From: an uncultured archaeon
GTDB taxonomy: Archaea; Asgardarchaeota; Heimdallarchaeia; Heimdallarchaeales; Heimdallarchaeaceae
Direction: 5' to 3'
Assembly: GCA_964549075.1 (NCBI GenBank)
Contig: CAZJUB010000014.1
Location: 1-49,795, forward strand
Length of the DNA stretch: 49,795 nt
Each line of letters starts with the position of its first letter. Positions within the stretch are counted from its first letter, which is position 1. The notes under the pieces were generated by a model that did not search any database, was not told where the DNA came from, and was given only the letters and a program-made list of their open reading frames with translations. The translations under genes were made by a program, and so were the position numbers. Below, one piece after another: positions 1 through 49,795 of this stretch.

Positions 1-90
1 AACAATAAATTCCTCTATTATATCTTTAGCAAAAGTTGTTTTTCCAGAATTGTATTCAAGTAAACCTCCAATGAAAACTGTGAATGGCAT
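1..90 (-). CDS. N-terminal fragment of a predicted archaeal P-loop ATPase/GTPase (runs off the window edge)
   Basis: ATG at 90 gives MPFTVFIGGLLEYNSGKTTFAKDIIEEFIV, a beta-strand followed by an SGKTT Walker A; not in the ORF track. Confidence 0.65.
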   Translation of the reverse strand, partial: MPFTVFIGGLLEYNSGKTTFAKDIIEEFIV

Positions 91-205
91 ATTATGTACC
101 TACAAAAGATGATGATATAAGATTGAAATATGTTTCGAAAGTGTAAATTCTTGCACAATAGAAGAAACAAAAAATCTAAGATAGATGTTGGCATTAAGAT
201 GAGTG

Positions 206-529
206 TTATACCCTTATTTCAGCTGTTTTGTAGAATACTATCAATTTTTCTTTGTAGTAATCTCTTAATTTAGCTATTACTTCATCGATTTCCTCTATTA
301 CTTCATCATTCTTTGTTTCTTTCCATTCAACATATTTTTCATACATCATTGATTTCTTTGATTCTGATTCCTTAACCAATTTATCTCTGAATAGCAATAT
401 TAAATCTCCCTTTAACTCTACAGAATTATAAAATGGTTCATGATTCATCTTTGCGTTCTTGCAAATCTTGTTGATTACACCATAGACCATAAGACCACCA
501 CAATATCGGTTTTCCGAGTGAAAGAACAT
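206..529 (-). CDS. Hypothetical protein
   Basis: 107-aa ORF with protein-like composition; no recognised motif; start uncertain. Confidence 0.45.
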   Translation of the reverse strand: MFFHSENRYCGGLMVYGVINKICKNAKMNHEPFYNSVELKGDLILLFRDKLVKESESKKSMMYEKYVEWKETKNDEVIEEIDEVIAKLRDYYKEKLIVFYKTAEIRV

Positions 530-640
530 TATTGCACATTTAAAATATCATAATACCTAAAGAATATAGGTAGAGGAATATAGATAAAAACAGAACAAAG
601 AATTTAAACATCTATTTAAAACATAAAAATGTGAAAAAAT

Positions 641-1753
641 ATGACAAATCTGTTAGATGAAATTGAAGAAATTTTATTAATGGGACCAGGACCATCTTGC
701 GTGCATCCTATGGTGTATAAAGCTCTTAGTGATTTCACTTTGGGGCATTTGGATCCACATTTTATTAAGATAATGGATCAAATACAGGTATTGTTACAAA
801 AAATAATGAACACTACTAATAGACTTACGATTCCTATTTCAGGAACAGGGTCTGCAGGAATGGAAACTTGTTTTGTTAATCTAATTGAATCGAAAGACAA
901 GGTTTTAATCTTACAAAATGGAGTTTTCGGAAAACGAATGATTGAAGTAGCAACAAGATTAGGTGCTGATGTAGACTTTTTAGAGTTTGAATGGGGTACC
1001 CCAGTTATTTCTGAAATAGTAAAAGAAAGACTAGCTGATAATTCCTATAATCTCATTGCAATGGTTCATGCAGAGACCTCAACTGGTGTAAAAAATCCAG
1101 TTGAGGAAATATCATCCATAATTAAAGACACCAAAAGTTTATTCCTAGTTGATGCAGTAACAAGTCTAGGAGGAATAGAGGTCAAAGCTGATAACTGGGG
1201 TGTTGATGCGCTATATAGTGGTTCACAAAAATGCTTATCTGTACCTCCTGGATTAGCACCGGTTAGTTTCTCAGATAAAGCTTGGTTAAAAATTAAAAAT
1301 AGAAAAAAACCAGTTCCAAATTGGTATTTGGATATGAGTCTGATTGGAGAATATTGGCAAAAGGACCACAAAAGAGCTTATCATCATACAGCACCCATCA
1401 ATATGCTATATGCACTATATCAATCACTTCTACTATTCGTTGAAGAAGGAGCTACAAATGTATTCCAACGTCATTTAGAATGTCATAAGATGCTAAAAGA
1501 AGGATTAAAAGAATTGGGATTACAGATGTATGTTGAAGAAAAATATCGTCTTCCAATGCTCAATGCAGTAACAATTCCTGAAGGTTTGGATGAAGCAGAA
1601 ATACGTAAAAAACTTCGGTTTGAACATAAGATAGAGATTGGTGCTGGACTGGGGCCTTTAACAGGTAAGATATGGAGAATAGGATTAATGGGATATACAG
1701 CTCAACCGAAAAATGTTGAAAAATTATTAAAAGCATTGAAAAGTATCTTGTGA
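641..1753 (+). CDS. Alanine-glyoxylate/serine-pyruvate aminotransferase (class V PLP enzyme)
   Basis: LLMGPGPS, SGTGSAGME, HAETSTGV, DAVTSLGG, SGSQK (PLP lysine), YHHT, WRIGLMG. Confidence 0.92.
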   Translation: MTNLLDEIEEILLMGPGPSCVHPMVYKALSDFTLGHLDPHFIKIMDQIQVLLQKIMNTTNRLTIPISGTGSAGMETCFVNLIESKDKVLILQNGVFGKRMIEVATRLGADVDFLEFEWGTPVISEIVKERLADNSYNLIAMVHAETSTGVKNPVEEISSIIKDTKSLFLVDAVTSLGGIEVKADNWGVDALYSGSQKCLSVPPGLAPVSFSDKAWLKIKNRKKPVPNWYLDMSLIGEYWQKDHKRAYHHTAPINMLYALYQSLLLFVEEGATNVFQRHLECHKMLKEGLKELGLQMYVEEKYRLPMLNAVTIPEGLDEAEIRKKLRFEHKIEIGAGLGPLTGKIWRIGLMGYTAQPKNVEKLLKALKSIL

Positions 1754-1823
1754 ATAGCTATAAAAATATGGGAAATTCCTGTCTTTAGGTAGGTTTTTAT
1801 TTGTTAAATCATACTGGTAATGA

Positions 1824-3005
1824 ATGAATCCTGTAGTATCTATAGTCAGGATTGAAAATGGAAATATAGAAAAAGCTGTTCGTAAAGCAATTGAGCTAGC
1901 TGGAGGAATAGAGGCACCTTCAAAGAGCAGTAAACCTGTGCTTATTAAACCAAATGCTATAACATCTAAAGATACATGGGAAGAGCAAATTACAGTAACC
2001 ACACATCCTGAAGTTGTAAGAGCTGTTATCCGTGTTGTTAAAGAAATGGGACATAAAATTGTCGTAGGAGATAGCTCTGGAGGAGGAACAAAAACTCAAA
2101 GAGTTTTAGAAAAAGCAGGATTTAAGAAACTTGAAAAAGAAGAAGGTGTTCCTGTTATCAATCTGTCTGTTGGTGCAGAAAAAATCGAAATCACTGATGC
2201 AGTTAAGGTTAAAAGTTCAATCTTCTCCAAGGTAGCTTTAGATTATAACATAATCAATGTTCCAAAAATGAAAACCCATACATTAACAACTGTTACATTA
2301 GCAGTGAAAAATCTTTTTGGCTGCATACCTGGAATGGAAAAGAAACGAATTCACTCTCAAGCTAGCACAGCAAGAGGTTTTAGTCAATGCTTAATAGATC
2401 TCTATTCTGTTTTAAAGGATAACATAATCATGAATGTGCTAGATGGTCAAATAGCAATGGAAGGTCATGGTCCAACTTCAGGACCAGCTAAAAGAATGGA
2501 TCTAATAATTGCTAGTAAAGACGCTATATCTCTAGATGCAGTTGCTACAAAAATAATGGGTGTTAATCCTTATTCTGTATTCACGAATAAATTAGGTGAA
2601 AAACGAAAGCTAGGTATAGCTAATTTAAATGAGATTGATGTTGTAGGAGAACAAATAGAGGATGTTAAAAGTAAGTTTGCTATGCCTGAAAGATTCATAA
2701 GGTGGGTTCCTATAGGGCGATTTTGGAAGCTTGCAAATAAACAACCAGTGTATAAGGGTGCAGGATGTAAAGCATGCCTTAGATGTGAAGGAGTATGCCC
2801 AGTTAATGCGATTAAGGTTGATAGAGAAACTAAACAACCTATATTTGATTATAAGAAATGTATTTCTTGTTTCTGTTGCTTTGAACTATGTGAGGAAGAA
2901 GTAATTTACATTGGTAGATTAAAATATAAGAAAAAATTAATTGCATATTCAAGTATCTTCTCTTTAGTAATTTTAACAGCAATATTATTACCACTACTGA
3001 TATAA
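1824..3005 (+). CDS. DUF362 domain protein with 2x[4Fe-4S] ferredoxin domain and C-terminal membrane anchor
   Basis: VLIKPN, TTHPEVV, NVPKMKTH, KNLFG, MEGHGP; CxxCxxCxxxCP and CxxCxxCxxxC; hydrophobic C-terminal tail. Confidence 0.88.
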   Translation: MNPVVSIVRIENGNIEKAVRKAIELAGGIEAPSKSSKPVLIKPNAITSKDTWEEQITVTTHPEVVRAVIRVVKEMGHKIVVGDSSGGGTKTQRVLEKAGFKKLEKEEGVPVINLSVGAEKIEITDAVKVKSSIFSKVALDYNIINVPKMKTHTLTTVTLAVKNLFGCIPGMEKKRIHSQASTARGFSQCLIDLYSVLKDNIIMNVLDGQIAMEGHGPTSGPAKRMDLIIASKDAISLDAVATKIMGVNPYSVFTNKLGEKRKLGIANLNEIDVVGEQIEDVKSKFAMPERFIRWVPIGRFWKLANKQPVYKGAGCKACLRCEGVCPVNAIKVDRETKQPIFDYKKCISCFCCFELCEEEVIYIGRLKYKKKLIAYSSIFSLVILTAILLPLLI

Positions 3006-3119
3006 AAGAAAACTCAACAAAGAACACTAAAACTTCTCCGTGAAGAATTAGAAAACTTCATAACATGCGATGCATAGTTGCTTTGCTAATGAAGGCCTAG
3101 GTTATGTTAGAAGGGGGTT

Positions 3120-3195
3120 TGGAGCGGGAACGGAGATTCGAACTCCGGTCCATGGTTTTGCAGACCACCGCATTATACCTCTCTGCTATTCCCGC
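3120..3195 (-). tRNA. tRNA-Cys(GCA), CCA encoded, no intron
   Basis: Cloverleaf GCGGGAA...TTCCCGC-T-CCA; anticodon loop CTGCAAA; TTCGAAT T-loop; U73. Confidence 0.96.
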
Positions 3196-3371
3196 TTATT
3201 GTTCTTTGTTCTTGTTTTCTTCTTTTCTTTTTATAAAAAACTTTTCTATCCTTTAGAAGTCAAGTTTTCTTATCTTGAACACATTCTTTCTTTTTTTGCT
3301 ATTAGGATTAGTTTAATCTTTATTAATTAGTGGACTTTAAATTGTCTCCACTAACTAATTGAGGTAATTTT

Positions 3372-3848
3372 ATGGCAGAAAGAATTCCAGATGTACCAAA
3401 AAATGAACCTACTAAATCGAATTTTAATGACAACCGACTTAGTGACAATTCCATCCACTACATCGTTGAAATAGAAGGTATAGCAGTATTTGCAGTTGAT
3501 TCTATTTCTGGATTGGGTTTTGAAGCACAAGTTGTTGAATATACAGATGGAGATAATCCTCTTACTCACAAGAGACCTGGTCGTTTCACTTATAACAACG
3601 TAACAATACACAACATACCTATTTGTAAGGACTTACCTATTTATGACTGGGTAGAATATTCTAGACAGGCTGGAGGAGAGTATAATAGCAAAACCATGGC
3701 TATAATTATGCTGGTTGATGATAAGGAGGTCAGAAGATGGAACTGTTTCCACTGTTTTCCTGTTAGTTTTAACTATCATAAGATGGAAGCTAGAAAATCT
3801 TTATTTGCGGATATGGTAGTAGCTGTCGAATGGTTTGAGGACGCCTAA
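3372..3848 (+). CDS. Phage tail tube protein, T4 gp19 / eCIS (Afp1/5-like) family
   Basis: VEIEG...ISGL...VVEYTDG...KRPGRFTYNNVTI...YDW...RRWNCFHCFPV...VAVEWFE matches the gp19-like tube pattern. Confidence 0.82.
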   Translation: MAERIPDVPKNEPTKSNFNDNRLSDNSIHYIVEIEGIAVFAVDSISGLGFEAQVVEYTDGDNPLTHKRPGRFTYNNVTIHNIPICKDLPIYDWVEYSRQAGGEYNSKTMAIIMLVDDKEVRRWNCFHCFPVSFNYHKMEARKSLFADMVVAVEWFEDA

Positions 3849-3859
3849 ACTCCTCTTTT

Positions 3860-4879
3860 TTACTTTCTTGGATAAACAATATTCTTGAATTCCACAAGTT
3901 CTCTTATTAGAGCAAAGTTGTCATCTTTTATCGCTTCTTTTCTTAATTCAGAATCACTTGTTATCGCTTTTCTTAAAGAAGTAATTGCTTTCTTCTCATT
4001 TTTTGTATTTGCTTCCACTATTGATTTCATATACAAATATTCTGCATTTTTTTCATTTTTGTTGAATTGTTCTAATAGAATTTTCAGTTGCTCATAGTTC
4101 TTTTTATCTAACGTTTCTCTCACCCTCAGAGATAATGCTAAGTTGAGCTCATCTCTTTCTTCCAATTTTGATATGATTATTGCGTTTTTCTTGTAATTTC
4201 TACTCTTAATATAACAAGTGCCTAGAGCAAACAATACTTCCGATGATTGTGGAAATAATTCTAATGCCTCCACTAAAACTTTCTCTGCAGCTTTATGATT
4301 GGTTGTTAGCAAATAACAAAGAGACAAATTTATCCAATCCTTTGCTGTTCCTTCTTTAAGCGACAAACCATCTAGATATAGATTTACTGCTAAATCATAT
4401 TTCTTTTCTACCATATAGAGGTGAGCCAAACGGTAATAGGATTTTGCGAAAGCTTTTTCTGTTTCTATAACTTTAGAATAATATCTTTTAGCGGTTCTAG
4501 TTTTCTTTGCTTTTTCATAATCTAAACCCAAAGTATAGAGAATGGTTGGATCTTCTTCTCCCTTTTTCAAACATTTCAAATGCGTTTTTATTGCTTGTTG
4601 ATAATCACCATTTTGCCTATAAGCTATTCCTAGCAGAAGTAGTGCTTTTGTCGAATCCTTATCTTCTTCAAGATATTTCTCAAGAAATTGAACTGCGGAG
4701 GAAAATTTTTCTGCTTTCATTTCTAGAGTGGCTAACTTCAATAACTCATTGGGATTACCTTCATTTATACTATAACTATAGTATCCTATTTTCGCTGCCA
4801 AGTGATATTTTTCTTTCATTTCCCATCTTATTGATAATCCTTGTAGAAATCGAGCCAAGGATTCTCTTGCAGCGTTCAT
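3860..4879 (-). CDS. Tetratricopeptide repeat protein
   Basis: Repeated LG..Y...G.Y..A...Y helical units of about 34 aa. Confidence 0.85.
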   Translation of the reverse strand: MNAARESLARFLQGLSIRWEMKEKYHLAAKIGYYSYSINEGNPNELLKLATLEMKAEKFSSAVQFLEKYLEEDKDSTKALLLLGIAYRQNGDYQQAIKTHLKCLKKGEEDPTILYTLGLDYEKAKKTRTAKRYYSKVIETEKAFAKSYYRLAHLYMVEKKYDLAVNLYLDGLSLKEGTAKDWINLSLCYLLTTNHKAAEKVLVEALELFPQSSEVLFALGTCYIKSRNYKKNAIIISKLEERDELNLALSLRVRETLDKKNYEQLKILLEQFNKNEKNAEYLYMKSIVEANTKNEKKAITSLRKAITSDSELRKEAIKDDNFALIRELVEFKNIVYPRK

Positions 4880-4962
4880 TAATCTAATTATAGCTCGTTC
4901 AAGTAAAAATATATCGGCAGAGGAATCGAAAGAGATATTTGTTATGATTTTAAGTTTAAAAT

Positions 4963-5685
4963 ATGTCTTCTAATAGAACAATTCTTTGGGATTGGGAAGG
5001 AAATCATCTTAAAGTAAAGGTGCTATATTCAAGAGCTGGTATCGCGACACAAATTCTTGTTTTTGATATTGAAGAGGAGGAAGTATACCTAATTGATGTG
5101 GGTGATGGTATTTTACGCGATTTGGTCTCTCTTCCAAAGATATTCTATGAGAATATTAGAGCGATTCTATGTACTCATGGTCATTTTGATCACATTGGAG
5201 GGCTTTTTTCGCTTCTAGGTTTCTTAAGAATGATAAATAGAAAAAAAGAATTGTTACTTATATTTCCAGCAGGAATTAAAGAAATAAATGGTATTATTAG
5301 ATCTTTTCAAGAGAGTTATTCTGATTCTATTCCTTATGAAATAAGAACACTTGAGCTAAAGAAAAAAATGGCTATAAATCAAGTCTCTATGAACTCTTTT
5401 CCTGTTCAACATCGTGGTTCTATTATAGGAGAAAATGAATTACCAAACATACCTGCTGTAGGATATCTACTTGAAAAACAAGGAGAAAAAGTACTCTATA
5501 CTGGCGATACGGGTTATTTTGATGAATTAGAGGAGATTATCAAAGATGTTGATTTTGCATTAATAGAAGGAACATTTAAGGACAAAGAAACCCAATATCA
5601 TCTTTCTATTCCAGAAGCTAGAAAGCTAGGACAATTAGCTAAAAAGCATCTAATTATTCATCAGCATACTTCGCAAAATAATTGA
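4963..5685 (+). CDS. Metallo-beta-lactamase fold hydrolase (RNase Z-like)
   Basis: LIDVGDG, THGHFDHIGG, YTGDT, EGT, HLS and a terminal H. Confidence 0.85.
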   Translation: MSSNRTILWDWEGNHLKVKVLYSRAGIATQILVFDIEEEEVYLIDVGDGILRDLVSLPKIFYENIRAILCTHGHFDHIGGLFSLLGFLRMINRKKELLLIFPAGIKEINGIIRSFQESYSDSIPYEIRTLELKKKMAINQVSMNSFPVQHRGSIIGENELPNIPAVGYLLEKQGEKVLYTGDTGYFDELEEIIKDVDFALIEGTFKDKETQYHLSIPEARKLGQLAKKHLIIHQHTSQNN

Positions 5686-5743
5686 AGTGCCAAGGAATAC
5701 CACATACTTTTATATATTTAAATGAAAAAGTACGTTTGATAGC

Positions 5744-6451
5744 ATGGCTAATAATAAGCAATCTTCAGGAAAAAACGAAAAAGAATCTAATAAAGGACCT
5801 ATAATATTCAAAGAGAACAAAGAGAAAAATAAGGATGAAACCTCCATTGAAGAAAAGGTAGATGAGGGAAAAAACAAAGAACATTCTACCAATGCTTATA
5901 TGATAAAATTGGTTCTAATTGGTGATGCTGCAGTAGGAAAAACCTCAATCAGACAGAGATATTTAGGGCAAGGTTTTCAAAGAGAACATTTGACCACCCT
6001 AGGTGCAGATTTTGCAGCAACAACTAAAGAAGTTGACGAATATCAAATTAAGTATCAAATCTGGGATTTAGCAGGACAGCCTATGTTTAAGAATGTACGT
6101 CCTAGATTTTTCAAAGGTTGTTTTGGTGCTTTAGCTGTTTTTGACATCACACGTAAAGACACATTTTTTAATTTAGGGAATTGGATTGAGGAATTATATC
6201 AGTATAGTGGGAGAGGTGTTGTTCCCATCATTATGCTTGCGAATAAGATGGATCTTGAAGAGGAACAAGAAGTAACCAGACAAGAAGCTGAGGAGTTTGT
6301 AGAAGAACTTAACAAAAAAACTAAAGAACTTTCAATAGAGAACTTTTTCTTAGAAACTTCTGCTAAAACAGGACTGAATATTGAAAAAGCTTTTGGAATA
6401 ATTGGACAATATATTGTTGAAAGGTTCTCATCAACAGATGAAGAGGAATAG
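5744..6451 (+). CDS. Rab/Ras-like small GTPase (eukaryotic signature protein)
   Basis: GDAAVGKT, TLGADF, IWDLAGQ, NKMD, ETSAKTG. Confidence 0.93.
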   Translation: MANNKQSSGKNEKESNKGPIIFKENKEKNKDETSIEEKVDEGKNKEHSTNAYMIKLVLIGDAAVGKTSIRQRYLGQGFQREHLTTLGADFAATTKEVDEYQIKYQIWDLAGQPMFKNVRPRFFKGCFGALAVFDITRKDTFFNLGNWIEELYQYSGRGVVPIIMLANKMDLEEEQEVTRQEAEEFVEELNKKTKELSIENFFLETSAKTGLNIEKAFGIIGQYIVERFSSTDEEE

Positions 6452-6454
6452 TTA

Positions 6455-6664
6455 TTAAAATAACTTCAAAATATAAGCACCGAGAAGAGCTAATTCACAT
6501 ACAGTAAGGATTATTCCAGCGATTATATGCCCATATGCAAAACTCACAGCCAAGCTGAAAGCATTAAGGATTAAACCAAGAAATACAAAGTAATCATCAA
6601 GAGAATTATGGGATTTTAGCCATTTTAGCCATTTTTTCTCCGAATTAGTATCGACTTCGTTCAT
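6455..6664 (-). CDS. Small two-TM membrane protein
   Basis: Two hydrophobic segments; GAGG upstream of ATG. Confidence 0.55.
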   Translation of the reverse strand: MNEVDTNSEKKWLKWLKSHNSLDDYFVFLGLILNAFSLAVSFAYGHIIAGIILTVCELALLGAYILKLF

Positions 6665-6905
6665 TTAGCATTTCCTCTTTGAATAATACAATCTATAAGA
6701 CTATATTTTTCTTTCTTTTGCTACTAAAAATGTTTTTGCTTTTTAATGCTTGTTTTGATTATTCTTAAGGTTTAAGTAAATTATTAAGAATTTTATATTC
6801 ACATAACTAGCAAAGTAATCTTTTTAAACGAGGTTTGTTCCACAGAAACTGAAAAAAAATACGAAAGAGCTCTCTCTTACAGTATATTCAATAAGAGTGA
6901 AAGAC

Positions 6906-7370
6906 ATGCCAACAGCTTATGATGTTCCAGCGGATTTACTTATCCAAAAGATTACTGAAGAATTGAAAAAAGAAGCAGAAATCAAACCTCCAGAATGGGC
7001 ACTCTATGCAAAAACAGGAGTACATAAAGAAAGCTCTCCTATACAAGAGGACTGGTGGTATATTAGAGCTGCCTCAATATTACGCAAAATTTATATGAAC
7101 GGACCAATTGGAGTTTCAAAATTAAGAATAGCTTATGGTGGTCGCAATAGAAGAGGTGTAAAACCAGAACATTTTGCTAGAGGTAGTGGTGCAGTAATAA
7201 GACATGTTCTGCAACAATTAGAAAAATCAAATTACATTCAAAAGAAGAGTGGTCATGGTAGTAAAGGTCGCGTTATCGTAGGTCGTGTAGTTACTCCAAA
7301 AGGGCATTCTTTTATTGATAAATTATCAGCTGAAATCAAAAAACAAATCCCATCCTTAGAAAGATATTAA
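6906..7370 (+). CDS. rps19e: 30S ribosomal protein S19e
   Basis: MPTAYDVP, PPEWA..AKTG.HKE, WWYIRAASILRKIY, GSGAVIR; ATG at 6906 preferred over GTG at 6897. Confidence 0.96.
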   Translation: MPTAYDVPADLLIQKITEELKKEAEIKPPEWALYAKTGVHKESSPIQEDWWYIRAASILRKIYMNGPIGVSKLRIAYGGRNRRGVKPEHFARGSGAVIRHVLQQLEKSNYIQKKSGHGSKGRVIVGRVVTPKGHSFIDKLSAEIKKQIPSLERY

Positions 7371-7396
7371 AGTTCAGTGAGAGGATGTGAGAGATA

Positions 7397-7735
7397 ATGT
7401 ATGACGATGAAGAAATGGAAGCAATAAGGCAAAGAAAACTTGCAGAATTGCAACAACAACAAGCAGTTCAAGCAGCTCAAGAGGAGCAAAGAGCAACTGT
7501 TGAAGCCCAAAAACAATCCATACTCCGTCAAATATTAACTGAGGAAGCAATACAAAGGCTTGCAAATATAAAATTGGTACGTCCTCAACTTGCTGAAGCG
7601 GTTGAGATTAGGTTGATACAGTTGGCCCAACAAGGATCACTGTCTGAAAAATTGACTGATGCTCAATTAAAAGATATACTCCGTAAGATTCAGGGAAAAA
7701 AGCGTGAAACTAAAATCGATATAAGGCGATTATAA
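7397..7735 (+). CDS. PDCD5-family DNA-binding protein
   Basis: IRQRKLAELQ, ILRQILTEEA..RL.NIKLVRP, LIQLAQ; conserved position after rps19e. Confidence 0.93.
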   Translation: MYDDEEMEAIRQRKLAELQQQQAVQAAQEEQRATVEAQKQSILRQILTEEAIQRLANIKLVRPQLAEAVEIRLIQLAQQGSLSEKLTDAQLKDILRKIQGKKRETKIDIRRL

Positions 7736-7890
7736 TGGCAAGATACAAAAATCTACCCAGAAAAATCAGATACGCAAAGGAAGGTAAACAAAATAGCCCA
7801 GTTCCTAGTTGGTGTGTTATTAGAACAAACCGTCGTTTCAGAACACATCCCAAACGTAGAAGATGGAGGGCTAGTACAATTAAAAGATAG
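7735..7890 (+). CDS. rpl39e: 50S ribosomal protein L39e
   Basis: 51 aa MARYKNLPRKIRYAKEGKQNSPVPSWCVIRTNRRFRTHPKRRRWRASTIKR; below the ORF-track cutoff; syntenic. Confidence 0.95.
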   Translation: MARYKNLPRKIRYAKEGKQNSPVPSWCVIRTNRRFRTHPKRRRWRASTIKR

Positions 7891-7903
7891 GAGATAAAGA
7901 AAA

Positions 7904-8353
7904 ATGTCTCAAGAAGCTATAGAGAACATTTATACAATTCCGTTTTATCCACAATTGAATAAAACCCCAGCATATAAGAGAACACCTAGAGCCATAAGGC
8001 TTCTCAAGGAATTTATCGTAAAGCACACAAAAGTAGACTTTGTTATAATTGATGAAGGTTTAAACGAATTTATGTGGAAAAGAGGAATACAAAAACCGCC
8101 AAGAAAGGTTAAAGTTCGTGCAATTGTGGAAACAGTTGAGGAAGATAAAATCGCGACCGTAGAACTTATCCATGAAGAAGTTGAAGTTAGCACTCGTCCT
8201 GAACTGGAAGGTATTGCCATCCCAGGAGAGTTAGAGGAAGAGGAAGAAGAAGAGGAAGATGAAGAGACTACTGTTGATGAACTTCCAGCAGTAGAAGAAC
8301 CTGAACCAGAACCAGAAGTAGAAGTATCTACAGAAGAGGAAAAAACCGAATAG
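7904..8353 (+). CDS. rpl31e: 50S ribosomal protein L31e with acidic C-terminal extension
   Basis: IYTIP, KRTPRAIRLLKEF..KH, LNEFMWKRGIQKPPRKVKV. Confidence 0.94.
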   Translation: MSQEAIENIYTIPFYPQLNKTPAYKRTPRAIRLLKEFIVKHTKVDFVIIDEGLNEFMWKRGIQKPPRKVKVRAIVETVEEDKIATVELIHEEVEVSTRPELEGIAIPGELEEEEEEEEDEETTVDELPAVEEPEPEPEVEVSTEEEKTE

Positions 8354-8393
8354 AGTTTTTTCTCTTTTTACATATTTTTTGAGGTTGATTATT

Positions 8394-9068
8394 TTGGATA
8401 TTGCAAAGACTACTGTTCTAGGTAATTCAGGTTTAGGAGTATTTGCACTTGCAACAGAAAAGTATTCTGTTGTTCCTTTTGGTGTAAAAGAACAAACTAA
8501 AAAGATTTTAATTGAAACTTTGCAAACAGAAATGATCCAAACAACAATATCTAACTCAGTTCTTGTTGGAACAATGGCAGTAGGGAATTCAGATACATTT
8601 TTCGTACCATCCAATATTGGAGAGAAGGAGCTCAAAACTTTGAACGAGTTGTTAGGAGAAAAAGTAGAAATTGTAGAATTAAATAGTAAATTAACTGCTC
8701 TAGGTAATCTAGTTGTCCTTAATGATAAAGGTGCGATTATCAGTGATATGTTTGAGAAAAATGCTCAAAAACAAATCCAGGATGTACTGAATTTCGAAGT
8801 AACTGTCGGTAACTTGCTAGGATCACCTCTTGTTGGTAGTATTATTATGAGTACAAATCGAGGAGCTCTTGTTCATCCTCTTCTTTCAGAGGAAGAAATA
8901 AAAGAAATTTCCTTAATTTTTAAAGTTAAAACTGATGTTTGCACAATAAATAGGGGGATTCCATATCCTAGAGTGGGAATTTTAGCTAATTCAAAAGGTG
9001 CTGTAATCGGTACTGATAGTACAGGACCTGAAAGTATGAGAATCTTTGAAATCTTGCTTGCTCCTTAA
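8394..9068 (+). CDS. eif6: Translation initiation factor 6
   Basis: GVFALAT, ALGN....NDKGA, VHP, TINRG.P...G..ANSKGA..G..STGPE; TTG at 8394 follows GAGG (ORF track starts at 8379). Confidence 0.93.
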   Translation: MDIAKTTVLGNSGLGVFALATEKYSVVPFGVKEQTKKILIETLQTEMIQTTISNSVLVGTMAVGNSDTFFVPSNIGEKELKTLNELLGEKVEIVELNSKLTALGNLVVLNDKGAIISDMFEKNAQKQIQDVLNFEVTVGNLLGSPLVGSIIMSTNRGALVHPLLSEEEIKEISLIFKVKTDVCTINRGIPYPRVGILANSKGAVIGTDSTGPESMRIFEILLAP

Positions 9069-9137
9069 TGACTTTAGTTTCAAAAAGTTGAAAAACCCTT
9101 TAACTATCAGCAAATAGCAGAAAGTGGTGAACACTAT

Positions 9138-9407
9138 ATGACATCTGTCAAAACATATTATATTCGCGGAGAGTTTCAGAAACGAAAACGCAAAATTCCA
9201 TTTGGGAAATATGTTAGAGCACTTAATAAAAAGGATGCTTTAGAATATATCTACAACACTTTGGGAAGTAAACACAAAGTAAAACGAAACATGATTGATA
9301 TAAAACCTAAGGATATACGTGAAATAACTGATCCTGAAGAAATTAAAAATTCAGTAGTGAAAGCCTTTGCAGTTGAAGATGATCTGGCTATCCCTAAAAG
9401 GAAGTGA
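9138..9407 (+). CDS. rpl18a: 50S ribosomal protein L18Ae/LX
   Basis: F.K.VRA....A.E.IY..LGSKHKVKR..I.I; syntenic. Confidence 0.9.
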   Translation: MTSVKTYYIRGEFQKRKRKIPFGKYVRALNKKDALEYIYNTLGSKHKVKRNMIDIKPKDIREITDPEEIKNSVVKAFAVEDDLAIPKRK

Positions 9408-9841
9408 AAGAACTGTCAGAAGATTCTCCTTCACAAAAAGTTTCCAAAGAAGAACTAGATAATTTGATGCTTGCTGCACAACAACTAGAACAACAAGCAA
9501 CAAGATATAATCAGCAAATTGATCTCTTAAATGGATATTATAACGAGATTCATACAGCTGAACAGACCTTAATAAATCTCAAAGAAACCAAGAAAAATCA
9601 GAAGATTTTAGTTCCTATTGGTGCAGGAAACTTCGTTTATGCTTCAATTGAAGATGGTGAAAAAGTTATTACAACAATAGGTGCTGGTGTTCACAATGAA
9701 CGTTCATTACCTGAAGCAATTGAAAATATCAAAGAAAAGAAATCGGAGATTGAAAATCAACTCACTCAGATTAAAGCTAGTTATAATGAAGTTATAGAAC
9801 GTTTAAGAGAGATAGACAGGATTGTTAAATCCGTTATGTAA
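9404..9841 (+). CDS. pfdA: Prefoldin alpha subunit
   Basis: Coiled coils flanking ILVPIGAG..V.A....IGAGV; syntenic. Confidence 0.92.
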   Translation: MKELSEDSPSQKVSKEELDNLMLAAQQLEQQATRYNQQIDLLNGYYNEIHTAEQTLINLKETKKNQKILVPIGAGNFVYASIEDGEKVITTIGAGVHNERSLPEAIENIKEKKSEIENQLTQIKASYNEVIERLREIDRIVKSVM

Positions 9842-9862
9842 AAATGGAGACGTGATATTCTA

Positions 9863-10774
9863 GTGTTCGAGCAACTTAGAAAAGGCGTCTCAAAAGTAGT
9901 TAAGAAGATTACAATTACTGATTTTTCACAAAAATCTATTTTGAAAGCTACAAAAGAACTTCAAGACATTCTTATTCGAAATGAAGTTGCAGTTAGTACA
10001 GCAGAAACAATTCGCAGGAGATTAGCTGAAAAATTATCCCAAACTGAACATGCGCGTTTTACTGGTAGTAAAAATATTATTCTTACTTCTTTGAAGGAAG
10101 TTATTCTGGAGATTTTGACTCCTTTGGAACCTATTGACATTTTAGCTGAAATCGAGAAGTCAAAAGGTAAGAAAACACCATATATAATAGCTTTCTTTGG
10201 AGTAAATGGAGTTGGAAAAACTCTTTCTATTGCTAAATTAGGAAAATTATTCAAAGATAATGGCTTTTCTTGTGTTTTTGCTGCAGGGGATACCTATAGA
10301 GCAGGAAGTATTCAGCAGTTACAAAAGCATGGTGATAACTTAAAAATAAAGGTTATTGCACAAACTTATGGGTCAGATTCAGCAGCGGTAGCTTATGATG
10401 CAATTAATCATGCAGTCGCAAAGGGTATAGATGTTGTTTTAATAGATACCGCAGGTAGAATTGAAACCAGTCCCAATCTCATGTCAGAATTACAGAAGAT
10501 ATGTTCAGTTACTGAACCTGACCTCAAAGTTTTTGTTGGTGATGCTTTAACAGGAAATGCTTTGATATCTCAAGTTACGCTTTTTAACGAAAAAATCGGT
10601 ATTGATTGCAGTATCCTAAACAAAATTGATGCTGATGTAAAAGGTGGTGCAGCTATTTCAGTAACTCACATTAGTCAAAAACCTATTTTGTATATAGGAA
10701 CTGGACAGAAATACGAGGATTTAGAACCTTTTATAGCTAAAACCATCGTTGACAACATAGTACCAGAAAAGTAA
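9863..10774 (+). CDS. ftsY: SRP receptor FtsY
   Basis: GVNGVGKT, DTYRAG, DTAGR, KIDADVKGG, GTGQ.Y.DL. Confidence 0.95.
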   Translation: MFEQLRKGVSKVVKKITITDFSQKSILKATKELQDILIRNEVAVSTAETIRRRLAEKLSQTEHARFTGSKNIILTSLKEVILEILTPLEPIDILAEIEKSKGKKTPYIIAFFGVNGVGKTLSIAKLGKLFKDNGFSCVFAAGDTYRAGSIQQLQKHGDNLKIKVIAQTYGSDSAAVAYDAINHAVAKGIDVVLIDTAGRIETSPNLMSELQKICSVTEPDLKVFVGDALTGNALISQVTLFNEKIGIDCSILNKIDADVKGGAAISVTHISQKPILYIGTGQKYEDLEPFIAKTIVDNIVPEK

Positions 10775-10870
10775 TGGTTCTTTCCTTTTCTAAATAAACT
10801 ATTAGTAAAGATAACTAACATCAAAATAAAATAAAAAATGAAAATGAAAAAGAAAAAAATAGTAGAAGAA

Positions 10871-12157
10871 CTATTTTGGAGTTACAGATCTGACAATACC
10901 GACTGCAACTGTTTGACCCATATCTCTAACAGCAAAACGACCTAATGGTGGAAATTCTGTATATGATTCGATAACCATATCACGAGTTGGGATCATAACT
11001 ACTTCAGCAGCATCTCCGTTTTTAAGGAAATCTGGTTTGTCAACTTTTCCATCTTTAGATGTTTTTGAGAGTAGTTCAGCAAAACGAGTTGCAACCTGTG
11101 CAGTTCCACAGTGGATTACTGGGGTGTATCCCACAGCTATTGCAGATGGATGTCTGATTACCTGAACTGTAGCTTTGAAATCTTTCACTACGGTTGGGGG
11201 TTTTGCTGCATGACCAACAACATCTCCACGTCGTACATCTTTCTTTGCTAAACCTTTACAACTAAAACCTATATTGTCACCAGGAATAGCTTCAGGAATT
11301 GTTTCATGATGCATTTCTATGGACATAACGGCTGCTTTCTTTCCTGTTGGTTGGAAGATAACCTCTTCTTTTGGTTTTAAAATACCAGTTTCAACTCGAC
11401 CTACAGGAACGGTACCAATTCCAGTTATTGTATAGACATCTTGAATAGGTAATCTCAAAGGTTTATCACTTGGTTTAGGTGGTACTTCAAATGTATCCAA
11501 AGCGTCAAGCATTGTAGGACCATCATACCAAGGCATCTTATCTGATTTACTATTAAGATTATCACCTTGCATACCGCTTACTGGTACGAACTTAACTTTG
11601 TTTGCAACATCGAAACCAAATAGTTTAAGGTTTCGTTCCATTTCGTTCTTAATTTCATTAAAACGATCCTGCTTATAATCAGCAAGATCCATTTTATTTA
11701 TTGCTACTACTAATTGATCGACACCTAATGTCTTTGCAAGTAAAGCATGTTCTCTTGTTTGCCCAGTTGTACTAATGCCAGCTTCGAATTCACCAGTACC
11801 TGCACTGATAACTAGGATAGCTGCATCAGCTTGAGAAGTACCAGTGATCATGTTCTTAACAAAGTCACGATGCCCTGGAGCATCAATGATTGTGAAGTAA
11901 TATTTCTTGGTTTCGAATTTATAAAAAGCAAGATCAATGGTTACACCTCTTTCTCTTTCTTCTTTCAGCTTATCAAGAGCCCAAGCAAACTTAAAGCTGC
12001 CTCTACCGATTAATTCAGCATCTTTTTCCCATTTCTGGATATCTCTTTCAGATATACTTCCACAGACATAAAGTAAGTGACCAGTCATAGTAGATTTACC
12101 ATGATCAACGTGACCAATGATTACTAGATTTAAATGAGGTTTCTCTTTTGAACTCAT
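10871..12157 (-). CDS. tuf: Elongation factor 1-alpha
   Basis: [30 protein letters not shown]; true start MSSKEKPH at 12157 after AGGTG. Confidence 0.97.
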
Positions 12158-12409
12158 TTTCTTTACACCTTTTTTGATTAAGAGTACTATTATTTTATAT
12201 TGGATGTACTTTAATAACTCCCCTCTGTGGATTATTAAAAGCATTTTGGTCTTGTTGTCTTTGTCAAGAATAGTTTTCTGTAACAAAAATGCATCAAGTA
12301 ATCTGCAGAGAATTACGCTGAAATTTAAAATAATGGAACTTATTTAATAATTTTGAAAAAAATGGAAAATAGAGAAAGAAAAGGAAAGAAAAGAAAGGAA
12401 GGAATTACT

Positions 12410-14689
12410 TTAACTTACATCTTCAACTGGTATAGGAAAGATGTTATTCAATTCCGCAGATAGTTGAGCTATGTTTTCAGGATAAATTACTTCATAAATC
12501 CTTACTAATGGATATCTTCGAATAGTTGAAGGATCACTACTAGACAAACCATAGCTCCTGAACACTTCCTTGAAGTATGTTATTCCATCAGGACCTTTTA
12601 AATCATTTACTGGGAAATTCTTTGCTGATACTAATAAACTAGAAGCACCGCTACTACTGGTTGGAGTCCCTGGTATGCTTGGGTCCCAAGCAAAACCAGT
12701 TTCTTTATCATATGCAGCTAATCGGTATAAAACGGATTGATAGAATAAATCATAGTACATATATTGTGATCCGTCTTCAGAGAGTCCGTAAAAATCATCT
12801 TCTACTATTCCATATCTCGGAACAGTGGATTCAGCTATTCTGATACACCAAAGAGCTTTCCCTAAATCAGAACCAAGACCAGAAAGACCAGCTTGAGAGT
12901 TTATTAGGACGTACTTTACATTATACTTGTACATCATTTTCACTGACTCTGTGAAATTCCACATTAGCATGGTACCTACCATCCCTATCTGCGTTTTATT
13001 TGTTGTAGCATTATCTACGAGCGTCGTAGCGTTCCCGTAGTTCGTAATCCAATAGCCATAATCCCACCAGCTTAGTACAACAGAAGGACTATTCTCAACA
13101 AGTCCTCCACCTTGAACGTTCTCTCTCAACCACAATAATGTCTCTTGCCAATCAGAAGCTGGAACTCCAGTTGTAAAGATAACAGGAGCCATTTCAGCTT
13201 GAGAGTACTTTTCAGCTAATTGAACACTATGAAAAGTAAAAGTAACAAGTAAACCAAATATGACAAGATAAGCGATAGCAGCTTCATCCCTACCAATTGA
13301 TTTAGTAATACGTAGCTTTCTCTTTGTTAAAGCAATTTTTCCGTGAGCGCTCAATGAATAAGTATAAAGAAGCTTGTCAACTGCTATTGCACTCAATAAT
13401 GCAGCAGAAGGTGCTAGTAAAAGTACAAGCCTTACCATTGAACCAGAGAAGTAAATTGTGGTAATTCCCATAGTAAGAATAATTATGTTTACATCAGTTG
13501 GTTTCTTCAAACAATAGTATACACCAAGAGGGATTAAGAACATCATTACGTGAATATTATTGAAAAGCTCAGCCCAAGTCATGGGTTGATGTTCACTTAC
13601 TGAGGAAATAATAGGGATACCCGTTCTTTCACCTGGAAGAATTACTGCCCAGAACTTATCTGCAATATTTGTAAAAATTCCTAGAGATAGAAAGACTGTT
13701 ACGAGTATTGTTAATAGGATAAAAACAGTAATAGAACCTATAACAATCACTTGTTTGAATGTTTTTTCACTTAAATTTCTTGATAGATTTTGCACAAGCC
13801 CAACCAAAATAAGAAAACCAATCATTAAAACAGGTATCATTACTTCTATGTTATAGAATTTATTCAACATTACCCTTGGAATCAGAAATCCCATACTTAA
13901 CGCTGTTACTATAGTAATTGTATAAGCTTTTATCAATCTGTAGGTTAATTTTCGAGTTAATACAAGAAAGAATGCCGCCAAAGGTAAAAGATCTAGAACA
14001 TATCTATAAGCACCCCAACTTCCGATTAACATACCAAGACTTATTCCAGCGAGAAATGAAGCGATGGTTCCACCACGCTTAATTGCCCTAATAAAGAAGT
14101 ACAACGTTAAAACCGTAAATAGAATTCCTATTGATTCATTATCAAAGAACCCCGCCGTACTTCTGGATAGAAAAGCTGGGGAGAATGACATAAAGAATGC
14201 AGTAAAAAGACCTGTCCTTGCACTTACAGCTTCTTTTCCTAAGTAGTATGAAGCAACTATAGTAAAGAATCCATAAACTACGGGACTGAAGAATGCTACT
14301 TGTTGTATTGAAACATGAACTGTAAAGAAATTCAAGATTGAATGTATAACTACAGCACTGACTGGAACACCCCAATATAACTCTTGTCCGGTTTGAAATC
14401 CATATGGAAACCATGAATTATTTTTAAACCAATGTATGAATGCATTGAAACCATTTTCACTTATATATTCTGCACTTACTAATTGTACGTAAGGATCGAA
14501 TGCTTTGATGAGTATATCATAACCTTTCATCAATGAGAATAATCGTATCATAATACCCGCGGCAAGAATAATTAACAAACTAAGTCTACTAAGGAGCACC
14601 TCTCTGTTGAATTCGTAATCTTCAAAGTGATCTACTACTTTTCGCCAGAAACGACTTAAAGCTCCAGAAATTCCTGAATCACTCGACAA
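12410..14689 (-). CDS. aglB: Oligosaccharyltransferase AglB/STT3
   Basis: FDPY, DNE, SVSEH, WWDYG, DNAT; many TM helices. Confidence 0.95.
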   Translation of the reverse strand: MSSDSGISGALSRFWRKVVDHFEDYEFNREVLLSRLSLLIILAAGIMIRLFSLMKGYDILIKAFDPYVQLVSAEYISENGFNAFIHWFKNNSWFPYGFQTGQELYWGVPVSAVVIHSILNFFTVHVSIQQVAFFSPVVYGFFTIVASYYLGKEAVSARTGLFTAFFMSFSPAFLSRSTAGFFDNESIGILFTVLTLYFFIRAIKRGGTIASFLAGISLGMLIGSWGAYRYVLDLLPLAAFFLVLTRKLTYRLIKAYTITIVTALSMGFLIPRVMLNKFYNIEVMIPVLMIGFLILVGLVQNLSRNLSEKTFKQVIVIGSITVFILLTILVTVFLSLGIFTNIADKFWAVILPGERTGIPIISSVSEHQPMTWAELFNNIHVMMFLIPLGVYYCLKKPTDVNIIILTMGITTIYFSGSMVRLVLLLAPSAALLSAIAVDKLLYTYSLSAHGKIALTKRKLRITKSIGRDEAAIAYLVIFGLLVTFTFHSVQLAEKYSQAEMAPVIFTTGVPASDWQETLLWLRENVQGGGLVENSPSVVLSWWDYGYWITNYGNATTLVDNATTNKTQIGMVGTMLMWNFTESVKMMYKYNVKYVLINSQAGLSGLGSDLGKALWCIRIAESTVPRYGIVEDDFYGLSEDGSQYMYYDLFYQSVLYRLAAYDKETGFAWDPSIPGTPTSSSGASSLLVSAKNFPVNDLKGPDGITYFKEVFRSYGLSSSDPSTIRRYPLVRIYEVIYPENIAQLSAELNNIFPIPVEDVS

Positions 14690-14959
14690 TTTTATACACC
14701 ATATGTAATAGTATTATAGCTTAGTATAGTACTTTTTGAACTTGAATAAAGAAATGCGTTTAAAAATATTACTTATGCAAAGTCTTTCTTTAAGAGACTA
14801 TTTTTAATTTTTTACCTTGAAGAACATGAACAGAAACTAGAAAGAAGTCATTAGAATCTTTTTTATATAAAACTTTGAATAAATTATAGTTACAAAATTC
14901 TTGAGAAACCATAGGAACATTAATTAAGTTATTTCTAGCTTAAAGTGAGTTAGATAGCA

Positions 14960-15373
14960 ATGAGATTAGAAAGAAAAATAGCATATGCGTTAGCAAAAGA
15001 GTTGAAAGATATCACTCAAGAAGCAAAATTAGAAGCTTTAGCCGTTTTAACTGCAACCGGTGATAGAGTAGCATTTTATGCAGGAGATAAAAAAGCTAAT
15101 TCAACTGAGTTGTCAGCCATAGGTGCTGCACTTGTTGCTGCCGCTAGGTTAGCACTAGAAAGATTGAATTTTTCACCAATTAATGATGTCATGGTTCGAG
15201 GAAAAAACGGATTCTTGATTCTCAAATCAATTGGGGATTTTCATCTAGTGGGTGGAACCAGTGATATAGAGGAATTCAAAACAGCAATAGCTGTTTTATC
15301 TAATCATGCACCACAAATTGCTGATATATTATCATACGTGCAGATTGATGAAGATGAAATACCTCCTGAATAG
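14960..15373 (+). CDS. Roadblock/LC7 domain protein
   Basis: AVLTATGD..., ELSAIGAALVAAA...LERL..., VMVRGKNG.LIL roadblock pattern. Confidence 0.82.
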   Translation: MRLERKIAYALAKELKDITQEAKLEALAVLTATGDRVAFYAGDKKANSTELSAIGAALVAAARLALERLNFSPINDVMVRGKNGFLILKSIGDFHLVGGTSDIEEFKTAIAVLSNHAPQIADILSYVQIDEDEIPPE

Positions 15374-15387
15374 GAACAGTTACTCAA

Positions 15388-16998
15388 CTAATTTATTTCA
15401 TTAAAATTAATTTTTGATCTTTCCAGATTTTTTAGGTTTACAATGTAAGTTAATCCAGTTGTTGGGTTTATATTCATGCTTTTTTGATAGCTGGTTTGAT
15501 ATTGAAATGTTCCTGAATTCAGTAACAATACGCCCTTATATCTATCATCTCCAGCTATGTGTGTATGTCCTGTATGAAAAATATCTGGAATTCTTGATAT
15601 AATAAGTTCGTCAGTTGGAGTTGGAGCGATAGGTGTTCGTTTTCCATAGATTGGAACTAAATGGCGGTTTTTTAACATCTCTCTCATAGCAGGAATTGAA
15701 GTTTCATGAGGAATTGCAGGTATTGCTGCATTAATGTCAAGTATCGAATTGCCATGATTGAGCATAATTTCCACATTATGTGCTTTCAAATAACAAGGAC
15801 TACCCAAAAGATGTACATTATCTAACTCGAAAAGATTTTGAGCAAATTCCTTTTGTATAGGAGTTTGAGGTTCAGCTGATCTTGCCCCATCATGATTTCC
15901 AGGAATGATAACTATTTCAACATCCTTTCTAATTTGGTCAAAATATTCGGTAGCTAAATGATATTGTAACTGAATATTGTCTAACATTAAATCATCTTTT
16001 TGCCCAGGATATACTCCGATACCATCTACAACATCACCCGCAACAAAAAGATATTTGATCTTTTCTCCTACCTTGTTATATTTTTCATCTTGAAGGGTAC
16101 CATTTATGAGATTTATAGCCTTATGAAAGAGTTTACCAGCAAAATTCTTTGAACCCACATGGATATCTGAAATATGTAAAGCAAGTACCTCTTCATATGA
16201 GTAGTTTGGTTTGTGAGTATAAGGAATATCTGGCCAGAGAACTTCGTTTATATTTAGCAGCTTATTTCTCCAACTACCAACAAAACACAATACTGAATCT
16301 TCTAAAATAAATTGTGAAGATTGAACAAGGTCTGGTTTTGAGACATGAATCAAACTAATTACCGTGCCCTCCAAATCTTCTAACTCAATAATTACATTAC
16401 CTTTTCTTGTGTTTTGGATTTTAGTGACGATAGCGACTAAAGACACATTGTCCCTGTTTTTATTTGGTTCTAAATCGCTTGTTGAAACTCTATTTTTAAT
16501 GTCTCTTCGCTTGGAGAAGTAGGAGTTAATGACTTCAAATCTATTTTTAAAATACTGACGAAAACTTTCTGCTGAAGCAACAGTTTGTGTCACTTTTGGA
16601 GAATAAATAACTTTCAAATCAGAGGAAACTTGTTCTTTTCTTACACTTGTTTGATGTTCTTCTTCTTTAGTCTGTAACGGTTGTTCTTCAATTACAACGT
16701 CATTTTCCACCTCTTCAGAAACTGATGTTTGAGAGATAGTTTCTTTTTTTTCTTGTTCATCAATCTTCATTTTCTCTTTATCAAGCTCATCAATTTCAGC
16801 TGTTACTTCTATATTTTCTTCTTTCTTAATGATGTCCTTGATGTCATCTATCGAAAGAATGAGTTTTGATGTTCCGGAAGAAAGGATTCTATCAATTACA
16901 GAATCAATATCCTCTAAGGAATTAAGAAAAGAAAAGGCTTCAGGTGTAAGCTGATAACCTTCTGCTACTAATTTTCTAAGCTTTTGAGAGGGATTCAT
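15388..16998 (-). CDS. polB: DNA polymerase D small (proofreading) subunit DP1
   Basis: ISDIHVGS, AGDVVDGIGVYPGQ, PGNHD, HG, RHL.P.YG, GHTH. Confidence 0.95.
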   Translation of the reverse strand: MNPSQKLRKLVAEGYQLTPEAFSFLNSLEDIDSVIDRILSSGTSKLILSIDDIKDIIKKEENIEVTAEIDELDKEKMKIDEQEKKETISQTSVSEEVENDVVIEEQPLQTKEEEHQTSVRKEQVSSDLKVIYSPKVTQTVASAESFRQYFKNRFEVINSYFSKRRDIKNRVSTSDLEPNKNRDNVSLVAIVTKIQNTRKGNVIIELEDLEGTVISLIHVSKPDLVQSSQFILEDSVLCFVGSWRNKLLNINEVLWPDIPYTHKPNYSYEEVLALHISDIHVGSKNFAGKLFHKAINLINGTLQDEKYNKVGEKIKYLFVAGDVVDGIGVYPGQKDDLMLDNIQLQYHLATEYFDQIRKDVEIVIIPGNHDGARSAEPQTPIQKEFAQNLFELDNVHLLGSPCYLKAHNVEIMLNHGNSILDINAAIPAIPHETSIPAMREMLKNRHLVPIYGKRTPIAPTPTDELIISRIPDIFHTGHTHIAGDDRYKGVLLLNSGTFQYQTSYQKSMNINPTTGLTYIVNLKNLERSKINFNEIN

Positions 16999-17051
16999 GA
17001 CTAAGCAACATTGTTTATGGTAAAGAAATTTCTTTCAATTTAAGATGGATT

Positions 17052-17128
17052 TGGCGACCCCGACGAGATTCGAACTCGCGACCCCCAACTTAGAAGGCTG
17101 GTGCTCTATCCGACTGAGCTACGGGGTC
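17052..17128 (-). tRNA. tRNA-Arg(TCT), CCA encoded
   Basis: GACCCCG...CGGGGTC-G-CCA; anticodon loop CTTCTAA; TTCGAAT. Confidence 0.96.
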
Positions 17129-17273
17129 ATTGAATGTTATTCTTCTTTGAGACTAATCATATCTTAAATTTTTTGATGATGGGTTCATCACTTTTGTACA
17201 ATTATTGCTAATTGACTATAAGTAATTGATAAAAAATCATATATATCTATATCTTAAAATCCAATTGAAAAGT

Positions 17274-17468
17274 ATGAGTAGAAGAAGTTCTCAAAGAAAA
17301 AAACAAAAACGTGATACAAGTCCTATGCCCGCAACTGGAGCAGGTCTAATGAGATATTATGATGAGGATCTTCCAGGAGTAAAAATAGGTCCCTGGTATG
17401 TGGTTGCTTTTAGTATAATTCTAATCATTGTTGTCATTATTGGTCATTTTCTTTACGTACCGACTTAA
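17274..17468 (+). CDS. secG: Preprotein translocase subunit Sec61beta
   Basis: GAGLMRYYDED..G.KI.P followed by one TM helix; ATG at 17274. Confidence 0.92.
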   Translation: MSRRSSQRKKQKRDTSPMPATGAGLMRYYDEDLPGVKIGPWYVVAFSIILIIVVIIGHFLYVPT

Positions 17469-17492
17469 ACACTCTTTTTATAAAAAAATAGG

Positions 17493-17786
17493 GTGATTAA
17501 TATTAACAATATTCAAAAATTAATGAAAGATCTTTTCTATACAAAAGATAAGGCAAGAGGTAAAGAAAGAACTTTTCTAAAATTAGTTGAAGAAGTTGGA
17601 GAACTATCTGAAGCAATTCTTTTGAACGATGAACATAAAATCACAGAGGAAATTATAGACGTCATAGCTTGGATTTTTAGTATAGCAAATCTTGTGGAGA
17701 TTGATATCGATGAGGTGTTCTTTTTAAAATACAATAATTCATGTCCAAGATGTAAAAACAATCCCTGTACATGCGATTCAATCTGA
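17493..17786 (+). CDS. MazG-like nucleotide pyrophosphohydrolase
   Basis: LVEEVGELSEA, EEI.DV.AW..SIAN, C-terminal CPRC...PC.C. Confidence 0.9.
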   Translation: MININNIQKLMKDLFYTKDKARGKERTFLKLVEEVGELSEAILLNDEHKITEEIIDVIAWIFSIANLVEIDIDEVFFLKYNNSCPRCKNNPCTCDSI

Positions 17787-17882
17787 GTTTGGTATATCTG
17801 GAAATTCTTCTTTGTAATATTACAATATCATCTAAGCTAGGCAGAAAATTTTTGTTGCTTTTTTAACTATTCTAGCAGAGAA

Positions 17883-18122
17883 ATGTATGAAATGAAACAA
17901 ATAGTACTATATACAGCAGAAGATTGCCCATATTGTTATGCTGCTGAGAAAATTCTTAGAAAAGTGCTAGATGAATACAAAGGACTTTTTAATTATAGAA
18001 GCATAAAAGTCAACGCTAAACAGGATCTAAAGATCTCTTCTTTACCAACAATCTTTGTAGGACAAACAAAAATAGTTGGTTTACCTGATAAAGAAGAAAT
18101 TCATTCTGCATTGTTTTCCTAA
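17883..18122 (+). CDS. Glutaredoxin/thioredoxin-like protein
   Basis: CPYC active site; LPTIFV cis-Pro motif. Confidence 0.88.
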   Translation: MYEMKQIVLYTAEDCPYCYAAEKILRKVLDEYKGLFNYRSIKVNAKQDLKISSLPTIFVGQTKIVGLPDKEEIHSALFS

Positions 18123-18157
18123 TGTTTTAAAAGGGTGGGTAGAAATTAGTGGTGGTT

Positions 18158-18409
18158 CTATTTAAAATAAAATTCATATTCCACAATTTCCTTGATAAAA
18201 TCTCCAACTATGCCTTCTAATTTTAAAAGTTTCTTAAGAAATTCATCATATGAAATTGACCCATATGCTCTTAACCATGACTCATATCCTTGCTTAAGCA
18301 CTTTTTTAGCTGAATTATGATTCTTACAATATGCTTCCTTAGAATTTTCTTTCTTCTTCTTACATATTGGACACATTATGGGTGGTTTTTTCGAACTAAT
18401 TTTTATCAT
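18158..18409 (-). CDS. Small zinc-finger protein overlapping the end of topA
   Basis: CPIC...YCKNH; Y..W..AYG.I. Confidence 0.7.
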   Translation of the reverse strand: MIKISSKKPPIMCPICKKKKENSKEAYCKNHNSAKKVLKQGYESWLRAYGSISYDEFLKKLLKLEGIVGDFIKEIVEYEFYFK

Positions 18410-20483
18410 CCTCTTTTTTTGATGGACAATCCGGTGATATACACATCTGATATTTTCTTCGTCCTCTTTGCCATTCTATAATAGGTAAACCGTCATGCGG
18501 ACATGTTTTAGTTGTGGGTTTAACAGTCCCAGTATTTGGTAAGGGGTATGTTGCTGTACATTCTATACGTTTATCAAAATATGCAGAACAAGAGACAAAT
18601 CGTTTCCCTGTTTTCCTTGATTTAATAATTCTCAAATCTCCTGTTTTACATTGCTGACATTTTCCTAAAACTGTAAGTTCTGATTTTTCTGATAAACGCA
18701 GATTTTCGTACAGCATTTTTCCTATCTCTGGTTCTTTTTTATGAAATAATATCAATAAATCTTTCAATTCATTCTTTATGGAAAAAATAGTGGAATTAAT
18801 GTCTGTTTTTTTATTTTGAACATCTTCCATAATATCTTCTAGATTTCTAGTCATTTCAGATTTTACAAGAACTGGATATTGATCTTCTAGAACGTCAACA
18901 ACACCAATTCCTAAAGGTGTGGGAGATATTTCTTTTCCCTCGATATATCCACGATCAAAGAGTGTTTTAATAATTCCTGCTCTAGTAGCCTTTGTACCTA
19001 TTTTTTCTGTTTCCATATACTTTAACAAAGAAGATTCATTAAATCTTGTGGGAGGAGAAGTGAAGTTCTCTTTAGAATCTATGGATGAGAATTTAACATC
19101 AGAATTTAGTTTGACATTTGGAAGAAGCTGTTCAGAAAGAGAGTAATATGGTTTATAATATCTAATCCAACCTTCATCTATAATCTTACTTCCACGAACC
19201 TCAAATTTATGCGTTTTCACAGTAATCTCTATAGTTCCTTTGAGAATTTCAGCTCTTTGACCAAAAACAGAAAGGTAGCGTTTAACTACCAAATCATATA
19301 TCTTTCTTTCAGAAGCTGAAAGTGAATTATCAGGAATATTTCCAGTGGGATGAATTGCTGGATGAGCTGCATCTGAGCGTTGTCCTTCTTTTGGCTTGAA
19401 CTTTTTCTTACCAAGAATTTCATTAGCAAAGATACTGTAATTATTTTGACTACTGAGTTTGGTGAGAATGTTTTTATGACCTAAAGTCATTGGTAGTTTT
19501 TGACTATCTGTTCTAGGATAGGAAATAAGTGCTTTTAGATAAAGATTTTCAGCATATTGCAGAGTTTTACTAGGAGAGAATTTGAAATATCTGAATGCCT
19601 CTCTTTGTAGAGAGCCTAAATCAAATGGAGGAAAGGGATATTGATAAGCTGTTTTTTCAGAAATATCAGTAATTTTACCAATTAAATCACTACAGTCTTT
19701 AACAATCTGTATAGCTTCCTTTTGAGTCTCAATCTTTGGTTTTTCATAAAATGCTTTGAAAGTCTCTTTACCAAGCATCACTTCACTTTCTATAGTCCAA
19801 AATGGAATTGGAAGAAATTTTTTAATCTTGTTTTCCAGCTCCACAACAGTACCTAAAGTAGGTCCTTGAACACGACCAATTGATATAACTTTAAATTGGC
19901 CAGAAGCTTTCTTTATCGCTAAACTTAATGCTCTAGAGTAATTTATTCCATATAACCAGTCAACATAATGACGAATAAGTCCTGAATTTAGAAAACCTAA
20001 GTCAAGGGACTTTTCTCTTTTATCATAAGCTTGGAGAATGTCTTGAACCGTTAAAGTTGAGAATTTCATCCTTTCAGCATCTGTTCTTTCTAAAAGATAT
20101 TTTAGGATCAAATAACCTATTACTTCACCCTCTCGATCGAAATCAGTCATTATAATAACATTCTTTGCTCCTTTTGCAAGAGACTTGAAGGTATCAGTAA
20201 AATTCTTGGTCCTAGCTTTTTTATCTATAGTATGACTTGGTACCCATTCATAATCTAACACTGGATAATTCCATGTTTTACCTATAGAAGAGAGTGTGAA
20301 TAAATGTCCAACTGCAGGTGCAATAACGATATTGTCATTATTTCGTTTGCATACGAAAATAGAGATATTCCTTATTTTCTTAATTGTAGGTTTATTATTT
20401 TCATCTAAGGCATAAGCTAATCTTCGTGCTGCTTGTGGTTTTTCTGCAATACCCAATACATAAGGAGGTTCTATAGAGGACAA
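18396..20483 (-). CDS. topA: DNA topoisomerase IA (archaeal TopA/Topo III)
   Basis: IAEKP, GHL, TDFDREGE, GRVQGPTL, ISYPRTDS, AHPAIHPT, IGTKATR, C-terminal Zn ribbons. Confidence 0.96.
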   Translation of the reverse strand: MSSIEPPYVLGIAEKPQAARRLAYALDENNKPTIKKIRNISIFVCKRNNDNIVIAPAVGHLFTLSSIGKTWNYPVLDYEWVPSHTIDKKARTKNFTDTFKSLAKGAKNVIIMTDFDREGEVIGYLILKYLLERTDAERMKFSTLTVQDILQAYDKREKSLDLGFLNSGLIRHYVDWLYGINYSRALSLAIKKASGQFKVISIGRVQGPTLGTVVELENKIKKFLPIPFWTIESEVMLGKETFKAFYEKPKIETQKEAIQIVKDCSDLIGKITDISEKTAYQYPFPPFDLGSLQREAFRYFKFSPSKTLQYAENLYLKALISYPRTDSQKLPMTLGHKNILTKLSSQNNYSIFANEILGKKKFKPKEGQRSDAAHPAIHPTGNIPDNSLSASERKIYDLVVKRYLSVFGQRAEILKGTIEITVKTHKFEVRGSKIIDEGWIRYYKPYYSLSEQLLPNVKLNSDVKFSSIDSKENFTSPPTRFNESSLLKYMETEKIGTKATRAGIIKTLFDRGYIEGKEISPTPLGIGVVDVLEDQYPVLVKSEMTRNLEDIMEDVQNKKTDINSTIFSIKNELKDLLILFHKKEPEIGKMLYENLRLSEKSELTVLGKCQQCKTGDLRIIKSRKTGKRFVSCSAYFDKRIECTATYPLPNTGTVKPTTKTCPHDGLPIIEWQRGRRKYQMCISPDCPSKKEDDKN

Positions 20484-20516
20484 ACATCTAACACCATAAT
20501 AAATAAACTAAATGGT

Positions 20517-20602
20517 TGGAGCCAGGACGGGGATTTGAACCCCGGATCCTATAAGGAACTGATTTTCAAGACCAGCGCCGTTGTCCGCTTGGCTATCCTG
20601 GC
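20517..20602 (-). tRNA. tRNA-Ser(TGA), type II, CCA encoded
   Basis: GCCAGGA...TCCTGGC-T-CCA; anticodon loop CTTGAAA; variable arm TCCT-TAT-AGGA. Confidence 0.92.
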
Positions 20603-20703
20603 TTTATTTTATCAAGCAAAATGTAAAGAGATTAATGTAATTAAAAATATATCTACTGAAGTTAATAGATAAAATCAGCAATGAATTTTACAGATATACC
20701 CAA

Positions 20704-20985
20704 CTAACCACCATGAGAAATCGGGATGATTCTCACATCTAAATCTGACTTGATTGATTCATTTATAATCCCAGTAGTTTTAAGTTCTCTCTTATTTGAA
20801 ACAATAAGATAGCCTGGTTTTATATCATCATTAGCAACTAATAAATGACCAATATTTTCATCTAATTTGAGAACAGAAATAATTCCATCTAGTATCTGCA
20901 TTTCAGCTTGAACTTTACCTGTCAAAATTTGATTATTTGTTTTAATTGAAGGATGAAGATGGATAGTTAATTTATATTCATTCAT
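20704..20985 (-). CDS. Urm1/SAMP-like ubiquitin-fold protein
   Basis: IKPGYLIVSN and C-terminal IIPISHGG. Confidence 0.8.
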   Translation of the reverse strand: MNEYKLTIHLHPSIKTNNQILTGKVQAEMQILDGIISVLKLDENIGHLLVANDDIKPGYLIVSNKRELKTTGIINESIKSDLDVRIIPISHGG

Positions 20986-21024
20986 ACAAAAACCTGGAAA
21001 ATATATAAAACGAAGGGTGGTGTT

Positions 21025-21972
21025 TTACCCTACTTCAATCTCAAACATTCCAAGTAAATCTTCAATATCCTGAGCTATTGCTTCATCTTCTTCGCTTAAT
21101 TCAGCACCTTCTTCTGGTTTTAGAAATTCAATAGCTCTTACTAGACCATTTTCACAGATCATTCTTGGAACATGGGAGCTGGAGAAGAAAATCCCTTCGG
21201 GAGGTTCATCTAGTTCCTCAAAGCTACCAGTATATGTTTCTGTATAAACTTTATTACCTATTATTACCAAATCCCTGTAGAAACCTTTTGGGGTTCCTAA
21301 GTCTCTTAACACTGTAAAGGACTTTTCTAGAATATCTTCTTTTTTAACTTGTTGTTTCACAGCAGTTGCTTCAGGAGCGACAGATTCTGTTACAGTGTCT
21401 TTTGGTACTAATACTTCTTCAGCACTTTTTATCTCGATAGATTCTGATTCTAAAGCAGAAAGAATTGTTGGCATAGGTCTATTTCCAGGAGCACCCATTT
21501 TTGCTAAATGGGAGGGCAATTCAGATGCAGGAACCTGAGCAGGACGATCTTTTAGTTTTACATCTTCATCAGGGATAACAACATCTGCAGTAGATACTGA
21601 AGGAGTATCCTCTTGAGATTCCTCAAACACATTTATTCTACTTTGTCTATCAAGTATTTCTTCAGCTCTTTTCTTAACTGTCTCAGAAAGTAAATCTGTT
21701 TTGTTGATTTTTTGAAGCATGGTTACAAATTCAGCTGTCTCATCATCTTGGTCACAGGATTGAGGAACATAGGCAAAACCATATTCTTTTTTCCTTAAAT
21801 CCGATAAAGCTCGACTACCAATGAATTTCTTTCTTATTGGACAATTAGATCCTTTCCATAACCACATTTTTTTATCTTCTTCATCAACAATAATTAGAAC
21901 CTTTTCAGCACCGAGTCCCAAATCTGTCATTTCTGCCAGAGAACCGTCCTCATGGACTTCTAAGTATCTCAT
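21025..21972 (-). CDS. Gelsolin-domain protein (Asgard actin-regulator type: one gelsolin domain plus a C-terminal domain)
   Basis: VLIIVD..DKKMWLWKGSNC..RKKF...Q.DE..EF gelsolin core; low-complexity linker; acidic tail. Confidence 0.78.
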   Translation of the reverse strand: MRYLEVHEDGSLAEMTDLGLGAEKVLIIVDEEDKKMWLWKGSNCPIRKKFIGSRALSDLRKKEYGFAYVPQSCDQDDETAEFVTMLQKINKTDLLSETVKKRAEEILDRQSRINVFEESQEDTPSVSTADVVIPDEDVKLKDRPAQVPASELPSHLAKMGAPGNRPMPTILSALESESIEIKSAEEVLVPKDTVTESVAPEATAVKQQVKKEDILEKSFTVLRDLGTPKGFYRDLVIIGNKVYTETYTGSFEELDEPPEGIFFSSSHVPRMICENGLVRAIEFLKPEEGAELSEEDEAIAQDIEDLLGMFEIEVG

Positions 21973-22112
21973 TAAGTTTCACACTCAAACTGTATTCGAG
22001 CTATATATTATTCTTACGTTTAATAAAAGTTATCGAAAGTTACCACTACGTTAAAACTATGAAAAGTATACAAAAGAATTAAAATCTTAAAAGTAATTTA
22101 AAATGTTGCAAA

Positions 22113-22844
22113 TTAAAATAATTTCCTGATTTTATCACTTATATTTTTCAGCAAATCAAGAAATGAATCTATCCATAAACTTACCGTATTCAGAATTGGA
22201 ACACCTTGTCTTTCGATAACCATCGCAAAGAAGATTGTACCAAAGAAACCTATTGGTTTACCCAACACATCATGAGCCCAGAACCATGCATCAGCATGGG
22301 AAGCTCCGTAAGCAGATTGAAGTTGAATTGTCATACCTATAACTAACGCAATCCTTAGCAAATTTCCAATAAACAAAGCAATGAGAGAATAAATAGATGC
22401 TTTTATTTTCTTTTTTGTATCAGCGGGAGTTACAATCACCAATGAGAGTAATAATGCTCCTGCTTGCATTCCTGTACAAGCTCGAACCACAGCAAACTGT
22501 CTGTAAGCTAGAGGATTAGTAGATCTTATGACTGGAGTATACCCTCCATGACCATCTAGACTTACAAATATATTTGTTAAAATGACGAATAAGGTTTTAT
22601 CATCATCCAATTCGAAGTAATAACCACCATCCTCAACTGGAAACTGATATAATCCTAATATCTTCTGTACAGTTTCTTTTGTCATCTTCTCTAAGAAATA
22701 ATAATCAGGAACCAAATATAGAACAAGCGTTAAAACTACTACAAAAGCAAGAGATAATAGTGCATAGGTGTATTTTCTTTTACCTGTCAAATCTGTTAAA
22801 GTTCGCATGTTAAGTGATTGTTCTTGATCCTTAGATTCAGTCAT
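22113..22844 (-). CDS. Exosortase/archaeosortase family transpeptidase
   Basis: Multi-TM protein with VVRACTG (Cys), NLLRI (Arg), WAHD (His). Confidence 0.85.
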   Translation of the reverse strand: MTESKDQEQSLNMRTLTDLTGKRKYTYALLSLAFVVVLTLVLYLVPDYYFLEKMTKETVQKILGLYQFPVEDGGYYFELDDDKTLFVILTNIFVSLDGHGGYTPVIRSTNPLAYRQFAVVRACTGMQAGALLLSLVIVTPADTKKKIKASIYSLIALFIGNLLRIALVIGMTIQLQSAYGASHADAWFWAHDVLGKPIGFFGTIFFAMVIERQGVPILNTVSLWIDSFLDLLKNISDKIRKLF

Positions 22845-22911
22845 TACTTTTCAGATTCAGAAAAGTTAGGATAATTAAAAAGTTATTCGTAGGTTAAAAT
22901 TCAAAGATAAA

Positions 22912-25900
22912 TTAACTTGATTTATTATCTTCGTTATCGTTACTTTTAACAAAAAAGTCAGATAGTTTAACCATTCCTTCATAATTTTTGTTTTTAGATT
23001 TTTTAGTTGTTTCTACTTCCTTAAATAATGTTTCTGCATTGTGTTTTATCAGTGCCAATCTATTTTTCAAATATTCCGATAACCCATATTTTTCAACTAA
23101 TCTCTCAGCCATTTCAAGATATTTTGTCACAGATTTTTCGTGAACTGTTAAATTCAAATTAGGCATTTTGCAATTAGGGCATAATTCATTAAGTGGTATT
23201 CGTCTAAATGTTCTGTTACATTTTGTACATCTAAATTTTTGTGAGCCAAATCTTCTCATATTTCCTATAAGATCAGGAATAAAATGGTTTACTATTATTA
23301 GTTTTGCTACATCATTTACATCAACAGATCTGACTAGACTCGCAACTTTGAGTTGGGCTTCAACTTTGTCTTCCATTGTTTCTAAATTTTTGTACGCTGT
23401 AGATTCAGGACCATCGAATATAGAAGAAGTTTCATGAGTATAATAAAAGCCCTCATAAGCTGTTTGATTATCTAACCTGTTTCGTATCATGTCTATTACA
23501 GGTAAAACAGATTTTGGTGAAGCTCGAGTTAAAGTGGCTTCATAAAAAGACAAAGGATACTTTACACAAGTATCTAAGTTATGCGATTCATCATCTACTT
23601 CATGAGGATTAAGATTAGCAACTAAGATTAAAGGTGCATCCATTTTACCTCCACGAATCTCAGGAAGATAAAATTTGGAGAAGTTAAGAAAAGCATCAAG
23701 AGCTAGGATGATAGAATCCTCATCACCATCACAGTTCACGGTCAAACAATTAATGGTATGAAAGTTGCTATACGCGTTTGATGAGTGATTCAAATCAACT
23801 GTTAAACAGTAAGAATTAGCTTTTTTCTTGAGAATCTTTATTTCAGATATTGAATCAAGAAAAAGATCTCCATGTTCTTTTATTTGGGTATAACTTCCAT
23901 TTTGCTTTCTAATCATTCTCTTCTCTGGAAAACCTTTATGAATCATTTTTCGAGCGTTTTCTCTCTTCTCTTTATGGTGTAACGACAAAAAATTTAGTAT
24001 TTGAAGATCTGGCCCTCTTATTGCTATTCTATGAACTATACTTCTCTTTGGAAGTTTTTGTAACTCGTAGTATCGTTTCAAAACTTTTTCACCAAAATGA
24101 GCAGCAGGAGAAGGTTTTCTTTTTCTACAGAATACACCTAAAGAATTTAATAATATTGTTAAGTCTGTAAGAAGTTTTTCTGAAACAGAATAGTAAAGGA
24201 TATTGGAATCAACACTAGGGATACTACCATCACCATCAATCATTGCAGATAGAAGAGCATATTTGTAATCATCTGGTAGGGAAAATATAAATGAAGGGAT
24301 TCTTTTAGTATATGCATTTTTTCCAATGCCAAAAGCATAAGCAAAAAGATACGCATGTATTCTCCCTGTATGAACCAATTGATGATTGTCTTTTTTATAG
24401 TATGGTTCTGAATTTAAACAATCAATTATCAATTGATTGAGATGCTTTCTTAAATCAGAATTTGGGACACTAAAATTAGTTTGATAACAGGTTTTTTCAT
24501 CCCTAATATATCCTTCAGAAATTAAATATCCGAGTAATTCGATGAAATCTTTATTAAAGTTAATATATGGTGAGACAAGATGATCATCTCTAGACATTCC
24601 AATACTTGCATCCAAAGGAATATCATCCCATTCAAAAACTCCTTCTCTTATTAAGATTTCAAGATGATTCAGAGGTATAGAGTTAAACCAATAAAAGTCC
24701 AAAGGATTCTTATATGGCTTAATTGGTAGTTTGTTAATTATTTGCTGCTTCAATCTTAATGGTAACCTATTTGTTGAGGTCAGCTCAGCTTTCTGTTTTT
24801 CTAAAGCATAGTTAATCAATTTTTCTTTCATCCATTGTCTAGCATTTCTTAAGCGAACATCTTGTTTGAAATCTTTGAATTTTTTAGTAGAAGGAAGATT
24901 TTCAGCCAATTCTTTTAGTACATTGATTTTTGAAGGTGGTTCTATTATGGGAATAGGTGGTTTTTTAACAATAGGAATATAATCACCAGTTACTAGCAGT
25001 TTTGCCTTGGTTTTAGTTAATAGTTTACTATTCTCATTCCAAATAAGCATATTATGATCTGGAGTAACTGTTAATGTTCTACCACTTTCAGTTCGTATTT
25101 TAATCCAATCATTACTTTCCCCCTTTATCCAATGTTTAATTGGCTGAAGCATAGATGTATTGTTTGTTTCATCTATGCTTATTACGCTCCAGTGAGGGTG
25201 AAGATTTTCTACAGTAACAGTTCCAAAATCATCAACAGTATCCAGGTTTGCACCTTTGGAAATTAAATTTTCAACTATTTCCTCAATATTTCTATGTATA
25301 ATCTTGTGTTTCTTACTATCCCAAACTACAACTTCTTCATCACCTGATAAACAATTTCTTCTTTTTGCTGCATGCCAATATGGATGAGCAAAATTCACTT
25401 TTGCTTTTGTAAATCCAATTATTCGTCCTGCTATTCCCGCTGAAGTATGAGGCGCTAGTCCAATTATTATTTCTCCTATCAAATCTTCTGATTTTTTAGC
25501 TTTGTAATAAGGAGGAAGCTGGTAGATTTTTTCTAAAAGCTCGTCTATGTACTGACTTACCTTTAGTAAGTGTTTTCCCCCTTCTTCATTAACAACAACA
25601 TCTTGTATTTTTAATTCAATAATTTGATTTTCATCTGTTAATGGTTTCCCATAAATATCAGTCACATATCCATTCTTAAGCAATTGTTCTATACTGATTT
25701 TTACTTCACTTGGTTTGAAATGTGTTAAGACAGCATCAGTGGAATCAAATCGTGTAGTTCCATCTCTATAAACAAAAATACCATGTTTAGATCTTAAAAT
25801 TCCTTTTTCTATTAATTCGGGGACTCTATTTCTATTCATTAATTTCTTTACAGCTTTTACATTATCTGGTAATAGACCGCCAATTGTCTGTTTTGCTTCC

Positions 25901-28083
25901 TTAACTCTATTGCCTATTGGAAAATCTGCTCTAATATATGTAGAAGCTTCTCTGTCACACCTTGGACAAATTTCTTGTTCTAACTCAATATTACAATAAG
26001 TACATCTATATGCAAAAACTGTAGATTCATTACATGTAACACAAAAAGAGGTATTCATGAACTTACCACACTTTGGACAATATCTATTTGCAATATCAAT
26101 AGCGATTGTTTTATTTTCAGATGCCTTATACAAATCCCTAAGTCTTCCACCTTTATCTTCTATCGGGAACAAGAGATGAACAGGTGGTTTCATTCTTCTA
26201 TCCTTTGCCTTTTCAGGTCTTCCCATTCTAGCTCCAGTATAGGTCTGACATTTATTTCTAAGCTTAATTTCATTTAGAGAATTAATCAAATCAATTACTT
26301 TATCTTCAGATCTTTCTATTGGTAAAAACTGTCCATTGTGAATGCCTAAGGAAAATAAGAGGGGAGAACTATAGATGCCAAATTGTAATTTATTGTCATG
26401 AACCTTATGAGGTATGAAAATCCACTCAAGAATCTCTTTGGCTTTTTCATCATATGGAATTTCTAAATTCTCTTTAGTGATAATCTGATTTTTCGCAATA
26501 AAATCTCTTAGAAAGATAAAATCATCAACTGAGATGTTCTCCCAATGGAAAGTATATTCAGGATGGAGAGGGATATGGAAAATCTTTGATATTGCAAAAG
26601 CTTCTTCTGGAGGGGGAATATTTTCAAAAGGATTTTTGATATAAATCTTAATTTTATTTTCTAATTCCTTTGTAAGTAAGTTTTTATCTTCTACAGCAAT
26701 ATCAGCAAATTGCGATCCTAACTCCTGAGACCACCACTCCTCACAATATCCTGCAGGTATTAAGTCATAACTATTCTGATTGAACTCTCCTACACCATAG
26801 AGCATGTCTCCTAGAAATAACACCTCGCTTATTTGTTCCTGTAATTTCTTGGCTTCTTTATAGGTATTGACTTTTATTACATCTCCATTTTTTAGTTTCA
26901 CAATAGGAGGATGAATAGAATCAACAGGCATTACAATTGCACCTTTACCTGGTCTCTCTGTTCTTACATGGGTACCACAAGCTAGAAAATCTTCTGTTAC
27001 TCCCATTAATGCAGGATGAATACCCATTCCTGCTAAACCTGTTGTTCTTGAACGACCATACCGAATTCGAAAACCTCCTTTCTCTGAAGGATGTGCAAAT
27101 ACTGGACGACCTGCAATTACATCTTTTATATATCCTTCATCTGAAAGTACTTCCAAATCTTCTTCATCTACAAAATCATCTTGAATTTCATCTTCATTAA
27201 CTGTATGACTTGCACTTTCATGTATTTTTATTAATTCTTGAAACCAATCCCACCCTTCTAGTTGATTCTCATTCACTTTTCGATATAATTTCTTTGAACG
27301 ACCAACAAGCCCATCATTAAATACAAGACAAGCACCACCTCTAAGGCGATTTGTCTCTATTCTTCTCAAATCTCTGTTTCCCGAGACCTCAACTTTATCT
27401 GTTGGTTCTCCAGTAATTTCTATCGTTAAGTTCTGTGCTGCAAATCTTTGTTCTTCCTTAGAAGTTGGTAATTGTAGATGGCTTACTCTGTTATATAACT
27501 CAAGTTCTTCAAGGTATCGTTCTACTTCACGCTGGTCTGGTTTGTATTTAGCTAAATCTAAATTCTTTCTTACATAATCAGCTAGTAAAACACTCATTCC
27601 CGCTGCTGTCCCTCCTGCAGAACGTATAGGTCCTGCGTAATATATAGCTAGATACTCTGAATCATCATCATTTTTCTTTATCTTAACTTTAGCTATTCCC
27701 TCAATAGGAGCAGCAGTTATACTCTCAGTTATAACAGCAAGAGAACTTCTAATTGCTTGTTCTGCAAGTTGTTCTTTAGTTCCTTGCATTAATTTTCCTT
27801 TACAGATATCTCCAGCAATCTTAAAGGCTACTTTTTCTCTCGATAAGTTTTGTTTTTCATACTCACGGATTTTTTTTCCTATTCCTGCTGGACCAATTAA
27901 ACCTTCAACTCTATCTGCAATATCCTTTGCGATTGGAATCTCCACTTCTGGTGCTGGATCTAAACCTATTTTTCTAGCTTTTGTTGCTATGTTATATACC
28001 TTCTTTATTTTTTTATTGAGCAAATCAAAATATGATTGAATATTGATTGATAGATTATTATTCTGAGTTATTTGATTCACCAT
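22912..28083 (-). CDS. polC: DNA polymerase D large subunit DP2, intein-containing
   Basis: AGPIRSAGGTA, GGFRIRYGRSR, RMGRPEKA, HAAKRRN/CDGDED, Zn fingers. Confidence 0.97.
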   Translation of the reverse strand: MVNQITQNNNLSINIQSYFDLLNKKIKKVYNIATKARKIGLDPAPEVEIPIAKDIADRVEGLIGPAGIGKKIREYEKQNLSREKVAFKIAGDICKGKLMQGTKEQLAEQAIRSSLAVITESITAAPIEGIAKVKIKKNDDDSEYLAIYYAGPIRSAGGTAAGMSVLLADYVRKNLDLAKYKPDQREVERYLEELELYNRVSHLQLPTSKEEQRFAAQNLTIEITGEPTDKVEVSGNRDLRRIETNRLRGGACLVFNDGLVGRSKKLYRKVNENQLEGWDWFQELIKIHESASHTVNEDEIQDDFVDEEDLEVLSDEGYIKDVIAGRPVFAHPSEKGGFRIRYGRSRTTGLAGMGIHPALMGVTEDFLACGTHVRTERPGKGAIVMPVDSIHPPIVKLKNGDVIKVNTYKEAKKLQEQISEVLFLGDMLYGVGEFNQNSYDLIPAGYCEEWWSQELGSQFADIAVEDKNLLTKELENKIKIYIKNPFENIPPPEEAFAISKIFHIPLHPEYTFHWENISVDDFIFLRDFIAKNQIITKENLEIPYDEKAKEILEWIFIPHKVHDNKLQFGIYSSPLLFSLGIHNGQFLPIERSEDKVIDLINSLNEIKLRNKCQTYTGARMGRPEKAKDRRMKPPVHLLFPIEDKGGRLRDLYKASENKTIAIDIANRYCPKCGKFMNTSFCVTCNESTVFAYRCTYCNIELEQEICPRCDREASTYIRADFPIGNRVKEAKQTIGGLLPDNVKAVKKLMNRNRVPELIEKGILRSKHGIFVYRDGTTRFDSTDAVLTHFKPSEVKISIEQLLKNGYVTDIYGKPLTDENQIIELKIQDVVVNEEGGKHLLKVSQYIDELLEKIYQLPPYYKAKKSEDLIGEIIIGLAPHTSAGIAGRIIGFTKAKVNFAHPYWHAAKRRNCLSGDEEVVVWDSKKHKIIHRNIEEIVENLISKGANLDTVDDFGTVTVENLHPHWSVISIDETNNTSMLQPIKHWIKGESNDWIKIRTESGRTLTVTPDHNMLIWNENSKLLTKTKAKLLVTGDYIPIVKKPPIPIIEPPSKINVLKELAENLPSTKKFKDFKQDVRLRNARQWMKEKLINYALEKQKAELTSTNRLPLRLKQQIINKLPIKPYKNPLDFYWFNSIPLNHLEILIREGVFEWDDIPLDASIGMSRDDHLVSPYINFNKDFIELLGYLISEGYIRDEKTCYQTNFSVPNSDLRKHLNQLIIDCLNSEPYYKKDNHQLVHTGRIHAYLFAYAFGIGKNAYTKRIPSFIFSLPDDYKYALLSAMIDGDGSIPSVDSNILYYSVSEKLLTDLTILLNSLGVFCRKRKPSPAAHFGEKVLKRYYELQKLPKRSIVHRIAIRGPDLQILNFLSLHHKEKRENARKMIHKGFPEKRMIRKQNGSYTQIKEHGDLFLDSISEIKILKKKANSYCLTVDLNHSSNAYSNFHTINCLTVNCDGDEDSIILALDAFLNFSKFYLPEIRGGKMDAPLILVANLNPHEVDDESHNLDTCVKYPLSFYEATLTRASPKSVLPVIDMIRNRLDNQTAYEGFYYTHETSSIFDGPESTAYKNLETMEDKVEAQLKVASLVRSVDVNDVAKLIIVNHFIPDLIGNMRRFGSQKFRCTKCNRTFRRIPLNELCPNCKMPNLNLTVHEKSVTKYLEMAERLVEKYGLSEYLKNRLALIKHNAETLFKEVETTKKSKNKNYEGMVKLSDFFVKSNDNEDNKSS
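23734..25353 (-). mobile_element. Intein (540 aa) with LAGLIDADG homing endonuclease in DP2
   Basis: Interrupts KRRN|CDGDED; begins CLSGD, block B TVTPDH, LLGYLISEG and LSAMIDGDG, ends LTVN before a +1 Cys. Confidence 0.93.
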
Positions 28084-28194
28084 ACCATTCTTGAGATTCT
28101 ATTAGAGGATATTTAACTAGATTTTTTAGTTCTTAAACTAGTCCAGCTTTTTCAAGTGATAAAGCTTTATTAATATGAGTAATTTGTTTAGTTT

Positions 28195-28794
28195 GTGATT
28201 AGCGTAATTATAGCGACCAAGAATTTTAGGTTTTTGTATAGACTTAATGAAATTTTATCTGAAATAAAAGAAATCAAAACTAATCACATTTTACCTAATC
28301 AATTAATTCCTTCTGGTACAGATATTGTCATAACAACCGAAATTGAAAAGAAGAAAGTTAATTTCGAAAAATTGTTTGTTCCTAAAGCTTTCAACAGTTA
28401 TTATATATTTTCAAATATCTACTTATTAGCAAAGAATAAAAATTATTTTAATGAAATAATTGTTGGGATTGATCCTGGAAAAACAACTGGTCTTGCCGTC
28501 ATAGCCGAAAAAGAGACTTTATTAGGTAAAGGAGAATTTTATACAGCTGTAGACACTGTAAAAGAAGTAATATCAGTCTTTTTTAATGTTGAAACTTCTA
28601 ATCTCATAATAAAAGTTGGAGAGGGAGGTGGACAGATCAAAAATGAGATTGTAAAAAGATTAGATGAAATCTTTCATAATAAGGTTCCAATACAGATTGT
28701 TAATGAGGATTTCACTTCACAGAAAAAAGTAAATTATTTTGATTCAAAATTTCCTAAAAATATTCAATCAGCAATCCTAATTGCATTAAGATAA
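28195..28794 (+). CDS. RNase H-fold (YqgF/RuvX-like) nuclease domain protein
   Basis: VGIDPGKTTGLAV, IKVG.G, VNEDFTS, SAILIA. Confidence 0.7.
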   Translation: MISVIIATKNFRFLYRLNEILSEIKEIKTNHILPNQLIPSGTDIVITTEIEKKKVNFEKLFVPKAFNSYYIFSNIYLLAKNKNYFNEIIVGIDPGKTTGLAVIAEKETLLGKGEFYTAVDTVKEVISVFFNVETSNLIIKVGEGGGQIKNEIVKRLDEIFHNKVPIQIVNEDFTSQKKVNYFDSKFPKNIQSAILIALR

Positions 28795-28920
28795 AACTAT
28801 TTTCCAGATAGCTAAAATACGCTTTTTTGCATTACCCAAATATCTAAAAGTATTTAAAACTTAGTATCTTAAGATTAGTGTACGAAATCAGATTTGGAAC
28901 GCTAAAGGATAGTAATTTCA

Positions 28921-29802
28921 ATGGATGGCACAGTGATGCAAGATAAAACTATTGATGAAATGATTACTGAAATTCAGACTCAATATAATATCGTAGGAAG
29001 AACAGAAGAACTTCGCAAATGTTTAGCTGCAAAATTAGCAAATAGGCATATTTTATTAGAAGGCGATGTTGGTGTCGGTAAGACAACTCTTGCACATGCT
29101 TTAGCATCTTACTTTACTCAAGATATAGAACGTGTTGATGGAGATGAGAGATATAGTTCTTCTAAATTAGTTGGACACTTTGATCCACCAATGGTCATTG
29201 AAATGGGGTATTCTTGGGACTCTTTCGTTACAGGTCCTTTAACAAAGGCTATGCAACAAGGTGCGATATTATTTCTAAATGAATTAAACAGAATGCCTGA
29301 AGGAACTCAAAATGTTTTGTTAGCAGCAATGGATGAAGGCATTATTATAATCCCAAAACTGGGTGATATAAAAGCAAAAGAAGGATTTTTCATAATAAGT
29401 GCAATGAACCCAGCTGAACTTGTTGCTACAACCCCATTAAGTGAAGCTTTACGAGATAGGTTCGTCTGGATAAGATTACAATATCAACCTGAAGAAGAAG
29501 AGAAGAATATTGTAAGTGTTCGTACAGGTATTACTGATGATAAAATTATATCAATAGCGGTCAAAATTGTTAGACAATCAAGAGATTGGCCTGATTTAAG
29601 AAGAGGTGCTTCTATAAGAGGTGCAATCGATCTAGCAGCTATCATTCGTTTTCTTGAAGTTAATGATATGGAATCTTGGGTTGATGGGTCAATAATGGCA
29701 TTAGCAACAAAAATCGAGTTGGAAGATGGTGTTGAAAGTCAAATTGAAGATGTAATTCGAGATATAGTTTCAAGTGTCTTCAAAGATTTAGATTTTTTAT
29801 AG
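28921..29802 (+). CDS. MoxR-family AAA+ ATPase
   Basis: LLEGDVGVGKT, LFLNELNR, QNVLL.AMDEG, AMNP, LSEALRDRF. Confidence 0.92.
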   Translation: MDGTVMQDKTIDEMITEIQTQYNIVGRTEELRKCLAAKLANRHILLEGDVGVGKTTLAHALASYFTQDIERVDGDERYSSSKLVGHFDPPMVIEMGYSWDSFVTGPLTKAMQQGAILFLNELNRMPEGTQNVLLAAMDEGIIIIPKLGDIKAKEGFFIISAMNPAELVATTPLSEALRDRFVWIRLQYQPEEEEKNIVSVRTGITDDKIISIAVKIVRQSRDWPDLRRGASIRGAIDLAAIIRFLEVNDMESWVDGSIMALATKIELEDGVESQIEDVIRDIVSSVFKDLDFL

Positions 29803-29851
29803 AAGATGGGAGCGGCGACCAATTAGAAGATTTCCAGAAGCCTTTCGTCTT
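29793..29851 (+). other. Putative -1 programmed ribosomal frameshift signal (T TTT TTA, TAG, downstream hairpin)
   Basis: Heptamer 29793-29799 is in register with the MoxR frame; the -1 frame is open from 29748 into the VWA ORF; stem 29803-29816/29840-29851. Confidence 0.6.
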
Positions 29852-29861
29852 TAGAGGAAAG

Positions 29862-30881
29862 ATGGATAAAGGTAGACTACTTGAAGCTGAAATTGTTGCA
29901 GGTAAAAGGAATCCTTCAGTCTATTCTAGTCTATCAGAGGGAATGAGTTATTATGAGATTAAGAAGCAAACAGAATTAGCTATTGACGTAGACAATATGC
30001 CAGCAATTCAAGGTATGGCTATATCAAACAAATTTGCTGTAGCAGAAGCTCTTAACTCAAAAAAAGGCTACACAATGATAGCTCGAAGAGCTTCAAAAGG
30101 TGACAGTAGTGCCCCTGAATTATTTTTCATGTTACGTACAGCTTTAGATGATAGAATGCGTCCTGTATTCCGTAGACTAGCCAGACAGGTGATAATGACA
30201 ACTGCTACAGGCATTACCAGTCAAGGTATCAGAGGAGAGGTCTTTGAACAAACCGAATATGAAATAGGATTGGATGAATTTGATCTTGATGAAACCATGG
30301 AACGCTTTCTTGAGAATAGGAGTCGTATTCTAAACACTGAAGACATTGTCAGTTTAGAGAGAAAGGAACGAACGAAGACAGCTGTATTAATGTTTGATAC
30401 TTCTGGTTCTCTTTATGGGGAACGATTTACTACTGCTGCACTAACTGTTGCTGTTATGGCCCATAATCTTGCTAGAGACAATTTCAGTGTGGTTTTATTT
30501 AACACAAAAGCCTACACAATAAAACGAATGAAAGAGAAGTTGAATTCAGACGAGCTAATTAACCGTATTCTAGAAAGTGAAAGTGCTGGCTATACAAATA
30601 TCGCAGAAGGATTAAGGTTTGGAGGACTTGAGTTAGATAAAATAAAGAAGAAAAATAAATTTGGGGTTCTAGTTACTGATGGTGCGTTTAATAGAGGTGG
30701 AGATCCCCGACAACTTTTGAAGTACTTCCCTAAACTTCATGTTATTTCTCTTCCAAGTAAGCATGATTGGGGAAGACGTGTTTGTAAAGATCTTGCTAGA
30801 TTAGGTAGAGGAAAATATGCTGAAGTATCAAGTCATAAACAAATACCAAGAATTCTTATGAAACTCCTTAGAGAATTATAA
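29862..30881 (+). CDS. von Willebrand factor A domain protein (MoxR partner)
   Basis: MIDAS DTSGS, GYTNI, LVTDG; DLDETM motif; frame open upstream to 29748. Confidence 0.9.
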   Translation: MDKGRLLEAEIVAGKRNPSVYSSLSEGMSYYEIKKQTELAIDVDNMPAIQGMAISNKFAVAEALNSKKGYTMIARRASKGDSSAPELFFMLRTALDDRMRPVFRRLARQVIMTTATGITSQGIRGEVFEQTEYEIGLDEFDLDETMERFLENRSRILNTEDIVSLERKERTKTAVLMFDTSGSLYGERFTTAALTVAVMAHNLARDNFSVVLFNTKAYTIKRMKEKLNSDELINRILESESAGYTNIAEGLRFGGLELDKIKKKNKFGVLVTDGAFNRGGDPRQLLKYFPKLHVISLPSKHDWGRRVCKDLARLGRGKYAEVSSHKQIPRILMKLLREL

Positions 30882-30894
30882 ACAGGTGTAAAAA

Positions 30895-32919
30895 ATCCAA
30901 TCTAGCCAGTCAAGTAAAAAAAGACGGAAAAAAAATATTCCGTATCTCGGTCCAAATCTTTTATACTATTGTTATGATTGTTCTTTACCAACAATTGGTA
31001 TTAGTAAGTGCCCAATCTGTGGTAAAGATGTAAATAAGGTTCAACTTACACCTCCTTTTGACGTAAGACCTGCAATGCAAGAAGAAGTCCTAAAGATAAA
31101 GAATTTAATAGAAAATAACTTTGGAAAGAATACGAATATAATACAAGAAGAAGACATTATTTTACTCAACCATATTGGGTCTGAAGATCATATGGATGAG
31201 ATTATCTTTTATGGTAATAGTATCGGTACAAGAAGGTATGATCTAAAAAACAACAACTGGCAAATCAAACTTAATTCTAATGGACTATCACTGTTAGATT
31301 CAAAACTAACAAAGCGATGGGTAAAGGTAGATCAAGTAGCAAAAGAGAAAATATCTGAAGGAGCTAATGTTCTTATTCCAGGCGTAATTGATGCTGATTC
31401 AGAAATTAAAAATGGTGATTATATTGCAGTTGTGGATGAACAGTTTAATGTTATTGCTGGCGGAATTGCTAGAATAGATGAGGTGGACAGAAACAAACAA
31501 ACCAAAGGCGTATACGCTAAAAATTATCTGGCTGTGGGAAAACGGTATAAACCTAATAGAAACAATTTAACTTGGGAGGATATAATTGAGTTAAATAAAA
31601 AGGAGCTAGAGAAACTAGAAAATATTGCTATTGAATTCATAATTAAAATCAAGAATGATTTAGGTTTGCCAATAATGGTCTCTTACAGTGGTGGAAAAGA
31701 TAGTTTGGTTACATATGCGCTTGTCAATAAAGCATTACCTGAGACAGATTTCAAAGTCTTATTTGTTGATACAGGGATTGAGTTTCCAGAAACTGTAAAA
31801 TATGTTGAAGAAAGTAGTAAAAAACTCGGTTTTCATGATAAGTTAATCATTGAAAAAGTTTCAACTGAAGTTTTTTGGAAAGCATTCGAAATGTTTGGTC
31901 CTCCTGGAAGAGATTTCCGTTATTGCTGTAAATTTGCCAAATTAGCGCCTATCAAGAGAGCTATTGATAAAGTATTTGAAGGCAAACAATGTATAAGTTT
32001 TGTTGGACAAAGAAGATACGAATCATTTCAAAGAACAGGATCAGAGGTATGGCAAAATAGTTATGTCTCTAATCAGATTAATGTTTCACCCATTCAAAAT
32101 TGGAATTCTCTTATGATATGGATGTACATTAAATGGAAAGATTTACCTTATAATCCTCTTTATGATGTAGGTTATGAACGAATTGGTTGTTGGGTTTGTC
32201 CTTCTTCTAATATGGCACAATTAAGTATTCTTAGAGAAAATCATATTGAATTATACGAAAAACTTCGTACATCTGTAAATAAATGGAAAGACGAAAAAGG
32301 TTTATCGGAAGACTACTGGCGATATGGTCTTTGGAGATTCAAGAATATACCAAAAAAAATAATCAGTTCTTTATCACTTAATCTAAAAAATATGAAGAGT
32401 ATATCCCCTGTGAATGATCTTAGTACTCTTCAGATAGAATTAAGTGATTGCGTTACAATGCCGTTCAGTATTATAGGTAATTTTTCGAATGAGATCAATT
32501 TACAGAAGATTTACAGTGCTTTAATCATAATAGGTAGAGTACAATTAAATCAAAAACTAGGTTTCCTTAGGATTTTTAACAGAAAATACTCTATTGTTGT
32601 TTATTCGGATGGTACATTCAAAATCAATTTTCGTAAACAAGCAGACCTTACCTCTCTAGCTGTGCGTAAAGTTATAGAAAACTTTGTCTATGTTGTTTTG
32701 AGAGCGGTAGAATGTATCAATTGTAAGTTATGTGTTGGGAGATGCGATGTTGGTGCTCTAAGTATTCAAGATAATGTCATTTACGTAGACAAAGAAAGTT
32801 GTATACAATGTAACCAATGTTCAGAAGTTTGTCCAATTGTAACTATAGTTCATAGAAATCTAAGAGATAAGGTCAAAAACACCATGATGGAAAGTGAATT
32901 ACAACAATTTTTAAGTTGA
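30895..32919 (+). CDS. PAPS reductase family protein with N-terminal Zn ribbon, PUA and 4Fe-4S domains
   Basis: SYSGGKDS, DTGIEFPET, CCK..K..P, RIGCWVCP, GANVLIPGV (PUA), C-terminal ferredoxin; conserved N-terminus lies upstream of ATG 31075. Confidence 0.85.
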   Translation: MQSSQSSKKRRKKNIPYLGPNLLYYCYDCSLPTIGISKCPICGKDVNKVQLTPPFDVRPAMQEEVLKIKNLIENNFGKNTNIIQEEDIILLNHIGSEDHMDEIIFYGNSIGTRRYDLKNNNWQIKLNSNGLSLLDSKLTKRWVKVDQVAKEKISEGANVLIPGVIDADSEIKNGDYIAVVDEQFNVIAGGIARIDEVDRNKQTKGVYAKNYLAVGKRYKPNRNNLTWEDIIELNKKELEKLENIAIEFIIKIKNDLGLPIMVSYSGGKDSLVTYALVNKALPETDFKVLFVDTGIEFPETVKYVEESSKKLGFHDKLIIEKVSTEVFWKAFEMFGPPGRDFRYCCKFAKLAPIKRAIDKVFEGKQCISFVGQRRYESFQRTGSEVWQNSYVSNQINVSPIQNWNSLMIWMYIKWKDLPYNPLYDVGYERIGCWVCPSSNMAQLSILRENHIELYEKLRTSVNKWKDEKGLSEDYWRYGLWRFKNIPKKIISSLSLNLKNMKSISPVNDLSTLQIELSDCVTMPFSIIGNFSNEINLQKIYSALIIIGRVQLNQKLGFLRIFNRKYSIVVYSDGTFKINFRKQADLTSLAVRKVIENFVYVVLRAVECINCKLCVGRCDVGALSIQDNVIYVDKESCIQCNQCSEVCPIVTIVHRNLRDKVKNTMMESELQQFLS

Positions 32920-32980
32920 AAAATCATTATCTCTAATCATAACATTTTTTTATACAGATTTTGAGCTTGCTTTGATAATT

Positions 32981-33400
32981 ATGCCAGCAAACCCAAATCG
33001 TGAATTTCTGCTTGAATTAAGCGGGCTTGTAAATAAGAGAGTAAAAGTCACTATGAACAATGGTAAAATATATACTGGTGTTTTACGTGGGATACAAGAT
33101 GAATCTCTTAATGTAGTATTAGCTGATGCCAACTGTGACAAAGAGTACTATTACAGAGTTTTCATAACAGGAAACAATATTATGGAAATAACTCTAGCTG
33201 AAGAACCTTTTGACTTGCAAGGTTTAGCAAATGAACTAGCTCAGATGTTTCAACCTCAAAATGTTAAGGTTATTGAAGAAGCTGCTATAATTCGAGTTTT
33301 GGATAGATTTACTGTGAGTGAAGATGGTGTGGAAGGTACAGGACCAATCTCAGCAAGAATTCAGAAGATCTATGACAAATACAAAGCTGAAAAAGCTTAA
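32981..33400 (+). CDS. Sm/Lsm-like RNA-binding protein with C-terminal extension (SmAP3 type)
   Basis: V.V...NGK.YTG.L.G.....LNVVL.DA, ITG.NI.EI; C-terminal V.EDGVEGTGP. Confidence 0.87.
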   Translation: MPANPNREFLLELSGLVNKRVKVTMNNGKIYTGVLRGIQDESLNVVLADANCDKEYYYRVFITGNNIMEITLAEEPFDLQGLANELAQMFQPQNVKVIEEAAIIRVLDRFTVSEDGVEGTGPISARIQKIYDKYKAEKA

Positions 33401-33455
33401 CAATTACATTTAAGATATCTATTTTTATTTTTTTATTAATTATAGAGGTATAAAG

Positions 33456-35030
33456 ATGGATGAGATAATAGCTTCTGATATTCATGGAAGAGTAGGTAAA
33501 ATATCATTACCTAATGGAGAGGTGGTGACACCTACTCTATTACCCGTGATAGATCCGAAAGAAAATATTATTCCTCCACAAGATATGATCGATAAATTTG
33601 GTTTTAACTTTGTAATAACAAGTGCTTACCTTTATTTCAAACGATTTGGAATGCCTTCAAATTCTGATGATATTCATAGAACTTTGGAGTATAATGGCAA
33701 TATAATGATGGATAGTGGGGCTTATCAAGTCCTTGTCTATGGTGATGTTGAAATAGACCCAATTCAATCGCTTACTATTCAAACCAATTTAAAAACTGAT
33801 GTAGGTGTTATTCTGGATGTACCTACACCACCTACAGACACCTATACACAAGCAAAAGAAAAAGTAGAGGAGACTATTCGTCGTATTGGAATATCTTTAC
33901 CTTATATTGATAACCACCCAGAAACCATCTGGACATTACCTATACAGGGAGGAAAGAACACTCATCTGGTAAAACAGTATATACAAACTGTCAAGCAAGA
34001 GAATTATCTAAACAGTTTCAACTTCCATGCACTTGGTAGTGTAGCGCCAATAATGTCTCAATATGATTTTACTAGCCTTTTTTCAATGATTAAAACAGCA
34101 AGGGAATTACTTCCTTATAATATCCCTTTCCATTTATTTGGAGCTGGACATCCTATGATTTTTCCTTTTGTGGTGGCACTTGGTTGTGATACTTTTGATA
34201 GTGCAGCATATATATTGTATGCAAAGGAGAACCGTTATATGACTACTTCTGGAACCTATCATCTTTCAGATATGATAGAGCTTCCTTGTTCGTGTGAAGT
34301 TTGTTCCAAATGGACGCCCAAGGAATTATTGGAAGCAGATAATGAATCTAGAACTAGAGAGATTGCTTTGCACAATTTATATGTTTCATCTGCCGAAATT
34401 AAAAACATTAGAGTCTGTATAAATGATGGAAATCTTTGGGAATTATTGGAAAGAAGATCAAAATCTCACCCATCTCTATATAGAGCTTTCAAATATGTGA
34501 TAAATGAATTCAAAGGAGACTTTCTGGAATACTCTACTCCTATAACTAAGCAAACTGGTTTGAAAATCTATGATGAAGATTCCTTTTATAGACCAGAATA
34601 CACACGAGCTAGAACGAAAATATGTGATTCCTTTAAGCCAAAAAGCTCAAAGCTAGTTGTTATTGTATCATCGGGACGAAAGAATCCAACAGAATTTCTT
34701 TATTCCAGACCTAATGTCAAGAAAATTATTACGGATAAATCTGACGAATATGATTTTGCTTTTTTGGTACCTTTCATAGGATTATTACCTATAGAGCTAG
34801 TAGAAACCTTTCCATTCAGTCAATATGTTTTTTCCTCAGTAGTATCAGAGGAAATGCTAAGGAATCTTTGGTTTGAAATAAGCCGATTCATTACAAAAAT
34901 GAACTACAAAGAAAATATCATTTGTCTTGTAGAAAAAGAAGAAACTGTTGAAGATATAAGTTCTCATATTTTATCCAAATTTGATGTGGAATCAATCCCA
35001 TATAAATTAAAAACTATTTCTGAGCTTTAA
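33456..35030 (+). CDS. tgtA: Archaeosine tRNA-guanine(15) transglycosylase
   Basis: TP.LLPV, MMDSGAYQ, PIQGG, HLFGAGHP, GCDTFDSAAY, CSCEVC, HNL; no PUA domain evident. Confidence 0.94.
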   Translation: MDEIIASDIHGRVGKISLPNGEVVTPTLLPVIDPKENIIPPQDMIDKFGFNFVITSAYLYFKRFGMPSNSDDIHRTLEYNGNIMMDSGAYQVLVYGDVEIDPIQSLTIQTNLKTDVGVILDVPTPPTDTYTQAKEKVEETIRRIGISLPYIDNHPETIWTLPIQGGKNTHLVKQYIQTVKQENYLNSFNFHALGSVAPIMSQYDFTSLFSMIKTARELLPYNIPFHLFGAGHPMIFPFVVALGCDTFDSAAYILYAKENRYMTTSGTYHLSDMIELPCSCEVCSKWTPKELLEADNESRTREIALHNLYVSSAEIKNIRVCINDGNLWELLERRSKSHPSLYRAFKYVINEFKGDFLEYSTPITKQTGLKIYDEDSFYRPEYTRARTKICDSFKPKSSKLVVIVSSGRKNPTEFLYSRPNVKKIITDKSDEYDFAFLVPFIGLLPIELVETFPFSQYVFSSVVSEEMLRNLWFEISRFITKMNYKENIICLVEKEETVEDISSHILSKFDVESIPYKLKTISEL

Positions 35031-35068
35031 AACCAATCGAGTTTTTATAGTCTATTTTAAATAAGAAT

Positions 35069-36019
35069 ATGATGAGTAGTGAAAATAAAAAATCTTACAA
35101 TGAACCTCCTCAACCAGGTACGACTATAATTTTTCTTGAAGGGGAGATCTTATCTGTTAAAATCAATCAGTGGGGATTCTTTGGAAATTTAAAGACAAAA
35201 TATGGTACTTATAATTACAAATTAAAAGATTCAACTTCTGCAACCAATGATATTATTGTTGGATTAAAACTAGTTATAACAAATGGATATTGCTATGAGA
35301 ATAAAAAGAAGGAAATTGTAGTGTCTGATGGTAAATTTGGAGAAATTAGTACTGAAATTGAAAAAAAACATATTCAACTGTTAAATCATGATAATACGAT
35401 TTTAATTGGTAGAATCACAAATATAACACAGAAGGAGAATTTAAGTACAATATTAGTAGAAATTCCTTATCCCCCTTTTACTCAATATAAAATTACTATT
35501 GACAATGATAAATCTAAGCAGCTTTCAAGTATAACAAATAACCTCAATCTCTTTGTAAATAAACTGACAAGAATTGAAGGTACAGGAGATTTTGATGATT
35601 TACTAGTTACAAAAATTGAGTTACTTAATGAGAGTCATTTTTTGCATAAATTAATTGAATTGAAAAATAAAGAGGCATCACGAAATACATTGGAGTTCAG
35701 TAAAATCATCCTTGATCAGATAAATAATATAGGAAATTTTCACACCACTTTCAAAGATATTCTCTTTAATATGAGAGGAGAAGTATCAAAGAACCTTTTA
35801 GATGACCTAAGTAAGTTACTTTTGTCTAAAATATTAGATGGAGAAATGAGATTTCCATATAATATTCTTATCTCGAAATATGAAATAGACAAATATTTTG
35901 ATTCCATGATAAAACACGCTAGAGACATAATTTATGGTAACTCAAATTTATCTAATCCCGAAGAATTAGTAGCTTATTTAAGATATTATTATCCAGCTTT
36001 TAAAAGTGAAGAAAATTAA
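35069..36019 (+). CDS. Hypothetical protein, possibly OB-fold
   Basis: 316-aa ORF; LEGEILSV and LIGRITNI beta-strand patterns suggest OB folds. Confidence 0.55.
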   Translation: MMSSENKKSYNEPPQPGTTIIFLEGEILSVKINQWGFFGNLKTKYGTYNYKLKDSTSATNDIIVGLKLVITNGYCYENKKKEIVVSDGKFGEISTEIEKKHIQLLNHDNTILIGRITNITQKENLSTILVEIPYPPFTQYKITIDNDKSKQLSSITNNLNLFVNKLTRIEGTGDFDDLLVTKIELLNESHFLHKLIELKNKEASRNTLEFSKIILDQINNIGNFHTTFKDILFNMRGEVSKNLLDDLSKLLLSKILDGEMRFPYNILISKYEIDKYFDSMIKHARDIIYGNSNLSNPEELVAYLRYYYPAFKSEEN

Positions 36020-36032
36020 AACAATAAAGGTG

Positions 36033-36347
36033 TTATTTCCTTTCAATGGCTATCTCGATGTGAACATCTTCAGGAACATGAATTCTCATTAGAAGACGCA
36101 TACTCTTTTCTTCTGCATCCATATCAATTATTCTTTTATGAAGCTTCATTTCAAGATGATCATAAGTAGCTGTACCATTTCCACATGGAGACTTTCTGAC
36201 TGGAAGTACAATTCTTTTTGAAGGTAGTGGAATTGGTCCTCTAATACGTACTCCTGTTCTTTCGGCTATCTTTTGTATTTGATTGCAGATTCTTTGTAAG
36301 GAGTGTGGGTCATTACCTAATAGTTTGATTCTAGCTCTTTGAGCCAT
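36033..36347 (-). CDS. rps10: 30S ribosomal protein S10
   Basis: RARIKL, GPIPLP, RKSPCGNG, HKRIID. Confidence 0.97.
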   Translation of the reverse strand: MAQRARIKLLGNDPHSLQRICNQIQKIAERTGVRIRGPIPLPSKRIVLPVRKSPCGNGTATYDHLEMKLHKRIIDMDAEEKSMRLLMRIHVPEDVHIEIAIERK

Positions 36348-36450
36348 TGTTTCACCTTTTGTAAAAAAGTTGTGTGGGTTTTAAGAAGATTTCGTTTAAG
36401 TAAGAAATTAGATTAATAATATTGAAAGAAAGAAAAACATTTTTAGCTAA

Positions 36451-36864
36451 CTAGAAGGAGTTAGATGGAGGAGTCAGATGACCTTCGATTTCTTTTAACC
36501 TTTTTTCTAAGTGTTCAATTCGTTTGACTATTTGTATTAATGTTTCTTCAACTGCAGACATAGATAATTCTGTGCTCTGCTGTGAAGCAACAGCTGCAGC
36601 TGCAGATGCTGACACTTCCTTAAACAAGATATTAGCTTGCTCAGTAATTTCTTTGGTAATTTGATCAAGCATGAAATCATTCAAGTAAAGATTTACTTCA
36701 GCAACCACAGTTTTGATGTTCTCATGAATACCTCTTTCACTCAAATCTTTAACTCCTACCTCAGCCTCCACTATTTCATCTAGTTTGATTTGAAGCATCC
36801 ATTGACCTTTTACATTCATCAAAGCTATAGAATATCTAGTTCCTGGAATTTTTGTTTCATACAT
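36451..36864 (-). CDS. Hypothetical protein with C-terminal coiled coil
   Basis: 137-aa ORF with GAGG upstream; IVKRIEHLEKRLKEIE heptads. Confidence 0.65.
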   Translation of the reverse strand: MYETKIPGTRYSIALMNVKGQWMLQIKLDEIVEAEVGVKDLSERGIHENIKTVVAEVNLYLNDFMLDQITKEITEQANILFKEVSASAAAAVASQQSTELSMSAVEETLIQIVKRIEHLEKRLKEIEGHLTPPSNSF

Positions 36865-37033
36865 ATTATACCCTCAAATATGGTTTTATTAAACGCTAAA
36901 TCACTTGTCAGTTTTATTTAAATAATTATTATAGACTATAACTTTCAAACTTAAAACGTTAACGGAAATCCCGAATTTTAATGACTAAATTAAGATAAAT
37001 CTTTAAACCTCTAAATGATTTATACAAACAAGT

Positions 37034-39028
37034 ATGAGCTCTTACATCAAGAACATCTCCAATTCAATGTCTAATAAAGAAAATATACGTAATATTAGTA
37101 TCGTAAGCCACGTAGACCATGGCAAAACTACATTATCCGATCATTTATTGCAAGCTGGAGGTTTAATTTCTAGAACTATGGCAGGGACAGCACGAGCTCT
37201 AGATTTTCTAGAAGAAGAGCAAAGAAGAGGTATTACCATTAAAACAGCAAATATATCATTTATATATAATGCTGAAAATAAAGGCATTTTAGTAAATTTA
37301 GTCGATACACCAGGTCATGTAGATTTTTCTGGGATGGTATCACAAGCACTAAGACTGGTTGATGGAGTTGTTATTGTCGTTGATGCAGTAGAACAAGTTA
37401 TGGCTCAAACTGAATCAGTGATTAAACAAGCTATGAATGAATGTTTAAAACCTATTCTTTTCATTAACAAAGTGGATAGACTGATAAACGAATTAAAATT
37501 ACCTAAGAACGAAATTGAGACAAGGGTCAATAATATTATCCAAATGGTAAATGAGCTAATTGAACAATATGCTCCAGAATTGTTTAAACAAAAATGGAAA
37601 GTAAGATTTGATAATGGTACAGTCTTGATTGGTTCAGCATTAAACGGCTGGGTAATTTCTAAATATTCTAAGAAAATACTCCCTTTTGAAAAAATAATTG
37701 AATATCATTTAAAAGATCAGGTAGACATTTTAAAATCTGAATTTCCTGTTATTAACTCTTTCATGGAGTCGATTATAGAAAACATACCTAATCCACAAAT
37801 TGGGCAAGAAAACCGTTCCCATTTCATAACACAATTTATGGATCAACAATCTGAAATAGCATTGAATAGTTGTAAAGATACTGGACCAACGATTATTTGC
37901 TTAGGCAAACTTCTCCATGAAGATAATAGAGGATTAATTGCTGTTACCAGAGTTTTCTCAGGTTCTGTTAAATCTGGTTCTATGATTCTTAATAGAAGAA
38001 CTGGTGACGTGACTAGGATTCAGCAAGTTTGTATCTATAAAGGACAATCATTGATGACAATTGACTCAGTAGGAGCAGGGAATATTGCGGTTCTTATTGG
38101 ATTAAAAGATGTTCAAATTGGTGATACTTTCATCGATAATATATCAGATTTTCCAAACATTTTATTTAAACAAATTCCCTATCTTCAAGAATCGGTTATT
38201 TCTCAAAGAATTGAACCTAGGAGAATATCAGACATACCAAAACTAACGAAGATGTTAGAAATATTGTCGTTGATAAAACCAAATTTCAAATACAATGTTG
38301 ATGAAAATACAGGGGAAATCAAGATTTTTGGAATTGGAGAGTTACAACTCGAAATCATTCAAGGAGAAATACAAAAAGCGGATATTGCAGTGGATGTTTC
38401 CAATCCTGAAGTTACACTTGTTGAGCAAATTGACAAAGAAATATCTTTGCAAAAGAAAGATCAATTGGAACTTGTAAATATAGTCGTTAACTGTAAGCCT
38501 TCTATAAAGGATGAAATTGAAACTAAATATTGTGTATACCGCGATTACAAGGATAACTATCTTGAAGTTAAAAATGTGAACCCTACTGAAGAACTAAAAG
38601 ATTTGTTAAGAGAGGGTTTTAAAAACGCGGTTTTGAGAGGTCCACTTAAAGGATATCCTGTTAGAAAATTTCATTTAATAGTTGAGAGTATAGAAGAACT
38701 TGAACCTGAATCTCTTAGATATGAGATTATTATCCCACTCATTAGAAATGTTGTTTATGAAGCAATGTTAAATGCAAATGTTGGAGTGTATGAACCTATT
38801 TACAAATTTATAATAAATACACCTATTCATTATCTAGGTCCAGTATTAGCTGTTATTCAAAGATTTGGAAGTGAAATCGAAGAAACAGAACATTTAGCTT
38901 CAAGATCAATAATTAAAGGGGAAATAAGTGTGGAATCATCTTTACAAACTGCATCTGAGTTAAGATCAGCTTCTGAAGGATATGCCTTTTGGCAATATGA
39001 ATTCTTAGGATATAAAAGGAAGAAGTGA
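37034..39028 (+). CDS. Divergent elongation factor 2 paralog lacking the diphthamide histidine
   Basis: SHVDHGKTT, RGITI, DTPGHVDF, NKVD, RVFSG, GIGELQLE, GPL.GYPV, EPIY; 664 aa. Confidence 0.88.
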   Translation: MSSYIKNISNSMSNKENIRNISIVSHVDHGKTTLSDHLLQAGGLISRTMAGTARALDFLEEEQRRGITIKTANISFIYNAENKGILVNLVDTPGHVDFSGMVSQALRLVDGVVIVVDAVEQVMAQTESVIKQAMNECLKPILFINKVDRLINELKLPKNEIETRVNNIIQMVNELIEQYAPELFKQKWKVRFDNGTVLIGSALNGWVISKYSKKILPFEKIIEYHLKDQVDILKSEFPVINSFMESIIENIPNPQIGQENRSHFITQFMDQQSEIALNSCKDTGPTIICLGKLLHEDNRGLIAVTRVFSGSVKSGSMILNRRTGDVTRIQQVCIYKGQSLMTIDSVGAGNIAVLIGLKDVQIGDTFIDNISDFPNILFKQIPYLQESVISQRIEPRRISDIPKLTKMLEILSLIKPNFKYNVDENTGEIKIFGIGELQLEIIQGEIQKADIAVDVSNPEVTLVEQIDKEISLQKKDQLELVNIVVNCKPSIKDEIETKYCVYRDYKDNYLEVKNVNPTEELKDLLREGFKNAVLRGPLKGYPVRKFHLIVESIEELEPESLRYEIIIPLIRNVVYEAMLNANVGVYEPIYKFIINTPIHYLGPVLAVIQRFGSEIEETEHLASRSIIKGEISVESSLQTASELRSASEGYAFWQYEFLGYKRKK

Positions 39029-39047
39029 TTCTCTGTAAAATTTTAGC

Positions 39048-39106
39048 GGCTCAGAACTCAAGATCTTCAACATCTATTTCAGCCAAGGGCTAGATTCTTC
39101 ATTGCC
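39048..39106 (-). ncRNA. Box C/D methylation guide sRNA
   Basis: GGC-A-ATGAAGA (C)-13 nt-CTGA (D')-AATAG-ATGTTGA (C')-12 nt-CTGA (D)-GCC. Confidence 0.82.
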
Positions 39107-39133
39107 AGATAAAGATTAATTAAACTTGTTTTT

Positions 39134-40447
39134 TTATTTTCCCATAGAAGTAAGTATCCGTTCTGAAATCTTTGAGCATTTCTCAATAATTTTCCATTTA
39201 TCTAAAGTTAAGTGCTCTCTATTCTCATAAACAAATTCGCCATTCACAAGTAAATCAGTAACATCAGAACTTGAGGAGGAAAAAATAACATTGGATAAGG
39301 GTTCGTTTTGTGGCCAAGAATGACTCCGTTGTAAGGATAATAAGGTCACATCTGCTGGAGAATTATCAGAAATCCCTTTGGATTCTACCCCCATAGTTTT
39401 CATTCCTTGTATTGATCCAAGTAGTAATACTACTTCATTATCTAAAACGCCAGGATCGTTCGCTAGATATTTCTGCAACATCGCAGTTGTAGCAAGTTCT
39501 TCTAACATACCTAGATCATTATTTGATGCATTACCATCTGTGCCTACAACAACTGCTATTCCTTGTTCCAGATATTTGTAAACTGGAGCAATACCACTTG
39601 TCATTTTAAGGTTAGACTGAGGGTTATGTAAAACAGTTAGGTTTGAATCCTTCATTATTTGCCATTCTTTTGGAGATGTGTGAACGCAATGAGCTCCTAG
39701 TATCTTCTCTTCTGTAAATCCTAAATCATGAATGTACTCAATTGGAGATTTACCAAAGTTCTGTATTGCTTCATCTACTTCGCGTTTGGTTTCATTCAGA
39801 TGAATGTGAATTGGCAAAGAGTATTTTGCTGCTAAATCTTTAATCTCCAAAAGATAATCCTTAGGGACCGTATAAGGTGCATGAGGTCCTATACCATATT
39901 TAACTAAACTATCATTTTGTTTGCTTTTCCTTTCTACAAGATTTGAAACATGTTTCCAAGTTTTTTCAAGACTTCCTGATTCAGGGGTATTATCAAAAAC
40001 AGATGGACAGATTAATGCTCTAATTTTTGATTCTTTTACTGCTTTTTCTATTGATTCAGCATAAAAATATTGGTCAACAAATCCGCTTATTCCTGATTCT
40101 ATTAATTCTAGACAACCTAATAGAGCTCCATAATAAGCGTCTTCTGATGACATTTGCATCTCAAAAGGCCAAATATATTTATTCAACCAAACCATCAATT
40201 TTTGGTTATCGCATATCCCTCTTAGCAGAGTTTCAGGTAAATGTGTATGACTATTAACAAGAGCTGGAATTGCTATATGATTTAACCTATCGATTTTATC
40301 ATGCCCTGATAAAAATTTCTTTATTTCTTTTTCTCTTCCAACAGCTATTATTTTATCTCCCTCAATTAGTATGGCCCCCTCTCTTATCAATTTATCACAC
40401 TTTGATCCAGAAATAATATATTTACATTTAATGAATGTATCACTCAT
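39134..40447 (-). CDS. Amidohydrolase (MTA/SAH deaminase-like)
   Basis: NSHTH, GPHAPYT, HIHLNET, AHCVH, HNPQSNLK, GTDG.ASNN. Confidence 0.9.
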   Translation of the reverse strand: MSDTFIKCKYIISGSKCDKLIREGAILIEGDKIIAVGREKEIKKFLSGHDKIDRLNHIAIPALVNSHTHLPETLLRGICDNQKLMVWLNKYIWPFEMQMSSEDAYYGALLGCLELIESGISGFVDQYFYAESIEKAVKESKIRALICPSVFDNTPESGSLEKTWKHVSNLVERKSKQNDSLVKYGIGPHAPYTVPKDYLLEIKDLAAKYSLPIHIHLNETKREVDEAIQNFGKSPIEYIHDLGFTEEKILGAHCVHTSPKEWQIMKDSNLTVLHNPQSNLKMTSGIAPVYKYLEQGIAVVVGTDGNASNNDLGMLEELATTAMLQKYLANDPGVLDNEVVLLLGSIQGMKTMGVESKGISDNSPADVTLLSLQRSHSWPQNEPLSNVIFSSSSSDVTDLLVNGEFVYENREHLTLDKWKIIEKCSKISERILTSMGK

Positions 40448-40506
40448 TTACAACAAACTAAACTTTGTAATTAAAAAGAAAAGTCTTTCCCTTCCCAAAA
40501 TAATTA

Positions 40507-41733
40507 TTAGATTTCTTCCATTTCAAATATTTTTGATAAACGGAAATCACCTTCTAACACTTCACGGACTTGTCTATGAGGAACTGTTAGATGTATTCTT
40601 TTAGATCTACCATATCTTCCTTTACTAATAACCTGTGCTGTTACTATTCCTAACATATCTAATTCATTTATTAAATCCCCAACTCGTCTTGCGGTTAAAA
40701 TATCTAGTCGCACTAATTTACAGATTTTCGAATATATTTCATAAACATCACCGGTGGTTATTTCTTCAGATTTTCCTTCACCCATAAAAATAGCTTGTAG
40801 AACAGCTTTTGTTTGAATAGGGAGAGAACTTAAAACCTCAATTACAGTGTTTCTTTCTATAACTTGTTGTGCTTTTCGTACATGAATTTCTGTAACTTTT
40901 TCATCTCCATTTCTCTCAGCGAGTTCAGCTGCAACACGAAGTAAATCCAATGATCTTCTAGCGTCACCATGCTGCTGCGCTCCAACTGCAGAACAAAGAT
41001 TAATGACACCAAACTCTAGAATATTTTTGTGAAAAGCTACTTCTGCTCTTTGAGTGAGAATATCGTTGAGTTGTTCAGCTGTATAGGGTGAAAAAACAAT
41101 CTCTTCTTCACTTAAACTACTACGGATCCTTGGATCTAGTGTTTCTTTGAAGTTTACATCGTTAGTAATTCCAATGATACTAACCTTAGATGATTCCAAA
41201 TCACTGTTCATTCTTGTCAAAACGTACAAGGATTCTGAACTTTTTCGATAAAGCATATCGACTTCATCTAAAACAGTCACATGTAAAGTATCAAGTTCAT
41301 CTAATGCTTCTTTGAACTTCTGGTATATAACATCAAAATGCAAACCTGTAAACGGAACATCTATTCCTATATCCTCACACAACTGGGTCAATACCCTGTA
41401 TTTGGTATCCACATGTTGACAGTTCATATAACTGTATTTGAAAGCTAGATTTCTAGACTCCGCTCTTTCTTTTAATTTCGATAGAACTTGTTTGGTTACT
41501 GCAGTTTTACCTGTACCTGTTGTCCCATAAATGAAAATATTGGACGGTGCTCCACCTCTCAATGCTGGTGCTAAAATCTTTGCTAATTCCTCAAATTTAT
41601 CATCTCTATGAGGTAGAATGTCAGGAACATAATGAGGACTTAACACATCTCTCTCCCTGAAGATTTTTGTTTGAGCATCCAAATATCGGTCGAATATTTC
41701 ATCTATATTGGATTTAGGTTTTTCATCCATCAC
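40507..41733 (-). CDS. cdc6: Orc1/Cdc6 replication initiator
   Basis: L.P.YVP..LPHR, GTTGTGKT, VLDEVD, LDPRIRSSL, GDARR.LDLLR, GRYGR. Confidence 0.96.
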   Translation of the reverse strand: MMDEKPKSNIDEIFDRYLDAQTKIFRERDVLSPHYVPDILPHRDDKFEELAKILAPALRGGAPSNIFIYGTTGTGKTAVTKQVLSKLKERAESRNLAFKYSYMNCQHVDTKYRVLTQLCEDIGIDVPFTGLHFDVIYQKFKEALDELDTLHVTVLDEVDMLYRKSSESLYVLTRMNSDLESSKVSIIGITNDVNFKETLDPRIRSSLSEEEIVFSPYTAEQLNDILTQRAEVAFHKNILEFGVINLCSAVGAQQHGDARRSLDLLRVAAELAERNGDEKVTEIHVRKAQQVIERNTVIEVLSSLPIQTKAVLQAIFMGEGKSEEITTGDVYEIYSKICKLVRLDILTARRVGDLINELDMLGIVTAQVISKGRYGRSKRIHLTVPHRQVREVLEGDFRLSKIFEMEEI

Positions 41734-41852
41734 TTATTCATCTCTTTACAGTTAGATATTAAGAATTTTCAACCAATGTTTAACTTTGTCGATAGATGAC
41801 GACTAAAACTATCATCAAGATTATGAATTGAATATACGTAATTCTAGATGTA

Positions 41853-42167
41853 TTAAGCTAATTTGAATAATACTTTGGGTCTTCCTCTAGTACTTCGTGG
41901 TATTGATTCTTTCTTTATAATCCCTTTTGATATCATTTTAGCTAAGTTGTCATAAAGGGTTGAACGTGGAATATGTGTTAAAGCAACGAGTTGATTACGT
42001 GTAAGAGGTCCATGTTCGTCAAGAAGTTCAATAAGAAGATTGTCTAGCTCAATTTCTTGATCGACTTCATCACTGTAAACATAGACTCGTCTACTACTCA
42101 CTACTATTCCTTGAATGTCAGATTTTTCCTTTATTTTCTTTGTTAACATATGCTTACTTTGTTGCAT
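41853..42167 (-). CDS. Winged helix-turn-helix DNA-binding protein
   Basis: GPLTRNQLVALTHIPRSTLYDNL..M...G.I....RGRPKVLF. Confidence 0.85.
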   Translation of the reverse strand: MQQSKHMLTKKIKEKSDIQGIVVSSRRVYVYSDEVDQEIELDNLLIELLDEHGPLTRNQLVALTHIPRSTLYDNLAKMISKGIIKKESIPRSTRGRPKVLFKLA

Positions 42168-42298
42168 TCTATCACTCTATTTCACTATCTATATATTTAG
42201 AGGATTTATGTCGATTAAATAAGTCAATATAATCCACAGAATATCAGAGTAATATCTAATAATTTCTTTAGCATCAAACTATATATACTCGACGATAA

Positions 42299-42649
42299 AT
42301 GGGAATCGATAAAACAAGCCAGATTCAAGCTGATTTACTTAATATTATTGATGATATTGATAAGCAAATTGAGAACTTATCTTTACATGATCCTATTTTT
42401 GGTTTCATCAGCCCCAAGTTCATTAAATGTGGAAAGAAGAATTGTAAATGTCATTTCAACACTAAAGATTTACATGGACCATATTTCTACTTACGTCTTG
42501 AACCTGAATATAAATACAATAAATACCTTGGTAAAGAAATACCAAGAACTATTAAGGAACGAGTCAAAATTGGGTCCACCATTAAAACGTTAGAAAAAAA
42601 GCGTGCAAGAATTATCGAAACTGTGTCTCATCTTGATTCTATAATTTAG
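42299..42649 (+). CDS. DUF6788-like small Zn-binding protein
   Basis: KCGKKNCKC...HGPYFYL...KYLGK motif. Confidence 0.7.
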   Translation: MGIDKTSQIQADLLNIIDDIDKQIENLSLHDPIFGFISPKFIKCGKKNCKCHFNTKDLHGPYFYLRLEPEYKYNKYLGKEIPRTIKERVKIGSTIKTLEKKRARIIETVSHLDSII

Positions 42650-42729
42650 ATTATAGTTGTCTTATTGTTTTTTTACCAATTTTTTTAGTAATTGTACATC
42701 TGTAATATTTTCGTAATATAATTTTCTTA

Positions 42730-43170
42730 TTATTCACTGAAGAAGTGTAATACGCGACGAATACGGCAATCACAATGAATACAAGGATTCACTTTTACTA
42801 ATTTTTACATATTAAAGCTTCTTATATGTTTCTTGCTTTATTACGCTATTTTGTGAAGTTCTGTATTGAAACCGTTCACTGCGTTCCCAAAAGTGTGTGA
42901 ACAAAAATATAATTACGACAAAAATTCCTTCAATTTATAATTTAATTTTTTATTTGAATTACCCATTTGTGAACCAAAAAAGTTAACCCCTTTATTTCCA
43001 CTGGAAAACTGTGATTTTTGCAACTACAACCCGTTCACAACATGTGAATAGGCTTTTAGGAGAAATAACACCTTAATTCTAACATCTAAGCCAATTTCTT
43101 TTGGAATCATTTCACATACTTTTGTGAATTCTTTACTAAATAGGTTCTAATCTAGTGGTTTTTTCACTTT
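42730..43170. other. Probable chromosomal replication origin (oriC)
   Basis: Within a 640-bp non-coding gap near cdc6; contains an ORB and an AT-rich tract at about 42930-42960. Confidence 0.75.
42986..43006 (-). promoter_or_regulatory. Origin recognition box (ORB)
   Basis: Minus strand TTCCAGTGGAAATAAAGGGGT matches the archaeal ORB consensus including the G-string. Confidence 0.88.
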
Positions 43171-43287
43171 ATTTTGAGAGTTTTTTTATTATAGACTTGT
43201 TATTTTTCTTCAAAGGTAATCATTAATATAGAACTTCTTTTAAACCCATCTTGAAAAGCAAATTATTCAATTAAGGTGAATCCAAAT

Positions 43288-44421
43288 ATGTCAGATTTTA
43301 ACATTAAATTATTAGAAGAGTTATCTAATGAGTTTGGTCCTTCTGGTTTTGAATGGGAAGCTCAAAAGATTCTCAAGAAATATGTAGAAACTTTCTCTGA
43401 TGAAATACTCAAAGATAGAACAGGAACTTTAGTCTTTACTTCTAAAGGATCCTCAGATAGTCCGAAGATTATGATAGCCGGTCATATGGATGAGATTGGT
43501 TTTCAAGTTGCTGCCATTACTAAAGATGGGTATCTCAAATTCCATCAACTAGGAGGATGGTGGGATCAAACACTTCTTTCTCAACGAGTGAAAGTACGCA
43601 CAGTAGAAGGTAAACTCATTCCTGGTATTATTGCTGCTAAACCCCCCCATGTGGTGGACGCAGAAGAACGAAATAAGGTTGTTACTAAAGCTAATATGTT
43701 TATAGACGTTGGTTGTACCTCCAAAGAAGAGGTAAAGGAAATAGGGATAAGAATAGGTGATCCTATTATGCCTGATGCTGTTTTCGAGATTTGGGAACGT
43801 CCTCGTATCTCTAAGGATGAGAAAGAGGAAGAGAAGAAAGAGAATGTTACTCTAGCTGTTGGTAAAGCTTTTGATGACCGTGTTGGTGCAGTTATTACTG
43901 CTGAAGTCGTCAAACAGCTTAAAGCTGAAGGTATTCAACATCCTAACACTGTTTATGGTGCGTCTACTGTTCAAGAGGAGGTTGGTCTTCGGGGTGCTCG
44001 TACTGCTGCTCAAATGATTAAACCTGATATCGGTATTGCCCTTGAAGTAGATATAGCAGGTGATGTACCAGGTATTGACGAGACCAAAGCTCCTGCCCAC
44101 ATGGGTAAGGGTCCTAGTATTCTAACTTATGACGGTTCCATGATTCCTAATCCTCGATTCAGAGATTTTGTTATCAAAGCAGCAGAAGAGTTAGAGATAC
44201 CTCATCAACTTTCCGTGGTACCAGGGGGAGGAACAGATGCAGGAGTGATCCATCTAACTGAGATGGGATGTCCAAGTATAGTCATTGGGATACCAACAAG
44301 ACACATACATGCTCATAATGGGATATTAGATTTAAAAGATGTAAAGAATGCCATAAAACTAATCATAGAACTGATAAAAAGATTAGATAAAGAAACAGTA
44401 GCATCATTTACAGAAATATAA
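43288..44421 (+). CDS. M42 family aminopeptidase (TET-like), copy 1
   Basis: GPSGFE, AGHMDEIG, KAFDDRVG, VQEEVGLRGA, GGTDAG, RHIH. Confidence 0.93.
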   Translation: MSDFNIKLLEELSNEFGPSGFEWEAQKILKKYVETFSDEILKDRTGTLVFTSKGSSDSPKIMIAGHMDEIGFQVAAITKDGYLKFHQLGGWWDQTLLSQRVKVRTVEGKLIPGIIAAKPPHVVDAEERNKVVTKANMFIDVGCTSKEEVKEIGIRIGDPIMPDAVFEIWERPRISKDEKEEEKKENVTLAVGKAFDDRVGAVITAEVVKQLKAEGIQHPNTVYGASTVQEEVGLRGARTAAQMIKPDIGIALEVDIAGDVPGIDETKAPAHMGKGPSILTYDGSMIPNPRFRDFVIKAAEELEIPHQLSVVPGGGTDAGVIHLTEMGCPSIVIGIPTRHIHAHNGILDLKDVKNAIKLIIELIKRLDKETVASFTEI

Positions 44422-44486
44422 TCTGGAACCGTTATTTCTACTTTTTTCTTGTTTTTTGCAATGCTAGAAAAGAGGTGAATGGAGAA

Positions 44487-44521
44487 ATCTTACCACAAGA
44501 AAAAAATTTACGTGGTAAGAT
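44487..44521. repeat. 35-bp palindromic element, copy 1
   Basis: ATCTTACCAC-aagaaaaaaatttac-GTGGTAAGAT. Confidence 0.9.
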
Positions 44522-44641
44522 AAGTATTGGAGAACTTAGTTTTTCCTTGGTAGCTAATATTTTTTTAGAGCAATAGTTAAATAATTACTATTATTGTTGG
44601 TTTCAAGCATATTAAGGAAATGAATCTTATAAGGTGAATAA

Positions 44642-45775
44642 ATGACGGATTTTAACATAAAAATTCTAGAAGAACTGTGTAATGCCTTTGGTCCCTCAGG
44701 TTTTGAATGGGAAACTCAAGGTAAATTAAAAAAATATGTCCAACCTTTTGCAGATGAGATTCTACAAGATAGAACAGGAACTTTGATTTTCACATCTAAA
44801 GGTGATATAGAAGGTCCTAAGATTATGATAGCTGGTCATATGGATGAAATAGGTTTTCAAGTCTCTTCAATAACCAAAGATGGGTATTTGAAATTCCATC
44901 AACTAGGAGGATGGTGGGATCAAACACTTCTTTCTCAAAAAATTGTTGTCAGAACATCTGAAGGCAATCTCATTCCTGGTATTATTTCTGCTAAGCCTCC
45001 TCATGTACTAGGTGCAGAAGAAAGAAAGGAAATCGTTACTAAAGATAATATGTTCATAGATGTTGGTTGTTCTTCAAAGGATGAAGTCGAGGATTTAGGT
45101 ATAAAAATAGGTGATCCTATGATACCTGATGCCAAATTTGAGATATGGAAGAGGGCACGTATCAAGAAGAAGGATGATGAAATACTGGAAAGGAAAGAGG
45201 TTACACTCGTTGCTGGTAAAGCTTTCGATGATCGTATAGGTGTAGTCATTGCAGCTGAGGTTATCAGGAAAATTAAAGAAGAGAGTATTTTCCATCCTAA
45301 CACTATCTATGGTGCGTCTACTGTTCAAGAAGAAATAGGTGCGCGTGGAGCCAAAACTTCTGCTCAGATGATCAAACCTGACATTGCTATAATTGTTGAA
45401 GTAGATATTGCAAGTGATGTTCCTGGTATAGATGAAGCCAAAGCTCCTACTAAGCTGGGTAAAGGTCCGAGTATTATGACTTATGAATTAGCTATGATTC
45501 CTAATCCCAGATACAAAGATTTTGTTATTAAGACAGCAGAAGAGATAGGGATACCTTTGCAATTATCCTTAATGCCAGGAGGAGCAACAGATGCAGGACC
45601 AATTCATACAACAGAACTAGGATGCCCAGGTATAGTAATAGGAGTACCGACAAGACATATACACGCACCCAACGGAATAATGGATCTAGAAGATGTAGAT
45701 AAAACAGCGGAATTGATTCTAGAACTAATAAAAAGATTAGATAAAGAAACAGTGGAAGGATTTACAAAAATATAA
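44642..45775 (+). CDS. M42 family aminopeptidase (TET-like), copy 2
   Basis: Same catalytic motifs as copy 1; tandem paralog. Confidence 0.93.
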   Translation: MTDFNIKILEELCNAFGPSGFEWETQGKLKKYVQPFADEILQDRTGTLIFTSKGDIEGPKIMIAGHMDEIGFQVSSITKDGYLKFHQLGGWWDQTLLSQKIVVRTSEGNLIPGIISAKPPHVLGAEERKEIVTKDNMFIDVGCSSKDEVEDLGIKIGDPMIPDAKFEIWKRARIKKKDDEILERKEVTLVAGKAFDDRIGVVIAAEVIRKIKEESIFHPNTIYGASTVQEEIGARGAKTSAQMIKPDIAIIVEVDIASDVPGIDEAKAPTKLGKGPSIMTYELAMIPNPRYKDFVIKTAEEIGIPLQLSLMPGGATDAGPIHTTELGCPGIVIGVPTRHIHAPNGIMDLEDVDKTAELILELIKRLDKETVEGFTKI

Positions 45776-45841
45776 TCAAAAACATTAAATCCACTTTTTT
45801 CAATTTTTTAAATAATAAGAGCAGAGAAAGTAAGGGGAGAA

Positions 45842-45876
45842 ATCTTACCACAAGAAAATATTTTACGTGGTAAGAT
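45842..45876. repeat. 35-bp palindromic element, copy 2
   Basis: ATCTTACCAC-aagaaaatattttac-GTGGTAAGAT. Confidence 0.9.
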
Positions 45877-45921
45877 TGACAATCATTCTTCTCAGCTGCT
45901 CGAAAACAGTGTAAAATAAGA

Positions 45922-46371
45922 TTAACCTAATAGATCTGGGGGTATCTCTAATACTTTCAGTTCCCCATATATTTCCTGTAATTTCCTTGTAATAGAATAC
46001 AGCCTCTGAGATACACTACCTTTTCTGTTTAACATATTTTCATCTGCTAATCTGGATAGGTAAGTACTTACTGTACTCATTTTCACTCCCTCTTTGAATA
46101 TTATTTCGTATAATTCACATACCTCATTTGAAGTAAACCAATCTCCTTCAGGATAATGATTTCTAATTATACTTGCTACACGTTCTATTTTTGAAGCACC
46201 AATTAAATCATTAACACTTGCAATCTTTAATTGTTCTTTTTCTTCTTCTGCTGGAGATCCATCAGATTTTCCTGTAACTAAGGCAAGTGTAGTTTTAAGA
46301 CTCTCAGTGTCCCCTGAGGGTATTCTTATGATTGTACCATCTGGTAACTTTATTGTTACTTCTTTTGGCAT
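45922..46371 (-). CDS. Winged-helix DNA-binding protein
   Basis: WFTSNEVCELY...MSTVSTYLSRL...L.RKG...R.Y; ATG at 46371 (GTG at 46380 possible). Confidence 0.78.
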   Translation of the reverse strand: MPKEVTIKLPDGTIIRIPSGDTESLKTTLALVTGKSDGSPAEEEKEQLKIASVNDLIGASKIERVASIIRNHYPEGDWFTSNEVCELYEIIFKEGVKMSTVSTYLSRLADENMLNRKGSVSQRLYSITRKLQEIYGELKVLEIPPDLLG

Positions 46372-46428
46372 ATAAATCACTTAACTACTACTTATTTCAC
46401 TAATTTCCTTATTTAAAGGTAGATATCA

Positions 46429-46474
46429 TGTTAGACTAGTATCTAACAGTCAAAATAAACTAGTATCCTACAGT
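46429..46474. promoter_or_regulatory. Candidate operator upstream of the wHTH gene
   Basis: Inverted repeat TGTTAGA-N6-TCTAACA plus imperfect direct repeat ACTAGTATC..ACAGT; adjacent to a minus-strand TTTAAATA box. Confidence 0.5.
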
Positions 46475-46777
46475 TAAAAACCTAAGTAATATCCATTTAT
46501 GTAAGGCAAAAGTGAGAGAGACCCCCTTTCTTCCATTAGAACTAATATTATATATAAATAAGTTTTCAGTTCATTGAAAAACGAAAGATTTATATAATTA
46601 ATGATTTCTATTAACTTGACCCTATGTACAAATGTAGTATAATTAATTATTTTTTTTATGTACAAATGCTTTAAATCGCTCCACTTGAAATGATGGGGCG
46701 TGTGTATATTTGTCATTTTTCTATCGTCAAAATCCATAAGTTTAAAATGAAATATTAGACGTTTTTTCACGAATAAA

Positions 46778-47059
46778 ATGGTCACACGAATCAGATTATG
46801 TGTAAAATGCGGTAGACCAATCAATAACACTACAGGTTATTGTGAAGATTGTTCCAAAGAAGTTTCCATTGGAGTTAAAGATCACTGTTCCAATTGCGGT
46901 AAAAGCAACTTAATGTCTCCTTTAGCTTACAATGTTAAAACTAAACACACTTATTGCAAAGAATGTTTAGATCTTCTTGTAAAACAGTTGCGACTTCAAG
47001 AAATACCTGAGGATCATATTAAACGAATTATAGATCGCGATTTTGTTCCTGTTAAATAA
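46778..47059 (+). CDS. Small double zinc-ribbon protein
   Basis: Four CxxC motifs. Confidence 0.75.
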   Translation: MVTRIRLCVKCGRPINNTTGYCEDCSKEVSIGVKDHCSNCGKSNLMSPLAYNVKTKHTYCKECLDLLVKQLRLQEIPEDHIKRIIDRDFVPVK

Positions 47060-47189
47060 AATTCAAAGCATTTAACATCTTCTAATTAAGCTAATTCTAC
47101 ATATGTGCTTATCCATCACCTAGGAAGAACATTTGGCTATAAAAATCTCCATTATGAAATTAAACGTATAGTTATACTATCTTATTTAT

Positions 47190-47240
47190 CCCCTAATTTT
47201 CCCAGTACCGGCCCCCTAATTTTCCCAGTACCGGCCCCCT
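47190..47240. repeat. 23-bp perfect tandem repeat (2.2 copies)
   Basis: CCCCTAATTTTCCCAGTACCGGC twice, then CCCCT. Confidence 0.92.
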
Positions 47241-47252
47241 CCAGAATACAAA

Positions 47253-47287
47253 ATCTTACCACGTAATTATTTTTAGTGTGGTAAGAT
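47253..47287. repeat. 35-bp palindromic element, copy 3 (inverted orientation)
   Basis: ATCTTACCAC-gtaattatttttagt-GTGGTAAGAT. Confidence 0.9.
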
Positions 47288-47442
47288 TTCCTATGTTCTC
47301 TCCGACTTGAACTACATTTATTTCTCTAAACACAAAAAAACATACCATAAAAGAGAAACCAAGTAAGTATTAAGCATCGAGGACAGATTCTCTAGTATTT
47401 CATTGCTTTATTCAAGTATATCTCAATAACTTTCATAGACTT

Positions 47443-49044
47443 CTAGTATTTACCCCTTAACCATGGCATTGCTTCTCTTTTTTGCATTTCTAAATACTCT
47501 GAAAGTCTAGTTTCTAGTCTGGTAAATCCATAACTATTACATTTCCTGATAGCTGTATAATGAAAGACTAACCCAAGAGGATTACCATTTCTATAAACGC
47601 CTATTTGGATGAATGCTTCCATGAATAAGCGTAATTCGAGGACTTGAATCTGATCAAGCTTTCCTTCATATTTTCTTAATAGATTAGAGATTTCTGTATA
47701 TCTCTTTAGTGAGTGTAGTTGTTGAGCAATTAGTAAATCAGCTAATACATCCTCAATAAAGGAAGTTTTGCTTGTTTTTGTTCTTTCAGTTAATACATCA
47801 ATACGCTTATTCAAACTCCTCATTGAAGTTCCCTCTCTATTTCTTCCAATGAGAACGAAAAGTATTAGATGCTTAACTCTGTTAATACTATAATTATCTG
47901 TTTTTAATAATTGTTTGATTTTTGAAGAGTCTAGATTGGCATTAAGTATGAATTCACTCAATAACATAAAGTCACTGTAAAGAGTTTTACTTCCATTATA
48001 TATCTCGATTATTAATTCGCTCATTTTTTCAGGATTGAACTCTTTTAAACGAGAATACACATAGAATTTATTCAAATTAAGTGTATGACAAATCTGCTTC
48101 TTTGTGGCTGAATCAAGATTCTTACTGAAGAGTTCATCCTTAAGGAGCTTTTCAGCTTCAATTATCATACCTCTAGTTTCTTCTATCTTTCCTTGAAGAG
48201 CCTTAACAGTAGTAATGAATGAATGCATTACAAGATAATAACTAAAGTAGATGCTCACTCTATATGTATTTTTAAAGAGATTATATGCTTTTTCAAAATA
48301 AGTTTCAGCAAATTTAAGATCCAAATCTAACATAAATCCTAAACCCACAAAATAGTAGAGAAGTGCCTTAATGTCCTTTGGGAGATTATCAAAGAATGTT
48401 CTATTTTTAACAATTCCTTTACACATTTCTAGAATTTCTTGAGATTTTTGTGTTCTTGTATAAATAACTATTAGTAATGATATTGATTGAATAAAACTCC
48501 TATAGAATCCATTCTCATAGAAGTACTTTGAACAATTCCTCAAGATATCAACAGATACTAAATCATGATTATTTAACCATCTATCCGAAGCATAAGAATA
48601 ATTACAGATGTTGTATGTATAAGAGTCTACTTTATCTAGTTGATTGAGAATTTTTACAGCTTTATCTATTTTCCTGCTACTTAACTGTCTGTTTCCTTGT
48701 ATAAATTCTAGATATCCTTCAATTTGTAAAGAGAGAGCAATTCCTTCAACATAGTCAATGCTTCTTGCATACATAGTCATTTCTTTTAGAAGTTTCTTGA
48801 CCTCAAGTAGATTTTTTCGTGAATGATAGAGTTGTTTTATTTTTAGTTCATATAGATTTGCAATCAGTTTATTATTGGATGAAGTTTTACAAAGATCAAG
48901 AACAATATTGAGAATGTTCAAAACCTCTTCTGATTTCTCATTAGCGCATAGAATCCTTAATTCCATCAAATTCGAGGAAACAATGTCTTCATCTAATTTC
49001 TTTCTGAACAAATTAGTAATTTGCTCCACATTCATCGTTTTCAT
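47443..49044 (-). CDS. Hypothetical alpha-helical (TPR-like) protein
   Basis: 533 aa; helical repeats such as YYFVGLGF...AETYFEKAY. Confidence 0.65.
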   Translation of the reverse strand: MKTMNVEQITNLFRKKLDEDIVSSNLMELRILCANEKSEEVLNILNIVLDLCKTSSNNKLIANLYELKIKQLYHSRKNLLEVKKLLKEMTMYARSIDYVEGIALSLQIEGYLEFIQGNRQLSSRKIDKAVKILNQLDKVDSYTYNICNYSYASDRWLNNHDLVSVDILRNCSKYFYENGFYRSFIQSISLLIVIYTRTQKSQEILEMCKGIVKNRTFFDNLPKDIKALLYYFVGLGFMLDLDLKFAETYFEKAYNLFKNTYRVSIYFSYYLVMHSFITTVKALQGKIEETRGMIIEAEKLLKDELFSKNLDSATKKQICHTLNLNKFYVYSRLKEFNPEKMSELIIEIYNGSKTLYSDFMLLSEFILNANLDSSKIKQLLKTDNYSINRVKHLILFVLIGRNREGTSMRSLNKRIDVLTERTKTSKTSFIEDVLADLLIAQQLHSLKRYTEISNLLRKYEGKLDQIQVLELRLFMEAFIQIGVYRNGNPLGLVFHYTAIRKCNSYGFTRLETRLSEYLEMQKREAMPWLRGKY

Positions 49045-49299
49045 ACTTTAATCCGTAAATTGATATATAAACTAGAGAAATTTTAAAAGGGGAAACTATA
49101 AAAAAATGAAATTTTGACGAAGGATTTAATTTGGTGTCCACAAAGGTGGCAAAATGCCTTCGTCTCCGTCTTCAGGATCATATCTTTCTATATACATCAT
49201 ACTCAATCTTCGGAAAGGGTTATTATCATAGTTTGAGTAACTTATTAAAGCACCACAAGAAAAAAAGTGACAACAGTATTAATTTCAAGAGTTTATTTT

Positions 49300-49795
49300 T
49301 TAATGTCTCATTGTCTTGTTCTTGTACATTTTTTCATATACTTGTTTAATTTGTCTTCTACTAGCCATTTTAGCACCTATATATGCTATTAATATAAACC
49401 AAATCATTATTCCGAACAAGAATGCTAAGTAATAACTTAACCTTGTATAAGGTACCAAAAAATATCTTGTTATTATAGATCCAAAGTACGTACCAAATAT
49501 CGTTCCTGGAATTGTTTGTAATAAGATGGACCTTGCTGAAATCCTAGAAATTTTCCTTTTAGATATACCTAATTTGTATAGTAGTTCGTAATCACTCCTA
49601 TAGCTTAAAACATACAAGAAAGCAAATATTATGATTTGTAAAGAGAAAATTAAGAATAACAATCCACCTAAAATTCCATATACTGATGAAAAAGCTATAT
49701 ACTCTCCCATATTTTCTTTTAGTAATTGATCCATTCTCTCCATCGTATATCCATAATCTTCAAGTATACCAGATACAATTGATAATTCTATTAAA
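49300..49795 (-). CDS. C-terminal part of a FtsX-like ABC transporter permease (runs off the window edge)
   Basis: TM helix, R..Y.LL.KLGISKRKI, G...G...G, TM helix. Confidence 0.7.
   Translation of the reverse strand, partial: LIELSIVSGILEDYGYTMERMDQLLKENMGEYIAFSSVYGILGGLLFLIFSLQIIIFAFLYVLSYRSDYELLYKLGISKRKISRISARSILLQTIPGTIFGTYFGSIITRYFLVPYTRLSYYLAFLFGIMIWFILIAYIGAKMASRRQIKQVYEKMYKNKTMRH

Follow-up and report, generated by a model that had tools for sequence, protein, structure and literature searches.

A MoxR-like AAA+ ATPase gene and the VWA gene that follows it in the genome of a Heimdallarchaeaceae archaeon very probably form a single recoded unit, joined by a programmed -1 frameshift. 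An earlier note on this DNA had put forward such a shift, placed at the heptamer T TTT TTA and fusing the ATPase to the VWA protein, and comparison of the junction with its orthologs strongly supports that core idea. The window, i.e., the whole stretch of DNA that was analyzed, comprises 49,795 nt (assembly GCA_964549075.1, contig CAZJUB010000014.1, positions 1-49,795, forward strand), and the features of the junction are collected in Table 1.

Table 1. Coordinates of the features at the MoxR-VWA junction, given as positions in the window.
Feature	Position	Strand	Remarks
MoxR-like AAA+ ATPase ORF, 0 frame	28921..29802	+	293 aa; ORF list
TGA opening the -1 (VWA) frame	29745..29747	+	frame stop-free 29748-30878
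Slippery heptamer T TTT TTA in the X XXY YYZ register of the MoxR frame; proposed -1 shift site	29793..29799	+	
Linker codons predicted to be read only after the shift, IEDGSGDQLEDFQKPFVFRGK	29799..29861	+	21 aa; translation, codon-position switch, pN/pS
TAG, MoxR-frame stop directly 3' of the heptamer; would end the free 293-aa product	29800..29802	+	
Hairpin proposed earlier, arms 29803-29816 and 29840-29851	29803..29851	+	unsupported as conserved or unusually stable
GAGG, possible Shine-Dalgarno for separate VWA initiation	29854..29857	+	4 nt before ATG 29862
VWA/MIDAS protein ORF, -1 frame relative to MoxR	29862..30881	+	339 aa from ATG

The MoxR-like ORF ends in GAT TTT TTA TAG. As had been read before, the heptamer is in the correct register and directly 5' of the stop; the -1 frame, stop-free from 29748, is the frame of the VWA protein and adds a linker before Met 29862, and GAGGA lies just upstream of this Met codon (29854-29858). 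The -1 frame peptide ahead of Met 29862 reads ..FFIEDGSGDQLEDFQKPFVFRGK, and no ATG, GTG, or TTG occurs in that frame between 29748 and 29861. Under the proposed mechanism, most ribosomes would terminate at TAG 29800 and release the 293-aa ATPase, while a fraction would move back by one base at T TTT TTA, translate the 21 linker codons, and go on in the VWA frame. The predicted product is a chain of 293+21+339 = 653 aa, in agreement with the roughly 650 aa first estimated, consisting of the AAA+ module, the linker, a helical domain, and the VWA domain with its metal-binding MIDAS. Its trans-frame junction peptide is predicted to be ..DLDF-L/F-IEDGSGDQLEDFQK in the window's clade and of the type ..RF-L/F-IDK.. 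in Hod. The shift would be ribosomal rather than transcriptional, and the adjacent stop codon may act as a stimulator here by slowing the A site.

The gene pair is a MoxR AAA+ ATPase with an adjacent, co-oriented VWA/MIDAS partner, NorQ/NorD-like. Pfam assigned the first ORF to AAA_5 (78.8 bits, cut-off 22) and AAA_3 (57.7 bits, cut-off 27) and the second to VWA, VWA_2, and VWA_CoxE. The Walker A motif of the ATPase is GDVGVGKT and its Walker B motif hhhNE, with NE instead of DE in 74/74 MoxR orthologs. In the VWA protein, a helical N-terminal part (residues 1-120) precedes the VWA domain (about 163-339), and the MIDAS residues D179, S181, S183, T245, and D273 are invariant in the alignment. 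A structure model of the VWA protein (mean pLDDT 85.6) found its best fold matches in the NorD VWA of NorQD complexes (9qhd_G, E 1.3e-8), and among single PDB domains, NorQ matched the ATPase sequence best (9qh4, 51.7 bits; CbbQ 5c3c, 37.9 bits). The window pair shares with NorQ-NorD and CbbQ-CbbO, which we take to be pairs of separate genes with their own starts, the adjacent and co-oriented genes, the MIDAS residues, and the closest ATPase sequence and VWA fold. It differs from NorQ-NorD in that identity is low (13-17% in fold alignments), and no nor or cbb genes were seen beside the MoxR-VWA pair.

Kinship with Midasin/Rea1, where AAA_5-type modules and a MIDAS/VWA are also joined in one polypeptide, was considered and rejected, since the top summed PDB score of 137 bits adds up six tandem domains of 24-26 bits each, every one of them below NorQ per domain; Midasin/Rea1 has six tandem AAA modules, whereas the protein here has one. 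Membership in a defence system was likewise discarded, PADLOC having returned weak generic AAA matches alone (at most 23.7 bits). As for a shared third gene, the DUF460, PAPS-reductase/PUA, and PolD neighbors were conserved in the near clade only.

To place the junction in the family, VWA alignments were obtained for 80 loci out of 146 relatives found, and the resulting 80 junctions are those of 79 Asgard loci with upstream sequence plus the window; all counts below are over loci, which are not phylogenetically independent. A MoxR gene lay directly upstream of the VWA gene and on the same strand in 79/79 loci having upstream sequence. The junction phase, examined at these 80 junctions from 80 of the 146 relatives, was -1 in 70, +1 in 10, and 0 in none. 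Among the 70 -1 loci, the number of nucleotides between the MoxR stop and a fixed codon in the conserved VWA start took 10 different values (65-101 nt), and the frame was always kept. The 10 +1 loci carry a conserved TTG two codons before FF (ATT GGN gives TTG in 10/10) and appear to use this TTG as a start of their own, which would mean that the family can work without a -1 shift.

We then analyzed the slippery site itself. T TTT TTN immediately precedes the stop in 49 of the 70 junctions with -1 phase, and 59 of them have some canonical X XXY YYZ heptamer; the remaining 11 kept GA-T TTT at the stop or one codon ahead, and T TTT was preserved at synonymous sites in 70/70. The codon preceding Phe was T-ending in all 70 junctions, against 43.9 expected from gene-wide synonymous usage, and the Phe codon was TTT in 69, against 47.0 expected. 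In Hod-type loci, the preceding codon was CGT in 15/15, while T-ending codons average 0.30 of that residue's synonymous codons. Protein-level conservation of the C-terminal D/R-F-F/L could itself yield T-rich codons, but it leaves the synonymous T before Phe unexplained. On these codon counts, the slippery site is kept more strictly than the encoded amino acids demand.

The window on its own is less telling. At 33% GC, its 29 ORFs of at least 150 aa contained 77 in-register heptamers, and 2 of the 29 ended on one; only after this heptamer does the -1 frame stay open for 100 codons or more (360). TTTTTTATAG was counted three times against 1.02 expected. Judged from the window alone, chance could still account for the site, and it is the other genomes, rather than this window, that reveal the excess over chance. 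The heptamer is identical to U UUU UUA, the slippery site of HIV-1 gag-pol, where tandem -1 slippage takes place. That site, however, is viral, is read by eukaryotic ribosomes, and is followed by a stem-loop, whereas the one described here is cellular and archaeal, has the 0-frame stop as its next codon, and has no detectable downstream structure in its clade.

If the linker is translated, it should carry the mark of coding selection. In the window's clade, diversity moved from MoxR-frame to VWA-frame third positions exactly at the stop. Over linker positions +3 to +61, pN/pS was 0.30 in the VWA frame versus 1.48 and 1.04 in the other frames (25 sequences), and in the clade loci without an upstream start, the linker gave 0.23 versus 1.41 and 0.97 (14 aligned of 15, window included). 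In the Hod clade (12 sequences), pN/pS was 0.20 in the linker and 0.06 in the next 42 codons. Together, these values indicate that the linker evolves as coding sequence in the VWA frame only, under purifying selection (0.23-0.30 in the window's clade, against about 1-1.5). Start codons gave a matching picture. No ATG, GTG, or TTG was present ahead of the conserved VWA N-terminal motif in 13/70 loci, a count that leaves out L078 and L079, whose alignment register is off. The first canonical start after the MoxR stop lay at 605 nt in L066, 269 nt in L068, 146-182 nt in L052-55, and 191 nt in L073 and L075-77, and public gene calls at startless loci were shortened to 279-292 aa. In lineages without a VWA start codon, the predicted frameshift is the only visible route to a full VWA protein.

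These data bear on the best-surviving rival explanation, which we nevertheless regard as improbable: that these are two ordinary adjacent genes, with the VWA protein made solely from ATG 29862 via GAGG and the heptamer a by-product of a Phe-Phe/Leu C-terminus in an AT-rich genome. In its favor, ATG 29862 was kept in 26/26 window-clade loci behind a GAGG preserved at synonymous sites; the Arg codon at GAGG was AGA in 18 of these loci and CGA in 8, and never AGG or CGT/CGC/CGG, which together make up 31.5% of Arg codons gene-wide. The lack of a stimulatory structure in the window's clade, the frequency of in-register heptamers and of ORFs ending on one, and the 339-aa proteins annotated by gene callers also fit two ordinary genes. 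Two ordinary genes do not, however, account for the purifying selection, in the VWA frame only, on some 20 codons upstream of the ATG in the 14 clade loci that lack an upstream start, for the synonymous conservation of T TTT, or for linker indels that are invariably frame-preserving. Moreover, the residue aligned to Met 29862 is not Met in about 30/70 loci, 13 loci lack a start codon altogether, and the FRG upstream of this Met belongs to a natural in-frame fusion (see below). Since the ATG is kept throughout the window's clade behind a synonymously preserved GAGG, free VWA is probably also made there, from ATG 29862, alongside the frameshift product. We therefore amend the original two-product scheme of free MoxR plus fusion: its frameshift remains very probable, but the window's clade probably makes three products, i.e., free ATPase, fusion, and free VWA, and separate initiation could be the main route to the VWA protein in this clade.

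Further support came from relatives in which the two domains are fused in one frame. A word-index search for longer proteins found none, but an exhaustive HMMER search did, as the earlier note had suggested looking for, and the fusions have the predicted architecture. All of the long relatives scanned (11/11) had an N-terminal AAA_5 and a C-terminal VWA domain. Residues 1-292 of P0161 (711 aa) matched the window's MoxR end to end at 52% identity, ending in ..DFF, and its residues 368-707 matched the VWA frame from VFRGK onward at 31% identity, so that the FRG motif of the window's linker, which lies upstream of Met 29862, aligns with this in-frame fusion. Both domains were present in 78/83 relatives of P0161. 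Single-chain AAA_5-VWA proteins occurred under the names Njordarchaeales (P0279) and Promethearchaeota (P0280), and also in Bathyarchaeota, Nitrososphaeria, and one bacterium. They share the domain order and junction landmarks (..DFF, linker, FRG..) of the predicted frameshift product. Unlike that product, they are read from one open frame without recoding, and therefore all subunits bear a VWA domain; the linker in these proteins has about 75 aa, compared with 21 here.

A GC-rich hairpin had been proposed after the stop in the window. This hairpin was no better than chance and not conserved: the fold of 29800-29864 reached -11.7 kcal/mol versus -11.44 ± 2.62 for shuffled sequences (z -0.10; 84/200 shuffles at least equal), among coding windows of these two genes the 45 nt after the stop ranked at the 0.596 quantile, and RNAalifold on 18 window-clade sequences gave -0.28 kcal/mol with no helix at the proposed position. 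In the sister clades, by contrast, the 45 nt after the stop had a median fold z of -2.42 relative to coding windows of the same genes, with 28/44 loci at or below the 5th percentile and 19/44 at or below the 1st. A 13-pair helix of the Kari type (9 loci) was 86.3% paired versus 70.4% in shuffles, a value reached by 0/500 of them, and had 25 double-change cells versus 10.0, while slid controls were 36-50% paired. In Hod (12 loci), an 8-bp stem beginning 7-8 nt after the heptamer was 92.7% paired; it is strongly conserved with little variation, double changes occurred in 2 pairs, and 26/500 shuffles reached its score, making its covariation support weak. A second Kari-type set (6 loci), in which alifold gave only -1.11 kcal/mol, yet each sequence folds well alone, was left out of the covariation evidence. 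No stimulatory structure was thus detected 5-9 nt downstream of the heptamer in the window and its clade; in sister clades, covarying hairpins stand 7-8 nt after it. As no stimulatory structure was detectable in the window's clade, frameshift efficiency there could be low.

Two further explanations were considered. Slightly less probable than two ordinary genes is that VWA and linker form a separate chain, produced by (re-)initiation at a non-canonical codon at the MoxR stop (e.g., AUA 29799-29801), which would couple the genes without fusing their products. In the window and in Hod-type loci, an ATA of the -1 frame does overlap the stop (TTA TAG), P0021 begins with M at the window's Ile position, and the +1 clade has its conserved TTG close by. 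However, most loci of the window's clade have CTA at this place (TTC TAG) and Borr/Sif loci have TTA, neither of which is a near-cognate of AUG; both the synonymous conservation of T TTT and the position of the hairpins are left unexplained, and the in-frame fusions show that the fused architecture occurs in nature. A shade less probable again is transcriptional slippage, in which an extra U inserted by RNA polymerase in the T run would let an ordinary ribosome enter the VWA frame. The protein outcome would be the same, and T runs of 6-8 were present at 52/70 junctions. Known transcriptional slippage runs are of about 9, longer than those found here, where 11 loci have T4-T5 only and Baldr-type loci have A AAT TTT; in addition, every site keeps the X XXY YYZ register and an adjoining stop, and a structured RNA that starts 7-8 nt further on is what one would expect of a -1 shift by the ribosome. 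Finally, a sequencing or assembly indel that split one fused gene has a negligible probability and was rejected: the junction does fall within a T6 run, and relatives fused in frame do exist, but 70 independently assembled loci, three complete chromosomes (L018, L019, and L070) among them, have the same two frames with a stop immediately behind the run, and 77 distinct junction sequences were found among the 80.

A programmed -1 frameshift, the reading we prefer, has a precedent in chelatase genes, as the earlier note had stated and as one study confirms: frameshifted chlD genes yield an AAA+ subunit plus an AAA+-VWA subunit (PMC9227772). According to the same work, -1 shifts are commoner than +1 among fs-chlD genes, AT-rich slippery sites are accompanied by downstream structure, and archaea are included (PMC9227772). 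The likeness to fs-chlD is close, in that the AAA+ frame ends and a programmed shift leads into linker and VWA, so that one locus supplies both a small and a medium subunit. The differences are that the ATPase here is of the AAA_5/MoxR rather than the Mg_chelatase type and that the stop of the 0 frame here immediately follows the slippery site. Identity as a BchD-ChlD chelatase medium subunit was rejected, because only part of a ChlI-type domain was matched and scores fell far under the family-model cut-offs: Pfam Mg_chelatase covered only residues 24-65 of the ATPase (E 1.1e-5), and the NCBIfam models TIGR02031 (BchD-ChlD) and TIGR02442 gave 19 bits against a cut-off of 499.55 and 26.1 against 779.45. 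A C-terminal VWA with MIDAS is present, its arrival by frameshift being predicted, and no chelatase large subunit was seen among the neighbors checked. A literature search found no such frameshift for MoxR-type ATPases or for Asgard archaea.

Across the loci compared, the mechanism is, by its sequence signature, family-wide in Asgard archaea. By analogy with BchD/ChlD in chelatases and NorD on NorQ, the fusion would put a VWA adaptor on the MoxR ring, and the ratio of fusion to free MoxR, which the earlier note supposed to be fixed, might set the subunit stoichiometry. A wider reading, for which we judge the case evenly balanced, is that this is an old, phylum-wide recoded operon of Asgard archaea, in which the -1 shift sets how many NorQ-like ring subunits carry a tethered VWA/MIDAS and is the sole VWA route in Hod-, Borr/Sif-, and Baldr-type loci.

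To our knowledge, few cellular frameshift sites have been established in archaea. The finding extends the chlD principle, free AAA+ plus AAA+-VWA from one locus, to a second AAA+ family, and it corrects annotation, as many Asgard VWA gene calls are 279-292 aa or begin at arbitrary codons. It also provides a compact, sequence-defined element (heptamer and stop, with or without hairpin) for the study of frameshifting by archaeal ribosomes. If true, it would be a case of conserved recoding among the prokaryotes most closely related to eukaryotes. On the wider reading, the family would hold three interchangeable answers to the same problem of stoichiometry: shifting by -1 next to a stop or with a hairpin, a different phase served by a TTG start of its own, and a permanent in-frame fusion (as in Njordarchaeales). 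These would then form a natural series on how AAA+ and MIDAS modules came into one chain.

Across the junction of the MoxR-like ATPase gene and the VWA gene that follows it (coordinates tabulated below), the −1 frame is free of stops from 29748, after a TGA at 29745-47, and reads ..FFIEDGSGDQLEDFQKPFVFRGK-MDKG.. into the VWA protein. No ATG, GTG or TTG was found in this frame between its opening and 29862, and the predicted MoxR–VWA fusion is 653 aa long. The arithmetic and coordinates of an earlier note on this DNA, including a GAGGA at 29854-58, proved correct when ORFs and frames were rechecked. In Pfam, the first protein matched AAA_5 (78.8 bits) and AAA_3, and the second matched VWA, VWA_2 and VWA_CoxE. 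In this 33% GC window, we counted 77 in-register heptamers in the 29 ORFs that are 150 aa or longer, two of which terminate on one; an extended open −1 frame (360 codons) followed the heptamer at this junction only. TTTTTTATAG occurred three times vs. 1.02 expected. Judged on the window sequence alone, the heptamer could still have arisen by chance.

Features of the MoxR–VWA region (window positions)
Feature	Position	Strand	Length	Remarks
ORF	22912-28083	minus	1723 aa	
DUF460-like ORF	28195-28794		199 aa	sub-threshold, 23.8 bits vs. cut-off 28
MoxR ORF	28921-29802		293 aa	3' end GAT TTT TTA TAG
T TTT TTA heptamer	29793-29799			X XXY YYZ register; TAG 29800-29802 immediately 3'
GAGG	29853-29864 (with ATG)			4 nt before ATG 29862; candidate Shine-Dalgarno element
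VWA ORF	29862-30881		339 aa	ATG start; −1 frame vs. MoxR
PUA + PAPS-reductase + 4Fe-4S dicluster protein	31075-32919		614 aa	downstream of VWA gene, near clade only

The genes around the pair were conserved in the near clade only. The DUF460-like ORF preceded MoxR in 28 sequences (27 loci and the window), some Kari-type loci among them. By eye, we take the 1723-aa ORF to resemble the large subunit of DNA polymerase II (PolD) with an intein-like insert; its translation contains CLSGDEE.. and the LAGLIDADG-like LLSAMIDGDGS.

The in-frame fused relatives sought by the earlier note do exist. A word-index search did not find longer proteins; an exhaustive search gave 639 matches, and about 30 of the best 150 were 519–711 aa long with the VWA part C-terminal. 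All 11 long proteins scanned carried AAA_5 N-terminally and VWA C-terminally. In one match, P0161 (711 aa), residues 1–292, which end in ..SNSDFF, aligned over the whole length of the window's MoxR (52% identity), and residues 368–707, ~75 residues later, aligned with the VWA frame from VFRGK, upstream of the window's Met. Both domains were present in 78 of 83 P0161 relatives, whose source names include Njordarchaeales, Promethearchaeota, Bathyarchaeota, Nitrososphaeria and one Thermoleophilia bacterium. Among solved structures, the closest single-domain match to the ATPase was NorQ (51.7 bits); kinship with midasin was rejected, its top PDB score of 137 bits being the sum over six AAA repeats of 24–26 bits each, so that NorQ is the better match per domain. 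The predicted VWA model (mean pLDDT 85.6) was closest in fold to the NorD VWA domains of NorQD complexes (E 1e-8), and the MIDAS residues were invariant in a 25-sequence VWA alignment. Walker B here is hhhNE (LFLNELNR; window 29265-29290, MoxR residues ~117–124), with NE in 74/74 MoxR orthologues; canonical Walker B has Asp in place of this Asn.

Using the 25-sequence VWA alignment as query against one genome per species, we analyzed the best 80 of 146 relatives. By tblastn, a MoxR gene lay directly upstream on the same strand in 79/79 of these loci having upstream sequence; L020, which begins inside the VWA gene, was left out. These 79 loci and the window gave 80 junctions (77 distinct sequences), of which 70 were in the −1 phase, 10 in +1 and none in phase 0. 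That the junction is an assembly error fails on several points. In one locus, MoxR matched as two pieces in different frames (L062:641-1557), the cause being an internal frameshift or else faulty assembly of that MAG. Among the −1 junctions, the MoxR stop was separated from a fixed codon at the conserved VWA start by 10 different distances (65–101 nt), and the frame was always preserved. T TTT TT(A/C/T) stood immediately 5' of the stop in 49 of the 70, and 52 had it somewhere in the overlap; with all canonical heptamers counted, among them A AAT TTT, G GGT TTT and A AAT TTC, the number rose to 59. In the other 11, GA-T TTT stood right at the stop or preceded it by one codon. Set against expectations from the genes' own codon usage, the codon preceding Phe was T-ending in 70/70 (43.9 expected) and the Phe codon was TTT in 69/70 (47.0 expected). 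Hod-type loci had CGT in 15/15, where the T-ending share of that residue's synonymous codons averages 0.30. The loci are not phylogenetically independent, but silent sites have largely turned over within clades, since within-clade pS was 0.6–0.75. At L031:3920-3950, the 0-frame stop beside the heptamer is lost and MoxR is 5 codons longer; T TTT TTC is retained, as is the open −1 frame. On comparative grounds, we regard the junction as carrying a real, conserved recoding signal.

The linker, too, behaves as coding sequence. In the window's clade, the per-site diversity peak (25 sequences) moved at the stop from MoxR third positions to VWA-frame third positions. Nei-Gojobori pN/pS over +3..+61 after the stop was 0.30 in the VWA frame, compared to 1.48 for the MoxR frame and 1.04 for the third; the 3' end of MoxR, read in its own frame, gave 0.18 and the VWA body 0.08. 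Start codons upstream of the Met were absent in 15/26 clade loci, including the window, and the 14 such loci that were aligned gave 0.23, 1.41 and 0.97, respectively. In the Hod clade (12 sequences), pN/pS was 0.20 for the linker and 0.06 for the following 42 codons, with other frames at 1.2–4.3. These substitution patterns indicate that ribosomes read the linker in the VWA frame. Among the best 80 of 146 relatives, 13/70 −1 loci lacked any ATG, GTG or TTG between the frame opening and the conserved N-terminal motif, a count that excludes L078 and L079 (alignment register off; ATG at +65). The first canonical start after the MoxR stop came at 605 nt in L066, 269 nt in L068, 146–182 nt in L052-55 and 191 nt in L073 and L075-77, and initiation there would remove 50–200 conserved residues. 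Both the view that MoxR and VWA are separate genes only and the view that VWA arises by non-canonical re-initiation fail on several points.

The VWA protein had 130 homologues of near-equal length, named, where names were given, as Heimdall-, Kari-, Hod- and Thorarchaeota. Many of their annotated N-termini began farther upstream than the window's Met, with the same peptide (..PFVFRGKMDK, ..PYVFRGRMDK, ..SSMRGKMDK, ..PPQFGR(M/L)TPEK), and in many upstream-extended homologues the residue aligned to that Met was L, I, F or Y. Further homologues were called as shortened 279–292-aa proteins. The public calls of the Hod-type orthologues P0105-P0120, of this length, start at an internal Met and miss ~45–60 conserved N-terminal residues; these calls are a systematic annotation artefact, shortened because a start codon is missing.

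The hairpin that the earlier note placed downstream of the stop is wrong: the 29800-29864 fold (−11.7 kcal/mol) matched shuffles (−11.44 ± 2.62; z −0.10), the 45 nt 3' of the stop fell at the 0.596 quantile among coding windows of the same genes, and no common helix was found across 18 sequences of the window's clade (RNAalifold −0.28 kcal/mol). Relative to the same genes' coding windows, these 45 nt were much more stable in 44 loci outside the window's clade (median z −2.42), with 28/44 at or below the 5th and 19/44 at or below the 1st percentile; unusual stability was not seen in the window's clade (median z −0.83, 26 loci) or the +1 clade (−0.47, 10 loci). Nine Kari-type loci shared a 13-pair structure, 86.3% paired vs. 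70.4% in shuffles (0/500), with 25 double-change cells vs. 10.0 (0/500) and slid controls 36–50% paired; another six Kari-type loci, taken as a separate set, gave no consensus structure. Twelve Hod loci shared an 8-bp stem starting 7–8 nt past the heptamer (92.7% paired, little variation), and the Baldr loci and L059-61 had their own perfect stems in the same place.

Regarding the window's own VWA start, ATG was retained at this position in 26/26 clade loci. The preceding Arg codon was AGA in 18 and CGA in 8, both preserving GAGG, while AGG, CGT, CGC and CGG never occurred there (0/26) vs. 31.5% of Arg codons gene-wide, which suggests a Shine-Dalgarno element within the linker coding sequence. 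With ATG and GAGG both preserved, free VWA is probably made as a third product in this clade. In L014-L016, L024 and L025, a purine-rich GAGGAGGGGGATCC lies ~5–20 nt past the MoxR stop, resembling a full archaeal Shine-Dalgarno sequence. In the ten +1 loci (L043-L051, L057; e.g., L046:3917-3960), the MoxR frame reads ATT GGN AA(G/A) TTT TTT CGG and the VWA frame TTG .. FFGP, with the T6 run (AAG TTT TTT CGG) retained. ATT, and hence TTG two codons before FF, was present in 10/10, and several frames open exactly at TTG. This points to a lineage with altered phase and VWA from its own TTG start; a +1 shift on TTT TTT CGG is possible.

Comparison with orthologues strongly supports the −1 frameshift proposed in the earlier note through its phase (70/80), its slippery T TTT and its VWA-frame linker. 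A fusion by transcriptional slippage fails on several points, and −1 ribosomal frameshifting at the heptamer is, in this family and at this locus, the best reading and a likely one. The ribosome would shift −1 at the heptamer, adjoining the stop codon, to yield free MoxR and a MoxR–linker–VWA chain.

We found no relevant report of frameshifting in a MoxR, AAA_5, AAA+/VWA, von Willebrand, Asgard or Heimdallarchaeota context; passages of PMC7911831 concern an unrelated phage tail-chaperone frameshift, and PMC10732040 mentions midasin in general terms only. Frameshifted chlD genes are described in passages of PMC9227772 for bacteria and archaea, −1 being commoner than +1, at AT-rich slippery sequences with downstream structure. 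The present locus is not chlD, since the NCBIfam BchD-ChlD and cobaltochelatase models scored far below their cut-offs. MoxR–VWA would join a known class of frameshifts, those that couple an AAA+ ATPase with a VWA partner protein.
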